The notes under the pieces are model-generated. The model was not told the origin of the DNA. It made no database searches and worked only from the letters and a program-made list of their open reading frames with translations. Positions 1-64,000 of a DNA stretch of 64,000 nt are shown here, in pieces (position 1 is the stretch's first letter; the number at the start of each line of letters is the position of its first letter). A program made the translations under genes and the position numbers. The DNA lies in the NCBI RefSeq assembly GCF_032191835.1, contig NC_083228.1:24056001-24120000 (forward strand), given 5' to 3'. Source of the DNA: Heteronotia binoei (Eukaryota).

Positions 1-26
1 AAGGAGTATGTGAGGAGAAGGTAAGT
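1..26 (+). other. candidate 3' end of a host-gene exon with GTAAGT splice donor
   Basis: AAGGAGTATGTGAGGAGAAG|GTAAGT is a perfect donor consensus. Open frames read GVCEEK or KEYVRR. The protein was not recognised. Confidence 0.4.
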
Positions 27-109
27 GGTCATCTAAAGTAATCTGGATAGAAACGAGAGGACGCTTACTGGGTTCAGCCAATAGTCTCTGCTATCATCTG
101 CCTAGCATG

Positions 110-312
110 TTATTATGCTAACCTTACACCAAAGCGTTCAAGGTGGCATACATGGTTCTATTTTTTTTTTTATTTTACCTTCACAACAACTCTGTGAGAT
201 AGGGTAAATTGAAAAGGCATGAGTTGCCCTAAGCCATGGAAGAATGGAGAATTCAAACTCTGTCTTCCAGACTTCAGATGGATGCTCTAGCCACTGCACC
301 ATATTGACTCTC
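110..312 (-). mobile_element. degraded tRNA-derived SINE (L2-tail/Squam3-like)
   Basis: Resembles the younger SINE copies at 20379 and 46936; ends in CCACTGCACCATATTGACTCTC. Confidence 0.5.
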
Positions 313-449
313 AACCATAACTTGGGATCTTGCATATACATGGTAGGAGACAGAACTTTGCAATAAGAAACAAGGGATATAAAGTAGGAAAGGTAGCATC
401 CATAAGAGTTTGGGCATGGTTCTGGATGCCTCTTTACCTGTGGAGACAT

Positions 450-1150
450 AGGTCACGAATATTGCCAAGCTGGCGTTTCTCCACCTGTGCCAAGTGCAGC
501 AATTAGCCCCTTTCTTGCCATGCCCCAACCTAGCCTTAGTAATCCATGCAGTAGTCACCTCCAAGCTGACCTTGTGAGTGATCCAGAAGCTCCAACCGAT
601 CTAGAATGTGGCAGCACAAGTCCTGACAGGAATGCTACACTGACTCCCAGTAGAGTACCGAGTCAGCTTCAAGGTTTTGGTGTTGACCTTTAAGGCCTTG
701 GTACCCATATATCTTTGGGACCACCTCCTCTAATATGTCCCTGGGAGAATGTTACACTTTGCTGAGAACAATCTACTGCTGATCCTTGGTCCCAAAGATA
801 TCTGGCTGTCCTTGACCAGGGATTTTTCAGCTGTGGCTCCAACCTTGTGGAACTCTCTGCCAAATACTGCCAGGGCCCTGCAGGGATGTTCTGCCAGGCT
901 TTTGGCTGAGGACAGTAACGGTTTCCCATCATGGGTGGCATTCTTTTCCTGTCTTCCATCTTTGTGATTCCTCCTCCTCCTTACACTGCCTGCCACAGTT
1001 TGGAATGGGCTTAAGAACAAATTATTGATGCCATCTGAAGATTATTTTAGGAATCTATTAATTTTAATAATGTTTTGTTTTGATGTTTTAAACTTCTGTT
1101 GTATATCAGCCAGAGCCTCAGGGATTAGATGATTCATAAATTTAAAATAC
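450..1150 (+). mobile_element. degraded L2-clade LINE 3' fragment
   Basis: Broken peptide (AFLHLCQVQQLAPFL..VIHAVVTSKL; FKVLVLTFKAL; FSAVAPTLWNSLP) is homologous to the intact L2 C-terminus at 56234-57052. Confidence 0.7.
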
Positions 1151-2697
1151 CAGTCAATCAATATGCAAAGGCCTGAATGTGAGTTGAAATATGATTATTG
1201 TTAGTTATTCTTCATTACTCTTGATTCTGTTGAATTGTGAGAGGTTTTATTTATTGCGGAGGTTTAAAACCTTCTTAATAGGCCACACTAGAAGCTAAAG
1301 GGGGATCTTGTTAGTTGTGTTCTGCAAAGCTATCTGGGATGATGAATTTTTCAGCATCAGTGTTTCAAAAAGGAATGATGTGGGATCTTCTTGGGAACCA
1401 GAGAGAGATAAAAGTAATTACAAGAAGAGATGCTGAGAATTTCAATGGAAGTTTTGCAGAATGCACATAAAAATAGAAGGGCCAGGACTGGAACAGGCAC
1501 CTTAAACAATATATTTTTTTCTTTTCTAAATTTACATTATTAGATGCACAGTAAACAATAATATTGCCTCCTCACATACATTGGTACAGTGAATGATTAT
1601 TTTTCTTGGCACAGTAATAAGTTTGAATAAGCTCTTCTGCACACAAGACTATCTTTTTCATATTTTAATGTTTTCACAATTAGCTAAGGTGAAAACAAGT
1701 GTAAATATATTTTGTCCTCTGGAATGTGATCTCTGTTAATTTTTGAATTGCCTCTTTTTGGGGAACATATGGGGTGATATATTTGGTTTGTGCTTTTGTA
1801 TTATATTTTAATAGGTTTGGTTTGCTCTGTTGGTCTGAATCATCTGTCCTTTGGCTAGTGTGCAGGATGTAAAAATACAATAATTAATAAAATATAAATA
1901 AATGTGAAGACAACTGCTATCTCATTTAACTGAGGGTGATAGGAATTGAACCTGGGAACTTCTGTATGCAAAACACACCACTGAATCTCAGCATCAGTTA
2001 TGATTTATGACTAAATAATAACAGTATTATTTCAAAGGTGGGTTGGAGTTGATGGGTTTGATATTTTTCTTAGGCTCATCGAGATACCTGGACAAAGGTT
2101 ACAGACCTTCCTTAAGATTTAGATGACTTTCTTAATCTGTGAATTCTATGCTCAGATATGTACTTTGTTAAATAGTAGTTATACCAAAGTGCCAGTTCAA
2201 TATTAACCAACCCTTTAACTATACAAGGATTTTCTAAGTTGCAGGCTGTGCTGTTGTCCATAATGATGCCTATAACTCCTACCTCAGTATCTAATTAAAC
2301 TCTTTGACACTCCATTAGTCTCTGGGTGGTATTTGCTGCAGCTGCATGGAAATTTTTTTTCTCCTGGACTACAAAACCCACAGATTAGTAGAGGAGGGAG
2401 GGAATTATAATGTACCCTGTTTTCAAAATGTAAGATCAGTTCCCAGAGGAAATATCAGCTTGATCAATTTTCCATTAACGGTGACTAGTAGAGGAGGAGA
2501 AAATGTATTTCTGACCTTTATTTCCTACTTCCCAATCGGTTGCAAAGGCTTTGTATAAAAACCAGACTTTCTCTCACTATAATCCTCATAAATAGCCCAC
2601 TAAAAAATTTCTGATGGACAAAATACAACTTTCATTCCATGTATTATTTGTACATGTATTTTACAGGTAGGAAATGGAAATAAACAATGGTCTACTC

Positions 2698-2885
2698 CAG
2701 GGGTCATTTTGTAGAAAAATAGGTGGTGGAGCTCATCCAAGGATCGTTATGCAGCTGCACATACTATTCAATGGACAAGGAGGAGGAACTCTCAGAAAAA
2801 GGTGGAACTCTCAGAAGGAGGTGGAACTCTCAGAAAGGTTCAGGAGCTGTGCTGCTGTGAGCTCTCCCTCTGAATCCGAGGCCTG
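2698..2885. mobile_element. hAT-type MITE
   Basis: CAGG...CCTG termini and an 8-bp TSD GTCTACTC (2690-2697 / 2886-2893). A second copy lies at 6287. Confidence 0.85.
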
Positions 2886-3769
2886 GTCTACTCACTGTAG
2901 TCCAACACACCTGTAAGTGAGCTGAGATTTGAACATAGATGGCCAGTTTCAGTTATCAGAGGTCATAGGAACTGTATCTTCTTTTTCTAACTAGGTTAAA
3001 ACCCGAAGGGATTGAAAGGTCATCACCAGACTGAGGTAGAATCACATCTTGTACAGCATCAGGCCAGAGAACAAACAGTTCACATTAACATTTGAATCAT
3101 GAATTAATCCTCTTGGAGGTGTGAGACCACTCAGGCAAACTGCCCCTATATGCTGTCTTTTAGTCTCTTGGCTCTTCCTGCACTGATCATCCATCTTCCT
3201 GAGTCAAGAATACATGCCATACACTCTGTGCCATCTGAGCAAGTAAGTCAGTGGCAACAGAGGGATAATGAGTACTCAAAGACCCATTGTGTCATCACAC
3301 CAGGAACAGAGTAAGAAGAAAAAAGGAGAAGGAGGAAAGAATAAGAAATGTTATACAAGACCATCATGAGTGAAGTTTGAGGACACTCATGGACTGACAT
3401 ACTAATAGGGGACAGGTTTTGAAAACCCTAGAAAGAAATATAGGGCAATTACCAATACTTTTAATGGGCAAAGAATATCTTATTATTCAGCATCTTTAGT
3501 GCCCTAAATGAAATACCCAAAATAAGTTACATCCAATGGGAAGAAAAAATGGGGTGAATCTATCTCTGAATACTGATGTCAAAATGTGAAGGAAATATCT
3601 CCCAGACTGCAGTCATAAACAGATTTATACCCTTCTAAAGTCAAGAGTAGAACTTTGCTTAGAATTGCACTACACATGCCATATTTCTACCTTTGCTGAT
3701 AAAATAGGTTTGTTTGGTTTTTTGTGTATGATAGTGGTGGTTATGCCAACTGTGTCAGAACTTCCCTGT

Positions 3770-3960
3770 AGTAGGACTAGAACTCAGTTATAGAGTACAT
3801 GTTCTTCATGCAGAAGATTCAGTCTCTTTCATTTCCACTTGTAAAAGGATCTTGGCTAGCAGGACTGGAAGAAATCTGTAGCCTGAGACCTTAGGTTGAG
3901 TAGATACTACTCATGAGATGAGGCAACAGTCTGCCTCAGTATAAGGCAATTTCATATTTC
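3770..3960 (+). mobile_element. degraded tRNA-head SINE
   Basis: tRNA-like head (CTCAGTTATAGAGTACATG..CATGCAGAAG), similar to the copy at 47930-48125. Confidence 0.5.
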
Positions 3961-6286
3961 ATACCATGTAATGATTGTGCAAAATTATCTGTTGAAGCAA
4001 GTAGGTAGTAGCCAGGATGGAGAGACAGTACATTGGAGCTGGAGGAAAAAAACATTGCCGGAATGATTTTTAAGTTTCTTGCTTGCAAATCCTGATGACC
4101 TCCAATTTTATCTAAATGTTTAAAAACTTGGTGAATATTTAGTATCAACATGAGATGTGCCGTTCTATTTTGCCTTTGATTTTATGATCTGAGATTTAAT
4201 GTTGATAAACTTAATGCAGGCATTTAGTGTTTGTTAGCTGACCAGCAAGGCTGTTTATCATGTTCTCTGTAGTTTCCAGATGACATGCAATGATGCATGC
4301 CTTTTTATTTTATACAAGAGCATTTGCTGTTTTATAGAACTTGACAGCTGGCATGCAGTGGTATTTGATATCTGTTATCCATGCATGGACTACTGACCGT
4401 TATTTGATAGTTGACATATTATGGCACTGGATGTTTAACACCTGTCTAAAATCAAATCAAATCAAGACTGCCAACAATTCTAAAGTACTCATATTTGATT
4501 TTTTTTTTTAAAAGAACGATGACAACTTCAAATTCTGAATTTGAAATGTGGCAACATCTCAAACACAGCATTTTAAAAATGGATTTAGGAATCTTTTTGC
4601 CTGAATGGTAACTCCTTAGTAGCACCAAGCAGCAGCCCCTTTTTCCTAGACTCTGCTGTATATCAGGGGTTGCTGGGCGGAAGATATAATTCCTGGCCAC
4701 ATCCTGTTGACTTGATATAATTCCTGGCCACATAAACACAAACAAAGCAAGGCTTCACTGGTTTTTATCTGATAATAAATTCTAAGATCACATGTGAAGT
4801 TGCTAAGTTTTGTGCATTAATTCACAAATTATGGCAACTGTACCTGAAGAGTTCGTAAAATTTTTATCATTGTATTACTATTGTATTTTATGCCCGTTTG
4901 AATTGTATGGTGGTCTAAAGACCATAATAAATAACAACAACTACTACATCCTGTTCCCTCATGGATTGGGTGGTCCTTGTTTAGCATGGGTGTCAAGTCC
5001 CTTTGGGGAACTTGCTCCCATCACTGTGGCTCAGAGGGAGACGGAAAGCAGGCAAGTAAACAGCGCTGCCTGATGCTAGTTGATGCAAAGCCACTTGCTC
5101 ATTGAACTGAATAACTGAGCCAATGATTCCAAGGCCTAGTTGGCCCTCCTTGATTGCTTACTTTCCTCCCTGACTTTCCCCCCTCTGAGTTCCAGTAGCA
5201 GCTGCTTTTAGCTGCCATAGCTTTTAATACAATTGGATAAGTAATTGTAGGGGCAACGGCCATATGCCTTCTGCTGTATAGCAGAGGATGGGAAGGGGAG
5301 GACCCATACATTGGCATATTGGATAGCATCATCCACATCCATGGATGGGTAAGAGTGTCCTGTAGAGGGGGGATCCTACCCAACTAGTACGACAAATGCA
5401 CAGAGTGAGGGGAAAGATGGTTATAACAACAGACTTTGGGTCATCAGTGGACCATCATGGGCTTCAGCATCTGCCAACAATACCTACCTACCTACCATCT
5501 ATCATCTATTCATCCCTCCCTCCATCTATTTTTATCCTACCTATTTCCCAAGGAACTCACAGTGCCCCCTGAGGTAGGCTTAGAGAGAGCGTTGTTCACC
5601 CAATATTACCCTTTGATGCCAGCCCTGGCCATGTTTAGGGTCTATTAAGATTTAAACAATAATTCTTTACTTTAATTGATTTGATCTGTGTTCAGAGAGC
5701 CATGTAACCCATCCCATGCATCTGTACCCAGAAGTCCCACCAAATACCCTGAAGTTGTAGCCAAAATAAATATGCATCCAGTGTTGTTGCTACCACATGA
5801 AAATCAGCAGGAACAACAGATCCTTCATATCTGCTAGAACATTGAGTTGGGTGAAATAAATCAATTCACCGAAAAAGCTGTTTTGCAGGAGAAGGTTGAT
5901 TATAATGTTTAGCTCAATTGCTAGGCAATTTGCACTAGGCATCCACAGATGCAGACTATGCTGTAGTGAAGGCTGACACCAGTGGGTAATGGTGTGAGAA
6001 AAGGGCATCCTCTGCTCACTTTGCAAAATGGCTGGGGAAATGGACGATGACAGAAACCACAGCTAGAGCATTTATTTCTGCTGTTGTAATTTTCTTCAGC
6101 TCATTTGCAAGCCTGATTTGTGAGGCTACAATAAGAATATTGTACACAATTGTACTAGAAATTCAGTAATGTGCAGGTTGAGAGTCAGAAAAAATGAACC
6201 TTATCCACTGTTGCCATTTACTCAAGTTGCTGCTGCATTAAGCCATTTACCTTCCTGCAGAGAATAAATACATATTCCCCCATAAC

Positions 6287-6456
6287 CAGGGGTCATTTTG
6301 TAGAAAAATAGGTGGTGGAGCTCATCCAGGGATTGTTATGCAGCTGCACATACTATTCAATGGACAAGGAGGTGGAACTCTCAGAAAGAGAAGTTGGAAC
6401 TCTCAGAAAGGTTCAGGAGCTGTGCTCCTGTGAGCTCCCACTGAATCTGAGGCCTG
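6287..6456. mobile_element. hAT-type MITE (same family as 2698-2885)
   Basis: Near-identical sequence to the 2698 copy; 8-bp TSD CCCATAAC (6279-6286 / 6457-6464). Confidence 0.85.
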
Positions 6457-6851
6457 CCCATAACATTCACTGAAGAGCACCGGTGGGAAACAACTCTTAT
6501 AACCTTGCAAGAACATTCAGAAAGGGAGAGAAAAGCATTTAAAAAAGATAAAACCCTGCAGATTATTTTGGGAGAAAATTAGGCATTTTCTGATTTTGTG
6601 ATGAAACAATCCATTATATCTGTGTTGATTGTACAATGTCTAGTTTTTATGCACAAGTGTAATAATGTGAGAGTCCATGTGGTGTTGCGGTTTGAGTGCC
6701 AAGCTAGGATCTGGGAGACCCAGGTATGAATCCCTGCTCTGCCATGGAAACTTGCTTAAGTGACTTTGGAGCAGTCACACACATGCTCAACTTAAGCTGC
6801 CTCATAGGGTTCTGGTGAGGATAAAATGAAAGAGAGGAGAATCATATAAGC

Positions 6852-7678
6852 CAGGGGTGTCAAACTGAAAATGAAATTGCTGAGCAGTCGGGTTAGAACG
6901 GATAAAAGGAGGTACTTCTTCACCCAAAGGGTGATTAACATGTGGAATTCACTGCCATAGGAGGTAGTACCAGCTTCAAGAGGGGGTTAGATAAAAATAT
7001 GGAGCAGAGGTCCATCAGTGGCTATTAGCCACAGTGTGTATATATATGTATATACATATATATATAAATTATTGGCCACTGTGTGCTACAGAGTGTTGGA
7101 CTGGATAGGCCGTTGGCCTGATCCAACATGGCTTCTCTTATGTTCTTAAACACATTTGTTATAAGGGCCGAATCTGACATAAATGAGACCTTGTCGGGCC
7201 GAGCCATGTGTGTAGCAGAGATACAAACTTTATAAAGGACACAGACAAACACAAAATATTTTTTTTAAAAAGACAACCTTTAAACATCCTTAAAATATTA
7301 GCACTTGATCTTAGAGGTGCTTTCTTTTAATTTCTCCCAGGGAACTGGGGAAAGGAAGCTCTGGCTCTTTCCTTCCTTCCCCAGGGAACCAGGAGGGGGA
7401 GGAGCCTCAACTAACAGAAGGAAGAGAGGCTTGGCTCAGTAGGTCTGTTGTGTGATTAAGAGAGCCTGGCAAAGCAAACTATCCCTCCTCCCCAAGGCAG
7501 GAGCCTCAGTCAGTGGAGAAAATAGAGGTTTTGCTCTGTAGCTCTTGTGCTATTGAGCAAGCCTGGCAAAGCAAGCTGTGATGCAGAAGGAAGCAGATGA
7601 CAGCCAGTTGCTCAGGGGCCTGATAGGAGCCCTCCAGGGGCCTGGTTCAGCCCATAGGCCGCACATTTGACACCTTTG
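6852..7678. mobile_element. hAT non-autonomous element (CAGGGGTGTCAAAC TIR) carrying a CR1 3' fragment
   Basis: TIRs CAGGGGTGTCAAA / TTTGACACCTTTG; related to the 25941-26332 element. The TSD is degenerate. Confidence 0.7.
6870..7148 (+). mobile_element. 5'-truncated CR1 3' end
   Basis: Matches the reverse complement of 33315-33600 and ends CATGGCTTCTCTTATGTTCTTA. Confidence 0.85.
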
Positions 7679-9789
7679 ATAAACTACTTTGGGTCCCTAT
7701 TGGAGAGAAAAGGAGGATACAAAAAAAAAGAATAATATTTGCTGATAACTTTCGTCTGGTGTGTTTTGTGCATTTTCCACCACCAGATTGTTTTCTCATC
7801 TTAGTGTGGAGAAAGGAGAATACACATAAAGGAAACCAGATTTCTGAAAGTTATTTGCTCATTCAGAACCACTGCTTATCATTTTTAAAAAGCCTGTGGT
7901 TTGCATGCACAAGAATGTTTTGATGTCTGAGGATGAGCTGAACGAGGCACCTAGTTTTCAATAGCCAATGAGATGCCTCTAGGAAGGTAGACTGCATCTG
8001 TACGTGGAGGTTCCATATAGCTGATAGTAGCTGCTACACTTCTTTCCAAATTTCTTGAATCCTTGCCTGAGCCATTGGGGGGAGGGATGCGGAATTACTG
8101 GTGTCTTACTTGTGATTGACATGGCCTGGCTCCGCAACAAAACAGGTTACTTGTTTTTTCTTTATATTGCAATTGTCAAATTTGTTTGAAAAAAATTCTA
8201 CAATTTGAGTGGTTTTGAGTGATCCAAACATTCGAAGGGAATGAGGAGGCACTGGGCTATTGAGCTACTGAGCTGTAGAGAGGCCAGCAGTGGTAAGGAG
8301 CACTGTCTGCCCTCTTCTCTTGGACAAGTAAGGAGCTGCTGCTCTCCATGGTGGTTGTGCCAAGAGGTGACAGGCCTGGCTGGGCACAGTCCTCTGAGGT
8401 GACCCAATCCTTGCACTGTCCAAAGAGAGAAGGTACACTTGGTCAGGAAGGGCAGTAGAGGCAAATTGTCCTAGGACAGAGATGACATGGTGGGCCCTTC
8501 TAGAGCATTGTTTCCCAACCTGTGTGTCAGGATCCTAAAGTGAGTCAGGATCCTAAAGTGAGTCGCAAAGCCAAGATCTGACCCTGGAAACAGTATCTTC
8601 CATGTCATACATTAGTGGGTATTCTTTTCTTCACTGCATTGTTGATCAAGTAAAACATGTATTGATGATTACTAGAGTGAATGTCTTAGAATCTGAGGAA
8701 GAATAAGAGGGAGTAATGAAGGAGGAGGAGTGGTCAAAGGCAGGAAGTAACCTCATATACAAAGGCTGAGTATGTCGGAATGCTACTTGCTTAGGATTCA
8801 TAGTGGGGGCAGCTGCACCCATCGTGTGAGATTTTGTAGGTTTCTCAAAAACATTTGGTTAGCCATTGTAGAAAGTGGAGTGGTGAGCTGGATGGATGCC
8901 AGAGTCATAGTTTGCTTTGGATCCTCCAAAAAATCAGGCCAGCCTTGGATGGGTCACCATACAAAGCAATTTGGACTTGTGGGTCACTGTACTGAAAAAG
9001 TTGGGAAATGCTGTTCTAGAGCATTGGGGAAGGTACCTGAAATCGGCAGTCCCTCACACTGGCTAGGCTATGCATTCACAGCTGAAACTTTAAAACCCTG
9101 TTTCTGTGCTGTTCAAAAAAGAGCAAATAGTGCCCTCTGTGATCTGTAGACCTAAACAATAGTCTTGTACAGCATCAGGCCAAAGAACAAACAGTTTACA
9201 TTAACATTTGAATAATGAATTAATCTGACAGAATCAATGTTTGTGGACATGCTGGGAAGACAGAGAGGAGATTAAATTAATCCTATAAATTTTTCATGAT
9301 GAAATATACTCAGCACTGTGACGTTCATTATTTGCCAGTCTTTTTGAGTACCAGAACCGAAATATCGATCCAAGTCAATATGGCTGGGAAGCTCATAAAT
9401 AGTAGTCACTTTTAAAAACTGAACAAGAGAAAGTGGGGGTGAGGGGAAGGAACGCACTGTATGTGCACAAAAAGTGGAACTGGAATCAAAACTGCATTTT
9501 GAATCAACGTATTGCTTCCTCTGACATACACTTACAGTTACACAGAGGACAGAAAATAAATGGAGAGCACTATTTTTGACACAACATTTCTGAATGGCAG
9601 TACAAAGTTTCCCATTTTAACTATCCCTTATTTGAGTGAAACAGATACAACATTAAACAGAACTCCACCAGTCCTTCACTTGCATGGGCCTTGCTTTGCA
9701 GTTTGCCTCAGATTAATACATATAAACCAGTCAGATGCTGGTTCAGGCATCCACTTTTATTAAAAATACAGATCTGAGTAATATATTGT

Positions 9790-11030
9790 CACTCCACCAC
9801 AACCTGTCTGCCAGTGTTGATACAGCATGTGAACTCAAGGCTCCTTGGCCATCTTTGGATTCTGTATTTGACAACTTTGACTGACACTCCTAGGCTGACA
9901 TTGACAGAATCCTGGATGTTGTTAAAAAGCCAGTCGCTTGTCTCTTGGGCCCATGCCCATGATTGCTACTGAAAGCCAGCAGTGAGGGAATACAACCCCA
10001 CTGGAAGAAATTATCAATCTGTCCCTAAATTCAGGGGTTGATCCAGGGGAATTAAAAGAGGCTGTGGTAACACTGCACTTAAAGAAATCAACTTTGGATC
10101 CATTAGATCCTGCCAATTATCACCCAGTCTTGAATCTTTTGTTTCTGGCAAGGTAATTGAGAGAGCAGTGGCAGAACAGTTCCAGAGATTCCTGAAAGAT
10201 ACAGAGGCCCTGGACACATTCCAGTCTTGCTTCTGCCTTGGTCATGGGACTGAGACAGTGCTGGTCACCCTCACAGGCAGTTTTCTCAGGCAGTTGAATT
10301 GAGGCAGGTCAGCACTGCTGTTATTTTAAGATGTAATAGCAGTGTTTGATATGGTTGGCCACAATCTGTTGACCCCACTGCCTCACTGACATAGAAATTT
10401 GAGTGGTGGCCTTGAAGTGGCTGGATACCACTGGCTGGATATTACACAATCCATATTGGTTGAAGGGTTGGAGGCCATGTTGGGATAGTTGAGGCAGAGC
10501 TGACTGAAACTGAATCCTTCAGAGACAGAGGTTCTGTGGCTGGCTGGATTTCTGGGCCGGGGTAGCAACTCCCAGCTCTGGATGACATGCCTCTGACACC
10601 AGTACCTACTGCCATTAGTCTGGGTGTGCTCCTCGATGCCTCCTTTTCAATGTGGCCAGCCTGGCAGTTCTCCAGCTATGCCAGATCAGGCAACCAGTCC
10701 ACTACCTGTTTCACTTTGACCTACCCATAGTAATCCATGTAACCGTCACCCTCAGGCTAGTTACTGTAACTGGCTCTACACAGGGCTACCTTTGAGGCTG
10801 ACCTGGAAATTACAACTGGTCCAGAATGCAGCAGCCTGGGTCCTTACTGAAACTCCACCAACAGCATATATCCAACCAATCCCTGGTCTGAGGATATCTG
10901 GATGTCCTCGATCCAGTAACCTCTCTGCCCAGGACCTCTCTGCCCAGTAACATCCATGCCCTGTGGGACCTAACTCAGTTCCACAGAGCCTGCAAGACAG
11001 AGATTTTTCACCAGGCCATTGCTTGAGGGC
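9790..11030 (+). mobile_element. degraded L2-clade LINE RT/3' region
   Basis: Interrupted RT motifs (NYHPVLNLLFLARVIERAVAEQFQRFL..ALDTFQS..GHGTETVLV) and L2 C-terminal motifs. Confidence 0.75.
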
Positions 11031-11510
11031 CTGTACAAAAGCGAAAAGCTCATGGCTAATTACTGCAAAATGTATAAACTGTACTAGAAAATGCTGAATA
11101 AAACGCTTATGAAAAAGTTATTGTCACCGAATCATTATATACTGTACGTGTACACCTTAGTGCAAGTTACATACGACCCTAATCAAAGTTCACAAAAGAG
11201 CTATTAAAAATAGTAAAGAGCCTTTCCGTGTGGGACTTTTGGACCAAGTGTATTTTGAATCCACATGAGCAACAGAAGATAGAGCATGGCTCCTTACTAT
11301 TTTTAATAGCTCTTTTGTGGACTTTGATTAGGGTCGTATGTAAGTTGCACTTAGGTTTGTTTGTTCGAGTCAGCATTGAATACTACTGTCTGTGTACAGT
11401 ATATAATGATTCCATGACAAGAACTTTTTCATAAGCATTTTATTCAACATTTCCTAATACAGTTTATACATTTTGCAGTAATTAGCTATGAGCTTTTCGG
11501 TTTTGTACAG
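11031..11510. mobile_element. foldback/MITE with about 190-bp terminal inverted repeats
   Basis: 11031-~11215 (CTGTACAAAAGCGAAAAGCTCATGGCTAATTACTGC...) is the reverse complement of ~11290-11510, apart from an indel of about 35 bp. Confidence 0.8.
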
Positions 11511-12084
11511 TGTCTCATTACTTTGCTTTTTCTTGTGTATTGGTTCAATGCTTGAGGGAAGCAATAGTTTAATGTTGAGCCTGGCCTGCTTCATCTCTCC
11601 ACTCCTCCAAGGAGTAGGACATGTATGGTTCAAATGCCATCTGAAATAGTTGATTTTATTGTTGTTTTAAATTTTTAATCTCTTTGTATAACTGTCTTTA
11701 TTGAAATGCTATGATGTATTCACTGAATGTTGTAAACCATCCTGAGCGCTATCTGGTGGAGGGAGATCTAGAAATCCAATGAATGAATGAATGAATGAAT
11801 GTCCATGTATTAAAATATGTTTAAAGTTTTTAATCCCTTTAAACCATAGTGGAATAGATCAGAGGAGTATTGTTGGTACAAGTACGTGATCTCCACAGTT
11901 GGTATTTTCCTTATTCAAATTGAGCTGTTGGAAGGTTGCATACCTGGGTGATTCAAATCTGTGCCTTGGATAGAAAAGGGTGCTTTTATACCAAGCACAC
12001 CTTCAAACTGTCTTGCATGCTTTTTTTTTTTTCTTTTTTAAAAGTCTAAACTAACTTTGTTTTTTCTATCCCTTTTTTGTTCAG

Positions 12085-12136
12085 ATTATTTCATAGATTG
12101 TTTCTCTGATTCAAGTGAAAACATTGTTTCATTTGG
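12085..12136 (+). other. candidate small host exon
   Basis: Polypyrimidine tract with TTCAG acceptor (alternative CATAG at 12096) and GG|GTAAGT donor. The open frame reads YFIDCFSDSSENIVSFG. Confidence 0.35.
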
Positions 12137-13389
12137 GTAAGTCTTCCCCTTGCATTCACTATTTTATTTTCCTTGGAGAAGATAGAGATAGTGATAGGAA
12201 TAGGAATTCATAATAGTTTTCAATTTGTGGATAAAAACTTAGAAACAGATTTCCTAGTTTTTGAACTGCCAGTTGTATTTTACCAAAGCTTTTGAATATT
12301 TTATCTGCTCTGCACATACATTCCACACAATATAAATAATCCTGAATAATCAGTGTATCGGGTGAAGTTATGTCACAAACTATCAGTTGCATATTTTACA
12401 AGAATTTTGCTGAAACCCTCTGGAACTGCTCTATAATTAATCATGGGTACAGTGTCTTGGGAACAGCAGCCTGAATGCTTTGTCAGTGTAAATGACCAAA
12501 CTGACAGTCAGCTGATTCATGCATATTTTTGGTTTTATAATGCCTTTTAGCTCAGATTAATTATTTTGATTGATTTATAGGCAATGTTCTTTTATTAAAT
12601 AGCTCTGAGTTTATGCATAACAAAAATGCAAACAAGATTTGACCTCTAACATTTCAGTCATTGAGACCTCAGTTTAGACTAAAGAATAAGCACTGTCCTA
12701 GCCTACATTGTGAGGCCTCCCCACCTAATTAATTCCTGGGGCCGGCCCTGCCACTAGGCAAACTAGTATCCCAACCCTTCTCAGTATTTTTAGTATGTGA
12801 TCTTTAAGGTTTCTTTTAAAGATGACTTAGGATATTTATGATTTTATCCTTTCAATCTGGTGTCTTTTATTGCTGATTTTAAAACTTCAAACAGTTCCTT
12901 GGGTCAAATTCCATTCCAAGGTCTTCTCACAAGGAGTTTGACGGAATCTGAGACTCAAACTTGGTATGTAAGTGCCTGGATATCTTTGCTACACTTAGAA
13001 ATGAGCCAGGCACTTAAAGATCTATTTCTAAACGCTTGGATTGAGTCTCAGAGGCCAAGGAGATACATTTCAAGGCTTTCATAAGAAAGCTAGGCACTTA
13101 GAGAACCATTGCTAAGTGCCCCCGTTAAATCCTGAACAGAGAAGAGGGATCAAACACTAAATGGGGGTGGAATTTCAGGAATCAGTTAATCCCTTATAAT
13201 TCCCTGCTCTCCCCCTGGATTGCTTATTAAAATAGGTATGCTCTGCTACTTTCCAGTCCTCTGGTAAGGAGACAAATTTTAGTAAGATACATATCAATGT
13301 TTCCACACTTTAGTTCTTTAAGACCCCTCAAGTATATGCCATTTGGACCCTGTGACATATTAATTTTTAACATTCAAGTGAACCCTCCC

Positions 13390-13650
13390 TCAGACTAGCA
13401 ATTCCAGTAGGGATAGCTGTCCAACATCTTCTGCAGTGAAGATTGATGCAAAAAATTAATGCAGCTCCCTGCAATTTCCCTTTCATCTTTTAGCAATTCT
13501 TTCACTCTTTTGTTGTCTAATGGCCCAACTGCTTCCCTGGATGGTTTCTGGCTTTTTGTGTATTTATAGTTTTTAATGGTTTCAGCAATATGCTCCTCAC
13601 AGTCTTGTTTTGCTTGCCTTATTGTTGACTTACAATTGTTTTTCTGGAAG
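13390..13650 (-). mobile_element. CR1 ORF2 fragment
   Basis: KSTIRQAKQDCEEHIA..EAVGPLDNKRVKELLKDEREIA matches the CR1 at 35000-35250. Confidence 0.8.
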
Positions 13651-13779
13651 CTGTGCTCCTTGTGTGCATGGTGAGGGAACCAGAAACGGGAGGAGAAAAG
13701 GACAAGGAACAAGTCATCAGTTTGGATGAAAGCAGGGCCACCACTATATTTCTCTGCAGTTCCCATCAGCACTTTTGGG

Positions 13780-14480
13780 CATTAACTAATGCAGAGACTG
13801 CAGATGATCACTTGCTGGGGATCCTGCTAAGACAAAAAGCAACAGAATATGGACAGGCGAGTCTCTGTGGAAAAAGAGTTCCAGAGTTTCAGTACCACAA
13901 CTGAGAAGGCCCTTTCCTGGTTGCCACCTGCCTAATCTCAGAAGGCTGGGGCACCTGAAGCAGGACTTTGCAAGATGACTGTGGAGATTGGGTAGGTTTG
14001 CAAGGAAGTAAGAGTCATTCAGATATGCTGGTCCCAAGCTACATAGTGCTTTAAAGTTCAACACCATCACCTTGAAGTCTTCCTGGAAACAGACTGAGAG
14101 CCAGTGTAGATGGGCCACAACTGGAGTGATATAGTCCCTACAACCAACTCCTGCCAACTTCCTAGCTGCAGCATTCTTTACCAACTGAAGGTTCTGAACA
14201 ATGTTCAAGGGCAGTCCCATATAGAGTACATTGCAGTAATCTAATCTAGATGTTTCCAGGGCATGTAGTGTTGCCCAGGAAAGGTGGCATCTGGCTAACC
14301 AGCCAAAGGGGTAAAAGGCACTCCTGACCATAGCTGCCACCTCCTTATCCAACAGTAGGCCTGGGTACAAGAGCACCTGAACTGTGGATGTATCCTTTGC
14401 AAACTATCAGGACTAACAGGCATCACCCCCTGGCTTCTTATGGTTGCTGCCTTATGTGGCAGCCAAGGAGCCCTCAGTTG
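13780..14480 (-). mobile_element. L2-clade LINE 3' fragment
   Basis: ORF 13786-14376 contains TSRLDYCNVLYMGLPL..LQLVKNAAAR..HLHWL, homologous to the L2 at 56234. Confidence 0.8.
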
Positions 14481-14629
14481 TCTGCCCCTTTGTGACAAGA
14501 TTAACATAAATGTTATAGAGGATTAAGAGGGGATGCAAGTCCTTCTTACTAAGAACATTGCCTGGTTGAAAGTCCCAGAAGAGGTCGTGGTATGTGTGGG
14601 GGAATTAAGCTACCTTTATATAGTGGTGG

Positions 14630-17600
14630 CCCTCTCATGAATTGCTGCCTTGTCGTGGCAAGAGGGCTTGTGCGGTTCAATGAGGCTGTGGGCTATGCCA
14701 TGCAGGGCCACCCAAGATGGACAGGCCACAGCTGAGAACCCAGACAAAATGCGATCCACTGGAGAAGGAAATGGCAAACCACTCCAGTATCCTTGCCAAG
14801 AAAACCCCATGAACAGAAACAAAAGGCTAAAAGATATGGTGCTGGAAGATGAGCCCCTCAGGTCAGAAGGTGCCCAATATGCTACTGGGGAAGAGTGTTC
14901 AAGTAACCACAGAAAGAGTGAAGCGGCTGGGCCAAAGCCGAAAGGATGTTCAGCTGTGGATGTGTCTGATGGTGAAAGAACAGTTCGCTGCTGCAAAGAA
15001 CAATACTGCATCGGAATGTGGAATGTAAGATCTATGAATCAAGGTAAGCTAGATGTGGTCAAACAAGAGATGGCAAGACTGAACATCGACATCTTGGGAA
15101 TCAGTGAACTAAAATGGACGGGAATGGGTGAATTTAACTCAGAGGATCACTACATCTATTATTGTGGGCAAGGGTCCCGTAGAAGAAATGGTATAGCTTT
15201 TATAGTTAACAAGAGAGTGAGGAAGGCAGTAATGGGATACAATCTCAAAAATGACAGGATGATATTGGTCAGTATCCAAGGCAAACCATTCAATATCACA
15301 GTAATCCAAGTCTATGCCCCAATCACTGATGCAGAAGAAGTTGAAGTGGACCAGTTCTATGAAGATCTACAATGCCTTCTAGAATTAACACCAAAAAAAA
15401 GATGTCCTCCTCATCACAGGGGACTAGAATGCCAAAGTAGGAAGTCAAAAGGTGACCAGAACAACTGACAAGTTTGGCCTTGGAGAACAAAATGAAGCCG
15501 GGCAAAGGCTAATAGAGTTTTGTCAAGAGAACAAGCTGGTCATAGCGAACACCCTCTTCCAACAACCTAAAAGGCGACTCTACACATGGACATCATCTGA
15601 TGGACAACACAGAAATCAGATTGATTATATACTCTGCAGTCAAAGATGGAAAAGCTCCTTACAGTCAGCAAAAACAAGACCTGGAGCTGACTGAGGTTCA
15701 GATCATGAGCTACTCATTGCAAAATTCAGGCTTAAACTGAAGAAAACTGGGGAAGCTGTTAGGCCATTCAGGTTTGACCTTGATCACATCCCTTATGGAT
15801 ATACAGTGGAGGTGAGGAATAGGTTTAAGGAACTAAAGTTGATAGACAGAGTGCCTGAAGAACTATGGATGCAGGTTCGTGACATTGTACAGAAGGCAGC
15901 AGTCAGCACCATCCCAAAGAAAAAGAAATGCAAGAAAGCAAAGCGGCTGTTTGGTGAGGCTTTACAAATAGCTGAGGAAAGAAGGAAAGCGAAAGGCAAA
16001 TGTGAAAAGGAAAGATTCACTCAACTGAATGCAGATTTCTAGAGAACAGCAAGGAGAGATAAGGAGGTGTTCCTGAAGGAACAATGGGAAGAACAAGAGA
16101 TCTCTTCAAGAAAATTGGAGACATCAAGGGAACGTTTTGTGCAAAGACGGCCATGATAAAGGACAAAAATGGTAGGGACCTAACAGAAGCAGAAAAGATC
16201 AGGAAGGGGTGGCAAGAATACACAGAAGAATTGTACAAGAAGGATCTCAATGTCCCGGACAACCATGACAGTGAAATCGATGACCTTGAGCCAGACATCC
16301 TGGGGTGTGAAGTCAAATGGGCTTTAGAAAGCATTACTAACAACAAAGCGAGCGGAGATGATGGTATCCCAGTTAAGCTATTCAAATTCCTAAAAGATGA
16401 TGCTGTTAAAGTGATGCACACATTATGTCAACAAATTTGGAAAACACAACGGTGGCCACAGGATTGGAAAAGGTCAGTTTATATTCCAATCCCAAAGAAG
16501 GGTAATGCCAAGGAATGTTCAAACTATCGCACCATTGCACTCATTTCACATGCCAGCAAGGTCACATTAAAGATCCTACAAGGTAGGCTTCAGCAGTATG
16601 TAGATCGAGAACTACCAGAAGTTCAAGCTGGGTTTCGGAGAGGTAGAGCAACTAGAGATCAAATTGCCAACATTCGCTGGATTATGGAGAAAGCACGGGA
16701 GTATCAGAAAAATGTCTGTTTCTGCTTCATTGACTACGCTAAAGCCTTTGATTGTGTGGATCACAACAAACTGTGTCAAGTCCTTAAAGAGATGGAAGTA
16801 CCAGACCACCTCACGTGTCTCCTGAGAAACCTGTAAAAGGGTCAAGAAGCAACTGTGAGAATGGGATATGGAACAACTGATTGGTTTAGAATAGGAAAAG
16901 GAGTTTGGCAAGGATGTATATTGTTACCCTGCTTATTTAATTTATATGCAGAGTACATCATGCGGAATGCTGAACTGGATGAAGCACATACCGGAATTAA
17001 GATTGCCAGGAAAAACATCAACAACCTCAGATATGCAGATGACACTACTCTAATGTCAGAAAGTGAGGAGGACCTAAAGAACCTCTTGTTAAGGGTGAAA
17101 GAGGAGAGCACAAAAGTAGGCTTGACACTCAACATCAAGAAAAGTAAGATCATGGCCTCTGGCCCCATCACACCTTGGCAAATAGAAGGGGAAGACGTGG
17201 AAGTAGTGACAGACTTCACATTTCTGGGATCCAAAATCACTGCAGATAGTGACTGTAGCCATGAAATTAAAAGATGTTTGCTCCTTGGGAGGACAGCTAT
17301 GGCGATCCTGAGCAGTGTAATAAAAAGTAGAGACATCACCCTGCCAACAAAAGTCCATATAGTCAAAGCAATGGTATTCCCAGTAGTAATGTATGGCTGT
17401 GAGAGCTGGATCATAAGGAAGGCCGAGCGCAGAAGAATAGATGCTTTTGAGATGTGGTGTTGGAGAAGACTCTTGAGAGTCCCTTGGACTCAAATCGGTC
17501 AGTCCTAAAGGAAATCAACCCAGAATGTTCACTGTTAGGTCAGATGCTGAAGCTGAAGCTGAAGCTCAAATACTTCTCACCAAATGAGAAGGGAGCACTC

Positions 17601-17804
17601 CCTGGAGAAGACTCTGATGCTGGGAAAGACAGAAGGCAAAAGAAGAAGGGGACGGCAAAAGATGAGATGGTTGGACAGTGTTGCTGATGTGACAAACACA
17701 AATTTGAGCAGACTTTGGAGGATGGTGGAAGACAGGAGGGCCTGGCGTGACTTTGTCCATGGGGTCTCAAAGAGTCGGGCTCAACTGTGCGACTGAAAAA
17801 CAAC
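14630..17804 (+). mobile_element. full-length RTE-BovB LINE
   Basis: About 3.2 kb with a BovB-type 5' region, APE and RT coding segments and a 3' GACTGAAAAACAAC tail. The 12-bp TSD is ATATAGTGGTGG (14618-14629 / 17805-17816). Confidence 0.95.
14650..17796 (+). pseudogene. disrupted BovB APE endonuclease-reverse transcriptase ORF
   Basis: Endonuclease motifs: IGMWNVRSMNQGKLD, DILGISELKWTG, IDYIL. RT motifs: NYRTIALISHASK, QAGFRRGR, FIDYAKAFDCVDH, GVWQGCIL, NNLRYADDTTL. Split into six ORF pieces by stops and frameshifts. Confidence 0.93.
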
Positions 17805-18229
17805 ATATAGTGGTGGTGGACCTGAGAGAAGACCCATCTCCCAGGATCAAGCCATTCCCAGCAGTAGTTCAGGTGGGATGAGCAGCAGGGCTTGTCTTAC
17901 TTCCCCTTGTCATGCCAGCCTCAATGAGACACTATGCTGAATGCAAGGAATCCTCTTTCCTGATCTTGGGCAAGGATTCCATATTTTTTTCAGTGAAATG
18001 ATCATGACTTTGACTTTCCTTGGCATTTCTTTAATTCTGATTGTACCTTATTAAAGGTAGGATACAAATGTCATTGAGTATTACAATAATTCATCTCCTC
18101 ATTTTGTGTGTGTGGGAACAGGAAAATCCAGAATGTGAATGATTACCATAGCATAATAGCTAATAATGGGTGGGTCCCTCCTAATTTTTGTTATACTATC
18201 TACCTAGGTTTCTATTGCTGTGGATTTAA

Positions 18230-18500
18230 ATTGCTTCCAAATCTTCTAACTTCCTTTTGACTAATCCCTTCATGTCTTAAATCCAATGAAGATATATTGG
18301 ACTTCAGTGACAATTTTCTCTTTACATTAATGGAGATCTTAATCACACTGTGGCCACCATTTCCAACTGGTTCAGAAATATATTTGTCTCATGGCAGGTC
18401 CTGAGCACCATTAGGATTAAATCCAGTCTCATCCCTTGTAGTCTATTTCATGATTAACTGGTTAGAAGCACAATAATTTATTGCATCTAGAAATTTTCTG
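18230..18500 (-). mobile_element. old CR1 endonuclease-region fragment
   Basis: The reverse strand resembles the DLVLSNAQDL..LGSSDH region of the CR1 at 35550-35700. Confidence 0.45.
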
Positions 18501-20378
18501 TCTTTGGCAGGGACAAAATGTGCATTTACCTAGACATTGTGAGTGCAGTTGAAGCTGACTTTCTCCTTTGTTTGCCTCTCCCTTTTTTCCCATGTCTCAA
18601 GACTGCCTAGACTTCTGGTCAAGTTCATGACAGTGGGTTCTAGCCACTGAAGGACTTTGTGGAAGGTATTGGCACAGCAAATCTTTCCACACCTTTCCTT
18701 TTTCGGATACCCTGCCATTCTTTCTTGAAACTCCTAACTGAAGATGGGTAGAGCTTTGGAAGCAAAATGAGCCATGAGGAGGAGATCCAGCAATGAGGGG
18801 AAATCACATTTCCCCCTCTCTTCTGCTTATGGAAGAGGGGAAAAGCCATTTTCCCTGATTCAATCTCATTGCTGCAGCCCCTCCCTCAATTGTGCAACTC
18901 AGTTTTGTATATGAAGCTCTGCCAATCCTGAGAGAGAAGTTTAAGGACAAATGGCAGGCTGATTGAAGAAGGGTAAGGTTGGGAAAGATCCCCTCAGTTA
19001 ACTCTCTTCCCACAACACTTTTGGTGAATCCACAATCCAGTATGATCCCTGTGTTAAGTAATTTTGGGTCTGGATATTTCTATCAAAGCAATTCTGTAGA
19101 GCAGTTTGTTTCCCTTAACTTTTCTATTGCTGCCTCTTTAGTTGCTTACCTTCACGACTTCTGTTCTTGTACTTTCTATAGTGTTTATATCTAGGGAAAA
19201 TCAGAGATATTCATCAATTTTCCCAATTTAACCAAGTTTATGAAATGCCTACTCTAGCAGAAAGCATTTCAGCTTCCTCATCTTGGCTTGGCTATAACAT
19301 TAAAATGAATTCCTATTTTTGCTTCAGTTGCATATAAATAGTGTAAAGTGAAAAAAGGTTTTGTACCTCCAGTTTATGTCTCCTATGATTGTTATAATCC
19401 TGTGTATTTTGTTTGGTTTGGGCTATATTTCTTTTTTTAAAAAAACTCAGAAACCTCAAGATTTAACTGTAGCTCTTTCACAAAAGGACAAAATTCCTAG
19501 TTTCTTATAAAAGAAATGATGTCTGTCTTTAAAATCTCAAGAGACCCCAAAGGAGTGAAAGATGATTTTGTTGGTGGCCAAAATACATCCTTTATTCTAC
19601 TGAAGCCCACATCACTCACACTACGAAGGGCAGCAGTACAGTACTAACCCCAGGCAACAGAACTGACTCAAAACAAAAAGATTTTAAACCTCAGAAAACT
19701 GCAGTCGACAAGTTTTGCACTTATCTGTTTGAGACATACTACTGTGAATGTATGCCAAAGACAGCGCACTGTGACTTGAGCTACATTCTCTTTGGATAGT
19801 TTTGTTCTGCACTATTAGAAACTTCAACCACATATGTAGTGGATGAGAAGGAAGAGTTCTAGTGGTGATTTAACTTATAAAGCAAAATCATATTGTTGTC
19901 CTGGTTGATAGTGCTGACTGGCACTCCAATGTCACCACACTGCACAGCTTGTCCACCAAAACCATTTTCAGATATATTACATTTATTTATTAACAGCTGG
20001 AAAAGACTGGGCAGTCATCCTGAATGAGTCATAAGTAGTATGTGAACATCCAAAACAGCCTGATACTGAGCCATTGACCTTTCAAGATCAGTAGTCTATT
20101 CTGACCAGCAGTGGACCGCAGCCCCACTGCTAAGTTGCTATTGAGGCTTTCACATGGCACAAAAATCAGGGGTCCCTTTAAACCCTTGCTTTCTGCTCTA
20201 TCCATGAACTGCCACATACTGTTTTGAAAGTTTGTGAAAGTTTCTAATGGTAGACTCGTCACAACTTCTGTTTGAGAATCACAAGCAGGGCGAAATTTAT
20301 GATGAATTTTGCTTTGTGGTTCGGACTATGTACATCCCTGCTCTCCAGGGTCTCAGGTGGAGGTCTTTCACATAATTT

Positions 20379-20646
20379 AGAAGATATTGGATTTATATCC
20401 TGCCCTGTACTCTAAATCTCAGAGCGGTCACAAACTCCTTTACCTCCCCCCACCCACAACAGACACCCTGTGAGGTAGGTGGGGCTGAGAGAGGTCTTAC
20501 AGCAGCTGCCATTTCAAGGACAACTCCTATGAGAGCTATGGCTGACTCAAGGCCATTCCTGCAGATGAAAGTGGAGGAGTGGGGAATCAAACCCAGTTCT
20601 CCCAGATAAGAGTCCGTACACTTAATCACTACACCAAACTGGCTCT
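20379..20646 (-). mobile_element. Squam3-like tRNA-derived SINE
   Basis: Head GAGCCAGTTTGGTGTAGTGATTAAG with B-box GGTTTGATTCCC; nearly the same as the copies at 42362 and 46936. Confidence 0.85.
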
Positions 20647-20759
20647 ATTACCTAATCATTTTAGCTGGGGATTCTAGGGATTGAATACAGTTGCTAGGCC
20701 CCCACAGGGATGTGGGATTGCCCACCTCATCAGAGGATCTACCAAGTGAAAGAAACAGT

Positions 20760-22270
20760 TCCAGTATATGACTTGCTACCAGATCAAGATGAAGACTTTG
20801 ATTTGTGACTTGTGAGACAGGACTTTACCTAAGCATGAGAAGAAGATTCTTAAGATGGACTTATTTTTTGTTCTGACTCCATGGTATGATCCACTGGACA
20901 AACAGTTGGATACCTTTAAATATATTTGAACTTTAATGCTTAAGGGTTTTTTAAAAAGATAATGCATGTTTGAGCATTCCATCTCTAATCCCTTTCACTC
21001 TGTATCCTGCTTTTATGCTGGGCATCCAATTCCACATGCGGTACAGATTTTTGAGAGCAAGATTCTCAAAGACTTGGAAATACTGGAAAAGAATACCAAA
21101 CCCAGATGGAGGAACTTAAATAATGATGAGAGGAGAGCTCTTAACAACTTGGCTCATGATGGAAGTATTATTATTAAAGAAGCAGATAAATAGGGGAACT
21201 ATTGTTATAAAGAACAGGCAAGACTTTGGACTTGAAGGTATGAGGCATACAATATACTCCATGCTATCATGATTCAGTTAGGCATGCAAACTGAAATTAA
21301 GAACAAAAGGGTTAAATTCTATGGGGTATATCTCTTTATGAGAGTGACAGTTTCTTGATAACTCTAATCCCAGAACTCCAATTTTTATGTTCTGCCTAAA
21401 ATCTCTAAGACATCCCCTCACCTGGGGAGACCAGTAATATCCATATGTGGTTCCATTCAGGAACTGCTTACTGAGCCCATTAGGGGAGGGCGGGATATAA
21501 ATTTGATAAAATAAAATAAAATATGTAGGTTTCTTTCCTGTACCATGTGTCCCAATGATACTTTCTTGCATAAAAGATATCACAGATTTTATTAACAAAA
21601 CAAGATGAAATAATCAACTCGAGGTAGAAGTTGTCTTAGTCACTTTGTATGTCATCTGTTTATACTCACAGGAAAATTCATTTTCAGTAATAGGGATAAC
21701 TTTGTAAAATAGACAACATTGTTACCCACCTACTTCTTTCTGGATAGATCTCCCTTAAAAAGAGTTTTTTTTTCATTCAACAACAAAATTTTATTGGCAG
21801 ATTAAAGGTATTGCCGTAGGGTCTTCCATGGTGGCAGAGGTTGCTAATTTATATATGGAAAATTTTGATAAGCTATTTATACATTCTAGTGATAAATCAC
21901 TTTGCAAACTGCATAATTAAATGGTGGCATTCTCTTGATTACATATTGTGGAGAGGAAACCAGGACCAGCTGTTGATTTTTCACAACTGTTTAGACCAGT
22001 GAGATGAGAATATAAAGTTTAAATTACATGTGGATGGGCAGATAAATTTCCTGGACATCCTGGTTAACATGAAGGACAGGAAACCCTATACAAGCCTCTG
22101 TTTTTTTTTAAACCCTACAGATAAGGGTTCTGTTTTAAGGTGTGACAGTCAGACCATGAGAGATTGGTTTGCAGCATTTTCCCCAACTATATAATGGAGA
22201 GTATAAAGCAAGAGCATTTTCAAAGTGTTTCAAAGAACGTCTCGTCTGAGAGATCTACCAGTACACAGTG
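20760..22270 (+). mobile_element. degraded Penelope-like element RT
   Basis: Broken PLE-type motifs: RALNNLAHDGSIIIKEADK*GTIV; PRTPIF..GRPVISICGS; FNNKFYWQIKGIAVGSSMVAEVANLYME; FLDIL..KPTDK. Confidence 0.8.
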
Positions 22271-22579
22271 ATGCATATTTACCCTCATCACACCTAGTTG
22301 GTCTTAACAGGAGCTAGCTGGTGGCTGGCTAGAAAAAAGGAATTAGAGGTGCTCTCAGTCCCTCTCCTTTCTGTTTTCTGAGGGCTTCACCAAATCTTGG
22401 CTGACAATATGGGAAAGAATTGGAGGGTGCAGCAGCCCTGGACTCCATCCCTGGGAAGTAGACCTGGATATCATGTTTACCTTATGATCCTTAGCAAAAT
22501 AGGAGGTTTTAAAAAAGGGTGTACAAATATATATTTTTCTGCTTCTTTTAATTTTTGTACATGGTCAGAAGATTGTTTT

Positions 22580-22890
22580 TATCTTTATTTAAAAACATGT
22601 TTATGCTGCCTTTCCATACAACTTAAACCAGGAAAAAAAGCTTTTAAAAATACAGATTATAAAACCAGTTTAAAACAACAGTTAAGCAAACACATAAACA
22701 CATAGGCCATTAAACAAAATACATACACCAGAAGGAAAGTCAGCGAGGGAACATCAAAATCCCCCCAGGTAATTCTCTACTCATCGGAGGAAGACAATGA
22801 TCAAGGGTGACAAATAAATCTCCCTGCGGAGGGAATTCATTAATTTTTATGCCAGGATTGAAAAGGGCCTTTTATTTCCCTGCCCATCTC
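22580..22890 (-). mobile_element. old L2-like 3' end fragment
   Basis: AT-rich tail followed by reverse-strand similarity to the RAF..APTWWN.LP region of L2. Confidence 0.4.
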
Positions 22891-24062
22891 TCAAATGAAA
22901 CACAACACAAGTTATGGGTTAAACTGAGGATTTTGTTTTTACATAAGTTAACCTGCACCATCTCATTAACACATTAAAGCACAGGTTGTATTGTGCTTGC
23001 AAAGCAAGCCTCCTAACAGGGCAAACCCACTTTGGGTCAGAGCCCAGTCTGGGATCCTTCTGGACCTTACTTGACGTGACCTGCATGCCCGTGTGTAGAG
23101 GGGACATTCTGGCCCATAACTACAAAGCCTTAAGACACAGCTGATGGACATGGCGGGGGAAGATGTGAACATTTCTGGACTATCTTGTACCAGATGCATC
23201 TTCCTAAAGAATCTTCCTACAGAAGATTCATGGTTCATGGCTGACTTAGAAAGAGTTCTGTGCTCCCTCCAAGATCATGGCCATAATTATGATTCTCCAA
23301 CTAGAAGTGGACATAGGCAGCCTCCCTGGAGATTTACCTATTTATAGCAACCTGCTTGCTCACAGCTTTTCTAAGTTGTAAATAACAAGAGAGCCAAATT
23401 TCAGGTGGACTACTGAATTCTGAATTTTGGAAGGCTAATGAACTGGGGCGGGGCGGTAGCCAAAAGGGGAATGAGGTAAGATAGCCAAAGATAGATTAAA
23501 TAGCAAATCACAGTTAAGAAGGCTAACTAAACATCTAAGAATGGGAACATCATCACTCACTTGGATGGTCCATTTACACCTGTCAAAGACAGGGAAGAGG
23601 GATATTTCAGCAACTACCAGCTGTCTTCATTCAGAATGCCTTTTAAGGTTTCAACTGAAAGTCTCAGACCATGAAAAGAAATTCCTCAGTTCACAAATTG
23701 GTAAACAGACTTCAGACAAAACAAAATAGAGGAAAGGCTTTTTGCAAATAAGATTTTGAAGCCAGTTGCTCACACGTATAATGGGGATTCAAGAAAGCAA
23801 TATACAATAAAACGTTTTTTTTTTCTGTTGCTAGTGTTCATCGTTTCATGACACTCCCTACCCTTTATGCAATTTATTTCATTCAGTTCTCACTGGGTTG
23901 TGAGCAGAGATGCTGAGAACTTGGATGTGAATGTGATTGCCATATAAACTTATTTTACCTTGGTGAAAATTCTTGGATTACGTGCATGGGAACCTCAGTG
24001 TTTTTTTGTTGAACTTCATTTGTAGCATCAAGCTAAGGAGCTTTATGCCTGTACAGTAGCTA

Positions 24063-24370
24063 AAAAAAAAGGTAGTCCCCTGTGCAAGCACCAGTCGTTT
24101 CTGACTCTGTGGTGATGTCACATCACGATGTTTTCACAGCAGACTTTTTACAGGGTGGTTTGCCATTGCCTTCCCCAGTCATCTACACTCCACACCCCCC
24201 CCCCCCCCAGCAAGCTGGGTACTCATTTACTGACCTCTGAAGGATGGAAGGCTGAGTCAACCTTGAGCGATCTACCTGAGCCCAACTTCCACCAGGACTG
24301 AACTCAAGTCACGATCAGAGCTTGGATTGCAGTACTGTAGTTTACCACTCTGCTCTACAGGGCTCTTACT
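24063..24370 (-). mobile_element. Sauria SINE
   Basis: AAAGGTAGTCCCCTGTGCAAGCACC tail and CAGCAAGCTGGGTACTCATTT..GGATGGAAGGCTGAGTCAACC core. The 13-bp TSD is TGTACAGTAGCTA (24050-24062 / 24371-24383). Confidence 0.9.
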
Positions 24371-24966
24371 TGTACAGTAGCTACAGGAGCAATAAGTTAT
24401 GCCATGTTAATAAGTAACAAATCTGTGTTGCAAATTGTGGCTACTCTTATGGAGTCTGCAAATTACACCCTCTTGATCTTTGGAGAAGAGGCATGTATCT
24501 CATGATGTTGTGGTGTACAACCCAGAATCAATTGTAATTCTTTACCGCTTTGCACATGCACAGTTGGTTGCATCATTTAATTAATCCTACAGAAGATACT
24601 TGGCCTACTTTTGTTGCTTGAAAAGTCAGCAGCATCTATCATTACATGACTGCAAGAAGTTATTGCAAGATTAGTCATCCAGGTTCATGGGGAGGCATGA
24701 ATTGGTTGTCTGAGAAAGCATGCAGAGATACCAAAGGAGTGAGTTGACTCAAATATCTTAAACATTTCTTTTAATGATAATGCCCTTTAGCAGTTGAAAC
24801 AATGGCAATAAGAAACTAGCAGCTAGGAGAAAATAATCTTTCAAAGGCTGGGCATACAAATGGATACATCCGATCAAAACAACCTGTCGAAAAAATGGCT
24901 ACCTGATTGAAACTGACATGTAGCACACAAATTGACCTCATAGCTGGATATGCCTGGTTGTCGTAT

Positions 24967-25662
24967 TGTAAGCCAAAATGCCCTCAAAACGAGGTTGGGG
25001 AATTGTCAGGTGGGCACCTGGCTTAATCAGGATCTTTTACCTGTGTATACAGGATTCCATGTCCAGAAATTAATGCTTAAAAATATTAGGGACTCTAATT
25101 AAGTAAAACAATTAAAATTTATTCCAGAAAAATATAGGCTTCCATACAAGATAAAATACTCATAAAATCATACACACAGTCCTAAGAAAATTAGATAGAG
25201 AGATAGGGGAATACCTGGGTAGACGAACAGGGTGATATTTACCTATCGTAGTCTTCAAGGAAGGCTCCAATGGTGATGAGCGAGGAAGTGGGAGAGGGGA
25301 TCCGAAACTTGGCCTTAGAATCGGGGATGGATCTAGGCAGCGGAAATTGGGATACTGCTAGAAGCACACCTGAGTGGAGTTATGGTCAGAGGTTAAATAG
25401 ACTACCTTGGACCCTCAGGAGATGGGAGGTACGAGGGAGGAGAAAGGGGAGTCTCTGCAGTGACCATAAGGGCTGGACTTCTGCAGTAGCCAACAGCAAG
25501 TTAATTGGTGGCACCTAATTGGGTGCCCATTAAATCAGATTATAATTAATTTGCTCCTGATCCGTAAAGAAGTAATTGGAATATTTGGGCACATAGAGCC
25601 AGTAGTGATTTTAAAGCCTACAACAAATAAAGTCTGTCAACTACTAATCGTATCATCTATCA
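24967..25662 (-). mobile_element. solo LTR-like element (family shared with 47271-47929)
   Basis: Starts TGTAAGC, shares identical 40-bp and 20-bp blocks with the 47271 LTR, and has AATAAA on the - strand. The right boundary is approximate. Confidence 0.6.
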
Positions 25663-25940
25663 GTAAACTAATATATAAAACAGGTAACTGTATATACAGA
25701 AAATCATGGCACTGAACTGTTGCTATGCTTCTCTTTGTGTAGCACTTTTTAACTAGGTTGCAGATGTCTTCTCAGGTTAATTGTTTTGCTAACTGTTAAA
25801 AAGGCCTTTTGCTTGACCTTGATATGTACAGATCCTATTGCCATCAAATTGATGCTTAGGTCATTCACAGAAGTTTGGTTTAAATTACTTCCCCCTCCCC
25901 CTTTTCTGCCATCAACCCCGTGTATGGTGACCCCATAGGG

Positions 25941-26332
25941 CAGGGATGTCAAACATGGTCTGTGGGATGAAAGTGGCCCATCTTATCTGACCCATAAGAA
26001 CTCTTATCTGGCCCATAAGCAACTGGTCATTACCTTTATTGCCATATGACAAAGGTTGTCCATTATGTCCCTGTATACTGTCCCAATGCTCATGAGTAAT
26101 GAGAGGTGGAACTGGGAGTGTGGGCATCAGGCATTTAAGGAAATACTGCATGTTTTGAGCATGTTTGTATTTTGCATCAAAAATTATATTTTTAATTGAG
26201 TTTGCCTGTGTCCTTTATAAAGTTTATATCTCTGGTACCTGACATTACACTTTATGGCACACAGAGTGTGGCCTGACAAAGTGACATTTATGTCAGATCC
26301 AGCCCTCGTAACAAATGAGTTTGATACCTCTG
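25941..26332. mobile_element. hAT non-autonomous element
   Basis: TIRs CAGGGATGTCAAAC / GTTTGATACCTCTG; 8-bp TSD CCATAGGG (25933-25940 / 26333-26340). Confidence 0.85.
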
Positions 26333-27005
26333 CCATAGGGTTATTAAAGCAAGAGTTGTTCAGAGGCGGTTTGCCATTGTCTGTTGGTGAGATGCATAAA
26401 TTTGTCTTTCTCATTAGTTAGGGGAAAAAAGGATGCTGGCTGATTGTTACTTGTTGATTACAGTGGATATTCCTGTAGCCTTTCATGCATCATGACTGAA
26501 CTTCCTGCTTCTCTGTCAGGTTAGAGAAGTACAAATAGTCATCAAAAATGTACCTGTGAATAAGCTTACACTGTTTTTGGATTTATATCTGGTTCCAATC
26601 AGCATAGAAAGGCTGTATTTTTCTATTTTAGATATCTTTAGATTCTGATGATTTGAAAGGCTCAAATGGTGGTTTGCTCAGGGCTGGTAACACGTTAGAA
26701 AGGTTCCCACTAAGAAACTTATGCCTAATGGGAAATGCCAACTGCATGGTACCTTTGAGGAAACCCCTAATGTGCCTATGAAAAGAAAAAAATTACACAA
26801 TCTTTTACAGTCCAACGAAGTGGCCACTGCTGCAACCTGTTTTTTTTTAAAGGTATCCAGTCTTAGAACCTGATTCCAGTTTTTGGGTAGAAAGGGAATG
26901 ATGCCTTTGTAAGCAAGCAGATGTATCTGCCGTTGGCCAGTCTCTGATGCCAGGAACCTCAGGTGGGAGAGGCTTGTCTTAACCATCTCTTTTTTCTTTT
27001 TTAAG

Positions 27006-27056
27006 ACTGGCAGTGGGGCTTGTCTTCAAGGCTTTTCTGTCTTCCATACCAATAAG
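27006..27056 (+). other. candidate 51-nt host exon
   Basis: Long polypyrimidine tract with AAG acceptor and AAG|GTAAGA donor. Two frames are open (TGSGACLQGFSVFHTNK or LAVGLVFKAFLSSIPI). Confidence 0.35.
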
Positions 27057-28354
27057 GTAAGAGTCTCCAAGAAAGCCGAGCTAGGCTCAAGAGTCGTGAT
27101 GGAGTGGCAAGGCTATCAAAACTGGAGGATCAGCCTCACTCCGAGCCAATACCGACTACACAAACATAGCCGGCACATCCATTAGGCAGCATGAGGTGGC
27201 TGCCTGGAGCGTGGCTCTGAGGGGAGGGTGCCAGTTTCGGCACTCCTGCCCACCCTCACTTCCTCAGCAAGGAAAACAGCAAGCTCAGCTGCAGCGTGCA
27301 TGTATGCAGCTTGCTCACTGTCGCTTTGTCTCTGGTGTCTGTGCTTCTAAGCACAGATGTGAGAGGCAGAATGATGGTGTGTGGGGGTGTGTGTGCTTGC
27401 TGAAGCCATAGCCCTGCTGCAGCTGCCACTGAGCTCACCCTCACCTAGGAAGTGAGGGGTGGCAGGGGGTGCCTGGCCTGGGGTGCCAGACTTGTGCCGG
27501 CTCCCCAGTGCTGGTGCTGTACACAAATTTGCATAGCCCTGTCTAGAGTGAGAGGAGGTGTGTCTTGACCAGTTTGGATGACTTTCCGCACTGAAGGAAA
27601 AGCTCATACCCTGCCTCAGATGTTGTTAGTCTTTAAGGTGATACTGTACTCATGCACTTTTTTTTTTAATTGTGAAAAGTGAAATAGAAATCTGCATGGC
27701 ATGAAGAACTTGGAAAGCAGAAATAAAAATAGCTGAATGATCTATCCAAGAGGAAAATATCCCCCCAAAATACTGTATAAATATTTTTGGGTATATTTCA
27801 GCTTTCCAAATGTAACTGAGTTTTTTCGGGGTGTGTGTGTGTGTGGAAATCACAGAAAATTCTTTGATATATTTGGGAACTGCCAGGTGAATCCAAAAAC
27901 AGTGGAGAGGCAGTAGCAAATTACTCCTGCTTCTCAGCTGTTTGTCAGGCTTCTACTACAGTCTCTTTAAAGTTTAAAGAACTGCAGAAGACAGCCTGAG
28001 AATCAGCTGTGCTGGGGGAGCAGACTATTATCCCCAGTTTAGCATGGGGCTGGTTTTTATTCCTGTAAGAGACCCTATAGATTGGACCGGTTAAAATCTG
28101 TGGAAGCTTCATCTGGTAAGGGTGTGGAACATAATAGTGAAAGAATAAAAATAAAAATGAGGATCCCACCTAAGTTGTAGTTTAGGCATATATCCAGTAC
28201 GGATGATTTATTGTTAACAAGGCATAGCTTGGATGGAGATTTCTCCATGTCTACAATCCTTCTGCATATCACACCTAATCCAATCACACCTACTATTGTC
28301 ATTCACCTGCTATTGTCATTTGGCATCTGAAATATATAGGACAGAGGGACTCAC

Positions 28355-28460
28355 ATTCTAGCTGTGTCAGAAGAGGTGAATAGTAACTCACAAAAGCTCA
28401 TACCCTGCCACAACTTTGATAAGTCTTTAAGGTGCTGCTGGACTCTTGCTCTTTTCTGCT
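28355..28460 (+). mobile_element. Penelope pseudo-LTR remnant (also 27590-27655)
   Basis: AAAGCTCATACCCTGCC..AGTCTTTAAGGTG..CTGGACTCTTGCTCTTTTCT occurs twice. A decayed hammerhead-like core is present (CAGAAGA..GTGA/TCAC..AAAA). Confidence 0.5.
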
Positions 28461-28574
28461 GCTACAGTCAAGCATCTTGTTCTTTTTCACAATAAGTATC
28501 TTTACTGGTTGCACTCTGCCTAAGTGCAACCAGTAAAGATACTTGGATACACCTACCAGGTTGTTTGACTCTTA

Positions 28575-28840
28575 GGGCGTTTTCCCACAGAGCTTACCGC
28601 GGAGCGACGTCCCTCTTCACCGCGCAGCGTCTGCGCGGATTTCCCACCAACTGCTCTGCAGAACCAGGAAGAGCCACAGCTTTTGCGTCGCTAACGTAAA
28701 CTGGTTTTTAGCGGTTTACATTTGTGACGCAAAAGGCCTGGCACTTCCTGGTTCTGCGGAGCAGTTGGTGGGAAATCTGCACAGACGCTGTGTGGTGAAG
28801 AGGGACGTCGCTCCGCGGTAAGCTCTGTGGGAAAATGCCC
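28575..28840. mobile_element. PIF/Harbinger-type palindromic MITE
   Basis: GGGCGTTTTCCCAC...GTGGGAAAATGCCC termini, a near whole-length inverted repeat, and a 3-bp TSD TTA on both sides. Confidence 0.88.
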
Positions 28841-29261
28841 TTAATGTCAGAGGTTTTTTTTGATTATTTTTGAAAAATATCGAACAGGCATCTTTGGAAA
28901 CATTTTATTATTCATAGTGGTTAGGTGTCTTCCAGCCACTTGAGAATTCCAATGTAATAGCAACATATGGTTTTTGTTGTTGTTGTTGGTTTGAGGCCCT
29001 TGCTCGACCAGAAGAGAGAGCCTGCTTGGACTGCAGGAATTCTGATTGGAAAGTGCTCCCATTGTCACAATTCCTTTTCACAGATCAAAATACTGAAAAA
29101 CAAATAGGGGTAGTAAAGGCTGTTAAATGGATGGAAACAATTGTACAATAATATTAGTGGATGTTGGATCTGGTGAATCTCAGCAAAGAAAAACAGTGGG
29201 AGATAACTTTAGGGGTTCACATCTGCAAATTCATGTCTTTTATCAGGCTCCTAAAAAGCAT

Positions 29262-29425
29262 TGTCAGCCGCATAGTCTAGCCTAGCCTCATCTTTTCAGC
29301 AGCTAAGGAGGGTTGGGCATGGTTAGGACTCTGGTGGGAGAATATTCAGGAAGACTGGGGTTTCTATGCAGAGGAAGGCAATGGCCAACCACTTCTGCTC
29401 ATCTTATGCTATGAAAACTCCATTA
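29262..29425 (+). mobile_element. degraded 5S rRNA-derived SINE
   Basis: 5S-like AGCTAAGGAGGGTTGGGCATGGTTAGGACT followed by the RTE-like GAGGAAGGCAATGGCCAACCAC. Confidence 0.55.
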
Positions 29426-30850
29426 TTATTTTAGCTAGCATCATTCAGATCAACACATTTTAAAGCTGCACAGAAGAACAGTTTGATAGTAGAACAAATT
29501 CTGAGTAGTGTTGCTGACAAAACACAAGTTGGGGAAATCTGTAATGCAAACTCATCTCCTCAAAGCTGGGTCTGACCATATTGAGGCTATCAATACCCCA
29601 GATACCCCAGGAAACCAGCAAGGGTTGGGTAGGGGCAGGATTTGTTTGGCGGTTTTTTGGAGCAGGAACGCACAGGAACACAGTTCTGGCTTGCTTGGTC
29701 TCGGGGGCGTGGCCTAATATGCAAATAAATTCCTGCTGGGCTTCTTCTACAAAAAAAGCCCTGTGTGAAACAATGGTGACATCAGGAGAGGCCTAGACTG
29801 GCATTACCAGTGACATGCCAGCATCATTTCCACACTGAACACATGTATCTCTGAAGGTCAGAAGCAGTAGCCTGTTTCTACCTCAGTTTGAGATATTTTG
29901 CCACCCACTTGTTAATCAGGATTCACCCTCGAGGTGCCAGGCAAAGGCAGGCTGTTCCTATGCTACACCAGGTGCCAATCCACTGCCCCCGTAAGAGCAC
30001 TATCAGGCTCTGTCCTTAATTAATGAACTTTATCCCTTACATATTAGAACCTGAGCTTCTAGAATCAGCCCTTTCTATGTTCTGTGGCATCCAGCCATAC
30101 ACGCATAAATCAAAGTAACTGCCTTTAGGCAGATTCTAAAATGCCTGTACCAGGTTAATAATGCAGCAGTGGAAATGCTTTCCTGGGACAAAGCCCCAAG
30201 TCACCAAGAATCCCAGAGCTATTAATGTATGATTTCTTTAAAATTGTCTTTAGTAAAGGACATAGATCGTTGGTAATAGTTTGGTATTCAGAGCAAGCAG
30301 CAGATGGATAGTAGATGATAGGTGACGTTTTAGCAGCATTACTGATGCTTCCCACCCATGATTCATGGTAGAACATTTGTCTGTGATATGAAGCACTTTT
30401 TTTGGGTGTGGGGGGGATATCTTTTCCTTCCTTGCCTCGACTGTTAATTGATGTCTGAAACAGGCTAAACAATTGAATGCTTAAAACTGTAAAGACTCTG
30501 GGCCAAGGAATTTGTCTTCTCGCATTTGCAAAGGGCAAGCTTTGCATTATAGAAGATGGTAGCAACGGTCTCCATCGCTCCGGAGAGGTTTCCACTGACT
30601 CCGTTCCTTTATAATTCTGAAAGGAAGAAAAGATCCAATGGAGTAATTTTGCTTTCAACATTATCCCCCTAAATATTCTAAGTACCATTTATTACAAAGG
30701 CTTCAATAGGAGAAAATTGGAAAGCCCTCACAAAAGAAAATAATAGGGAACTGTACTTTTATCAGCATGGCAGCTTTGAGTGTCCCTGAGCGTGGTGATG
30801 ATAATTTCATCTCTGCTTTTTTGCAAACCTTCATTTTTTAACGTTTTCAG

Positions 30851-30946
30851 GACTGAATATTTCTGTAATGGTCAGAAACCATTTGTCCGCAATGTGGCAT
30901 GGGTAGAGTTGTTCAGGCCACGAAACATTTTAATATTATCGCTATG
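30851..30946 (+). other. candidate 96-nt host exon
   Basis: TTTTCAG acceptor and TG|GTGAGA donor; one frame is open (TEYFCNGQKPFVRNVAWVELFRPRNILILSL). An alternative acceptor at 30875 gives TICPQCGMGRVVQATKHFNIIAM. Confidence 0.3.
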
Positions 30947-33437
30947 GTGAGAAAACCTCTCATTATGTTAGTTTTGGACCCAAAATCACAATTTTCAAAC
31001 TGTGTGTCGCAAGAGTCAGAAAAGCACATCTTGCAGAATTAAGCTATTAAGATGGATGCATTTGCCATTCTATTTATCTGTAGAAAACATTTAATGCCAT
31101 GAATTCTCAATAAAAACACTTTTTAAAAGGCATACAATAAAACAACTGGGCTTAAAGTAAGAAGCAGTAATATAAAAATTCATAAGACCACAATAAAACC
31201 ATTAACAAAAGCAGCAATAAATGAGAACTAGAGGAATAATTAGATGTGTTAGTTCTCTAATTTAAAACCAGTGGCAAAACTGGTAGAAAAGCCAGTGACG
31301 ATAAAACAAGAAACATCTTAAGTGCAAAACCTACAGTAAAAGTAATGAGCAAGAGCCTGTAGGGCTAGGTGGATAATTTAGTAATAAGAAGTTTAGGACA
31401 ATAAAAATGTTTTGCCAATTGCCTAAAGGCAACCTGTTTGGAACTGAATAAATTTCTATGGAAAAGAAAAGGCCCTGTCCCTTGTGCTCACCTGCTTTGA
31501 TTCTGAAACTGGGGGCACATCCTCTGTAATTGATTTTAACTGTTGGGCAGGTTTATATGGGAACAGTTGCTCCTTCAAATACCCAAACTGGTGAAGCATT
31601 TTAGGTTTTTATAGGTAATGATCTGCACTTTGAACTGTGCCAGGAAATGGATTGTCAGTGTGAAGCTCTTTAAAACTGGTAGAATTGCCAACCTCCAGGT
31701 GTGGCCTGGAGATCTCAGGGGATTACAACAGATCTCTAGACTACAAAGATCACTTCCCCTGGAGAAAATGATTGTCGGGGGGGGGGTGAGTTGCCAACCT
31801 ACAAGTGGTAAAATACAAAGAAAATACAAAATCTCCAACTGGCGGCTAGAAATTTTCTATTACAACAAAGATAAGTTGACCTGGAGAAAATGGCCACTTT
31901 GGAAGGTGAACTCTATAGCATCATGCCCTTTTGAAGATCCTCTCCTTGCCAAACTCTGCCCTCCTAACGCTCCACTCACAAAATTGCCAGGAATTTCCCA
32001 ACCCATTGTCTGCATTCTGATAATACTTGGGTAGATGAAAGATTCTCTGATGCACATTACCTTACTAGCAAGAAGGTACAGGAGAATACTAGCAGTATTT
32101 TACCATTGCTCAGAAAGCCAGGTGGCATCTGTGAGTTCTGTAGGCCAAGTAGAGCACAAATTGTTGGGAAAACAGTGATAAATGGGCTGTTCTTCTAGGA
32201 GGATGTCAGCCCATTCCCCCGAGTCTTTTTGACTGCAAGTGTTAAGCATGTCTCCAATTTTAATCCAGAAAAAGAACCTTGCCTTGGGTCTCAAAAGTTC
32301 AGGGAATACTACCCTAGAACCTTGTCTTTCTGTTAGGCATTTATTTGCCATTGTATATCTGAATCTTGGGCCATTTCAACATAGGTTATTTGTCTCAGGT
32401 TCAATGCTTTAGAAAAGCTCCCTCCACCACCACCATGCACTTCCTTACAACATCATGGAGCAGTCATACACCTCCTGAGGTTTCCTAATCATCTAATCAT
32501 TGTTTCTCAAACTGGTTAAATTGAAAGTTTTGGTTGAGATCTCAGCAAGGCCTGGATGACTACTGTGGAGGTGGGAAAATTCAGATTTTCTCACCTACAC
32601 AGGAGCCATTTTCCCCTAACCATGTCTCCCTCCACCTTCTTCTGAGGGACTTAAAAAAAAATCAACACTAGAATATCATATCACCGTAATGTCATGCCAG
32701 TATGTGTACTAGTTTCTTCAAATTTCCCAGCTTTCTTTTTTCAAAAGATACATCTCTCCCTTCCATTGCAGAGATATAAGTAGAAAGGCATATCTGTTCA
32801 GTGGAAAAGCCTAGAGACATACTCCAAAAGTCCTGATGGCCAGGGCGGCAGGGGCCACTGTTGGGGCACTGAGGTGGGGAAACTGCCTACCATGTGGAAG
32901 CAGTTGAGCTGCACCAACAATGGGGAAACCCATTTATCAGCAGCTGCATCAGCAATGGGGAAAGCATGCAAGCCAGTCCCTGTGAGAAATGCACCCCCCC
33001 CCCAAACACACACACTTCACTAGGCTAGAAAGATGAAAGCATTCTTCAGTTGAATCCTCCAAAGAAGACTTCTGAGTCCATCCAGCACTACTGGGATTCA
33101 GTACTCTATTTCCTCCTCTTTCCTTTATGGAAACCATAGAATACTGATGCATCTCAGAATCTGCCCTGATGAATCTCTTATGAAGGGATCTTGCTATTTC
33201 TTGTCATTTTCTAAACTTGTTTCCTCTTCCTGTGTATAGGTGAAAATAACATTTAAAAATCCTTTCTTTCTTTTAGCTCATTTCTGAATAAAGCCTAATC
33301 TTTTGGTATCAGTACATAAGAACATAAGAGAAGCCATGTTGGATCGGGCCAATGGCCCATCCAGTCCAACACTCTGTGTCACACAGTCACCAAAAAAAAA
33401 AATTATATATACACACACACACACACACACACTGTGG

Positions 33438-36390
33438 CTAACAGCCACTGATGGACCTCTGCTCCATATTTTTATCCAATCCCCTCTTGAAGCTGGCTAT
33501 GCTTGTAGCTGCCACCACCTCTTGTGGCAGTGAATTCCACATGTTAATCACCCTTTGGGTGAAGAAGTACTTCCTTTTATCCGTTTTAACCTGACTGCTC
33601 AGCAATTTCATCGAATGCCCAGAAGTTCTTGTATTGTGAGAAAGGGAGAAAAGTACTTCTTTCTCTACTTTCTCCATCCCATGCATTATCTTGTTAACCT
33701 CTATCATTTCATCCCACAGGCAACGTTTCTCCAAGCTAAAGAGCCCTAAGCGTTTCAACCTTTCTTCATAGGGAAAGTGTTCCAACCCTTTAATCATTCT
33801 AGTTGCCCTTTTCTGAACTTTCTCCAATGCTATAATATCCTTTTTGAGGTGCAGCGACCAGAACTGCACACAGTACTCCAAATGAGACCGCACCATCGAT
33901 TTATACAGGGGCATTATGATACTGGCTGATTTGTTATCAATTCCCTTCCTAACAATTCCCAGCATGGCGTTGGCCTTTTTTATTGCAAATGCACACTGTT
34001 TGACATTTTCAGTGAGTTATCTACAACGACCCCTCTTGGTCAGTCTCTGCCAGTTCACACCTCATCAACTTGTATTTGTAGCTGGGATTCTTACTTTGCA
34101 CTTGGCCACATTGAACCTTATCTGCCACGTTGACGCCCACTCACCCAGCCTCAACAGATCCCTTTGGAGTTCCTCACAATCCTCTCTGGTTCTCACCACC
34201 CTGAACAATTTACTGTCATCTGCAAACTTGGCCACTTCACTGCTCACTCCCAACTCCAAATCATTTATGAACAAGTTAAAGAGCATGGGACCCAGTACTG
34301 AGCCCTGTGGCACCCCACTGCTTACCGTCCTCCACTGCGAAGACTGCCCATTTATACTCACTCTCTGCTTCCTATTAATCAGCCAGTTTTTGATCCACAA
34401 GAGGACCTGTCTTTTTACTCCATGACTCTCGAGCTTTCTAAGGAGCCTTTGATGAGGAACTTTATCAAAAGCTTTCTGGAAGTCAAGGTAAACAACATCT
34501 ATTGGGTCTCCTTTGTCTATATGTTTGTTCACCCGCTCAAAGAAATGTAACAGGTTAGTGAGGCAACATCTTCCCTTACAGAACCCATGCTGAGTCTTCC
34601 TCAATAACCCGTGTTCATCAATGTGCCTACTCATTCTGTCCTTGATAATGGTTTCTACCAACTTTCGCGGTATTGAAGTCAGACTGACTGGCCTGTAATT
34701 TCCCGGATCTCCTTTGGAACCCTTTTTAAAGATGGGGGTGACATTTGCTACCTTCCAGTCCACAGGAACGGAGGCAGATTTCAATGAAAGATTACAGATT
34801 TTTTTCAGAAGATCCACAAGTTCAACTTTGAGTTCTTTCAGAATTCTTCGATGTATGCCATCCGGACCTGGTGACTTATTAGTTTTTAATTCGTCTATCA
34901 GTTGTAGGACCTCCTCTCTTGTCACCTCAATCTGACTCAAGCCTTTCAACACCCCTTCCAATATAAGTGGTTCTGGAGCAGGCAGACACTTCTCATCTTC
35001 CACAGCGAAGACGGAGGTAAAAAATGCATTCAGCTTCCCAGCCATTTCCCTATCCTCCTTCAGTAATCCTTCTACCCCTTGGTCATCCAAGGGCCCCACT
35101 GCCTCCCAGGCTGGTTTCCTACTTCTAATATATTTGAATAAATTTTTATTGTTGGTCTTTATGTTTTTTTTGCAATATGCTCCTCATAGTCCCTTTTTGC
35201 CTGCCTGATCACAGTCTTGCATTTGATTTGCCACAGCCTGAGTTCCCTTTTATTAATCTCACTTGGACTGTTCTTCCACCGCTTAAAGGAGTCCTTCTTG
35301 CCTTTTACAGCTTCCATTACTTTGTTTGTTAACCATGCAGGCCTTTTCTTATACCTGTTTGTGCCTTTCCTAACTTGTGGTATATATTTTATCTGAGCTT
35401 CTAGGGTTGTAGTTTTAAATAGCCTCCAAGCTTCCCCAAGGGTTTTGACCGTATTTACCTTTCCTTGCAGTTTCCTCTTCACATGTCTCCTCATCTCAGA
35501 GAGTTTACCCCTTTTAAAATTAAACGTGGTTGTGCCGGTCTTTTGGGGCAACTCCCTATTTATACAAATGGTGAAATCAATAACATTATGGTCACTGCTC
35601 CCAAGCGGTGCAATCACTTTTACATCTCTCACCAAGTCTTGGGCATTACTTAGGACCAAATCCAGGTTCGCCCCACCCCTGGTAGGTTCTGAGACCATCT
35701 GCTCCATAGCACAGTCATTGAGAGCATCAAGAAACTCAATCTCTTTTGACCAGAACATATATTGACCCAATCAATCTGCGGGTAGTTAAAATCACGTATT
35801 ACGACACAGTTTTTAGGTTTAGCTGCCATCTTTAATCCTTCCATCATATTATAATCGTCCTCTATCTTTTGATTTGGTGGGCGATAACAAACTCCCATAG
35901 TTAAATTTCCTTTTGTGCCCTCTATTTCAACCCAAACCATTTCTAGAAGGGAATCTAATTCTCTGACCTCAGTCTTACTGGACCGTATATTCTCTCTGCT
36001 ATACAGAGCCACCCCACCTCCAACCCTTCCCTCCCTATCCTTCCGATGTAACTTATATCCAGGAATCACCGTGTCCCACTGATTCTCCTCATTCCACCAA
36101 GTTTCTGAAATTCCCACGATGTCTATGTTTTCTCCCAACACTAAACATTCCAATTCACCAATTTTATTTCAAACACTTCTAGCATTTGCATACAAACATC
36201 TATAATTTCCCAGGCAAGCTAGGCCTGCCGCCTCGAGACTTTGGCAGACAGTCCATACTGTTTGTCACCATCACAGTGGACAACTCTGATCCATTACCCG
36301 GTAGAAAAGTAACAGCTAACACTTCATCTCTTTGAGATGAGTCCTCCCGAACCAGAGACTTTTAATCTCCTGTCGGCTTTCCCCCAATAT
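33438..36390 (-). pseudogene. CR1 ORF2 (APE endonuclease + RT), frameshifted
   Basis: ORF pieces 35650-36153, 35159-35770, 34065-35099 and 33438-33965, with small deletions near 34030-34100. Confidence 0.9.
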
Positions 36391-37298
36391 TTAGTTTAAA
36401 AACTGCTCTGCCACCTTTTTGATTTTAAGTGCCAGCAGCCTGGTTCCATCTGGGGACAAGTGGAGACCGTCTCTTTTGTACAGCTCTGGCTTGTTCCAGA
36501 AAGCATCTCAGTGCCTAACAAACTTAAACCCTTCCTCCTTATACCATTGTCTCATCCACACATTGAGACTTCTAATTTGTGTCTGTCTCTCCTGCCCTGC
36601 AAGTGGAACAGGTAGCACTTCTGAGAAGGCTACCTTGGAGGTCCTGGCCTTAAGTCTCCCGCCTAGCAGCCTAAATTTTTCCTCCAGGACCTCATGACTG
36701 CATTTCTGCCCATCGTTGGTGCCAACATGCACCACGACCATTGGTTCCTCCCCAGCACTGTCTATCAGCCTATCTACTACACACATAATGTCCGCTACCT
36801 TCGCACCAGGCAGGCAAGTCACCATATGGTCAGTACGTGGTTTTGCCACCCAGCTGTCTACTTGCCTAAGGGTCGAATCACCGACTATCAGGACCCCCCC
36901 CTCTCCCTGCCCAGGGATGGTTCCTTGGTGCGAAAGGATTCCTGCTCACCAAATGAAGAAGTGGTCCCTTCTGAGGGTGCTTTCCCCTTATTCGCAGCAT
37001 GGTGCCCTGTTCCCTCTAGACCCTCACGCTGCCTGGCAGCAATGGGGCTGCCACGTTCAGAGCAGGGCTCATCTAATACGTCCCCAAGAGTCCTCCCCGA
37101 GTGCCTAACTGACCGTCTCTGCTTCTCCAGGGCAGTCACCTTGGCCTCAAAGGTACAAACTCGTTCCCTGAGGACCAGGAGCTCCTTGCATCAAGCACAC
37201 ACCCAAGAATTCTGTCCTGTGGGCAGATAGTCATACATGTGACACTCAGTGCAAAACACTGGAAAGCCCCCACCCCCCTGCTGGCATTCTACCTTCAT
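36391..37298 (-). pseudogene. CR1 ORF1 (Zn-binding motif, coiled coil, SGNH/GDSL esterase-like domain)
   Basis: MKVECQQ..FCTECHMY..WVCA*CKEL at the N-terminus, then CLPGAKVADI..VVVHVGTND..NVWMRQWYKEEGF. Contains internal stops. Confidence 0.85.
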
Positions 37299-37462
37299 GA
37301 TAGCTTTTTTTTTTTTAAAATATACAGTCCTCTTTAAATCCTGTTTGTTTAAGTGGCTCCCCTTCTGGAAGGTCAACTTACCTTATTGGGAGAACAAGGA
37401 AATTAAGGATCTGGGTTCCTGGTCCTTACAGAGCCCCCAGGCTAAGAGCCACAGGCCAAGAG

Positions 37463-37516
37463 CCCTTTGGCTCTCGCCCTTTGGCTTTCGCCCTTTGGCT
37501 CTCGCCCTTTGGCTCC
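37463..37516. repeat. 14-bp tandem repeat (CGCCCTTTGGCT[CT]T) x about 4 in the CR1 5' UTR
   Basis: Directly visible in the sequence. Confidence 0.85.
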
Positions 37517-37531
37517 CACCAAAGGCTCGTG

Positions 37532-37940
37532 CCTTTGGCAAGGTGCAGCTTAAAATGCAAAGAGGGTGGGGAGCACAGCCACTCCTAATGAATCAGCACC
37601 AATCACTTTCAATCACCTTCACCTTCAACCCACTCAACCAAACAGCCAGCAGTTCCCCAGCTACCACAACTCAGCTGACTCAGCTTATCTCAGAGCTGCT
37701 CTGCTCTGCTCTCTCTCAGACCTCTCTGAGATGTGCTCAGCCTTTGGCAAGGCGCAGCTTAAAATGCAAAGAGTGTGGGGAGCACAGCCAGTCCTAATCA
37801 ATCAGCACCAATCACTTTCAATCACCTTCACCTTCAGCCCACTCAACCAAACAAACAGCAGTTCCCCAGCTACCACAACTCAGCTGTCTCAGCTTATCTC
37901 AGAGCTGCTCTGCTCTATCTCAGACCTCTCTGAGATGTCA
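37532..37940. repeat. 209-bp tandem monomer x2 at the CR1 5' end
   Basis: CCTTTGGCAAGG[TC]GCAGCTTAAAATGCAAAGAG starts at both 37532 and 37741. Confidence 0.9.
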
Positions 37941-38152
37941 TTGCTTCCCCAATAAACAATGTGAGTTCTTGGTTATACTTAATTGTTCTTGGTTATGCTT
38001 AATTTCAGTGCCTCATGCCATTGTGAGAAGCGGTGCTTCAGATTCTTATGGTGAACTTATATTGTGTTTGACAACCAAAATTACTCATGAGCTGTGAGAC
38101 TATCTCCCCCGCTCCTGGACACTCCACCATGACAACCAAAATTACTCATGAG

Positions 38153-38240
38153 TGGGTTTTTTTTGGCTACTCTGTGACAGAATGTTGGACTGGATGGGCC
38201 ATTGACCTGCTCCAAAATGGCTTCTCTTATGTTCTTATGA
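38153..38240 (+). mobile_element. CR1 extreme 3' end
   Basis: GTTGGACTGGATGGGCCATTGACCTG..CTTCTCTTATGTTCTTATG. Confidence 0.8.
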
Positions 38241-39254
38241 GTAAGGAACTGCAGAAGACAGAAAAAATTCTTTGGGTCACTTGGATCCCCTCTGTTTCTT
38301 AATCTAGTTGGAGGTTACTGTTTCTGAGATATTTTCATTTCTGATCCAGAGATAATTATTTAACTGGAAAATTATTTATGCCAGTCTTTGTTTGCACCTC
38401 ACTGGAAAATGGAAGTGGAAAGGAGTTGAATTTTGAAAGTCACCTATTAACACTATATTACTTCTGAGTGAAAGAAGATAATTTGAAAATAATAGCAGCC
38501 CTTTAAAAGAGCAGTTCAGTTGCATGCTATGCAAACACTGGACTTGGAAAAGAAACAAGAAGCCATGCAGCAGAAGTGTGATATAAGAAGGCATCTTTCA
38601 TGTTCTTATTTTAAACTTTAGTCACCGTATTTGTGTCTTGACTCATTATAACAGATGATACATTTTGGCTCAGTGGAAGCCATTAGGGATAAAGCCAGTG
38701 AACTACCTGCTTCATTTATTATCTGCTAGCTAGCAACATTCTCCATGGGAGGGGAAAAAATCTATATTCCCCATGAATCATCAAACAGAATATTAAGAAA
38801 ACGAGTAAACAATGCTAAACCTGGTGCTCTCTTCTAGTCAAGTATTTGAGGAAGTGGATGAAACCATGGACCACTTTGTGTGTCTTGCTCTGGACGCAGC
38901 AGCATGCTTCCCACCGGATTGAACTGAGGAAACTGGGTCAGTTGTTACTGATGGGAAAGAAAATGGTTATATTTTGGAGGAGGAAGTGCTGTAGTCATAG
39001 GAGGCTAGTTTTTCTGTGCATAGCCCCCAGAAAGGAATGAGATTTTTAAAGACAAGAACATGTTAAACTCTATTATATTTGAACTGGGGGGTCTCTGTCT
39101 CTGTCTGGTGATACTCATGGTGGTGAACTGGTGAAAAACAACTGACAGTATTTTCTTTCTAGAACCTAATATGTCTCCATGGACCCATGGAGTCCTGATG
39201 GTTCCTCCTCACCTGTCTTGGACGTGAATATTTCTATGTCAGGCCGGGATCAAT

Positions 39255-39366
39255 GAGTGTGTTCACACTACACTAAATAATACATTTTGCAACTGGAGTT
39301 TTGCTATTATTACACAGTAGAAATCCAGTTGCAAAATGCATTACTTAATGTAGTGTGAATGCTCCC
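39255..39366. mobile_element. short palindromic MITE (Harbinger-like)
   Basis: GTTCACACTACACTAAATAATACATTTTGCAACTGGA is mirrored by TCCAGTTGCAAAATGCATTACTTAATGTAGTGTGAAT. Confidence 0.7.
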
Positions 39367-40168
39367 TTTGTCAGAACAACTAATTTATCTAGTCTTATGC
39401 TGACGTACCTATTCTGAAGCGCTCCCTTTGTCAGAACAACTAATTTATCTAGTTTTATGCTGAAGTGCCTCTCAGTACTGGCTCTTCCTTGGACAGCCTT
39501 CTTGGCCAGTGATTTCTGTTCATCCCAGTTCTGGCTCCCTAATATTTGTTTCTGTATTCCAGAACCTAGCTTTCATAATCTCTGCTTCCATGTTTGCTCT
39601 CTTGTAGCCTAACTCCTGTGTTTCATCAGGCTCTAGTTCCTATTTGGCTGAGACTAAAGGTTCAGCTGGGACTGAAGCTTCAACTTCTGGACTTCTTACT
39701 GTCTGGTGCTTACAGCAGAGCTCCTCTTTATGTCACTGGGACTTACACAAATGATGGTGGCATCTGCTTTTCTCTATGATTTCTCTTTTCTCTATGATTT
39801 CTTTTAGGGCTGCAGTCCCCCAATCAGTTGGAACTGAGCTAGAATTTGCTAAGGGTGAATGAAGGACACCTTGAAGAAGCCTAAATGACTGTGAAAAAAA
39901 AGCACTTAAAGATAATGTGTTCATCCCGTCCCCCATCCCACCCCTGTCTTACAAGGAACAGCTGTTTATCTCAGATTCTCAATCTAGAATCCAAAGTACT
40001 GTACAAGTAGTTCTTCACATTCAAGATGACTTTGAACATCTTAAAAACTAGTCTCTCCAGCTGCATAACAAACTGCAACTGAATCTGTTTTTGATATGGT
40101 ATCATAAACCTGACTGGATGTGATGAAACTCTTGGTCATGCCTTAAAATAGTTCTTTAAATATCAGCT

Positions 40169-40385
40169 GTGGTGGTGGAAAGTGCTGTCAGGTCACAGTT
40201 GATCTATGGTGACCGTGTAGGGTTTTCAAGACAAAAGATGTCCAGAGGTGGTTTGCCGTTGCCTGCCTCCACATCACACTCTTGTATTCATTGGAGGTCT
40301 CCCATCCAAATACTAGTCGAGGCTGACCCTGCTTAGCTTTTGAGATCTGATGAGATTGGGCTAGCCTCAGCTATTCAGGTAGGGC
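40169..40385 (-). mobile_element. 5S rRNA-derived SINE with RTE-like tail (5S-Sauria-like)
   Basis: The reverse strand ATCTCATCAGATCTCAAAAGCTAAGCAGGGTCAGCCTCGACTAGTATTTGGATGGGAGACC matches the 5S internal promoter region. It is followed by GGCAACGGCAAACCACCTCTG. Confidence 0.75.
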
Positions 40386-42361
40386 AATATCAGTTCTGGG
40401 GATCAACTTCATATGATATGCACATGCAGAGCTACTGAGAAACTTCCTCAGTTTTTCTCTTGCTCTCCTCATGCATTTAAAGTGTGTGATCATTTTCTAA
40501 AATGTGTGAGACAATTTACTAATCTTTAATGGGAGAGAAGAAAGGAATTGCCCGTCTAGGGATCCATAATCACTCACTTTATCCTTTTGCTAAACTGGAA
40601 AACATAGAAAGTGTTCTCTTGCTGCACTTGCTATGGTTTCAAAATGAGCAAAGGGTTAACAGGAGGAATAATGGATTCCAATAAAGGCTTCTGACTGTTG
40701 CTGAAGCCCCCCAATAAGCATCATCTTGGCTGAGAGCATGAGAGCAAAATGAAACAGGTGAATTGCCTGGCTTCTTCCCCCCACCCCAAGCCTAGGCAGA
40801 AGGACTTACGTAACCCTAGATCTCCTCACTTGATAGCTTTGTAGAAATGCATGTTAGAGCCCTGGTACCATTTTGTTATAGACAAGAATCTTGGAGGTGG
40901 GGGACAAGATTTGGAGCAGACTGAAGTGCTAATGACATGTCATACACAAACAGATTTTTGAACCCTGTGAGGGAAAGGCAGCTTGAGGGACTCTGTGCAG
41001 CAGTGAAGGTGTTGGAAGGAAGTGCTTAACTCTTTTGCTTCACACAGCTTCACTGCTCTAAATTTCCCCTGAAGTATCCTGAAGGGGTCAAACTGTGCTG
41101 TACCAGACATGGCTGACAATTTGATGGAAGCATTTGGGCAGTGGGGACAATTTCTTTGGCAGCATGCCAACACAAGATGTCAATTTGGGTGCAAAACTGG
41201 AAGTGAGGTCATTGTGTTGGGGCACTGCTCTAGGTTTCACTCAAAAGTCTGTGATTAAACCATAGAGTTTTGGATGAATCTTAGAGCATTGCTTCATAGT
41301 GATGACATAATTTTTGGTTTTACAATATTGAGCAGCCTTTCATTTTCACACCATAGGCCTGATCAGTGGTGGCTGGAAACATGGGGCCCAGGGAGAGAAG
41401 TCTTCTGGGGACCTGTCCTCCTATGTCCATTGTGCTGTTAGCTCCTCACTCTGCACATTCAATTGCAGTGTTTTCATACAAGATGTGTTATTAGAAAAAG
41501 AATAGAGAGCATTGCAGAGACAAGGCTCTTATTGTGATCTGGCTGCTCACAGATCTTTATATGGATCAAATATTTTTTTTCATGCTTTTGAAAAACTTAT
41601 TGATTGATTCTACTTGCAAAATGCTATAATTTTGAATTTAATATCTCAAATGGTAACATATCAAGATGTATTACCCCAAAAGAATGTTTCTTAAATAGTT
41701 TTGTACTCCTCTTTGTATGCTAGATTTTTTTTTTTTAAATTGCAATCTTTCAGATATTTGGAAGGAGATAGTTATTTTATTGTATGTCATAGGAACATAT
41801 GTGCTAAAAGCAAATGAGAAAGCTTTTCCCGTATGCAATGCAGAAGTTGCTCTCTTGTTTACAGGTACTAACAGGCATGATTGATAGGTCTGGCCTTGGT
41901 TGTACATGCTCATTGATTCTCAGAACAGTTGCTTAATATAAATTTTGGGATAAAAATCCAAATTACAAAAAGCTGTGATCATCAAAGGCGCCTGTGGAGT
42001 GGGATACCAATTATTTATCAGCATTGAAGACAATGGAATGCCTCTTTCCATAGGAGAAGCATAACTGGAAAGTACAAATGTTGAGATTTCAATATTCCAG
42101 ACAGAGTCAAGAGAATGCAAATAAATTATATCATTGTCTAGTGTGCAAGAAGGTACAGTGGATCAAAATTGAACTAGTTAAAATTTTATTGAGAAAGGAA
42201 AAATTAGTGTCCAATTCTCAGTTAAGCTCTGCTGCCAGCCTCACTTTAATCGCTACAAAATTTGCCTGTGACCACCCACTAGCATAGAAGTAGAATGTCT
42301 GCGGAACACCAGTCTGGCTTTAAACCTGTGAACCAGGTGCAATGCTTCTGTTCCTACAGAG

Positions 42362-42660
42362 GGAGACCTGTTTGGTGTAGTGGTTAAGAGTGCGGACTCT
42401 TATCTGGGAGAACCGGGTTTGATTCTTCACTCCTCCACATGCACCTGCTGAGTTGATCTTGAGTCAGTCACCAGTTCTCATAGAGCTCACAAGAGCAGCT
42501 TCTGTCAGAGCTCTCTCAGCCCCACCTACCACACAGAGTGTCTGTTTTGGGGAGGAGAAAGGAAAGGAGATTGTAAACTACACTGAGATGCCTTTGGGTT
42601 GTGAAAGGTGGGGTATAAATCCAATCTCCTCCTCCTCTTCTTCCTGTTCTTCTTCCTCTT
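42362..42660 (+). mobile_element. Squam3-like SINE
   Basis: GTTTGGTGTAGTGGTTAAG..CCGGGTTTGATTC head and a (TCC/TCT)n tail. Confidence 0.85.
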
Positions 42661-43038
42661 CACAGTCACCACCCCCAACCACCATGATTATTTTTTAGAT
42701 TTACATCCCTCCCTTCTTCTGTCAGAGAACCAAAGGGAGCCTCTGTAGGATGTTCTCAGAAGGTCTCTTGTTCAAGCATTGAGCAGACCCAGATCAGTAT
42801 AGACTGCTGTATTGTGTGCCTTCCAACCATATCCTGAGGCTACCTTGGTTATGGTAAACTCCTTCTTCAACTAAGGGACCAGTCTGGGGTTCTCCAAGGA
42901 AAGGGGATTGTGCAGAGATATGTGTGCTCCTGATAGAAGTGACAGGGGAAATAGAAGGTATAATGATGTAAACTGTGTATGTGTGTATGCATGGAGAGAC
43001 CAATTCACATAACATTATGTAAAAATTGGTGGTGGGGA

Positions 43039-43360
43039 TAGGGTTACCAGCCCCGAGGCACAAGTGGGGGATCCCCCACTTTTTGAGGCTTCTTCCTGCT
43101 GCCAGCCAACTGGCCGGCAGGGGAAACCCCACCCCAAACAGCAACATCCCCATGCAACATCCTCACCACAATAACATCATGTGGAAGTGACATCATCACG
43201 CCAGGACTCTCTGATTGAGGGCTTTTTTACCATAGAGTTTGCTCTCCAACCAGTGTCCCCATGTGACATCCCCACATCGGTGATGTCACTCAGCAACATT
43301 GCCCCCTCCCAGAAGGCCCCCCTTCCCTTGCCATTAAGAGGTAAGGACCTGGCAACCCTA
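43039..43360. mobile_element. hAT-type MITE (TAGGGTTGCC TIR family)
   Basis: TAGGGTTACCAG / CTGGCAACCCTA termini; degenerate 8-bp TSD GGTGGGGA / GATAGGGA. Confidence 0.7.
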
Positions 43361-44625
43361 GATAGGGAAGACCATGTGTCCATTTCTTTACAACAGGAAC
43401 AGGACTGTGAGCCGGGCTGAACATGCTAATGACTTACGTTGAATTTTTGAGTGGGCTTCAGTGAAGAGTACTCTAGTTGGACGATAACCTAGCTGTGACT
43501 TTAAATTTAGACTACCTCTTTTATGCATGTTTGCGAGTTGGCTGTACAAGTGGATGATGGACACAGATGCTTTTTCAGTCTTAGCTATGAAAGTTAACTA
43601 CTTCCTGCTCCCTGCTGGCATATTTAATTTATACGAATGTTCCATTTGTTTACTGTTTCAGCTGTGCTGTTCGTAGGTGAAATAAAAGATCATCCTCTTT
43701 GATTTTCTGGTGTTCTGCTGCAGCACTCCTGGCAGTGTAAACACCACCACTGCACACTGGCTGCACATATGGGGGAAACACACTTGTCAGTAGATACGCC
43801 CGTGAAGAAAATCAATATGTCCAACCTAAGTGAAATAACTGCTGGCAATACAGTAATTAGGTCATTAAATAGCAATGGATTTGCATTAAGAAGCAACAAA
43901 GAAATCTCTCAACTGTGTAAAATAGATGGTTGAAAACCACACTTGCTTCAGGTGGGGTTAGTTAGGAATATTAAAACCAATTAGATTAAGAAGATGGAGA
44001 AAAGAATAAGCTCATTTTTACTGATAAGCATCCTGCAAATCTAAAAATAACAGCAGCATTCTTGGCAGTTTTGTGACAGATCTGCTTTAATCTCTGGAAC
44101 AACCTGCAATTAGTGTTAGTTTTGATCCGAAATACAAAGCTCAGGATAAATGCGCTCCGTATACATGGGAAATAGATTTGAAATAATCTAATTAACATGG
44201 AGGCCAAGTAATAAATACAGAAACCTTATCTCCCCATAGAGGGAGAATTAATCAAGGAAGACAAAACTGTGCCTCAAATCCTTCGGGGTGTTTTGCATTT
44301 TTGGAAGTAACAAAGGAAATTATAACACGGTGTGGCATTTTGACAAGGGAAGAGATGCATCTGATATGATAGACGGCAAGTTGATTACAGTACACTCTAG
44401 TACAGGGAGGATTGGTTTGCCTAATCAACAGCCAGTGGCCATTTTGAGCTGATGTATAAGTGATTTCTTAGCTTGCTCAAGTATAGGTTTTGACCTACAA
44501 ATCTGGTTTTGTTTGCTCAGCTGGAGTAGAGCATGGATGTTGAGTGACAGGGGAATTCCAGAGGGGGGCAATGTGGAGCCTGAGGAAGAAAGGAGGCATT
44601 TGGGAAGGAAGAGAGTTAGGATGAA

Positions 44626-44713
44626 AGAAGAAGAAGAAGAAGAAGAAGAAGAAGAAGAAGAAGAAGAAGAAGAAGAAGAAGAAGAAGAAGAAGAAGAAGA
44701 AGAAGAAGAAGAA
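44626..44713. repeat. (GAA)n microsatellite, about 29 pure units
   Basis: Directly visible in the sequence. Confidence 0.97.
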
Positions 44714-46605
44714 AGATGGCATCAGAGTTGGGAATAAAATGTAAGGTTATCAGGAAGGAGAACGTTTGTTATTTTGCTGTAGTATCATGAATTTGGCTTA
44801 TGTGGCAGCTTGGACCCGCAGTCACTGTAGTCAAGTCTTTGCCTTCCCAGAAGAAGGGAGAGATGTCACATGTGGCACATTGCACATGGGCATCAGGCAG
44901 AGGCAATCAGTTTATATGCCAGTTCTGGCCCCATCCAGTGGACCTGAGCCCAAACTTCCTTGACCAACTTGAACATTCATTCAAAATGGCCCACTGTCTC
45001 TTGCTGCTATGTCTTAAGTTCTTTCTTGGCACACTGGAAGACATTTTTATGTTCCTTGGACTCCTTGATGCTTTGCAGCTGCTATATGAACAGTCTTCTC
45101 CCCATCCCAGCCACAATATTATGGTGCTATAATGTGAACACTCCCTTATAACGTGATATTTTATAGAGCAATCAAACATTTTGTTGAGCAATAAAATGTC
45201 ATGCTATAAAATGCTCCCTTAATTAATGGATGTCAGTCAGGTTATATCTGTCATATTTTACATATCCAGAGCCCTTCATTTTTGTGTTTAATTTCCTGTG
45301 TGTTAGCAATATTCAATGGATATAAATGTTCTGGCTCCCCCCCTCCCCCGATCTTCAAAGGAATAAAAAGCCAATGTGCTAAAAATGGGCTGGAATGCAC
45401 TTAATTCAACAGTGGAATGATCTATCAAAGGCAGTTCAGTATTAGGGATGTGCACAGAAATGGTATCTGGGTCCCACATGGTTTTGTCTGTTAAAAATTA
45501 CATTTGGCTTCTTTTAATGCCATGATGGCATAGGTATGGGATAAACATTTGGGTTCTTTTTAGCCCATCTAATTCTGAAAGAAAAATTAGGGTTGTGCTG
45601 CATTGCTACAGTAAATGATTTTTATTTTGTCTGAATGCCCCACTTTTTGAAAGGTTTGATTAAAAAACAAATAAACCTGTCCAGCATTTTCTTCTTTAAA
45701 AGTAACTGGTGAGAAGAAGTAGGTTTTGAGAATGGTTGGTTTAAGGGTTGGGTCTGTTTTTTTGCACAACCATTTCCATAACACTCAGCATTGATGTGTG
45801 ATATGTCACCCTGGCTCAATAAGAGTGCTCTCTATGCTATTTAAAGATGTGAAAGGTATTTTCTTTGTCGTCCTTTTATGCAGTGGACTATAGACTGGAA
45901 ACTATAAACTTTCATGGGGTTGAAGAGTGTGTCAATTATTCACAGGATGTCCCCACATGGCAGAAGTGTTGGGAATCTGCAACCTGGCTTTGTCCCCCCC
46001 CCCCCCAAAGTTTTAGTTCCTAGCAAAGAGAGCAGGTGGGTTGGATTGGTCTGCTGGCTCCTGATGTCATAATGGCAGGTTACATGGCAACAGTTATTGT
46101 CCTCTCATTCGTAGGAGTACCCCACTGAGTGCTGGTTGCTCTAGACTTCATTTCAGCATCTCATGAGGATATAGTCACTGCATTTCTTCCAGTTCATGGG
46201 CATAAAATATTCATTATGCACAGCGAGAATTACAGTCACACTTAAGTATTCAGAGTAAAAAATACTCATCAGATCTGCTTGGCAGGACTTTAGCTAAGAT
46301 GCTCGCCTCTCCATGTAGTCACAAAGAATCAAGGGCATCTCTAAATTGGTAATGAAAGTCATTATGTACCAGAAAAGTCTGAAATGATTTAGGACACATT
46401 TTTTTCCTGGTAATTTTGCTTTTGAGTCTGTGAAGTTCTGTGTTGGCTTTGTACTACTTTTACATCAGCTCCCTGAGGATGCTCAGTGTATTCTTGTCTC
46501 TCTCCAATGGCTTGAGTTCTGGAAAAGGAAAAGAGACTTTCTTCTTTCTTTTTTAAACAGGCTTTTATTGAAAAGGGCTTTTTGGTGTACTTAGCAAAAG
46601 ACGAT

Positions 46606-46824
46606 TACTGAACAAAAACATCCCTTCCCCCACAAGCTGAGTGATAAGGCCCAGAAAATCATTAGGTAAGTTTATCCTGACTAAAATACAAGGTAGACAA
46701 CATAAACACTGAACAATTTTACTGAACAAAAACATCCCTTCCCCCACAAGCTGAGTGATAAGGCCCAGAAAATCATTAGGTAAGTTTATCCTGACTAAAA
46801 TACAAGGTAGACAACATAAACACT
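46606..46824. repeat. direct tandem duplication, 105-bp unit with 114-bp period
   Basis: TACTGAACAAAAACATCCC...CATAAACACT occurs at 46606 and 46720. Confidence 0.92.
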
Positions 46825-46935
46825 ATGAAAGCTATCAGACTAAAAGCAAAGTGCATTCTCTGAGGGGAAACCAAAGGATTTTTAATCAGTACGTTCCAAA
46901 GCTATAAGATGTAGTCTTCTTCTTCAAAATGCAAT

Positions 46936-47218
46936 GAAGAAGAAGAAGATGATGATGGTATTGGATTTACATCCCGCCCTCCGCTCTGAATCTCAGAGTG
47001 GCTCACAATCTCCTTTATCTTCCTCCCCCACAACAGACACCCTGTGAAGTGGGTGGGGCTGAGAGAGCTCTCCAGAAGCTGCCCTTTCAAGGACAACTCT
47101 GCAAGAGCTATGACTGACCCAAGACTATTCCAGCAGCTGCAAGTGGAGGAGGGGGGAATCAAACCTGGTTCTCCTAGATAAGAATCTGTACACTTAACCT
47201 CTACACCAAACTGGCTCT
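46936..47218 (-). mobile_element. Squam3-like SINE
   Basis: Same family as the copies at 20379 and 42362, with a (GAA/GAT)n tail on the + strand. Confidence 0.85.
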
Positions 47219-47270
47219 GAGAAGGATCTCATTATACAGAAGTATATTTTAACTAGTCATTAGGGGCTAT

Positions 47271-47929
47271 TGTTAAGCAAACTGCCCTTAAAATAGGATT
47301 TAGGGGAATTTAGAGTGGAGGGCAATCTGCCTTTTAGCAAGATCCAAAACCTATTTGTACAGAAGGTATCTGCTTTGAAACTTACCCAATAATGAGACAA
47401 TATAATATAATATAATATAAAAAGGTTTATTATGAAATAAAGACAAACATGCAAGAGTATAAAGTCACACAACGCACATACAGTCCTAATAAAAATAAGA
47501 TAGAAATAGATGGGTAAACACAAGGTTTGACAAACAGGGTAATAATTACCTATCGTAGTCTTCAAGGAAGGCTCCAATGGTGATGCAAAAGGAGATGAGG
47601 GATGGACCCTCAACTGATCAGGTATCGGGGGCGTAGCTAACAGTGAGGTATGTGGTACTGTCAGGTGCACAAGTGTGGGGAGTTGGGTTAGAGGTTATAA
47701 GAACTACCTTGAGCTCTTAGGAGGTAGGAGGTGCAGGTGCGGATGACAGCTGGTACATGACCTCAGAGAAGGGGAGGCTCTACAATGACCATAAGGGCTG
47801 GACTTGTGCGGTGACCAATGACCAGTTTATTCAGGGTACCTGATTGGATGCCCATACCAATGAGCGATTGATTGTGATGAGTGATTATGATGTCCTTATA
47901 TAACTAAAATTAGGGGTCTCTTAGCCACA
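47271..47929 (-). mobile_element. solo LTR (TG...CA) with 4-bp TSD
   Basis: TGTTAAG...GCCACA flanked by CTAT / CTAT. Removing it restores a SINE head, GGGGCTATGGCTCA. Confidence 0.75.
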
Positions 47930-48125
47930 CTATGGCTCATTGGAAATGCCTCCGCTTTTCATGCAGAAGGTCCCAGGTTCAACCTCTAGCACCCTTAGTT
48001 AGAAAGACCAGTCAGTAGGTGATGTGAAAGACCTCAGACCCTGGAGAGCTGCTGCCAGTCTGACTAGACAATACTATCCTTGATGGGCCAGTGTCCTGAG
48101 TCAGTATGTCAGCTTCATGTGCACA
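47930..48125 (+). mobile_element. tRNA-head SINE (5' end split by the LTR)
   Basis: CATGCAGAAGGTCCCAGGTTCAACC B-box region, similar to the copy at 3770-3960. Confidence 0.65.
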
Positions 48126-50329
48126 TGTGCACTGCTTTCTTGAACTTTAGATTTTCCTGACATTTGCCAACTCAAACCCAGCAAATGAAACCTCTGCATG
48201 AACCAGAAAATGAGCTTTCTGTGACTGCTCTTAACTGCCTCTAAAGAGAAAACTGGAAACCTAATAAAGATGGCTCCCCCCCCCATACAATTCTTTCCTG
48301 TCAAAAATAATGTTCTCCAATTGCAGTTTCTTCAGAATGAAGAATAATTATTCGGTTGGGCATGAGCATACCAATACTGATTGAGGTTTCAGCGCTTCAG
48401 CAATGGAGCTATCCAGCTTCAAGAGCAGCCTGTCGCTCTAATCTGAAAAGACTTTTACTTAAATACATAGCATTGAATTTAGTTGGGCTAGCATTTAAGA
48501 AAATTTGCTTAAGGACTACGCTATAATAGCCACTTACGATGTTTACATATCTTGCAATTTTGGCTTTAAAAACTCACAAGTATTTACAGAATTAAGATAC
48601 TATAAATGCTCAAAGTACACATGCAAATTCTGTTTATACATGCACTCCTAGATTTCAATGTCAAGGGGTCATTTGTCTATGCTTGAAATGAGTCCAAACT
48701 TGGGCAATATCTCAAAGAAGATATTGTCTGCTTGGAATGGCAGACAGTAAGGAAAATGAGAGCATTTTTTGTAGCAGGAACTCCTTTGCATGTTAGGCCA
48801 CACCCCTCTTATGTAGTCAATCCTCCAAGAGCTTACAGGGTTCTTATAACAGGGCCTACTGTAAGCTCCAGGAGAATTGAGGAAAACAATACTTAAGCTT
48901 TAATGAGTATTGAACATACAAAATTAACAAAAGGAAAAGCAAGAAAATGCAAGATAATTGAAAGAGCAATATAAAACATCAAATTTGGGGAATTACTGAA
49001 CTATAAATTATTTGGGGGCATTTTCTCCACTGAACAATTAGATGAAATTAGGAAAAAAACCCAAATAGCACCAGAATATATGAAACTGACAAGAAGAAGC
49101 TGATCAGAAGTTCCTAACTGGAAGTCATCCTAGTTATGCTAGATATTCCTCCCTCAGAGTTGTCTAGAAAGTCAGACCCCCCCCTCCAGTTTGTTACAAG
49201 CATACAAAGAGAGGGTGGGGTAGAAGAGTCGGAAATGCAAGTTTTCTCTGACTTGGGAAGAAAGAAGAACAAGATGCCTAAAGAAGCAAAGTAGAAATTT
49301 TCATACATTACCAGATCTATAGTCAACTGCAACTGGAGAAGTTCTGAAGGCCCAGAGACCAAGTGAAAACAAGGGTTCTCAGTCCAGTGATTTCAGTGGT
49401 GGGAGAGCAATCCTCAGCAATCAGATTGAATTTAATTTCTCCTTTGCTAGGATGCTGTTTTGTCCTGTTTTTCCTTTGCTGTATGCTGTTGGGGCCAGGG
49501 AGAATTGATGGTATTTGGGGGCCCTTATGAATGTAACAAATGAAAGGCATCCAATGCCCAAACTAGTCATAAGAAAGAAGAGGCAGAGGAAGATCCGTAT
49601 CACAGGGCGGAGGGGCGATGGGATGATTTAGGTGGCATGATTGAATTACCTGAATGGACAAAGGCTAGTAGATGGCTGACGACATTGATTTCATTCATGA
49701 TTCATTTTTCATTGAAGTCTGCATTGTAAGGAAGATTCCTGGGTGGTCCTCGAAGATCATTTATTGTTTTCCAGACCTCCATAGTTAATCACAGTCTGGA
49801 AGCCAGATAACAGAGCAATTGTTAAGGGAGTGCTCTGGCTCCCAGGGGAACCTTGCTGTTTCTTTGTGCTTCAGTCAGTATTTTGATTTCTTGTAGCCTG
49901 ATCTTAATTTCTCAGATTCAGTTGTAAACATAGTTTCCTTCTTGCAATCTTATGGTATACAGTCTGAGAAGTAATGGAGATGGCTCAAAAAGGCTGGCTC
50001 CTAGCCCAGGGTTGCTTTTGGGCTGCAGTTCTGACATGTTAAGAGCTGTGATAGAAAACCTTGAATTCAAGGCATTTCAATGAAAGGAGCCTTGTTCTCA
50101 CTCTTCTTCTATAGAATAATGGGCTTTTAATATTGTTTTATAGGGGAAGGTGACATTTGGTCAGTCAGGCTGATGGAAGTAGCATTGTTCTTTTTCCTTC
50201 TGCAGATGGCCACTGATGGAATCTGAGAGGGAATGGATAGGCAGGATGATGGAATTCAGCAGTGGCATTCAGAATTTTACTGCCTACATAATATGGAAGT
50301 TCCCTTTACTTACTATGACTAGTAACCAT

Positions 50330-52620
50330 TGATAGGTCTCTCCACCATGAATCTGTTTTACTCCACTTTTAAAGCTATCTGTGCTCAAAGCAATCATTAC
50401 ATCCGCTGCTAATAAATCCCACAGTTTAATTTCTCATTGAGTGAAGTATCTCCTTTTGTCTGTCTTGTTTGTCTTAATCTATTGCCTATTAATTGTATTG
50501 GGTGCCTCTGTGTTCAAGTATTACTGGAGAGGGACAAAAAACTCTTTCCATGTGTTTCCTACTCTCCATGCATAGTTTTGTAAACCTCTTTTTTCTAAAC
50601 TGAAAAGTCCCAGACTCTTAAGGCTTTCCCCATGGGAAAGGTACTGCAGACTGTTAATCATCTTTGTTGCCCTCTTTTGTACTCCCCCCTCCTAGTTCTG
50701 CAATATCTTTTTTGAGATATGTCAACCAGTACTGTACACAGAGACCACACAATCGCTCCACAGAAAGGCGTTACAATATTGACCATTTTATTTTCGCCTT
50801 TTCCCCTAATGATCTCCAGTTTGGAGTTTGCTTTTTTGAATGCTGTTGCACATTCGCTGCTAACAGATGGCCAACTCAGGGCAGCATCAAGCTAACCCGG
50901 AAGTGAGCCAGCTGGAAAAGGAGTGCCAAGAAGTGTCCTGACAGCTTGTGGAAGACGGACAGGCTGCAGGTGCCCCGGGGAGCATGGAGAGCGCTCATGC
51001 TGTGGCTCCCTGGCTGCTTTCTGAGTGCTTCCTGGCTATCCAGATGGCCAGGGAGGCACCCCAGTGAAAAGGCACCACTTTAAAAGTGGTGCCTTTTAAA
51101 GCCGGCTCCTGGTAAATCGAGGAGGGCTCAGAAATGGGACAGGGATGGCAGGCAGATGTGCACATGTAGACACACTTTTGGGGGGTGCTCGCCTGCTGTC
51201 CCCAGAGTGGCTGTAACCAGCCATTGAGCTGACATTTTCATTGAGCCATCTACTACAGTTCCAAGGTCTCCTTCCCTTTCAGTCTCAGCAAATTCAGACT
51301 CGTTAGTGTTTTTCTTCTCATGTGCTTCATCAACACTGAACTTCATTTGTCACATGGTTGCCCACCTGTTTCTTTCATCTAATACCTTCCAACTGAAGTC
51401 TGTGGAGTCCCAGTTATTTAATTCCTCAAAATTACTGTAAATGAATCATTAATACAAATAAGTCCTTATTCCTATAACCTGGAGAAAGCCAGATTTTCCT
51501 AACATTCAATTAAAAATTAATTGGAACCCCAATGGAACTCCAAAGATAAAAGCAAATAGGAAGAAGCTGCTTAAGGTCATATATTTCCGCTAAATAAGAC
51601 TTCCATCACCAGACTTGATATCTCTCTCTATTCATGGAGAAAAGTATATCGCTCAGAACAAAAATTAAAAGGAACCAGATTTTAAAGTATTTGCAATGGT
51701 TGCCATCTTGCCAATCTTGTGCTACCTTAAGTCTCTGCCCACTCACCCAGTTTACAGAGATCCTCTTATTAACTCTTCACAATCTCCCTTGGGTTTTACT
51801 ATCCTGGATAATTTGGTATTGTCCACAAACCTGGCCACTATTCTGGTCACCCCCAATTCCAAATAATTTATGAATAGCACCCACCCCAATACCAATCTTT
51901 GTGGGACCTAACTGATCATTTCCCTTCATTATGAGAGCTGTCCATTATTCCTGCTCTCTACTTTCTGAGTAACCAATTTTTAATCCATAATAGGATTAAA
52001 TAATAATAATGTCTTTCTCCTTTGACTGCTTAGTTATTCAGGAGTCTTTGGTGACATTATCTTGTCAAAAGCCTTTTGGAAGTTCAAGTATATGATGTCT
52101 ACAAGATTGCCCTTATTGACATGTTTGTAAACCTGCTTAAAGAACTCGATTTTTTTTTTTTGTAAGGCAGGTCTTTCCTTCACAGAAGCCATGCTGATTT
52201 TCCTCTAGTAGACTTTTTTGCTTCATCTGCTTAATAATTCTGTCTTCAATAACAATTTTACTGATTTAACTGGACCAGATGTTGGACTAACTGGCCTGTA
52301 ATTCCCAGGATCTCCTCTTTTTAAAAGTTGTTGTGAGATTTGCCACTTTCCAGTTTTCTGGAATGGCGGCCAATTTTAATGATAATTTATATACACTGAT
52401 CAACAGTTTCAAATGTGAGTTCCTTATAAAACCTCAGGTGTATGCCATCTGGACCTGGAGCCTTATTTGCCTACTAATTCTAAGATTTCATTTCTCAATA
52501 CCTCAATTTGACTCAGTTCCTCAGACATCCTTTTCCGAACTGTAGCTTTGAAATAGGTACGTGCTCCTTTTTTTCCTCAGTGAAAACAGATGCAAAGAAT
52601 TCTTTTAGTTTCTTTGCCAT
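50330..52620 (-). mobile_element. old degraded CR1 RT/3' region, interrupted by other repeats
   Basis: EREGDLGTVVDGSMKMSAQ and reverse-strand RT motifs similar to 34100-34900. It may continue at about 53290-53560. Confidence 0.65.
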
Positions 52621-52666
52621 TTCCCAACTTCTTACTCAGAGGCCAGCCAGATTATACATCAGCCCC

Positions 52667-52748
<82 letters not shown>
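52667..52748. repeat. (AAT)n microsatellite, about 27 units, at a SINE/LINE tail remnant
   Basis: The pure run is followed by TTTATTTATATCCCGCCCTCCC. Confidence 0.95.
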
Positions 52749-53584
52749 TTTTTATTTATATCCCGCCCTCCCTGCCAAAGCAGGCTTATCTGTTGAATAT
52801 AACCTATGCGAGACATAGATGGGCTTTCTCAAGGGCACGCCTTGAAGTTTTTCCATCTGCAGTATTAGTTGATAGGTTCTCCCATCTACCAATGCAGAAA
52901 CAATGTTGTCTTTGCTCAGAAAAAGTAGTTAAAATAGTCTTTCCTATCCTCCTGCACTGTGAACTTTATCAAGAGGAAAGATTGTTACTAATTACCCCAC
53001 TTTTATTTTAATTCAACCCCCTGAAGTTTTGTATACATTTTAGAATTGAGGTACTTCAGAAATTTTTGTTGGAAGATACACAGAGCTCAATAACTCAGTT
53101 GGTAGCAAAATTTTGTTACATTGTAATTTGTAAGGAAATATTTGGGACAACCTTGATTTCATTGACAGTTTGTACATTTATGAGTTGTCTTGTCTTTCTT
53201 TATTGCTTCAGCCATAATAAATATTGATTGATTGATCGATTGATTGATTATTCAAAGGCCAAACCATCTCCCTGGTCCTTTTCCTGCTCCTGGTATATTT
53301 TTTTTTAATGCTTTTGGTTTCTAGTAATGTTAGCAATCCACTCCTCAAATGTTCTTTTTCTTTGCCTCACTGTCAGCGTCCATTTGTTTTGCCAGAACCT
53401 GTGCACTTTTCCATTAACCTCATTCAGGAAAGCCTTCTACTTATTAAAGGAAGCCTTCTTTGCTTTTATGGTTCCTTGAGTTGGGTTAGTAATCATGCAG
53501 GCATCCTTGTAGACTTGGGAGTACCATTCCATACTTGAGGTATACATTCTACCTGAGCCCTCAGTTAGTGTGGCTTTAAATTCA

Positions 53585-53850
53585 AGCTTTAAGAGGAGAT
53601 TGGATAAGCATATGGAGCAGAGGTCCATCAGTGGCTATTAGTCACAGCGTATTGTTGGAACTCTCTGTCTGGGGCAGTGATACTCTGTATTCTTGGTGCT
53701 TGGGGGGCATAGAGGGAGGGCTTCTAGTGTCTTGGCCCCACTGGTGGACCTCCTGATGGCCCCTAGTTTTTGGGCCACTGTGTGACACAGAGTGTTGGAC
53801 TGGATGGGCCATTGACCTGATCCAACATGATTTCTCTTGTTCTTATGTTC
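53585..53850 (+). mobile_element. CR1 3' end (long-3'UTR variant)
   Basis: GAGCAGAGGTCCATCAGTGGCTATTAG...CAACATGATTTCTCTTGTTCTTATGTTCTTA. Confidence 0.85.
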
Positions 53851-54789
53851 TTAAAAAAATTTCCATTCACAGTGGAGGTATTTGATTCTCTTAATTCTCC
53901 CTTTTTAATGTCTTTTTGACTAGTCCCTGCATTTTTGCAAAATCCCCTTTTCTTTAAATCAAAACCGGTTGTTTTGGACTTGCACATCATCTGTGCTTGT
54001 TTAGAGAGGCTTTGACCTTTGCTCCCTTTCTGCCTCTCTTACTAAACTCCCACCTTTAACTTGGTCCATCAGCACTTCCTTTTCAATGCTCTGATCATTC
54101 ACTTCACAAGCTGCTGCCTGATATCTTTGAGCTACTCCTGTATATGGCTGCTGGCTGAGTCTGAGGGGCACTGGACAGCTGGAGAGGTAGGCTGAGATGA
54201 AAGAATCTCCTCTGCAGAATGACTCCCTAGGTGAAGGCTGCTTTATGCTGCTCCACTTGGCAGTGACCGCCGCTTAAAAGAGCTGTGTGTTTGCAGGAGC
54301 CCCACCAGCATAGCTCCCTATCATTTGCAAGGAAACAGTTTACATGGATAGATATAAAATCATCCAACCTGCACAGTGAGCTATTACACGCAATTTCCCC
54401 ATATGATAGCCAGCACATAAATGATTTAAAACAGCCTGTGGTGGCAATGACATGTGCACTAGGTATGAGATAACACTTTGTTCATACCGAGGCTACAGTC
54501 TAATGACTGTGGAGAGTAGCTCGGCACCAGTGACTTTTTTCCTACTACAACAAAGAGAATCATCAGCATGCCCTATGGATATCCTTGCAGAATTTTTCCT
54601 TCATATAAAAAGCCAGAAAGGCACTGAGTAGACTACCTGAAATACCAACAGAGATGTACATTTGTTTATAACTGAATTTTAAAAAGAAAAGCGCGGTCTC
54701 ATTAATTGGTGGTGTTTAAATGTAGAAAGTGAATGGATGTATGCATTAATTTCTCTGAAGCCTGGCAGGTATAGGAGGAGAGGGAGAAG

Positions 54790-55290
54790 GGGGAGGAGTT
54801 GGCTTTATACCCCGCTCTTCACTACCCCAAAGAGTCTCAGAGCAGCTTACAATCACATTATCATCATCATCATCATCATTATTATTTATTGCATTTGATT
54901 AATTGCCCTATCCTGGCTAGTGCCAGGCTCAGGGCGATGTACAACAGTAAAAACACACACATATAAAATCAATTGCATTAAAATTTACAGACCCTGATGG
55001 CGTCTTTAAAGTGCTCTTAGTTATTACATCACACCAGGGGTGGGGGGATCCCCCCAAAAGGGGGTGGAGAAAATAAGGTGCCAGCACGGCAACCATTGCT
55101 GTCCTTATACAAAGGCCTTTCCTCTCCCCACATTAGACATTCTGTAAGGTAGGTGAGGCTGAGAGAGCTCTGAGTGAACTGTGACTGACTTAAGGTCACC
55201 CAGCTGGCTGCATGAGTAGAAATGGGGAATCAAGCCCAGTTCTCCAGATTAGACTCTATTGCTCTTAGCTACTACACCACAACTGGTTCC
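54790..55290 (-). mobile_element. Squam3-like SINE interrupted by an L2-like 3' tail
   Basis: SINE halves at 54790-54856 and about 55115-55290 flank an insert with an (ATC/ATT)n tail. Confidence 0.55.
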
Positions 55291-55404
55291 CCCAGAGTGT
55301 CCAGATTCAAAGGAAGAGTGATGGAGGCATGAAACTTAAAATGGAAGATTTCCAGTCATCAGAAACAAATAGCTGTTGCAATAAAAGATAATTGTTACTA
55401 GTGA

Positions 55405-56100
55405 TAAGAACATAAGAGAAGCCATGTTGGATCAGGCCAATGACCGATCCAGTCCAACAGAGTGTCACACAGTGGCCAAAAACCCAGGTGCCATCAGAGG
55501 CCCATCAGTGCGGCAAGGACACTAGAAGCCCTCCCACTGTTCCCACTCCCCAAGCACCAAGAATATAGAACATCACTGCCCCAGACAGAGAGTTCCATCA
55601 ATATGCTGTGGTTATTAGCCACTGATGGGCCTCTGCTCCATATGTTTATTCAATCCCCTCTTGAAGCTGTCTATGCTTGTAGCTGCCACCACCTCCTGTG
55701 GCAGTGAATTTGATGTGTTAATCACCCTTTGGATGAAGAAGTTCCTTTTATCCATTCTAACCCGATTGCTCAGCAATTTCATTGAGTGTCCACGAGTTCT
55801 TCTATTGTGAGAAAGGGAGAAAAGTACTTCTTTCTCTACCTTCTCTGTCCCATGCATAATCTTGTAAACCTCTGTCATGTCACCCTTCAGTCAACGCTTC
55901 ACCAAGCTAAAGAACCCCAAGCATTTTAACCTTTCTTCAAGGGGAAAGTGTACCAGCCCTTTAATCATTCTAGTTGCCCTTTTCTGGACTTTTTCCAGTG
56001 CTATAATATCTTTTTTGAGGTGTGGTGACCAGAATTGTATACAATATTCCAAATGAGGCTGCACCATCGATTTATATAGGGGCATTATGATACTGCCTGA
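55405..56100 (-). mobile_element. CR1 3' fragment
   Basis: MPLYKSMVQPHLEYCIQFWSPHLKKDIIALEKVQKRATRMIKG and a TAAGAACATAAG tail. Confidence 0.9.
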
Positions 56101-56102
56101 TT

Positions 56103-57650
56103 TGCCCTCAAAGTCAGAATGAAGAGTTGGACACAGTGCATTGGTATAAATAATGGGACACTTTATTAATCATCATAATAAAATGGCAAGGGCACCCAAA
56201 CTGCGGTCTGGTCAGGGCTAGGGGTCTCAACTTATGGACGGTCAACCGGTTTGCGCCCCAGAAAACCTAGATCGGGCATTACAGGCCGTGGCTGAGTGGC
56301 TCAGACTGAGTGGACAGACTGAATCCTGCGAAGACAGAGGTCCTTTGTTTGGGCCGTCGTGGACCGGGGGGGGGGGGGAAATCCCCCTGCCGGTTTTTGA
56401 CGGTGCGCCGCTGACGGCGGCGGACAGGGTCAAAAGCCTGGGGGTGCTACTGGAGCCATCCCTAAAGATGGAGGCTCAGATAGCAACCACTGCCAAGTCT
56501 GCGTTTTTTCATCTTAGACGGGCAAGGCAGTTGGCCCGCTTCCTGGACCGCGACGACCTAGCAACAGTGATCCACGCTACGGTCACCTCGAGGTTGGATT
56601 ACTGCAATGCCCTCTACATGGGGCTGCCCCTGTGCCGGACCCGGAAATTGCAGCTGGTGCAGAATGCCGCGGCCCGACTGTTATTGGGCCTCCCAAGGTG
56701 GGGGCACATTCGGCCGGGTCTTCGGGCTCTGCACTGGCTTCCAATAATATACCAAGTCCGGTACAAGGTGCTGGTCATTACCTTTAAAGCCCTATATGGC
56801 CTGGGACCTGCCTACCTGAAGGACCGTCTCTCCCCACATGTTCCCCAGAGAGTACTAAGGTCTGGGATGCAAAACCTTCTCACCATCCCCGGGCCCAAAG
56901 AAGTCCGTCTCAAGACAACCAGAGACAGGGCCTTTTCTACAATGGCCCCCACATGGTGGAACCAGCTGCCGGAAGAGGTGAGGGCCCTGCGGGATCTTAC
57001 TCAGTTCCGCAGGGCCTGTAAGACAAGCCTCTTCCGGTTAGCCTACGCCTGACTAGATAAATGTAGCTTATCAGACTTCAGTGAAATATACTGTATAGTT
57101 TTAACGTTAAGATTTTAAGGTTTTTAGGTTTTTAAACGCTTCGACTTTTTAAAATGTAATAACTTTGCACTCTGTTTATTGTTTTATCGTTTATTGTGAG
57201 CCGCCCTGAGCCATTTTATGGGAAGGGCGGGATATAAGTCATAGAATAAATAAATAAATAAATAAACAGACTGCTCCCCTGCCATTCGCGGGCGAGAGAC
57301 CCAGCCCCCAGCCGGAGCTGTGTGACACAGCTCCCGCCGGGCCAGCCCAGCTGGAAGGCATGCCCCAGAGGGCCCAACCACCAGATGCACGTCTCAATGG
57401 AAAGCACCCTCTAGTCGAGCCTCTGGGACAGTCTGCATTCTCCCCACCCCGGGTCATCAAACCCCAAGGTTGACCATGCCAGACCCCAAATTCCACAAAA
57501 GGGGGATGCTTCATGGTCCTCCCCTAGCTGCATAGTACCCTAATCCAGAAAAACCTGCCACTACTAAGGCCAAGTCTCTACTTAGGGCTTAGCACCCATC
57601 ACTACCCGCAGCCCTTGCCGGAGATCCCTCAAGAAAAGCAATATAAGACC
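56103..57650 (-). mobile_element. possible LTR-like element split by an L2 insertion
   Basis: TG...CA-bounded non-LINE sequence (56103-56231 and 57267-57650) with AATAAA on the - strand. No TSD was seen. Confidence 0.35.
56232..57266 (+). mobile_element. young 5'-truncated L2-clade LINE
   Basis: A 272-aa open frame (TSRLDYCNALYMGLP..LQLVQNAAARLL..LHWLP..APTWWNQLP), CpG-rich sequence and an (AAAT)n tail. Confidence 0.9.
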
Positions 57651-58122
57651 ACTTCATGTATTTATATTCTTTCTGGGACTTTTCTGTAACTTATGCATGA
57701 GTTTTTCAGCATTCTCTTCCCTGTAGTGTTAGTTAACTAAACTCTATTTCTCTGTTGCTGTGATTGCAATGAATCAGTTTGTGCTGTATGTAATTTCACT
57801 GCATACAATTTGAATTCGCACATTTGTCTTTGTGTGTTACTAGTTGTCTCTGTGTCTGTATTTTTTGAGATATGCTTTTGGATTTCTTTGCAGTTGCCTA
57901 CAACTTTTGCCTGTCTGTCACTTGTGTGTTATGCATTTCTTGAAGTGATATTTCTGCCAAGTACTGACAAGTTATTTCCCCCAGACTCTGGGATTTAGTG
58001 TAGCACCATGAGCTACAGATGGTGAATTGTGCCTACTTCAGTTGCAGGAGCCAGGCCTAACATGGCAGAGAGTTGTCCCCTCAGCTCAGGGGAGGATCAG
58101 TGAATGAGGAGTAGTCTTGCTG

Positions 58123-58385
58123 GCATCATAAAAACACAAGACGCGGCCTGCTGAATCAGACCAGTGGTCCATCTAGTCCAGCATCCTGTCTAACACAGTG
58201 TCCAACCAGTTCTTCTGGAGGACCAACAACAGGCCATAAGAGGTGAGACCCTTCCTTGATGTTACCTCCTGGCACTGGGATCCAGAGGCTGACTGCTTCT
58301 GAATGTGGAGGTTCCCTTTAGCTACCATGACTAGTAGCCACTAACAGACCTATGCTCCATCAATCTACCTAATCCATTTTTAAAT
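58123..58385 (-). mobile_element. older CR1 3' end
   Basis: CTGCTGAATCAGACCAGTGGTCCATCTAGTCCAGCATCCTG motif. Confidence 0.7.
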
Positions 58386-58442
58386 CCCCATAAATCCACA
58401 TTTTAATCACTCACATCAGCCACCTTTCTCCAGTTGAGTGTA

Positions 58443-58623
58443 CCGTATTTTTCGCTCCATAAGACGCACCTGAACATAAGACGCACCTAGTTTTTAGAGC
58501 CGTTTGTGTGAATTTAGAGGCATTTGTGTGAATTTTTTGCAGTATTCGCTCCTTAAGACGCACACACTTTTCCCTCCACTTTTTTGGGGGGGAAAAGTGA
58601 GTCTTATGGTGCAAAAAATACTG
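58443..58623. mobile_element. Tc1/mariner (pogo/Tigger-like) MITE
   Basis: TIRs CCGTATTTTTCGCTCCATAAGAC / GTCTTATGGTGCAAAAAATACTG with a TA TSD. Confidence 0.8.
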
Positions 58624-58947
58624 TATATCCTTTTATATCAAAATGGAGAAAATAAACAAATCAGCCCTGCAGCAGTGCAGAAGCCCCCAGTCTGCATCTG
58701 TCCTCTGCACAAATGCTCACTCCGTATAACTCCCTGCCTTCTTGAGACATCTTCTTCTGCCCACTATGGAATGCTACCTATCTTTCGGGGGGGGGGGTAC
58801 CCAATGCCTCCCCTCACTCACTGTGTAGCTGTGCTTGCCTTCATGATGTTGCCAGACACCATTCTGTGCTCATTCTGTAGTTATTCATGCTTTGTGAGTG
58901 CTCGTATTCTCTCTCTGCTTCCTCTGGCACAGGAGAGTTTTCATTTT

Positions 58948-60557
58948 TTTTTTTACTTCCTCAAATTTTATTATAGACTCATTACAATTACTACCTGTTA
59001 TAACAGGTAGGTGTACCATAATAACAAATCAAAAACAAGGCAACTTAAAAATATCTCATATGTTACCATTCCATACCACTTAAAATATATATATGTCTAT
59101 TTATATTTTCTATTTTTTTATAGCAGAGAAATAATTAAGCTTAACAATGCTGCTTTCCCTAACAGTTTTTTAAAACTTAATACCACAAGCATTCAATATA
59201 ACTTCTTATTTTCCTTCTTCTTCTATATCTTGATTATTCCTTCTACTCTCAAAAAAAAAATCCATAAAGAATACATTCTAACTATATATCTCAGTCCCTG
59301 GAGAACTTAAAATTAAGGTCAAGAAGAAAAAAAACCCCCTCTTCTTTCTTCACCTGGACTGAATTAAACAAGGAGGGATGTTACCCAGGTGCTCTCACCA
59401 GCTGACCCCACCCAGCCTTAAATTCTGAAAGAAAAAACAATAACTATAAATTATAAGGTTCTTCAGCTTTTCCCTTTTCTTGTTGCTTCAGTGTCTTTTA
59501 AATAGAGTCCATATTTTCTTCCAGATTGACATGAACTTCCTCAGTACACACACGGGTTGTCCTTGGAGGAACGAGTGGAGAGCATTCCTTTCTCTTATTA
59601 ACTCTTGATGTAGGAGAGGAAGGAATTAATTTAGAGAGTAGTATCTCACCCGAGGCTGCGTCATAAGCTGTAAACGAAGTGGATCCTTTTTGGACACATA
59701 GTTTGCCTGATTGTAGCCATTTATATTTAATTTTTAAGTCCCGCAATTTGGCAGTTGTGTCCTTAAGGTCTCTTCTGATTCTTAAAAATTCAGGAGGAAG
59801 ATCCAGAAAGACCTGAATATTTAACCCCTGGTAGTCCAAGCCTCCTCTATCCCTAGCCTCTGCAAAGACTCTTTGCCTCATTCTATAATCCTTGAACTGC
59901 ACCACAATATCTCTGGTATAAGATGAATTGTCTTCACATACCTTGCCAACACGATATGCTTTCTGAATGAGTGGGAGAATTTCGACTTCCAGGTGGGTTA
60001 CTTCAGCAAGCCAATTTGCCATGAATATATATAAGTCCATTTCAGCTTCCACATCCGATTTAAAACCTCTAAATTTTAAGCACAGCTCCAGGCTACGAAA
60101 GTCCATTGTTAAAACTCGTTCCCTCGTCCATGCATCTGAAGTCATCTCTTGAGCTTTTTTTAACGCTTCTTGTGCGGTCTGGGTTGCCTGTTTACAAGAA
60201 TTCTCTAATTCATCCAGACACTGACACATTGGTTGAAGCATAGAAGTTACGTCATCTCGTATTTCTTGTCTTAATTTAGACATAGCTTGAGACAATAAAT
60301 TCACAGTGAGAGGGCTATCTTCAGTTTCTGGTTCCTCATCTCTCCCCAACCTTGCGTGGGAGGTGGACGGCTGTTCCAAGAAATTAGTTAAAGGCTGAAA
60401 GCTTTTTTCCTTCTGCTTGGTTTCCCCCCCCCCCCCTTTCGGAGGCATCTTTCAAAAGTTCAAAAAATATAGTTAAAGGGGTGAAAAAAAATATAACGTT
60501 GGAGACAGTTGGGAGAGCGTTAGGCAAAAGCTCCTGACCGGATATTGGTCAGAGCCT
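58948..60557 (-). mobile_element. L1 ORF1-only (half-L1/HAL1-like) retroposon
   Basis: About 110-bp 5' UTR, an intact ORF1, and a 3' UTR of about 550 bp with no ORF2. AATAAA at 58967-58972, A tail, and a 13-bp TSD GAGTTTTCATTTT (58935-58947 / 60558-60570) at a TT/AAAA site. Confidence 0.85.
59498..60448 (-). CDS. L1-type ORF1p (coiled coil + RRM + CTD), 316 aa, uninterrupted
   Basis: MPPK start, heptad-rich segment, LKFRGF..IQKAYRVG..RDIVVQFKDYRMRQRVF (RRM-like) and IQVFLDLPPEFLRIRRDL..IKYKWL (CTD-like). Confidence 0.85.
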   Translation of the reverse strand: MPPKGGGGETKQKEKSFQPLTNFLEQPSTSHARLGRDEEPETEDSPLTVNLLSQAMSKLRQEIRDDVTSMLQPMCQCLDELENSCKQATQTAQEALKKAQEMTSDAWTRERVLTMDFRSLELCLKFRGFKSDVEAEMDLYIFMANWLAEVTHLEVEILPLIQKAYRVGKVCEDNSSYTRDIVVQFKDYRMRQRVFAEARDRGGLDYQGLNIQVFLDLPPEFLRIRRDLKDTTAKLRDLKIKYKWLQSGKLCVQKGSTSFTAYDAASGEILLSKLIPSSPTSRVNKRKECSPLVPPRTTRVCTEEVHVNLEENMDSI

Positions 60558-61649
60558 GAGTTTTCATTTTAACTGCTGGTTTAACTGGAACTTTTTCTTT
60601 TGTCACTCTAAATTTTACTGGGGATGATTTCTTGAGTGAGGAGCACAGCTCCTGAGCATTTCTTTCTCACTAGAGAGAAAGGAAGTTTCAGCCTAGCTGT
60701 GTGGGTTTCCCATTTAACTGTATTCCCCACTGTAGTCAGTGGAAAGAAATCAATAAAAAATGAAAGTAATAAAATGAATTAATGTAAAATGTAAAATGAA
60801 AATTTTGAAATGAAGAAAGTCCACATCCCAAGTGGTATTTATGTTTCTCTGTTAATTAGTTGAATCACTTAATTAACATTTACAAACAACAAAAATACAG
60901 TTTAAAATGATGACATAACCAATGAAAAATCTGAGTTGCTTTGCTTGAAGTGGAATAGTTCCTACTGAGAAATGCCTAATGAATATATTGAATTATCTCA
61001 TGTCGCTATCTAATTATGCATTCCTTTTAACATTTTCTTGGAACAACTAATAAATCTTACTTAACAGAGTAACCCAAAATATAAATTAGCCATTGCTTTG
61101 TAGATAATTAATAAAAGGTTGATAAGTCATTAATTGATTTGGCAAGTCCTGATCCTATTGTGAAAGAAACATAAAGCTAATCAGGGCTGAGCTGAATGTT
61201 TTGAGACTGACATGTTCTGCTGCAATGGAGGCTTGGGATGGGATTATTCACAAAAATATGCCCCTCAGTCTTCTTGTTTACCCTCCACCAGCTTCTTGCA
61301 GACCAGACCGTGATGATGAATGGGCTATCCATTGCAGCTCCACCCCAGATGCATGACCCAACACAGGAGGGCAGAAAGCATTGCCCTAACTCTTTGTGAT
61401 TTGGCCTTAGTATTTCACCTTGTGGCCAAATCTGATTGGCTAAGGGTAGGTGAAACCAGAGTAAGGGCAATGCTTCTTCCCCCCTTCTGGCATTGTGTTG
61501 CCCAGCCAAAGTGAAAAACAGCACTGAACCAGAGCACAATCCCCACCAGGGATGATTTAGAATACTCAAAACAGGTGTTCAGAAACTGAATGCACCTCTG
61601 GCTGTTGTAGATTTTCTGGGCTGTGTGGCCGTGGTCTTGGCATTGTGAG

Positions 61650-61692
61650 AACTGACGTTTCACCAGCAACTGTGACTGGCATCCTCAGAGGT
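61650..61692 (-). ncRNA. second, slightly decayed hammerhead motif on the opposite strand
   Basis: ACCT-CTGAGGA-T-GCCAG-TCACAGTTG-CTGGT-GAAAC-GTC-AGTT, with a G-U closing pair and one stem I mismatch. Confidence 0.55.
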
Positions 61693-61762
61693 GTAATCCA
61701 GAAAGCTGGAGGTTTTGGGGGGGCTTTTTTGACCCAGAGAGAACTCCAGTTTTCTGGGTTAC

Positions 61763-61805
61763 ACCTCTGAGGATGCCAGTCAAAGTTGCTGGCGAAACGT
61801 CAGGT
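61763..61805 (+). ncRNA. minimal type I hammerhead ribozyme motif (PLE-type)
   Basis: ACCT-CTGAGGA-T-GCCAG-loop-CTGGC-GAAAC-GTC-AGGT: stem I 4 bp, stem II 5 bp and a palindromic ACGT helix III. Confidence 0.7.
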
Positions 61806-62939
61806 CTCACAATGCCAAGACCACGGCCACACAGCCCAGGAAATCTACAACGGTCAATGGACTCTGGCTGTGAAAGCCTTCAACAACATATTGAATGTAC
61901 CTTGTTTGCAATGCCTGTTGGCAGTCAAATCGAGCAGCTCATACAACCACTTGCAATTCAAAGCAAACAGAATTTCAAGCAATACTGTACATGTGAGAAG
62001 CATGTAATGTTAATTTGTAAATTCATCCCTCTCCCTTTGGAGTACAGGGTAATGTACACACTGCCGTATCTTACTATATATATAAAACAATTTTATTTTG
62101 TAAGTATAAAAGATAAAAGTACAATACACTCTTGTGCATACACACAACAAGCATCCAGTGCCATTCTCCTTGTTTTAAGTGTTGCTATATTTGAAGTTTC
62201 GAATTAGCATTTATCGTTGCAAGCATCATTTGCAAGCACTGTTACTCAGCAGCACTACTTTGCATCTTTACAAAAGTTGTTCTTTGCTCCTGCCCAGATA
62301 TACACATGGATGACGGTGCATTTTTTATTCCTGCCACTTTGATGCCCAGATTCCTATTTTAGTTGTGCAAATTGAACCAGCAGCTGTATTTTCCATGCCA
62401 TTTTCTGTTTCTTTGCTCTGAATTTTCCTTGTAAGAGGTACACATTTTTTCCAGTGTTATTTCTGAGTTACCAGAGAACTTGAATACCCAGTGTTCTTCC
62501 AGTGAGCTTCATTTGACCAAATACTGATTTGAACCCAGGTATCCCCACTCCAAGTTGGACATTCTAGCCAGTTATATGACACTAGAGATTTGTAAATAGC
62601 ATTCATTTTGCCATCAGAGTTTTAATAAATAAACATATGACATCTTCACAGCTGTTTTATTAGAAGGATATCAGAAGTGGGGGACCAGTTTCTCAGTTTA
62701 ACAGAGAATTGTGACTTTTAGCATTGTTTTTGGTAGCAAACCACTTGGAAGACATAAATACATAATTGGCTTATATTTGTCTCTCTGTCTGGCAGATGTT
62801 ACTTTGTCCTCACAGATTTCTTTCTACTGATTAATTAGTTTTGGCAGTCAGCTGCCTCAAATTGCATTTCTGAATCATTACAAACATATTTTCTCCTTTT
62901 AACTGCAATATTAGGAAAGGACATAATGGCTGAAATATC

Positions 62940-63227
62940 TAGGGATGGGCACAAACTGACTCATGAATGTAAGTTTGTGAAGAATTTTAGCTGGTCCATG
63001 GTTTGTGAGCCAAAATTCCATGAATTTTAAGGTAGTTTTATGCTCGGAGCCATTTAGACCCTTGCTTTCTGCTCCCCACCAAAAGCAGTGGGGAGCAGAA
63101 AGCAGGGGTCACAAATATCTACAAGCTGGTTCAGTTCGCAGCCCAGCCTCCTAGTGTGTATCGGTGCATGGTTCAGTTTGTAGTTTGGCCACAAACCAAA
63201 ACAAAATGTGGTTCATGCCCATCCCTA
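62940..63227. mobile_element. hAT MITE
   Basis: TIRs TAGGGATGGGCA / TGCCCATCCCTA; 8-bp TSD GAAATATC (62932-62939 / 63228-63235). Confidence 0.88.
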
Positions 63228-63812
63228 GAAATATCACTGGAGATAACAGCAATAATTTCTGATCGTGATGTATGAATTTATGTGTAATTGTGTCTGTAAG
63301 CACTAAGTGAAAGCTCAAAGCTGTGCATATTTTTCTTTTTTTGTTGAAGATGATGTGTCATTTTCCATTATTATTAGGAAGAGGACCAGATTATGGAAGG
63401 ACAGGAAAGAACTGAGGAGAATGGGGAATTTATCTGCTCAGTTTCCCCACAAGCTCTAGTTGATTTTTAACAGGGATTAAATTTTAAACCTGGAAGAGGC
63501 TGAAGGGCCAGCAATATTGTCTCCACCCACTGACACTCCTATTTTATTTATTTAAATATTTATAACCTGCTTTTCTCATGGCTCAAGGAAGTTTACAAAT
63601 CATGATTTAAAACATCAAAATTTAAAACATCCAAAATAAAAGCCAAATTAAAAGCTCTGGCAACTAAAATGGCCATGCAGCACCTCCTGAAATTTAGCGT
63701 TGCCAGATTCTAGGTGGGATCTGGTGATCTTCTGGAATTTAACTGCTCCCAAGTATACAGAGATCACTTCCCTTGGGGGAACAATGGCAGCTTTGGAGGA
63801 TGGACTCTATGA

Positions 63813-64000
63813 TAGCGATCCCCAACCTTTTTGGCACCAGGGACTGGTTTTGTGGAAGACAATTTTTCCACGGACCAGGAGGAAGGGGATGGTTTCAGGA
63901 TGATACAATTGTGCACTTTATTTCTATCATTGCATTGCAATATATAATGAAATAACTACAAAACTTATGGCCTGGTTGTTAACAGGCCATGGCCTGGTAC
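63813..64000 (+). mobile_element. hAT-Charlie-like MITE, running off the window end
   Basis: CCCCAACCTTTTTGGCACCAGGGACTGGTTTTGTGGAAGACAATTTTTCCACGG 5' end, inserted in another MITE remnant (about 63695-63812). Confidence 0.7.

What the first reader, a model, noticed from the sequence alone, without database searches (positions are those of the whole stretch)
58948..60557. Complete ORF1-only half-L1 retroposon with an intact ORF1p in a lizard
Seen: a 1.6-kb unit bounded by a 13-bp TSD (GAGTTTTCATTTT) at a canonical L1 endonuclease site (TT/AAAA on the - strand). It has a 5' UTR of about 110 bp, a stop-free 316-aa L1-type ORF1, an AT-rich 3' UTR of about 550 bp with no trace of ORF2, AATAAA 12 nt before an A tail. 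Established: HAL1 elements are non-autonomous L1 derivatives encoding only ORF1p, described mainly from mammals, and they need ORF2p in trans. Inference: this is a possibly undescribed, recently active squamate HAL1-like family that supplies its own RNA chaperone and parasitises L1 ORF2p. Alternatives: a prematurely polyadenylated or internally deleted single L1 copy.
Basis: partly seen in the sequence, partly recalled or inferred. Interest (0 to 1): 0.8.

Follow-up and report, generated by a model that had tools for sequence, protein, structure and literature searches.

The report
ORF1-only half-L1 retroposon family
This 1.6-kb insertion is one copy of a family of about 200 short jumping elements that kept only the RNA-binding gene (ORF1) of an L1 retrotransposon and must borrow the copying enzyme from full L1s; the design is known from mammals as HAL1 and here appears to have arisen separately in a reptile-type genome.

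Summary

**The copy.** Window 58948-60557 (- strand) is bounded by an exact 13-bp target-site duplication at a TT|AAAA site. It has a 109-nt 5' UTR and an intact 316-aa ORF. A 3' UTR of about 543 nt carries AATAAA 12 nt before an A7 tail.

**The family.** The genome holds 177 matches to the family's 5' end and 211 to its 3' end. All 39 copies I examined are ORF1-only, and nearly all have their own duplication (median 15 bp, TT|AAAA consensus). A second subfamily, only about 79% identical in DNA, has the same architecture, so the design is old.

**The protein.** It is an L1-type ORF1p with coiled coil, RRM and C-terminal domain. The top fold matches are the human L1 ORF1p trimer.

**Selection.** ORF1 is under purifying selection. 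dN/dS is 0.16-0.20 between subfamilies. Variants shared among copies are depleted in amino-acid changes, while private ones look nearly neutral.

**Not shown.**
- The autonomous L1 that supplies ORF2p is not identified.
- The progenitor L1 is not identified.
- Current activity is not shown: the closest pair of copies is 99% identical.
- I could not verify the host taxon.

The scan's first readers noted similar ORF1-only elements elsewhere in this genome. I found no paper describing HAL1 outside mammals.

The parts
60558..60570 (-). Upstream copy of the 13-bp target-site duplication (sense AAAATGAAAACTC), preceded by TT in the target
   Evidence: found by script
60449..60557 (-). 5' UTR, 109 nt. 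It lacks the family's terminal Gn-AGT and contains an inverted repeat around a CCAAT motif (CTGACCAATATCCGGTCAG). It is the presumed internal promoter.
   Evidence: The promoter role is inferred. Only 1 of 109 columns carries a variant shared among young copies, against 5-6% in the ORF and 3' UTR.
59498..60448 (-). ORF1, 316 aa, intact (stop codon included)
60086..60304 (-). Predicted long helix (aa 49-121), the coiled-coil region of ORF1p
   Evidence: AlphaFold2 model, pLDDT about 88 over aa 50-100. Foldseek alignment to the human ORF1p trimer.
59804..60082 (-). RRM domain of ORF1p (aa 123-215)
   Evidence: There is a weak Pfam PF02994 match at aa 161-213.
59627..59794 (-). C-terminal domain of ORF1p (aa 219-274)
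   Evidence: (2jrb, weak)
58955..59497 (-). 3' UTR, AT-rich, with no ORF2 remnant
58955..59052 (-). 3'-terminal 98 nt that fold into one long hairpin enclosing the apical palindrome CTACCTGTTATAACAGGTAG
   Evidence: MFE -21.8 kcal/mol, z = -2.6, 1 of 200 shuffles as good. The same fold is predicted in other copies and in the old subfamily.
58967..58972 (-). AATAAA polyadenylation signal, 12 nt before the tail
   Evidence: It lies within a 24-mer found 211 times in the genome.
58948..58954 (-). A7 tail
   Evidence: Tails are 0 to about 12 A in other copies.
58935..58947 (-). Downstream copy of the 13-bp target-site duplication

Best explanation
The element is one copy of a dispersed family of about 200-350 copies of non-autonomous, L1-derived retroposons that encode only ORF1p. 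This makes it a functional equivalent of mammalian HAL1.

Proposed cycle:
1. Pol II transcribes the element from an internal promoter in the roughly 110-nt 5' UTR, starting at a G-run. The transcript is polyadenylated after AATAAA.
2. The 316-aa ORF1p (coiled coil, RRM, C-terminal domain) is translated and coats its own RNA.
3. ORF2p from an autonomous L1 in the same genome nicks TT|AAAA sites and reverse-transcribes the RNA by target-primed reverse transcription. This leaves 10-22-bp target-site duplications.

Because the template is short, most copies are full length. The ORF1-only design is old. At least two subfamilies, separated by dS of about 0.5, both have it and both retain intact ORFs. 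ORF1p has been kept by purifying selection, so the element needs its own protein to propagate.

Shown here: the family, its architecture, the insertion signature, the protein type and the selection. Inferred: promoter function, cis action of ORF1p, and the use of L1 ORF2p in trans.
For: **Family.**
- 40 near-full-length DNA matches at 90-97% identity, out of 340 first-look candidates.
- 177 genomic matches to a 30-mer at the 5' end (control 0) and 211 to a 24-mer at the 3' end (control 2).

**Independent insertions.**
- 31 target-site duplications were measured by script, with median length 15 bp.
- T at -2 in 22 of 31 and at -1 in 21 of 31. A at +1 in 22 of 31 and at +4 in 23 of 31. Base frequencies are about 0.29.
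- Further copies also have their own duplications.

**No ORF2.**
- All 39 copies examined end after the 3' UTR.
- tblastn with ORF2 proteins found nothing.

**Old architecture.** Copies with ORF1 70-82% identical to the window's align over positions 2-1595 at about 79% DNA identity, and they have their own duplications.

**Protein type.**
- The best solved-structure sequence matches are human L1 ORF1p, E = 0.005.
- It is 28-35% identical (E = 1e-26 to 1e-28) to ORF1s in this genome that pass the Pfam PF02994 cut-off.
- The AlphaFold2 model shows a helix, an RRM and a C-terminal domain.
- The top 10 Foldseek matches are the human ORF1p trimer, E = 8e-9.

**Selection.**
- Nei-Gojobori dN/dS is 0.16-0.20 against an intact old-subfamily copy, with dS about 0.5 and dN about 0.09.
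- Singleton substitutions are 125 nonsynonymous to 47 synonymous, including 8 stops. Variants shared by 3 or more copies are 32 to 26. Fisher p = 0.015; the shared set against the neutral expectation gives p = 6e-5.
- 13 of 30 young copies keep the 315-317-aa ORF.

**ORF2p donors exist.** Full-length L1s with the same insertion signature are present:
- L064, which sits inside a copy of this family, has a 15-bp duplication and an A15 tail.
- L051+L067 has a 15-bp duplication at ATTT|AAAA.
Against: - No autonomous partner or progenitor could be tied to the family. There is no DNA similarity of the UTRs to two full-length L1 lineages or to 30 L1 ORF1 loci.
- The nearest ORF1p, inside or outside this genome, is only 35-37% identical.
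- Pfam Transposase_22 scores below its cut-off (13.6 against 22.4 bits).
- Tails are very short (0-12 A), which is unusual for mobilisation that depends only on poly(A).
- The RNA evidence is weak. There were 28-45 reads per roughly 10 million sampled, unstranded, mostly 95-99% alike. One RNA contig carries another copy with its flanks, so read-through or DNA carry-over is not excluded.
- No copies are more than 99.0% identical, so current activity is not shown.
- Only the best-scoring candidates of each genome search were inspected.
Confidence: 0.82

Rival explanations
1. By-products of an autonomous master. A full-length L1 with this 5' UTR and ORF1 still exists. The 1.6-kb copies are dead-on-arrival products of premature polyadenylation in its long inter-ORF spacer, so the '3' UTR' is really spacer.
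For: - The nearest L1 clade has 0.9-1.35-kb inter-ORF spacers (L051; the Eublepharis locus L066).
- One clear single case of a 3'-truncated, ORF1-only L1 copy with a target-site duplication exists (L053).
- Purifying selection on ORF1 would also be expected under this model.
Against: - All 39 copies examined are ORF1-only. This includes 3 chosen because their 5' end lacked a listed 3' motif and 3 with long 5'-to-3' spacing, which are nested insertions.
- The 5'-end and 3'-end motif counts are similar, 177 and 211.
- The same end point is kept in subfamilies separated by dS of about 0.5.
Confidence: 0.06
2. Retrocopies of one or two host genes derived from L1 ORF1 (L1TD1-like). The selection seen would act on the host gene, and the copies would be processed pseudogenes.
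For: - All copies share one 5' end and one poly(A) site.
- Shared variants show purifying selection while private ones look neutral. This pattern is also expected for pseudogenes of an evolving parent gene.
- L1TD1 shows that ORF1 can be domesticated (PMC4161310).
Against: - There are roughly 200 or more copies.
- 86 alignment columns carry variants shared by 3 or more of the 30 young copies, which implies many successive source copies.
- At least two deeply split subfamilies each have young copies and intact ORFs.
- No copy with introns was seen.
- 13 of 30 copies keep an intact ORF.
Confidence: 0.05
3. The family is mobilised by a non-L1 LINE such as CR1, L2 or RTE. That LINE's reverse transcriptase would recognise the conserved 3' hairpin, rather than L1 ORF2p acting on the A tail.
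For: - A tails are very short.
- The 3'-terminal hairpin is conserved.
- The 3' 24-mer is strongly conserved across subfamilies.
Against: - The target consensus TT|AAAA and the 10-22-bp duplications are the L1 endonuclease signature.
- The same signature is seen for two full-length L1s in this genome.
- The element ends in AATAAA plus A residues, not in the microsatellite-type tails typical of CR1 or L2 (my knowledge).
Confidence: 0.03
4. A single aberrant L1 copy, either internally deleted or prematurely polyadenylated.
For: None remains after the genome search.
Against: There are hundreds of copies with the same ends and different target-site duplications.
Confidence: 0.005

Closest known systems
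Mammalian HAL1 (half-L1) families (Smit 1999; Bao & Jurka 2010, as cited in PMC5753468 and PMC4161310)
   Same: It is a non-autonomous L1 derivative that encodes only ORF1p. It forms a dispersed multi-copy family with an L1-type insertion signature, and ORF1 is kept open. HAL1s are reported to have arisen several times independently (PMC5753468).
   Different: The ORF1p sits in a different L1 clade. It nests with ORF1s of reptile-type 'long-spacer' L1s and not with the mammalian-like families, so the origin is independent. A tails are very short and there is a conserved 3' hairpin. Two old lineages coexist. I found no paper describing HAL1 outside mammals. The Bao & Jurka paper itself could not be read.
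Autonomous L1s with a long inter-ORF spacer (this genome: L051+L067; leopard gecko LOC129323355 locus, L066)
   Same: These are the closest ORF1p relatives with known context, at 26-35% identity. They also have a short G-initiated 5' UTR of about 100 nt, an ORF1 of about 330 aa, an AATAAA plus short A tail, and TT|AAAA duplications.
   Different: They carry an EN/RT ORF2 of about 1,100-1,300 aa. There is no detectable DNA similarity of their UTRs or spacer to this family.
Drosophila HeT-A, a Gag-only telomeric non-LTR retrotransposon
   Same: It encodes only the ORF1/Gag protein and relies on reverse transcriptase supplied in trans (my knowledge; the term 'ORF1-only' is used in bioRxiv 10.1101/2025.06.09.658640).
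   Different: It belongs to the Jockey clade. It targets telomeres, makes no target-site duplications at TT|AAAA sites, and has a host-beneficial role.
L1TD1, a host gene domesticated from L1 ORF1 (PMC4161310)
   Same: It is an ORF1-derived coding sequence that is maintained without ORF2.
   Different: L1TD1 is a single-copy host gene. The sequence here is a dispersed, duplication-flanked repeat family with many decayed copies.

Membership tests
HAL1-type element (non-autonomous L1 derivative encoding ORF1p only) | Encodes an L1-type ORF1p (coiled coil, RRM, C-terminal domain) | tested here: met
   The top sequence matches among solved structures are human L1 ORF1p. It is homologous to PF02994-positive ORF1s in this genome, E = 1e-26 to 1e-28. 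The AlphaFold2 architecture fits. The top 10 Foldseek matches are the human ORF1p trimer, E = 8e-9.
HAL1-type element (non-autonomous L1 derivative encoding ORF1p only) | No ORF2 (endonuclease/reverse transcriptase) in the element, as a property of the family rather than of one copy | tested here: met
   All 39 copies examined are ORF1-only. tblastn with ORF2 proteins was negative.
HAL1-type element (non-autonomous L1 derivative encoding ORF1p only) | Dispersed multi-copy family whose copies have individual target-site duplications at L1 endonuclease-type sites | tested here: met
   177 5'-end and 211 3'-end motif matches. Duplications have a median of 15 bp and a TT|AAAA consensus.
HAL1-type element (non-autonomous L1 derivative encoding ORF1p only) | ORF1 maintained by selection during amplification | tested here: met
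   dN/dS is 0.16-0.20 between subfamilies. Shared variants are 32 nonsynonymous to 26 synonymous, against 125 to 47 for private ones.
HAL1-type element (non-autonomous L1 derivative encoding ORF1p only) | Traceable derivation from a specific autonomous L1 (shared UTR or ORF1 sequence with a progenitor) | tested here: inconclusive
   There is only distant ORF1p homology (35-37% or less) and no UTR similarity to the sampled L1s. Sampling of this genome's L1 lineages was limited.
HAL1-type element (non-autonomous L1 derivative encoding ORF1p only) | Mobilised in trans by L1 ORF2p | not testable with these tools
   This is inferred from the insertion signature only and needs a retrotransposition assay.
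Mammalian HAL1 lineage (common descent with HAL1, HAL1b, HAL1M8) | ORF1 groups with mammalian L1/HAL1 ORF1 | not tested
   No mammalian HAL1 sequences were available. The tree places the family inside a clade that contains a gecko autonomous L1 ORF1 and far from the other L1 families of this genome. That argues for an independent origin.
Pfam PF02994 Transposase_22 (L1 ORF1p RNA-binding domain) | Score above the curated gathering cut-off (22.4 bits) | tested here: not met
   The score is 13.6 bits, E = 0.089. The old-subfamily protein has no hit at all. Relatives L046 and L051 pass with 30-31 bits. Membership of the fold is supported by structure.
L1 ORF1p | Homotrimer through the coiled coil | tested here: inconclusive
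   The trimer prediction gave no verdict: score 0.61 against 0.47 for the best control.

The most novel reading that the evidence does not exclude
This would be the first HAL1-type lineage described outside mammals. It is an old clade that persisted as ORF1-only elements through at least two coexisting lineages (dS about 0.5).

Its UTRs are more conserved than its synonymous sites. It has almost no A tail and a conserved 3'-terminal hairpin. Together these features would suggest a specific, 3'-end-recognising partnership with one L1 lineage, rather than generic poly(A) hijacking.

Other first-reader notes in this genome describe further ORF2-less L1 derivatives of 2.0-3.5 kb. ORF1-only parasitism of L1 may therefore be a general feature of genomes with many coexisting L1 lineages.
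Probability: 0.3. Interest if true: 0.6.

Novelty: new member of a known kind. Interest (0 to 1): 0.45.

Why it matters
HAL1 elements are the only known L1 parasites that carry their own ORF1p, and they have been described from mammals.

An independent, well-preserved family in a non-mammalian genome gives a natural replicate for three questions:
- Why would a non-autonomous element benefit from encoding its own ORF1p?
- How is cis-preference split between ORF1p and ORF2p?
- How do parasites of L1 behave where many L1 lineages coexist?

This family suits such work because it has many intact ORFs, clear selection and short full-length copies.

It also matters for annotation. These ORFs can be mis-called as host genes, as happened with the related gecko 'uncharacterized protein' that is really an L1 ORF1.

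Tried and rejected
**Searches that found nothing or too little**
- The search for homologous proteins found nothing at E <= 1e-3.
- The exhaustive representatives search found only distant relatives, at most 37% identical.

**Progenitor and partner search**
- blastn of the element against the window, 30 L1 ORF1 loci and two full-length L1s gave no UTR similarity.
- A local alignment of the 3' UTRs was not above shuffled controls.
- The own-genome protein search scores only about 126 candidates. All of them were the family itself, at 69% identity or more. Relatives between 35% and 69% identity could therefore not be reached.

**Candidates for an autonomous version**
- Three loci had the family's 5' and 3' ends 5-8 kb apart.
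- All three are copies interrupted by nested elements: a full-length L1, a copia-type LTR element, and an unidentified 6-kb insert.

**Other attempts**
- The trimer prediction gave no verdict and is not evidence either way.
- Reads laid on the element show low, family-level, unstranded coverage. This cannot separate the element's own transcription from read-through or DNA.
- Bao & Jurka 2010 is not held in the library.
- One literature search failed on a term that was too short.

**Limits I kept to**
Majority codons were used only inside a script, to classify substitutions.
Full report
**1. The observation**

- GAGTTTTCATTTT occurs at 58935-58947 and at 60558-60570, bounding 58948-60557.
- In the element's sense orientation (- strand) the target reads ...CAGTT|AAAATGAAAACTC, which is TT|AAAA.
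- The only long ORF is 59498-60448 (-), 316 aa, ATG to TAA.
- The 5' UTR is 109 nt.
- The 3' UTR is 543 nt with AATAAA at 58967-58972. Twelve further nucleotides follow, then an A7 tail.
- tblastn of L1 ORF2 proteins from this genome against the element finds nothing better than E = 0.09.

**2. It is a family, not a single event**

A DNA search of the window's own genome returned 40 scored matches at 90-97% identity. All start at position 2 and end at positions 1592-1610 of the 1610-nt query. There were 340 first-look candidates.

In the 30 loci fetched, each copy has different flanks and its own target-site duplication.
- For 31 duplications measured by script, the length is 10-22 bp with a median of 15.
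- T occurs at -2 in 22 of 31 and at -1 in 21 of 31.
- A occurs at +1 in 22 of 31 and at +4 in 23 of 31, against base frequencies of about 0.29.
- This is the TT|AAAA consensus of the L1 endonuclease (established knowledge).

Other copies begin with a variable G-run (2-10 G), then AGT GGCTCTGACC. The window copy begins A GGCTCTGACC and so lacks the first few bases.

A 30-mer at the 5' end occurs 177 times in the genome (reversed control 0). A 24-mer at the 3' end occurs 211 times (control 2). Most copies are therefore full length, and the family has roughly 200-350 members.

Tails are short, 0 to about 12 A.

**3. The ORF1-only design is old**

A protein search of the genome gave a gradient of ORF1 relatives from 100% down to 69% identity.
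- Three of the 70-82% class were fetched (L061-L063). They align to the window element over positions 2-1595 at about 79% DNA identity, are 1.65 kb long, and have their own duplications.
- Three 5' ends that lacked a listed 3' motif (L070-L072) are also complete ORF1-only copies with duplications.
- Three loci with the two ends 5-8 kb apart are copies interrupted by nested elements. L064 holds a full-length L1 with a 15-bp duplication. L068 holds a copia-type LTR element. L069 holds an unidentified insert.

In all, 39 copies were examined and none carries ORF2.

**4. The protein**

Sequence evidence:
- Pfam Transposase_22 matches only weakly, at 13.6 bits against a cut-off of 22.4.
- The best sequence matches among solved structures are human L1 ORF1p (2ldy, 2ykp, 2yko; E = 0.005; aa 161-229). 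A weaker match is the mouse ORF1 C-terminal domain.
- Against ORF1s of this genome that pass the Pfam cut-off, the protein is 28-35% identical over 195-222 residues, E = 1e-26 to 1e-28.
- The alignment shows the conserved L1 ORF1p blocks.

Structural evidence:
- The AlphaFold2 model has mean pLDDT 69, rising to 80-92 in the folded part.
- It gives a disordered N-terminus, a long helix at aa 49-121, an RRM at 123-215, a C-terminal domain at 219-274 and a disordered tail.
- The ten best Foldseek matches in the PDB are all the human LINE-1 ORF1p trimer, or its RRM plus C-terminal domain, with E down to 8e-9.
- A trimer prediction gave no verdict.

**5. Selection**

Nei-Gojobori comparison of 13 intact young copies with the intact old-subfamily ORF gives dS of 0.46-0.58, dN of 0.085-0.096 and dN/dS of 0.16-0.20.

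| Substitutions within the 30 young copies | Nonsynonymous | Synonymous |
|---|---|---|
| Singletons, presumably post-insertion (8 are stops) | 125 | 47 |
| Variants shared by 3 or more copies, presumably in source lineages | 32 | 26 |

- Singletons are close to the neutral site ratio of about 3.7.
- Shared variants fall below the neutral expectation with p = 6e-5.
- Singleton against shared gives Fisher p = 0.015.
- This is the pattern expected if copies decay neutrally while the source elements need a working ORF1p.
- 13 of 30 young copies keep the 315-317-aa ORF, and several old-subfamily copies are also open.

Between subfamilies the UTRs are 80-86% identical. That is less diverged than synonymous sites (raw pS about 0.37), which suggests constraint on the UTRs too. 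I have not explained this further.

**6. Age**

Pairwise identity among the 30 young copies is 93.0-99.0%, with a median of 96.6%. Private substitutions are 0.2-2.0% per copy, and 1.1% for the window copy.

If I assume about 1-2e-9 substitutions per site per year, which is my assumption, insertions date to roughly the last one to fifteen million years. Ongoing activity is not shown.

**7. Relatives, origin and partner**

The exhaustive protein search found 457 relatives. None is more than 37% identical.

The only named one is a leopard-gecko 'uncharacterized protein'. It turns out to be ORF1 of an autonomous L1 with a 1.35-kb inter-ORF spacer.

In this genome, L051+L067 is a full-length 6.15-kb L1 of the same clade.
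- It has a G-initiated 5' UTR of about 97 nt and a 336-aa ORF1.
- It has a spacer of about 0.9 kb and an ORF2 with one frameshift.
- It ends in AATAAA plus an A12 tail, with a 15-bp duplication at ATTT|AAAA.

A maximum-likelihood tree puts the family on a long branch (1.48 substitutions per site) inside this 'long-spacer' clade. It lies far from the 341-aa L1 families of the genome.

One L1 of that clade (L053) is a single ORF1-only, 3'-truncated copy with a duplication. Premature termination in the spacer therefore does happen, and it is a plausible route to the family's origin. This is inference.

No DNA similarity links the family's UTRs to any sampled L1. Both progenitor and partner remain unidentified. 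Two different L1 lineages show the same insertion signature and could donate ORF2p.

**8. The 3' end**

The last 98 nt fold into one long hairpin of -21.8 kcal/mol, z = -2.6, with 1 of 200 shuffles folding as well.
- The same fold is predicted in other copies and in the old subfamily.
- The lower stem uses four G-U pairs, so it can form only in the sense RNA.
- Together with the very short tails, this raises the possibility that the 3' end is recognised by the reverse transcriptase. I did not test it.

**9. Expression**

Three RNA-seq runs kept as raw reads gave 28-45 reads each from about 10 million sampled.
- The reads are confined to the element, fall on both mate orientations, and are mostly 95-99% alike.
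- Contigs of a fourth RNA run cover parts of the element, and one carries another copy together with its flanks.
- This shows that family RNA, or DNA carry-over, is present. It does not show autonomous transcription.
- A run labelled as a second organism holds about a fifth of the sampled words, which hints that a related species carries the family.

**10. Known or new**

HAL1 is described as a non-autonomous L1 derivative encoding only ORF1p that arose several times in mammals (PMC5753468, citing Smit 1999 and Bao & Jurka 2010; PMC4161310).

Full-text searches found no paper on HAL1 in lizards or other non-mammals. Repeat libraries could not be checked.

First-reader notes of this scan flag similar ORF2-less L1 derivatives elsewhere in the same genome. 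These are leads only, not independent evidence.

I file the element as a new member of a known kind: a HAL1-type family of independent origin.

The host taxon is coded in the tools, so 'lizard' is unverified. The gecko relative is compatible with a squamate host but does not prove it.

Noticed in passing
L064 (G000:C7:123037600-123045590, reverse strand): A full-length 6.6-kb L1 is inserted in the same orientation inside a copy of this family, at element positions 291-306. It has a 15-bp duplication (AGAAATACGAGAGGA). Its 5' end contains CAAGATGGCCG, which resembles the YY1 box of human L1. ORF1 is open, ORF2 is about 1,100 aa with one frameshift, and the tail is A15.
   Followed up: partly
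L051+L067 (G000:C20:9432090-9440400) and L066 (Eublepharis macularius CM053278.1): These are autonomous L1s with unusually long inter-ORF spacers, about 0.9 kb here and 1.35 kb in the gecko. The gecko ORF1 is annotated as host gene LOC129323355.
   Followed up: partly
L053 (G000:C1:225559658-225562930): A single 1.36-kb ORF1-only, 3'-truncated copy of the L054-type L1. It has a 13-bp duplication (ACAAACTTAAACC) and no A tail, which shows that prematurely ended L1 RNAs are retroposed in this genome.
   Followed up: partly
L068 (G000:C9:5376700-5382160): An old-subfamily copy is interrupted by a 3.7-kb insert. The insert carries an open 891-aa copia-type gag-integrase ORF with Pfam hits to Retrotran_gag_2, rve and gag_pre-integrs.
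   Followed up: partly
window 60427-60439: A run of 13 C on the + strand (G in sense) lies inside the N-terminal coding part of ORF1. It gives GGGGE where other copies read GGKK or GGEK, and it makes the window ORF one codon longer. The tract is length-variable.
   Followed up: no
G000:C5:25802830-25804087 and G000:C1:244180902-244182215: Family copies whose ORF1 match is split by about 180-240 bp but still reported within one open frame of 388-402 aa. They may be in-frame internal duplications.
   Followed up: no
window 14650-17508 (+) and 34065-35770 (-): Decayed LINE fragments with Exo_endo_phos and RVT_1 Pfam hits. They show no DNA or protein similarity to the finding.
   Followed up: partly
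L071 (G000:C1:106177400-106180480, reverse strand), about 1553-1789: A family copy with its own 15-bp duplication lies 14 nt upstream of a same-strand fragment of the C-terminal 79 aa of an L1 ORF2. This is most likely an insertion into an older L1 remnant.
   Followed up: no
window 61600-61889: An earlier first-reader note (s1-340748) reports paired hammerhead ribozymes in a Penelope-derived hairpin just beside the finding. I did not examine it.
   Followed up: no
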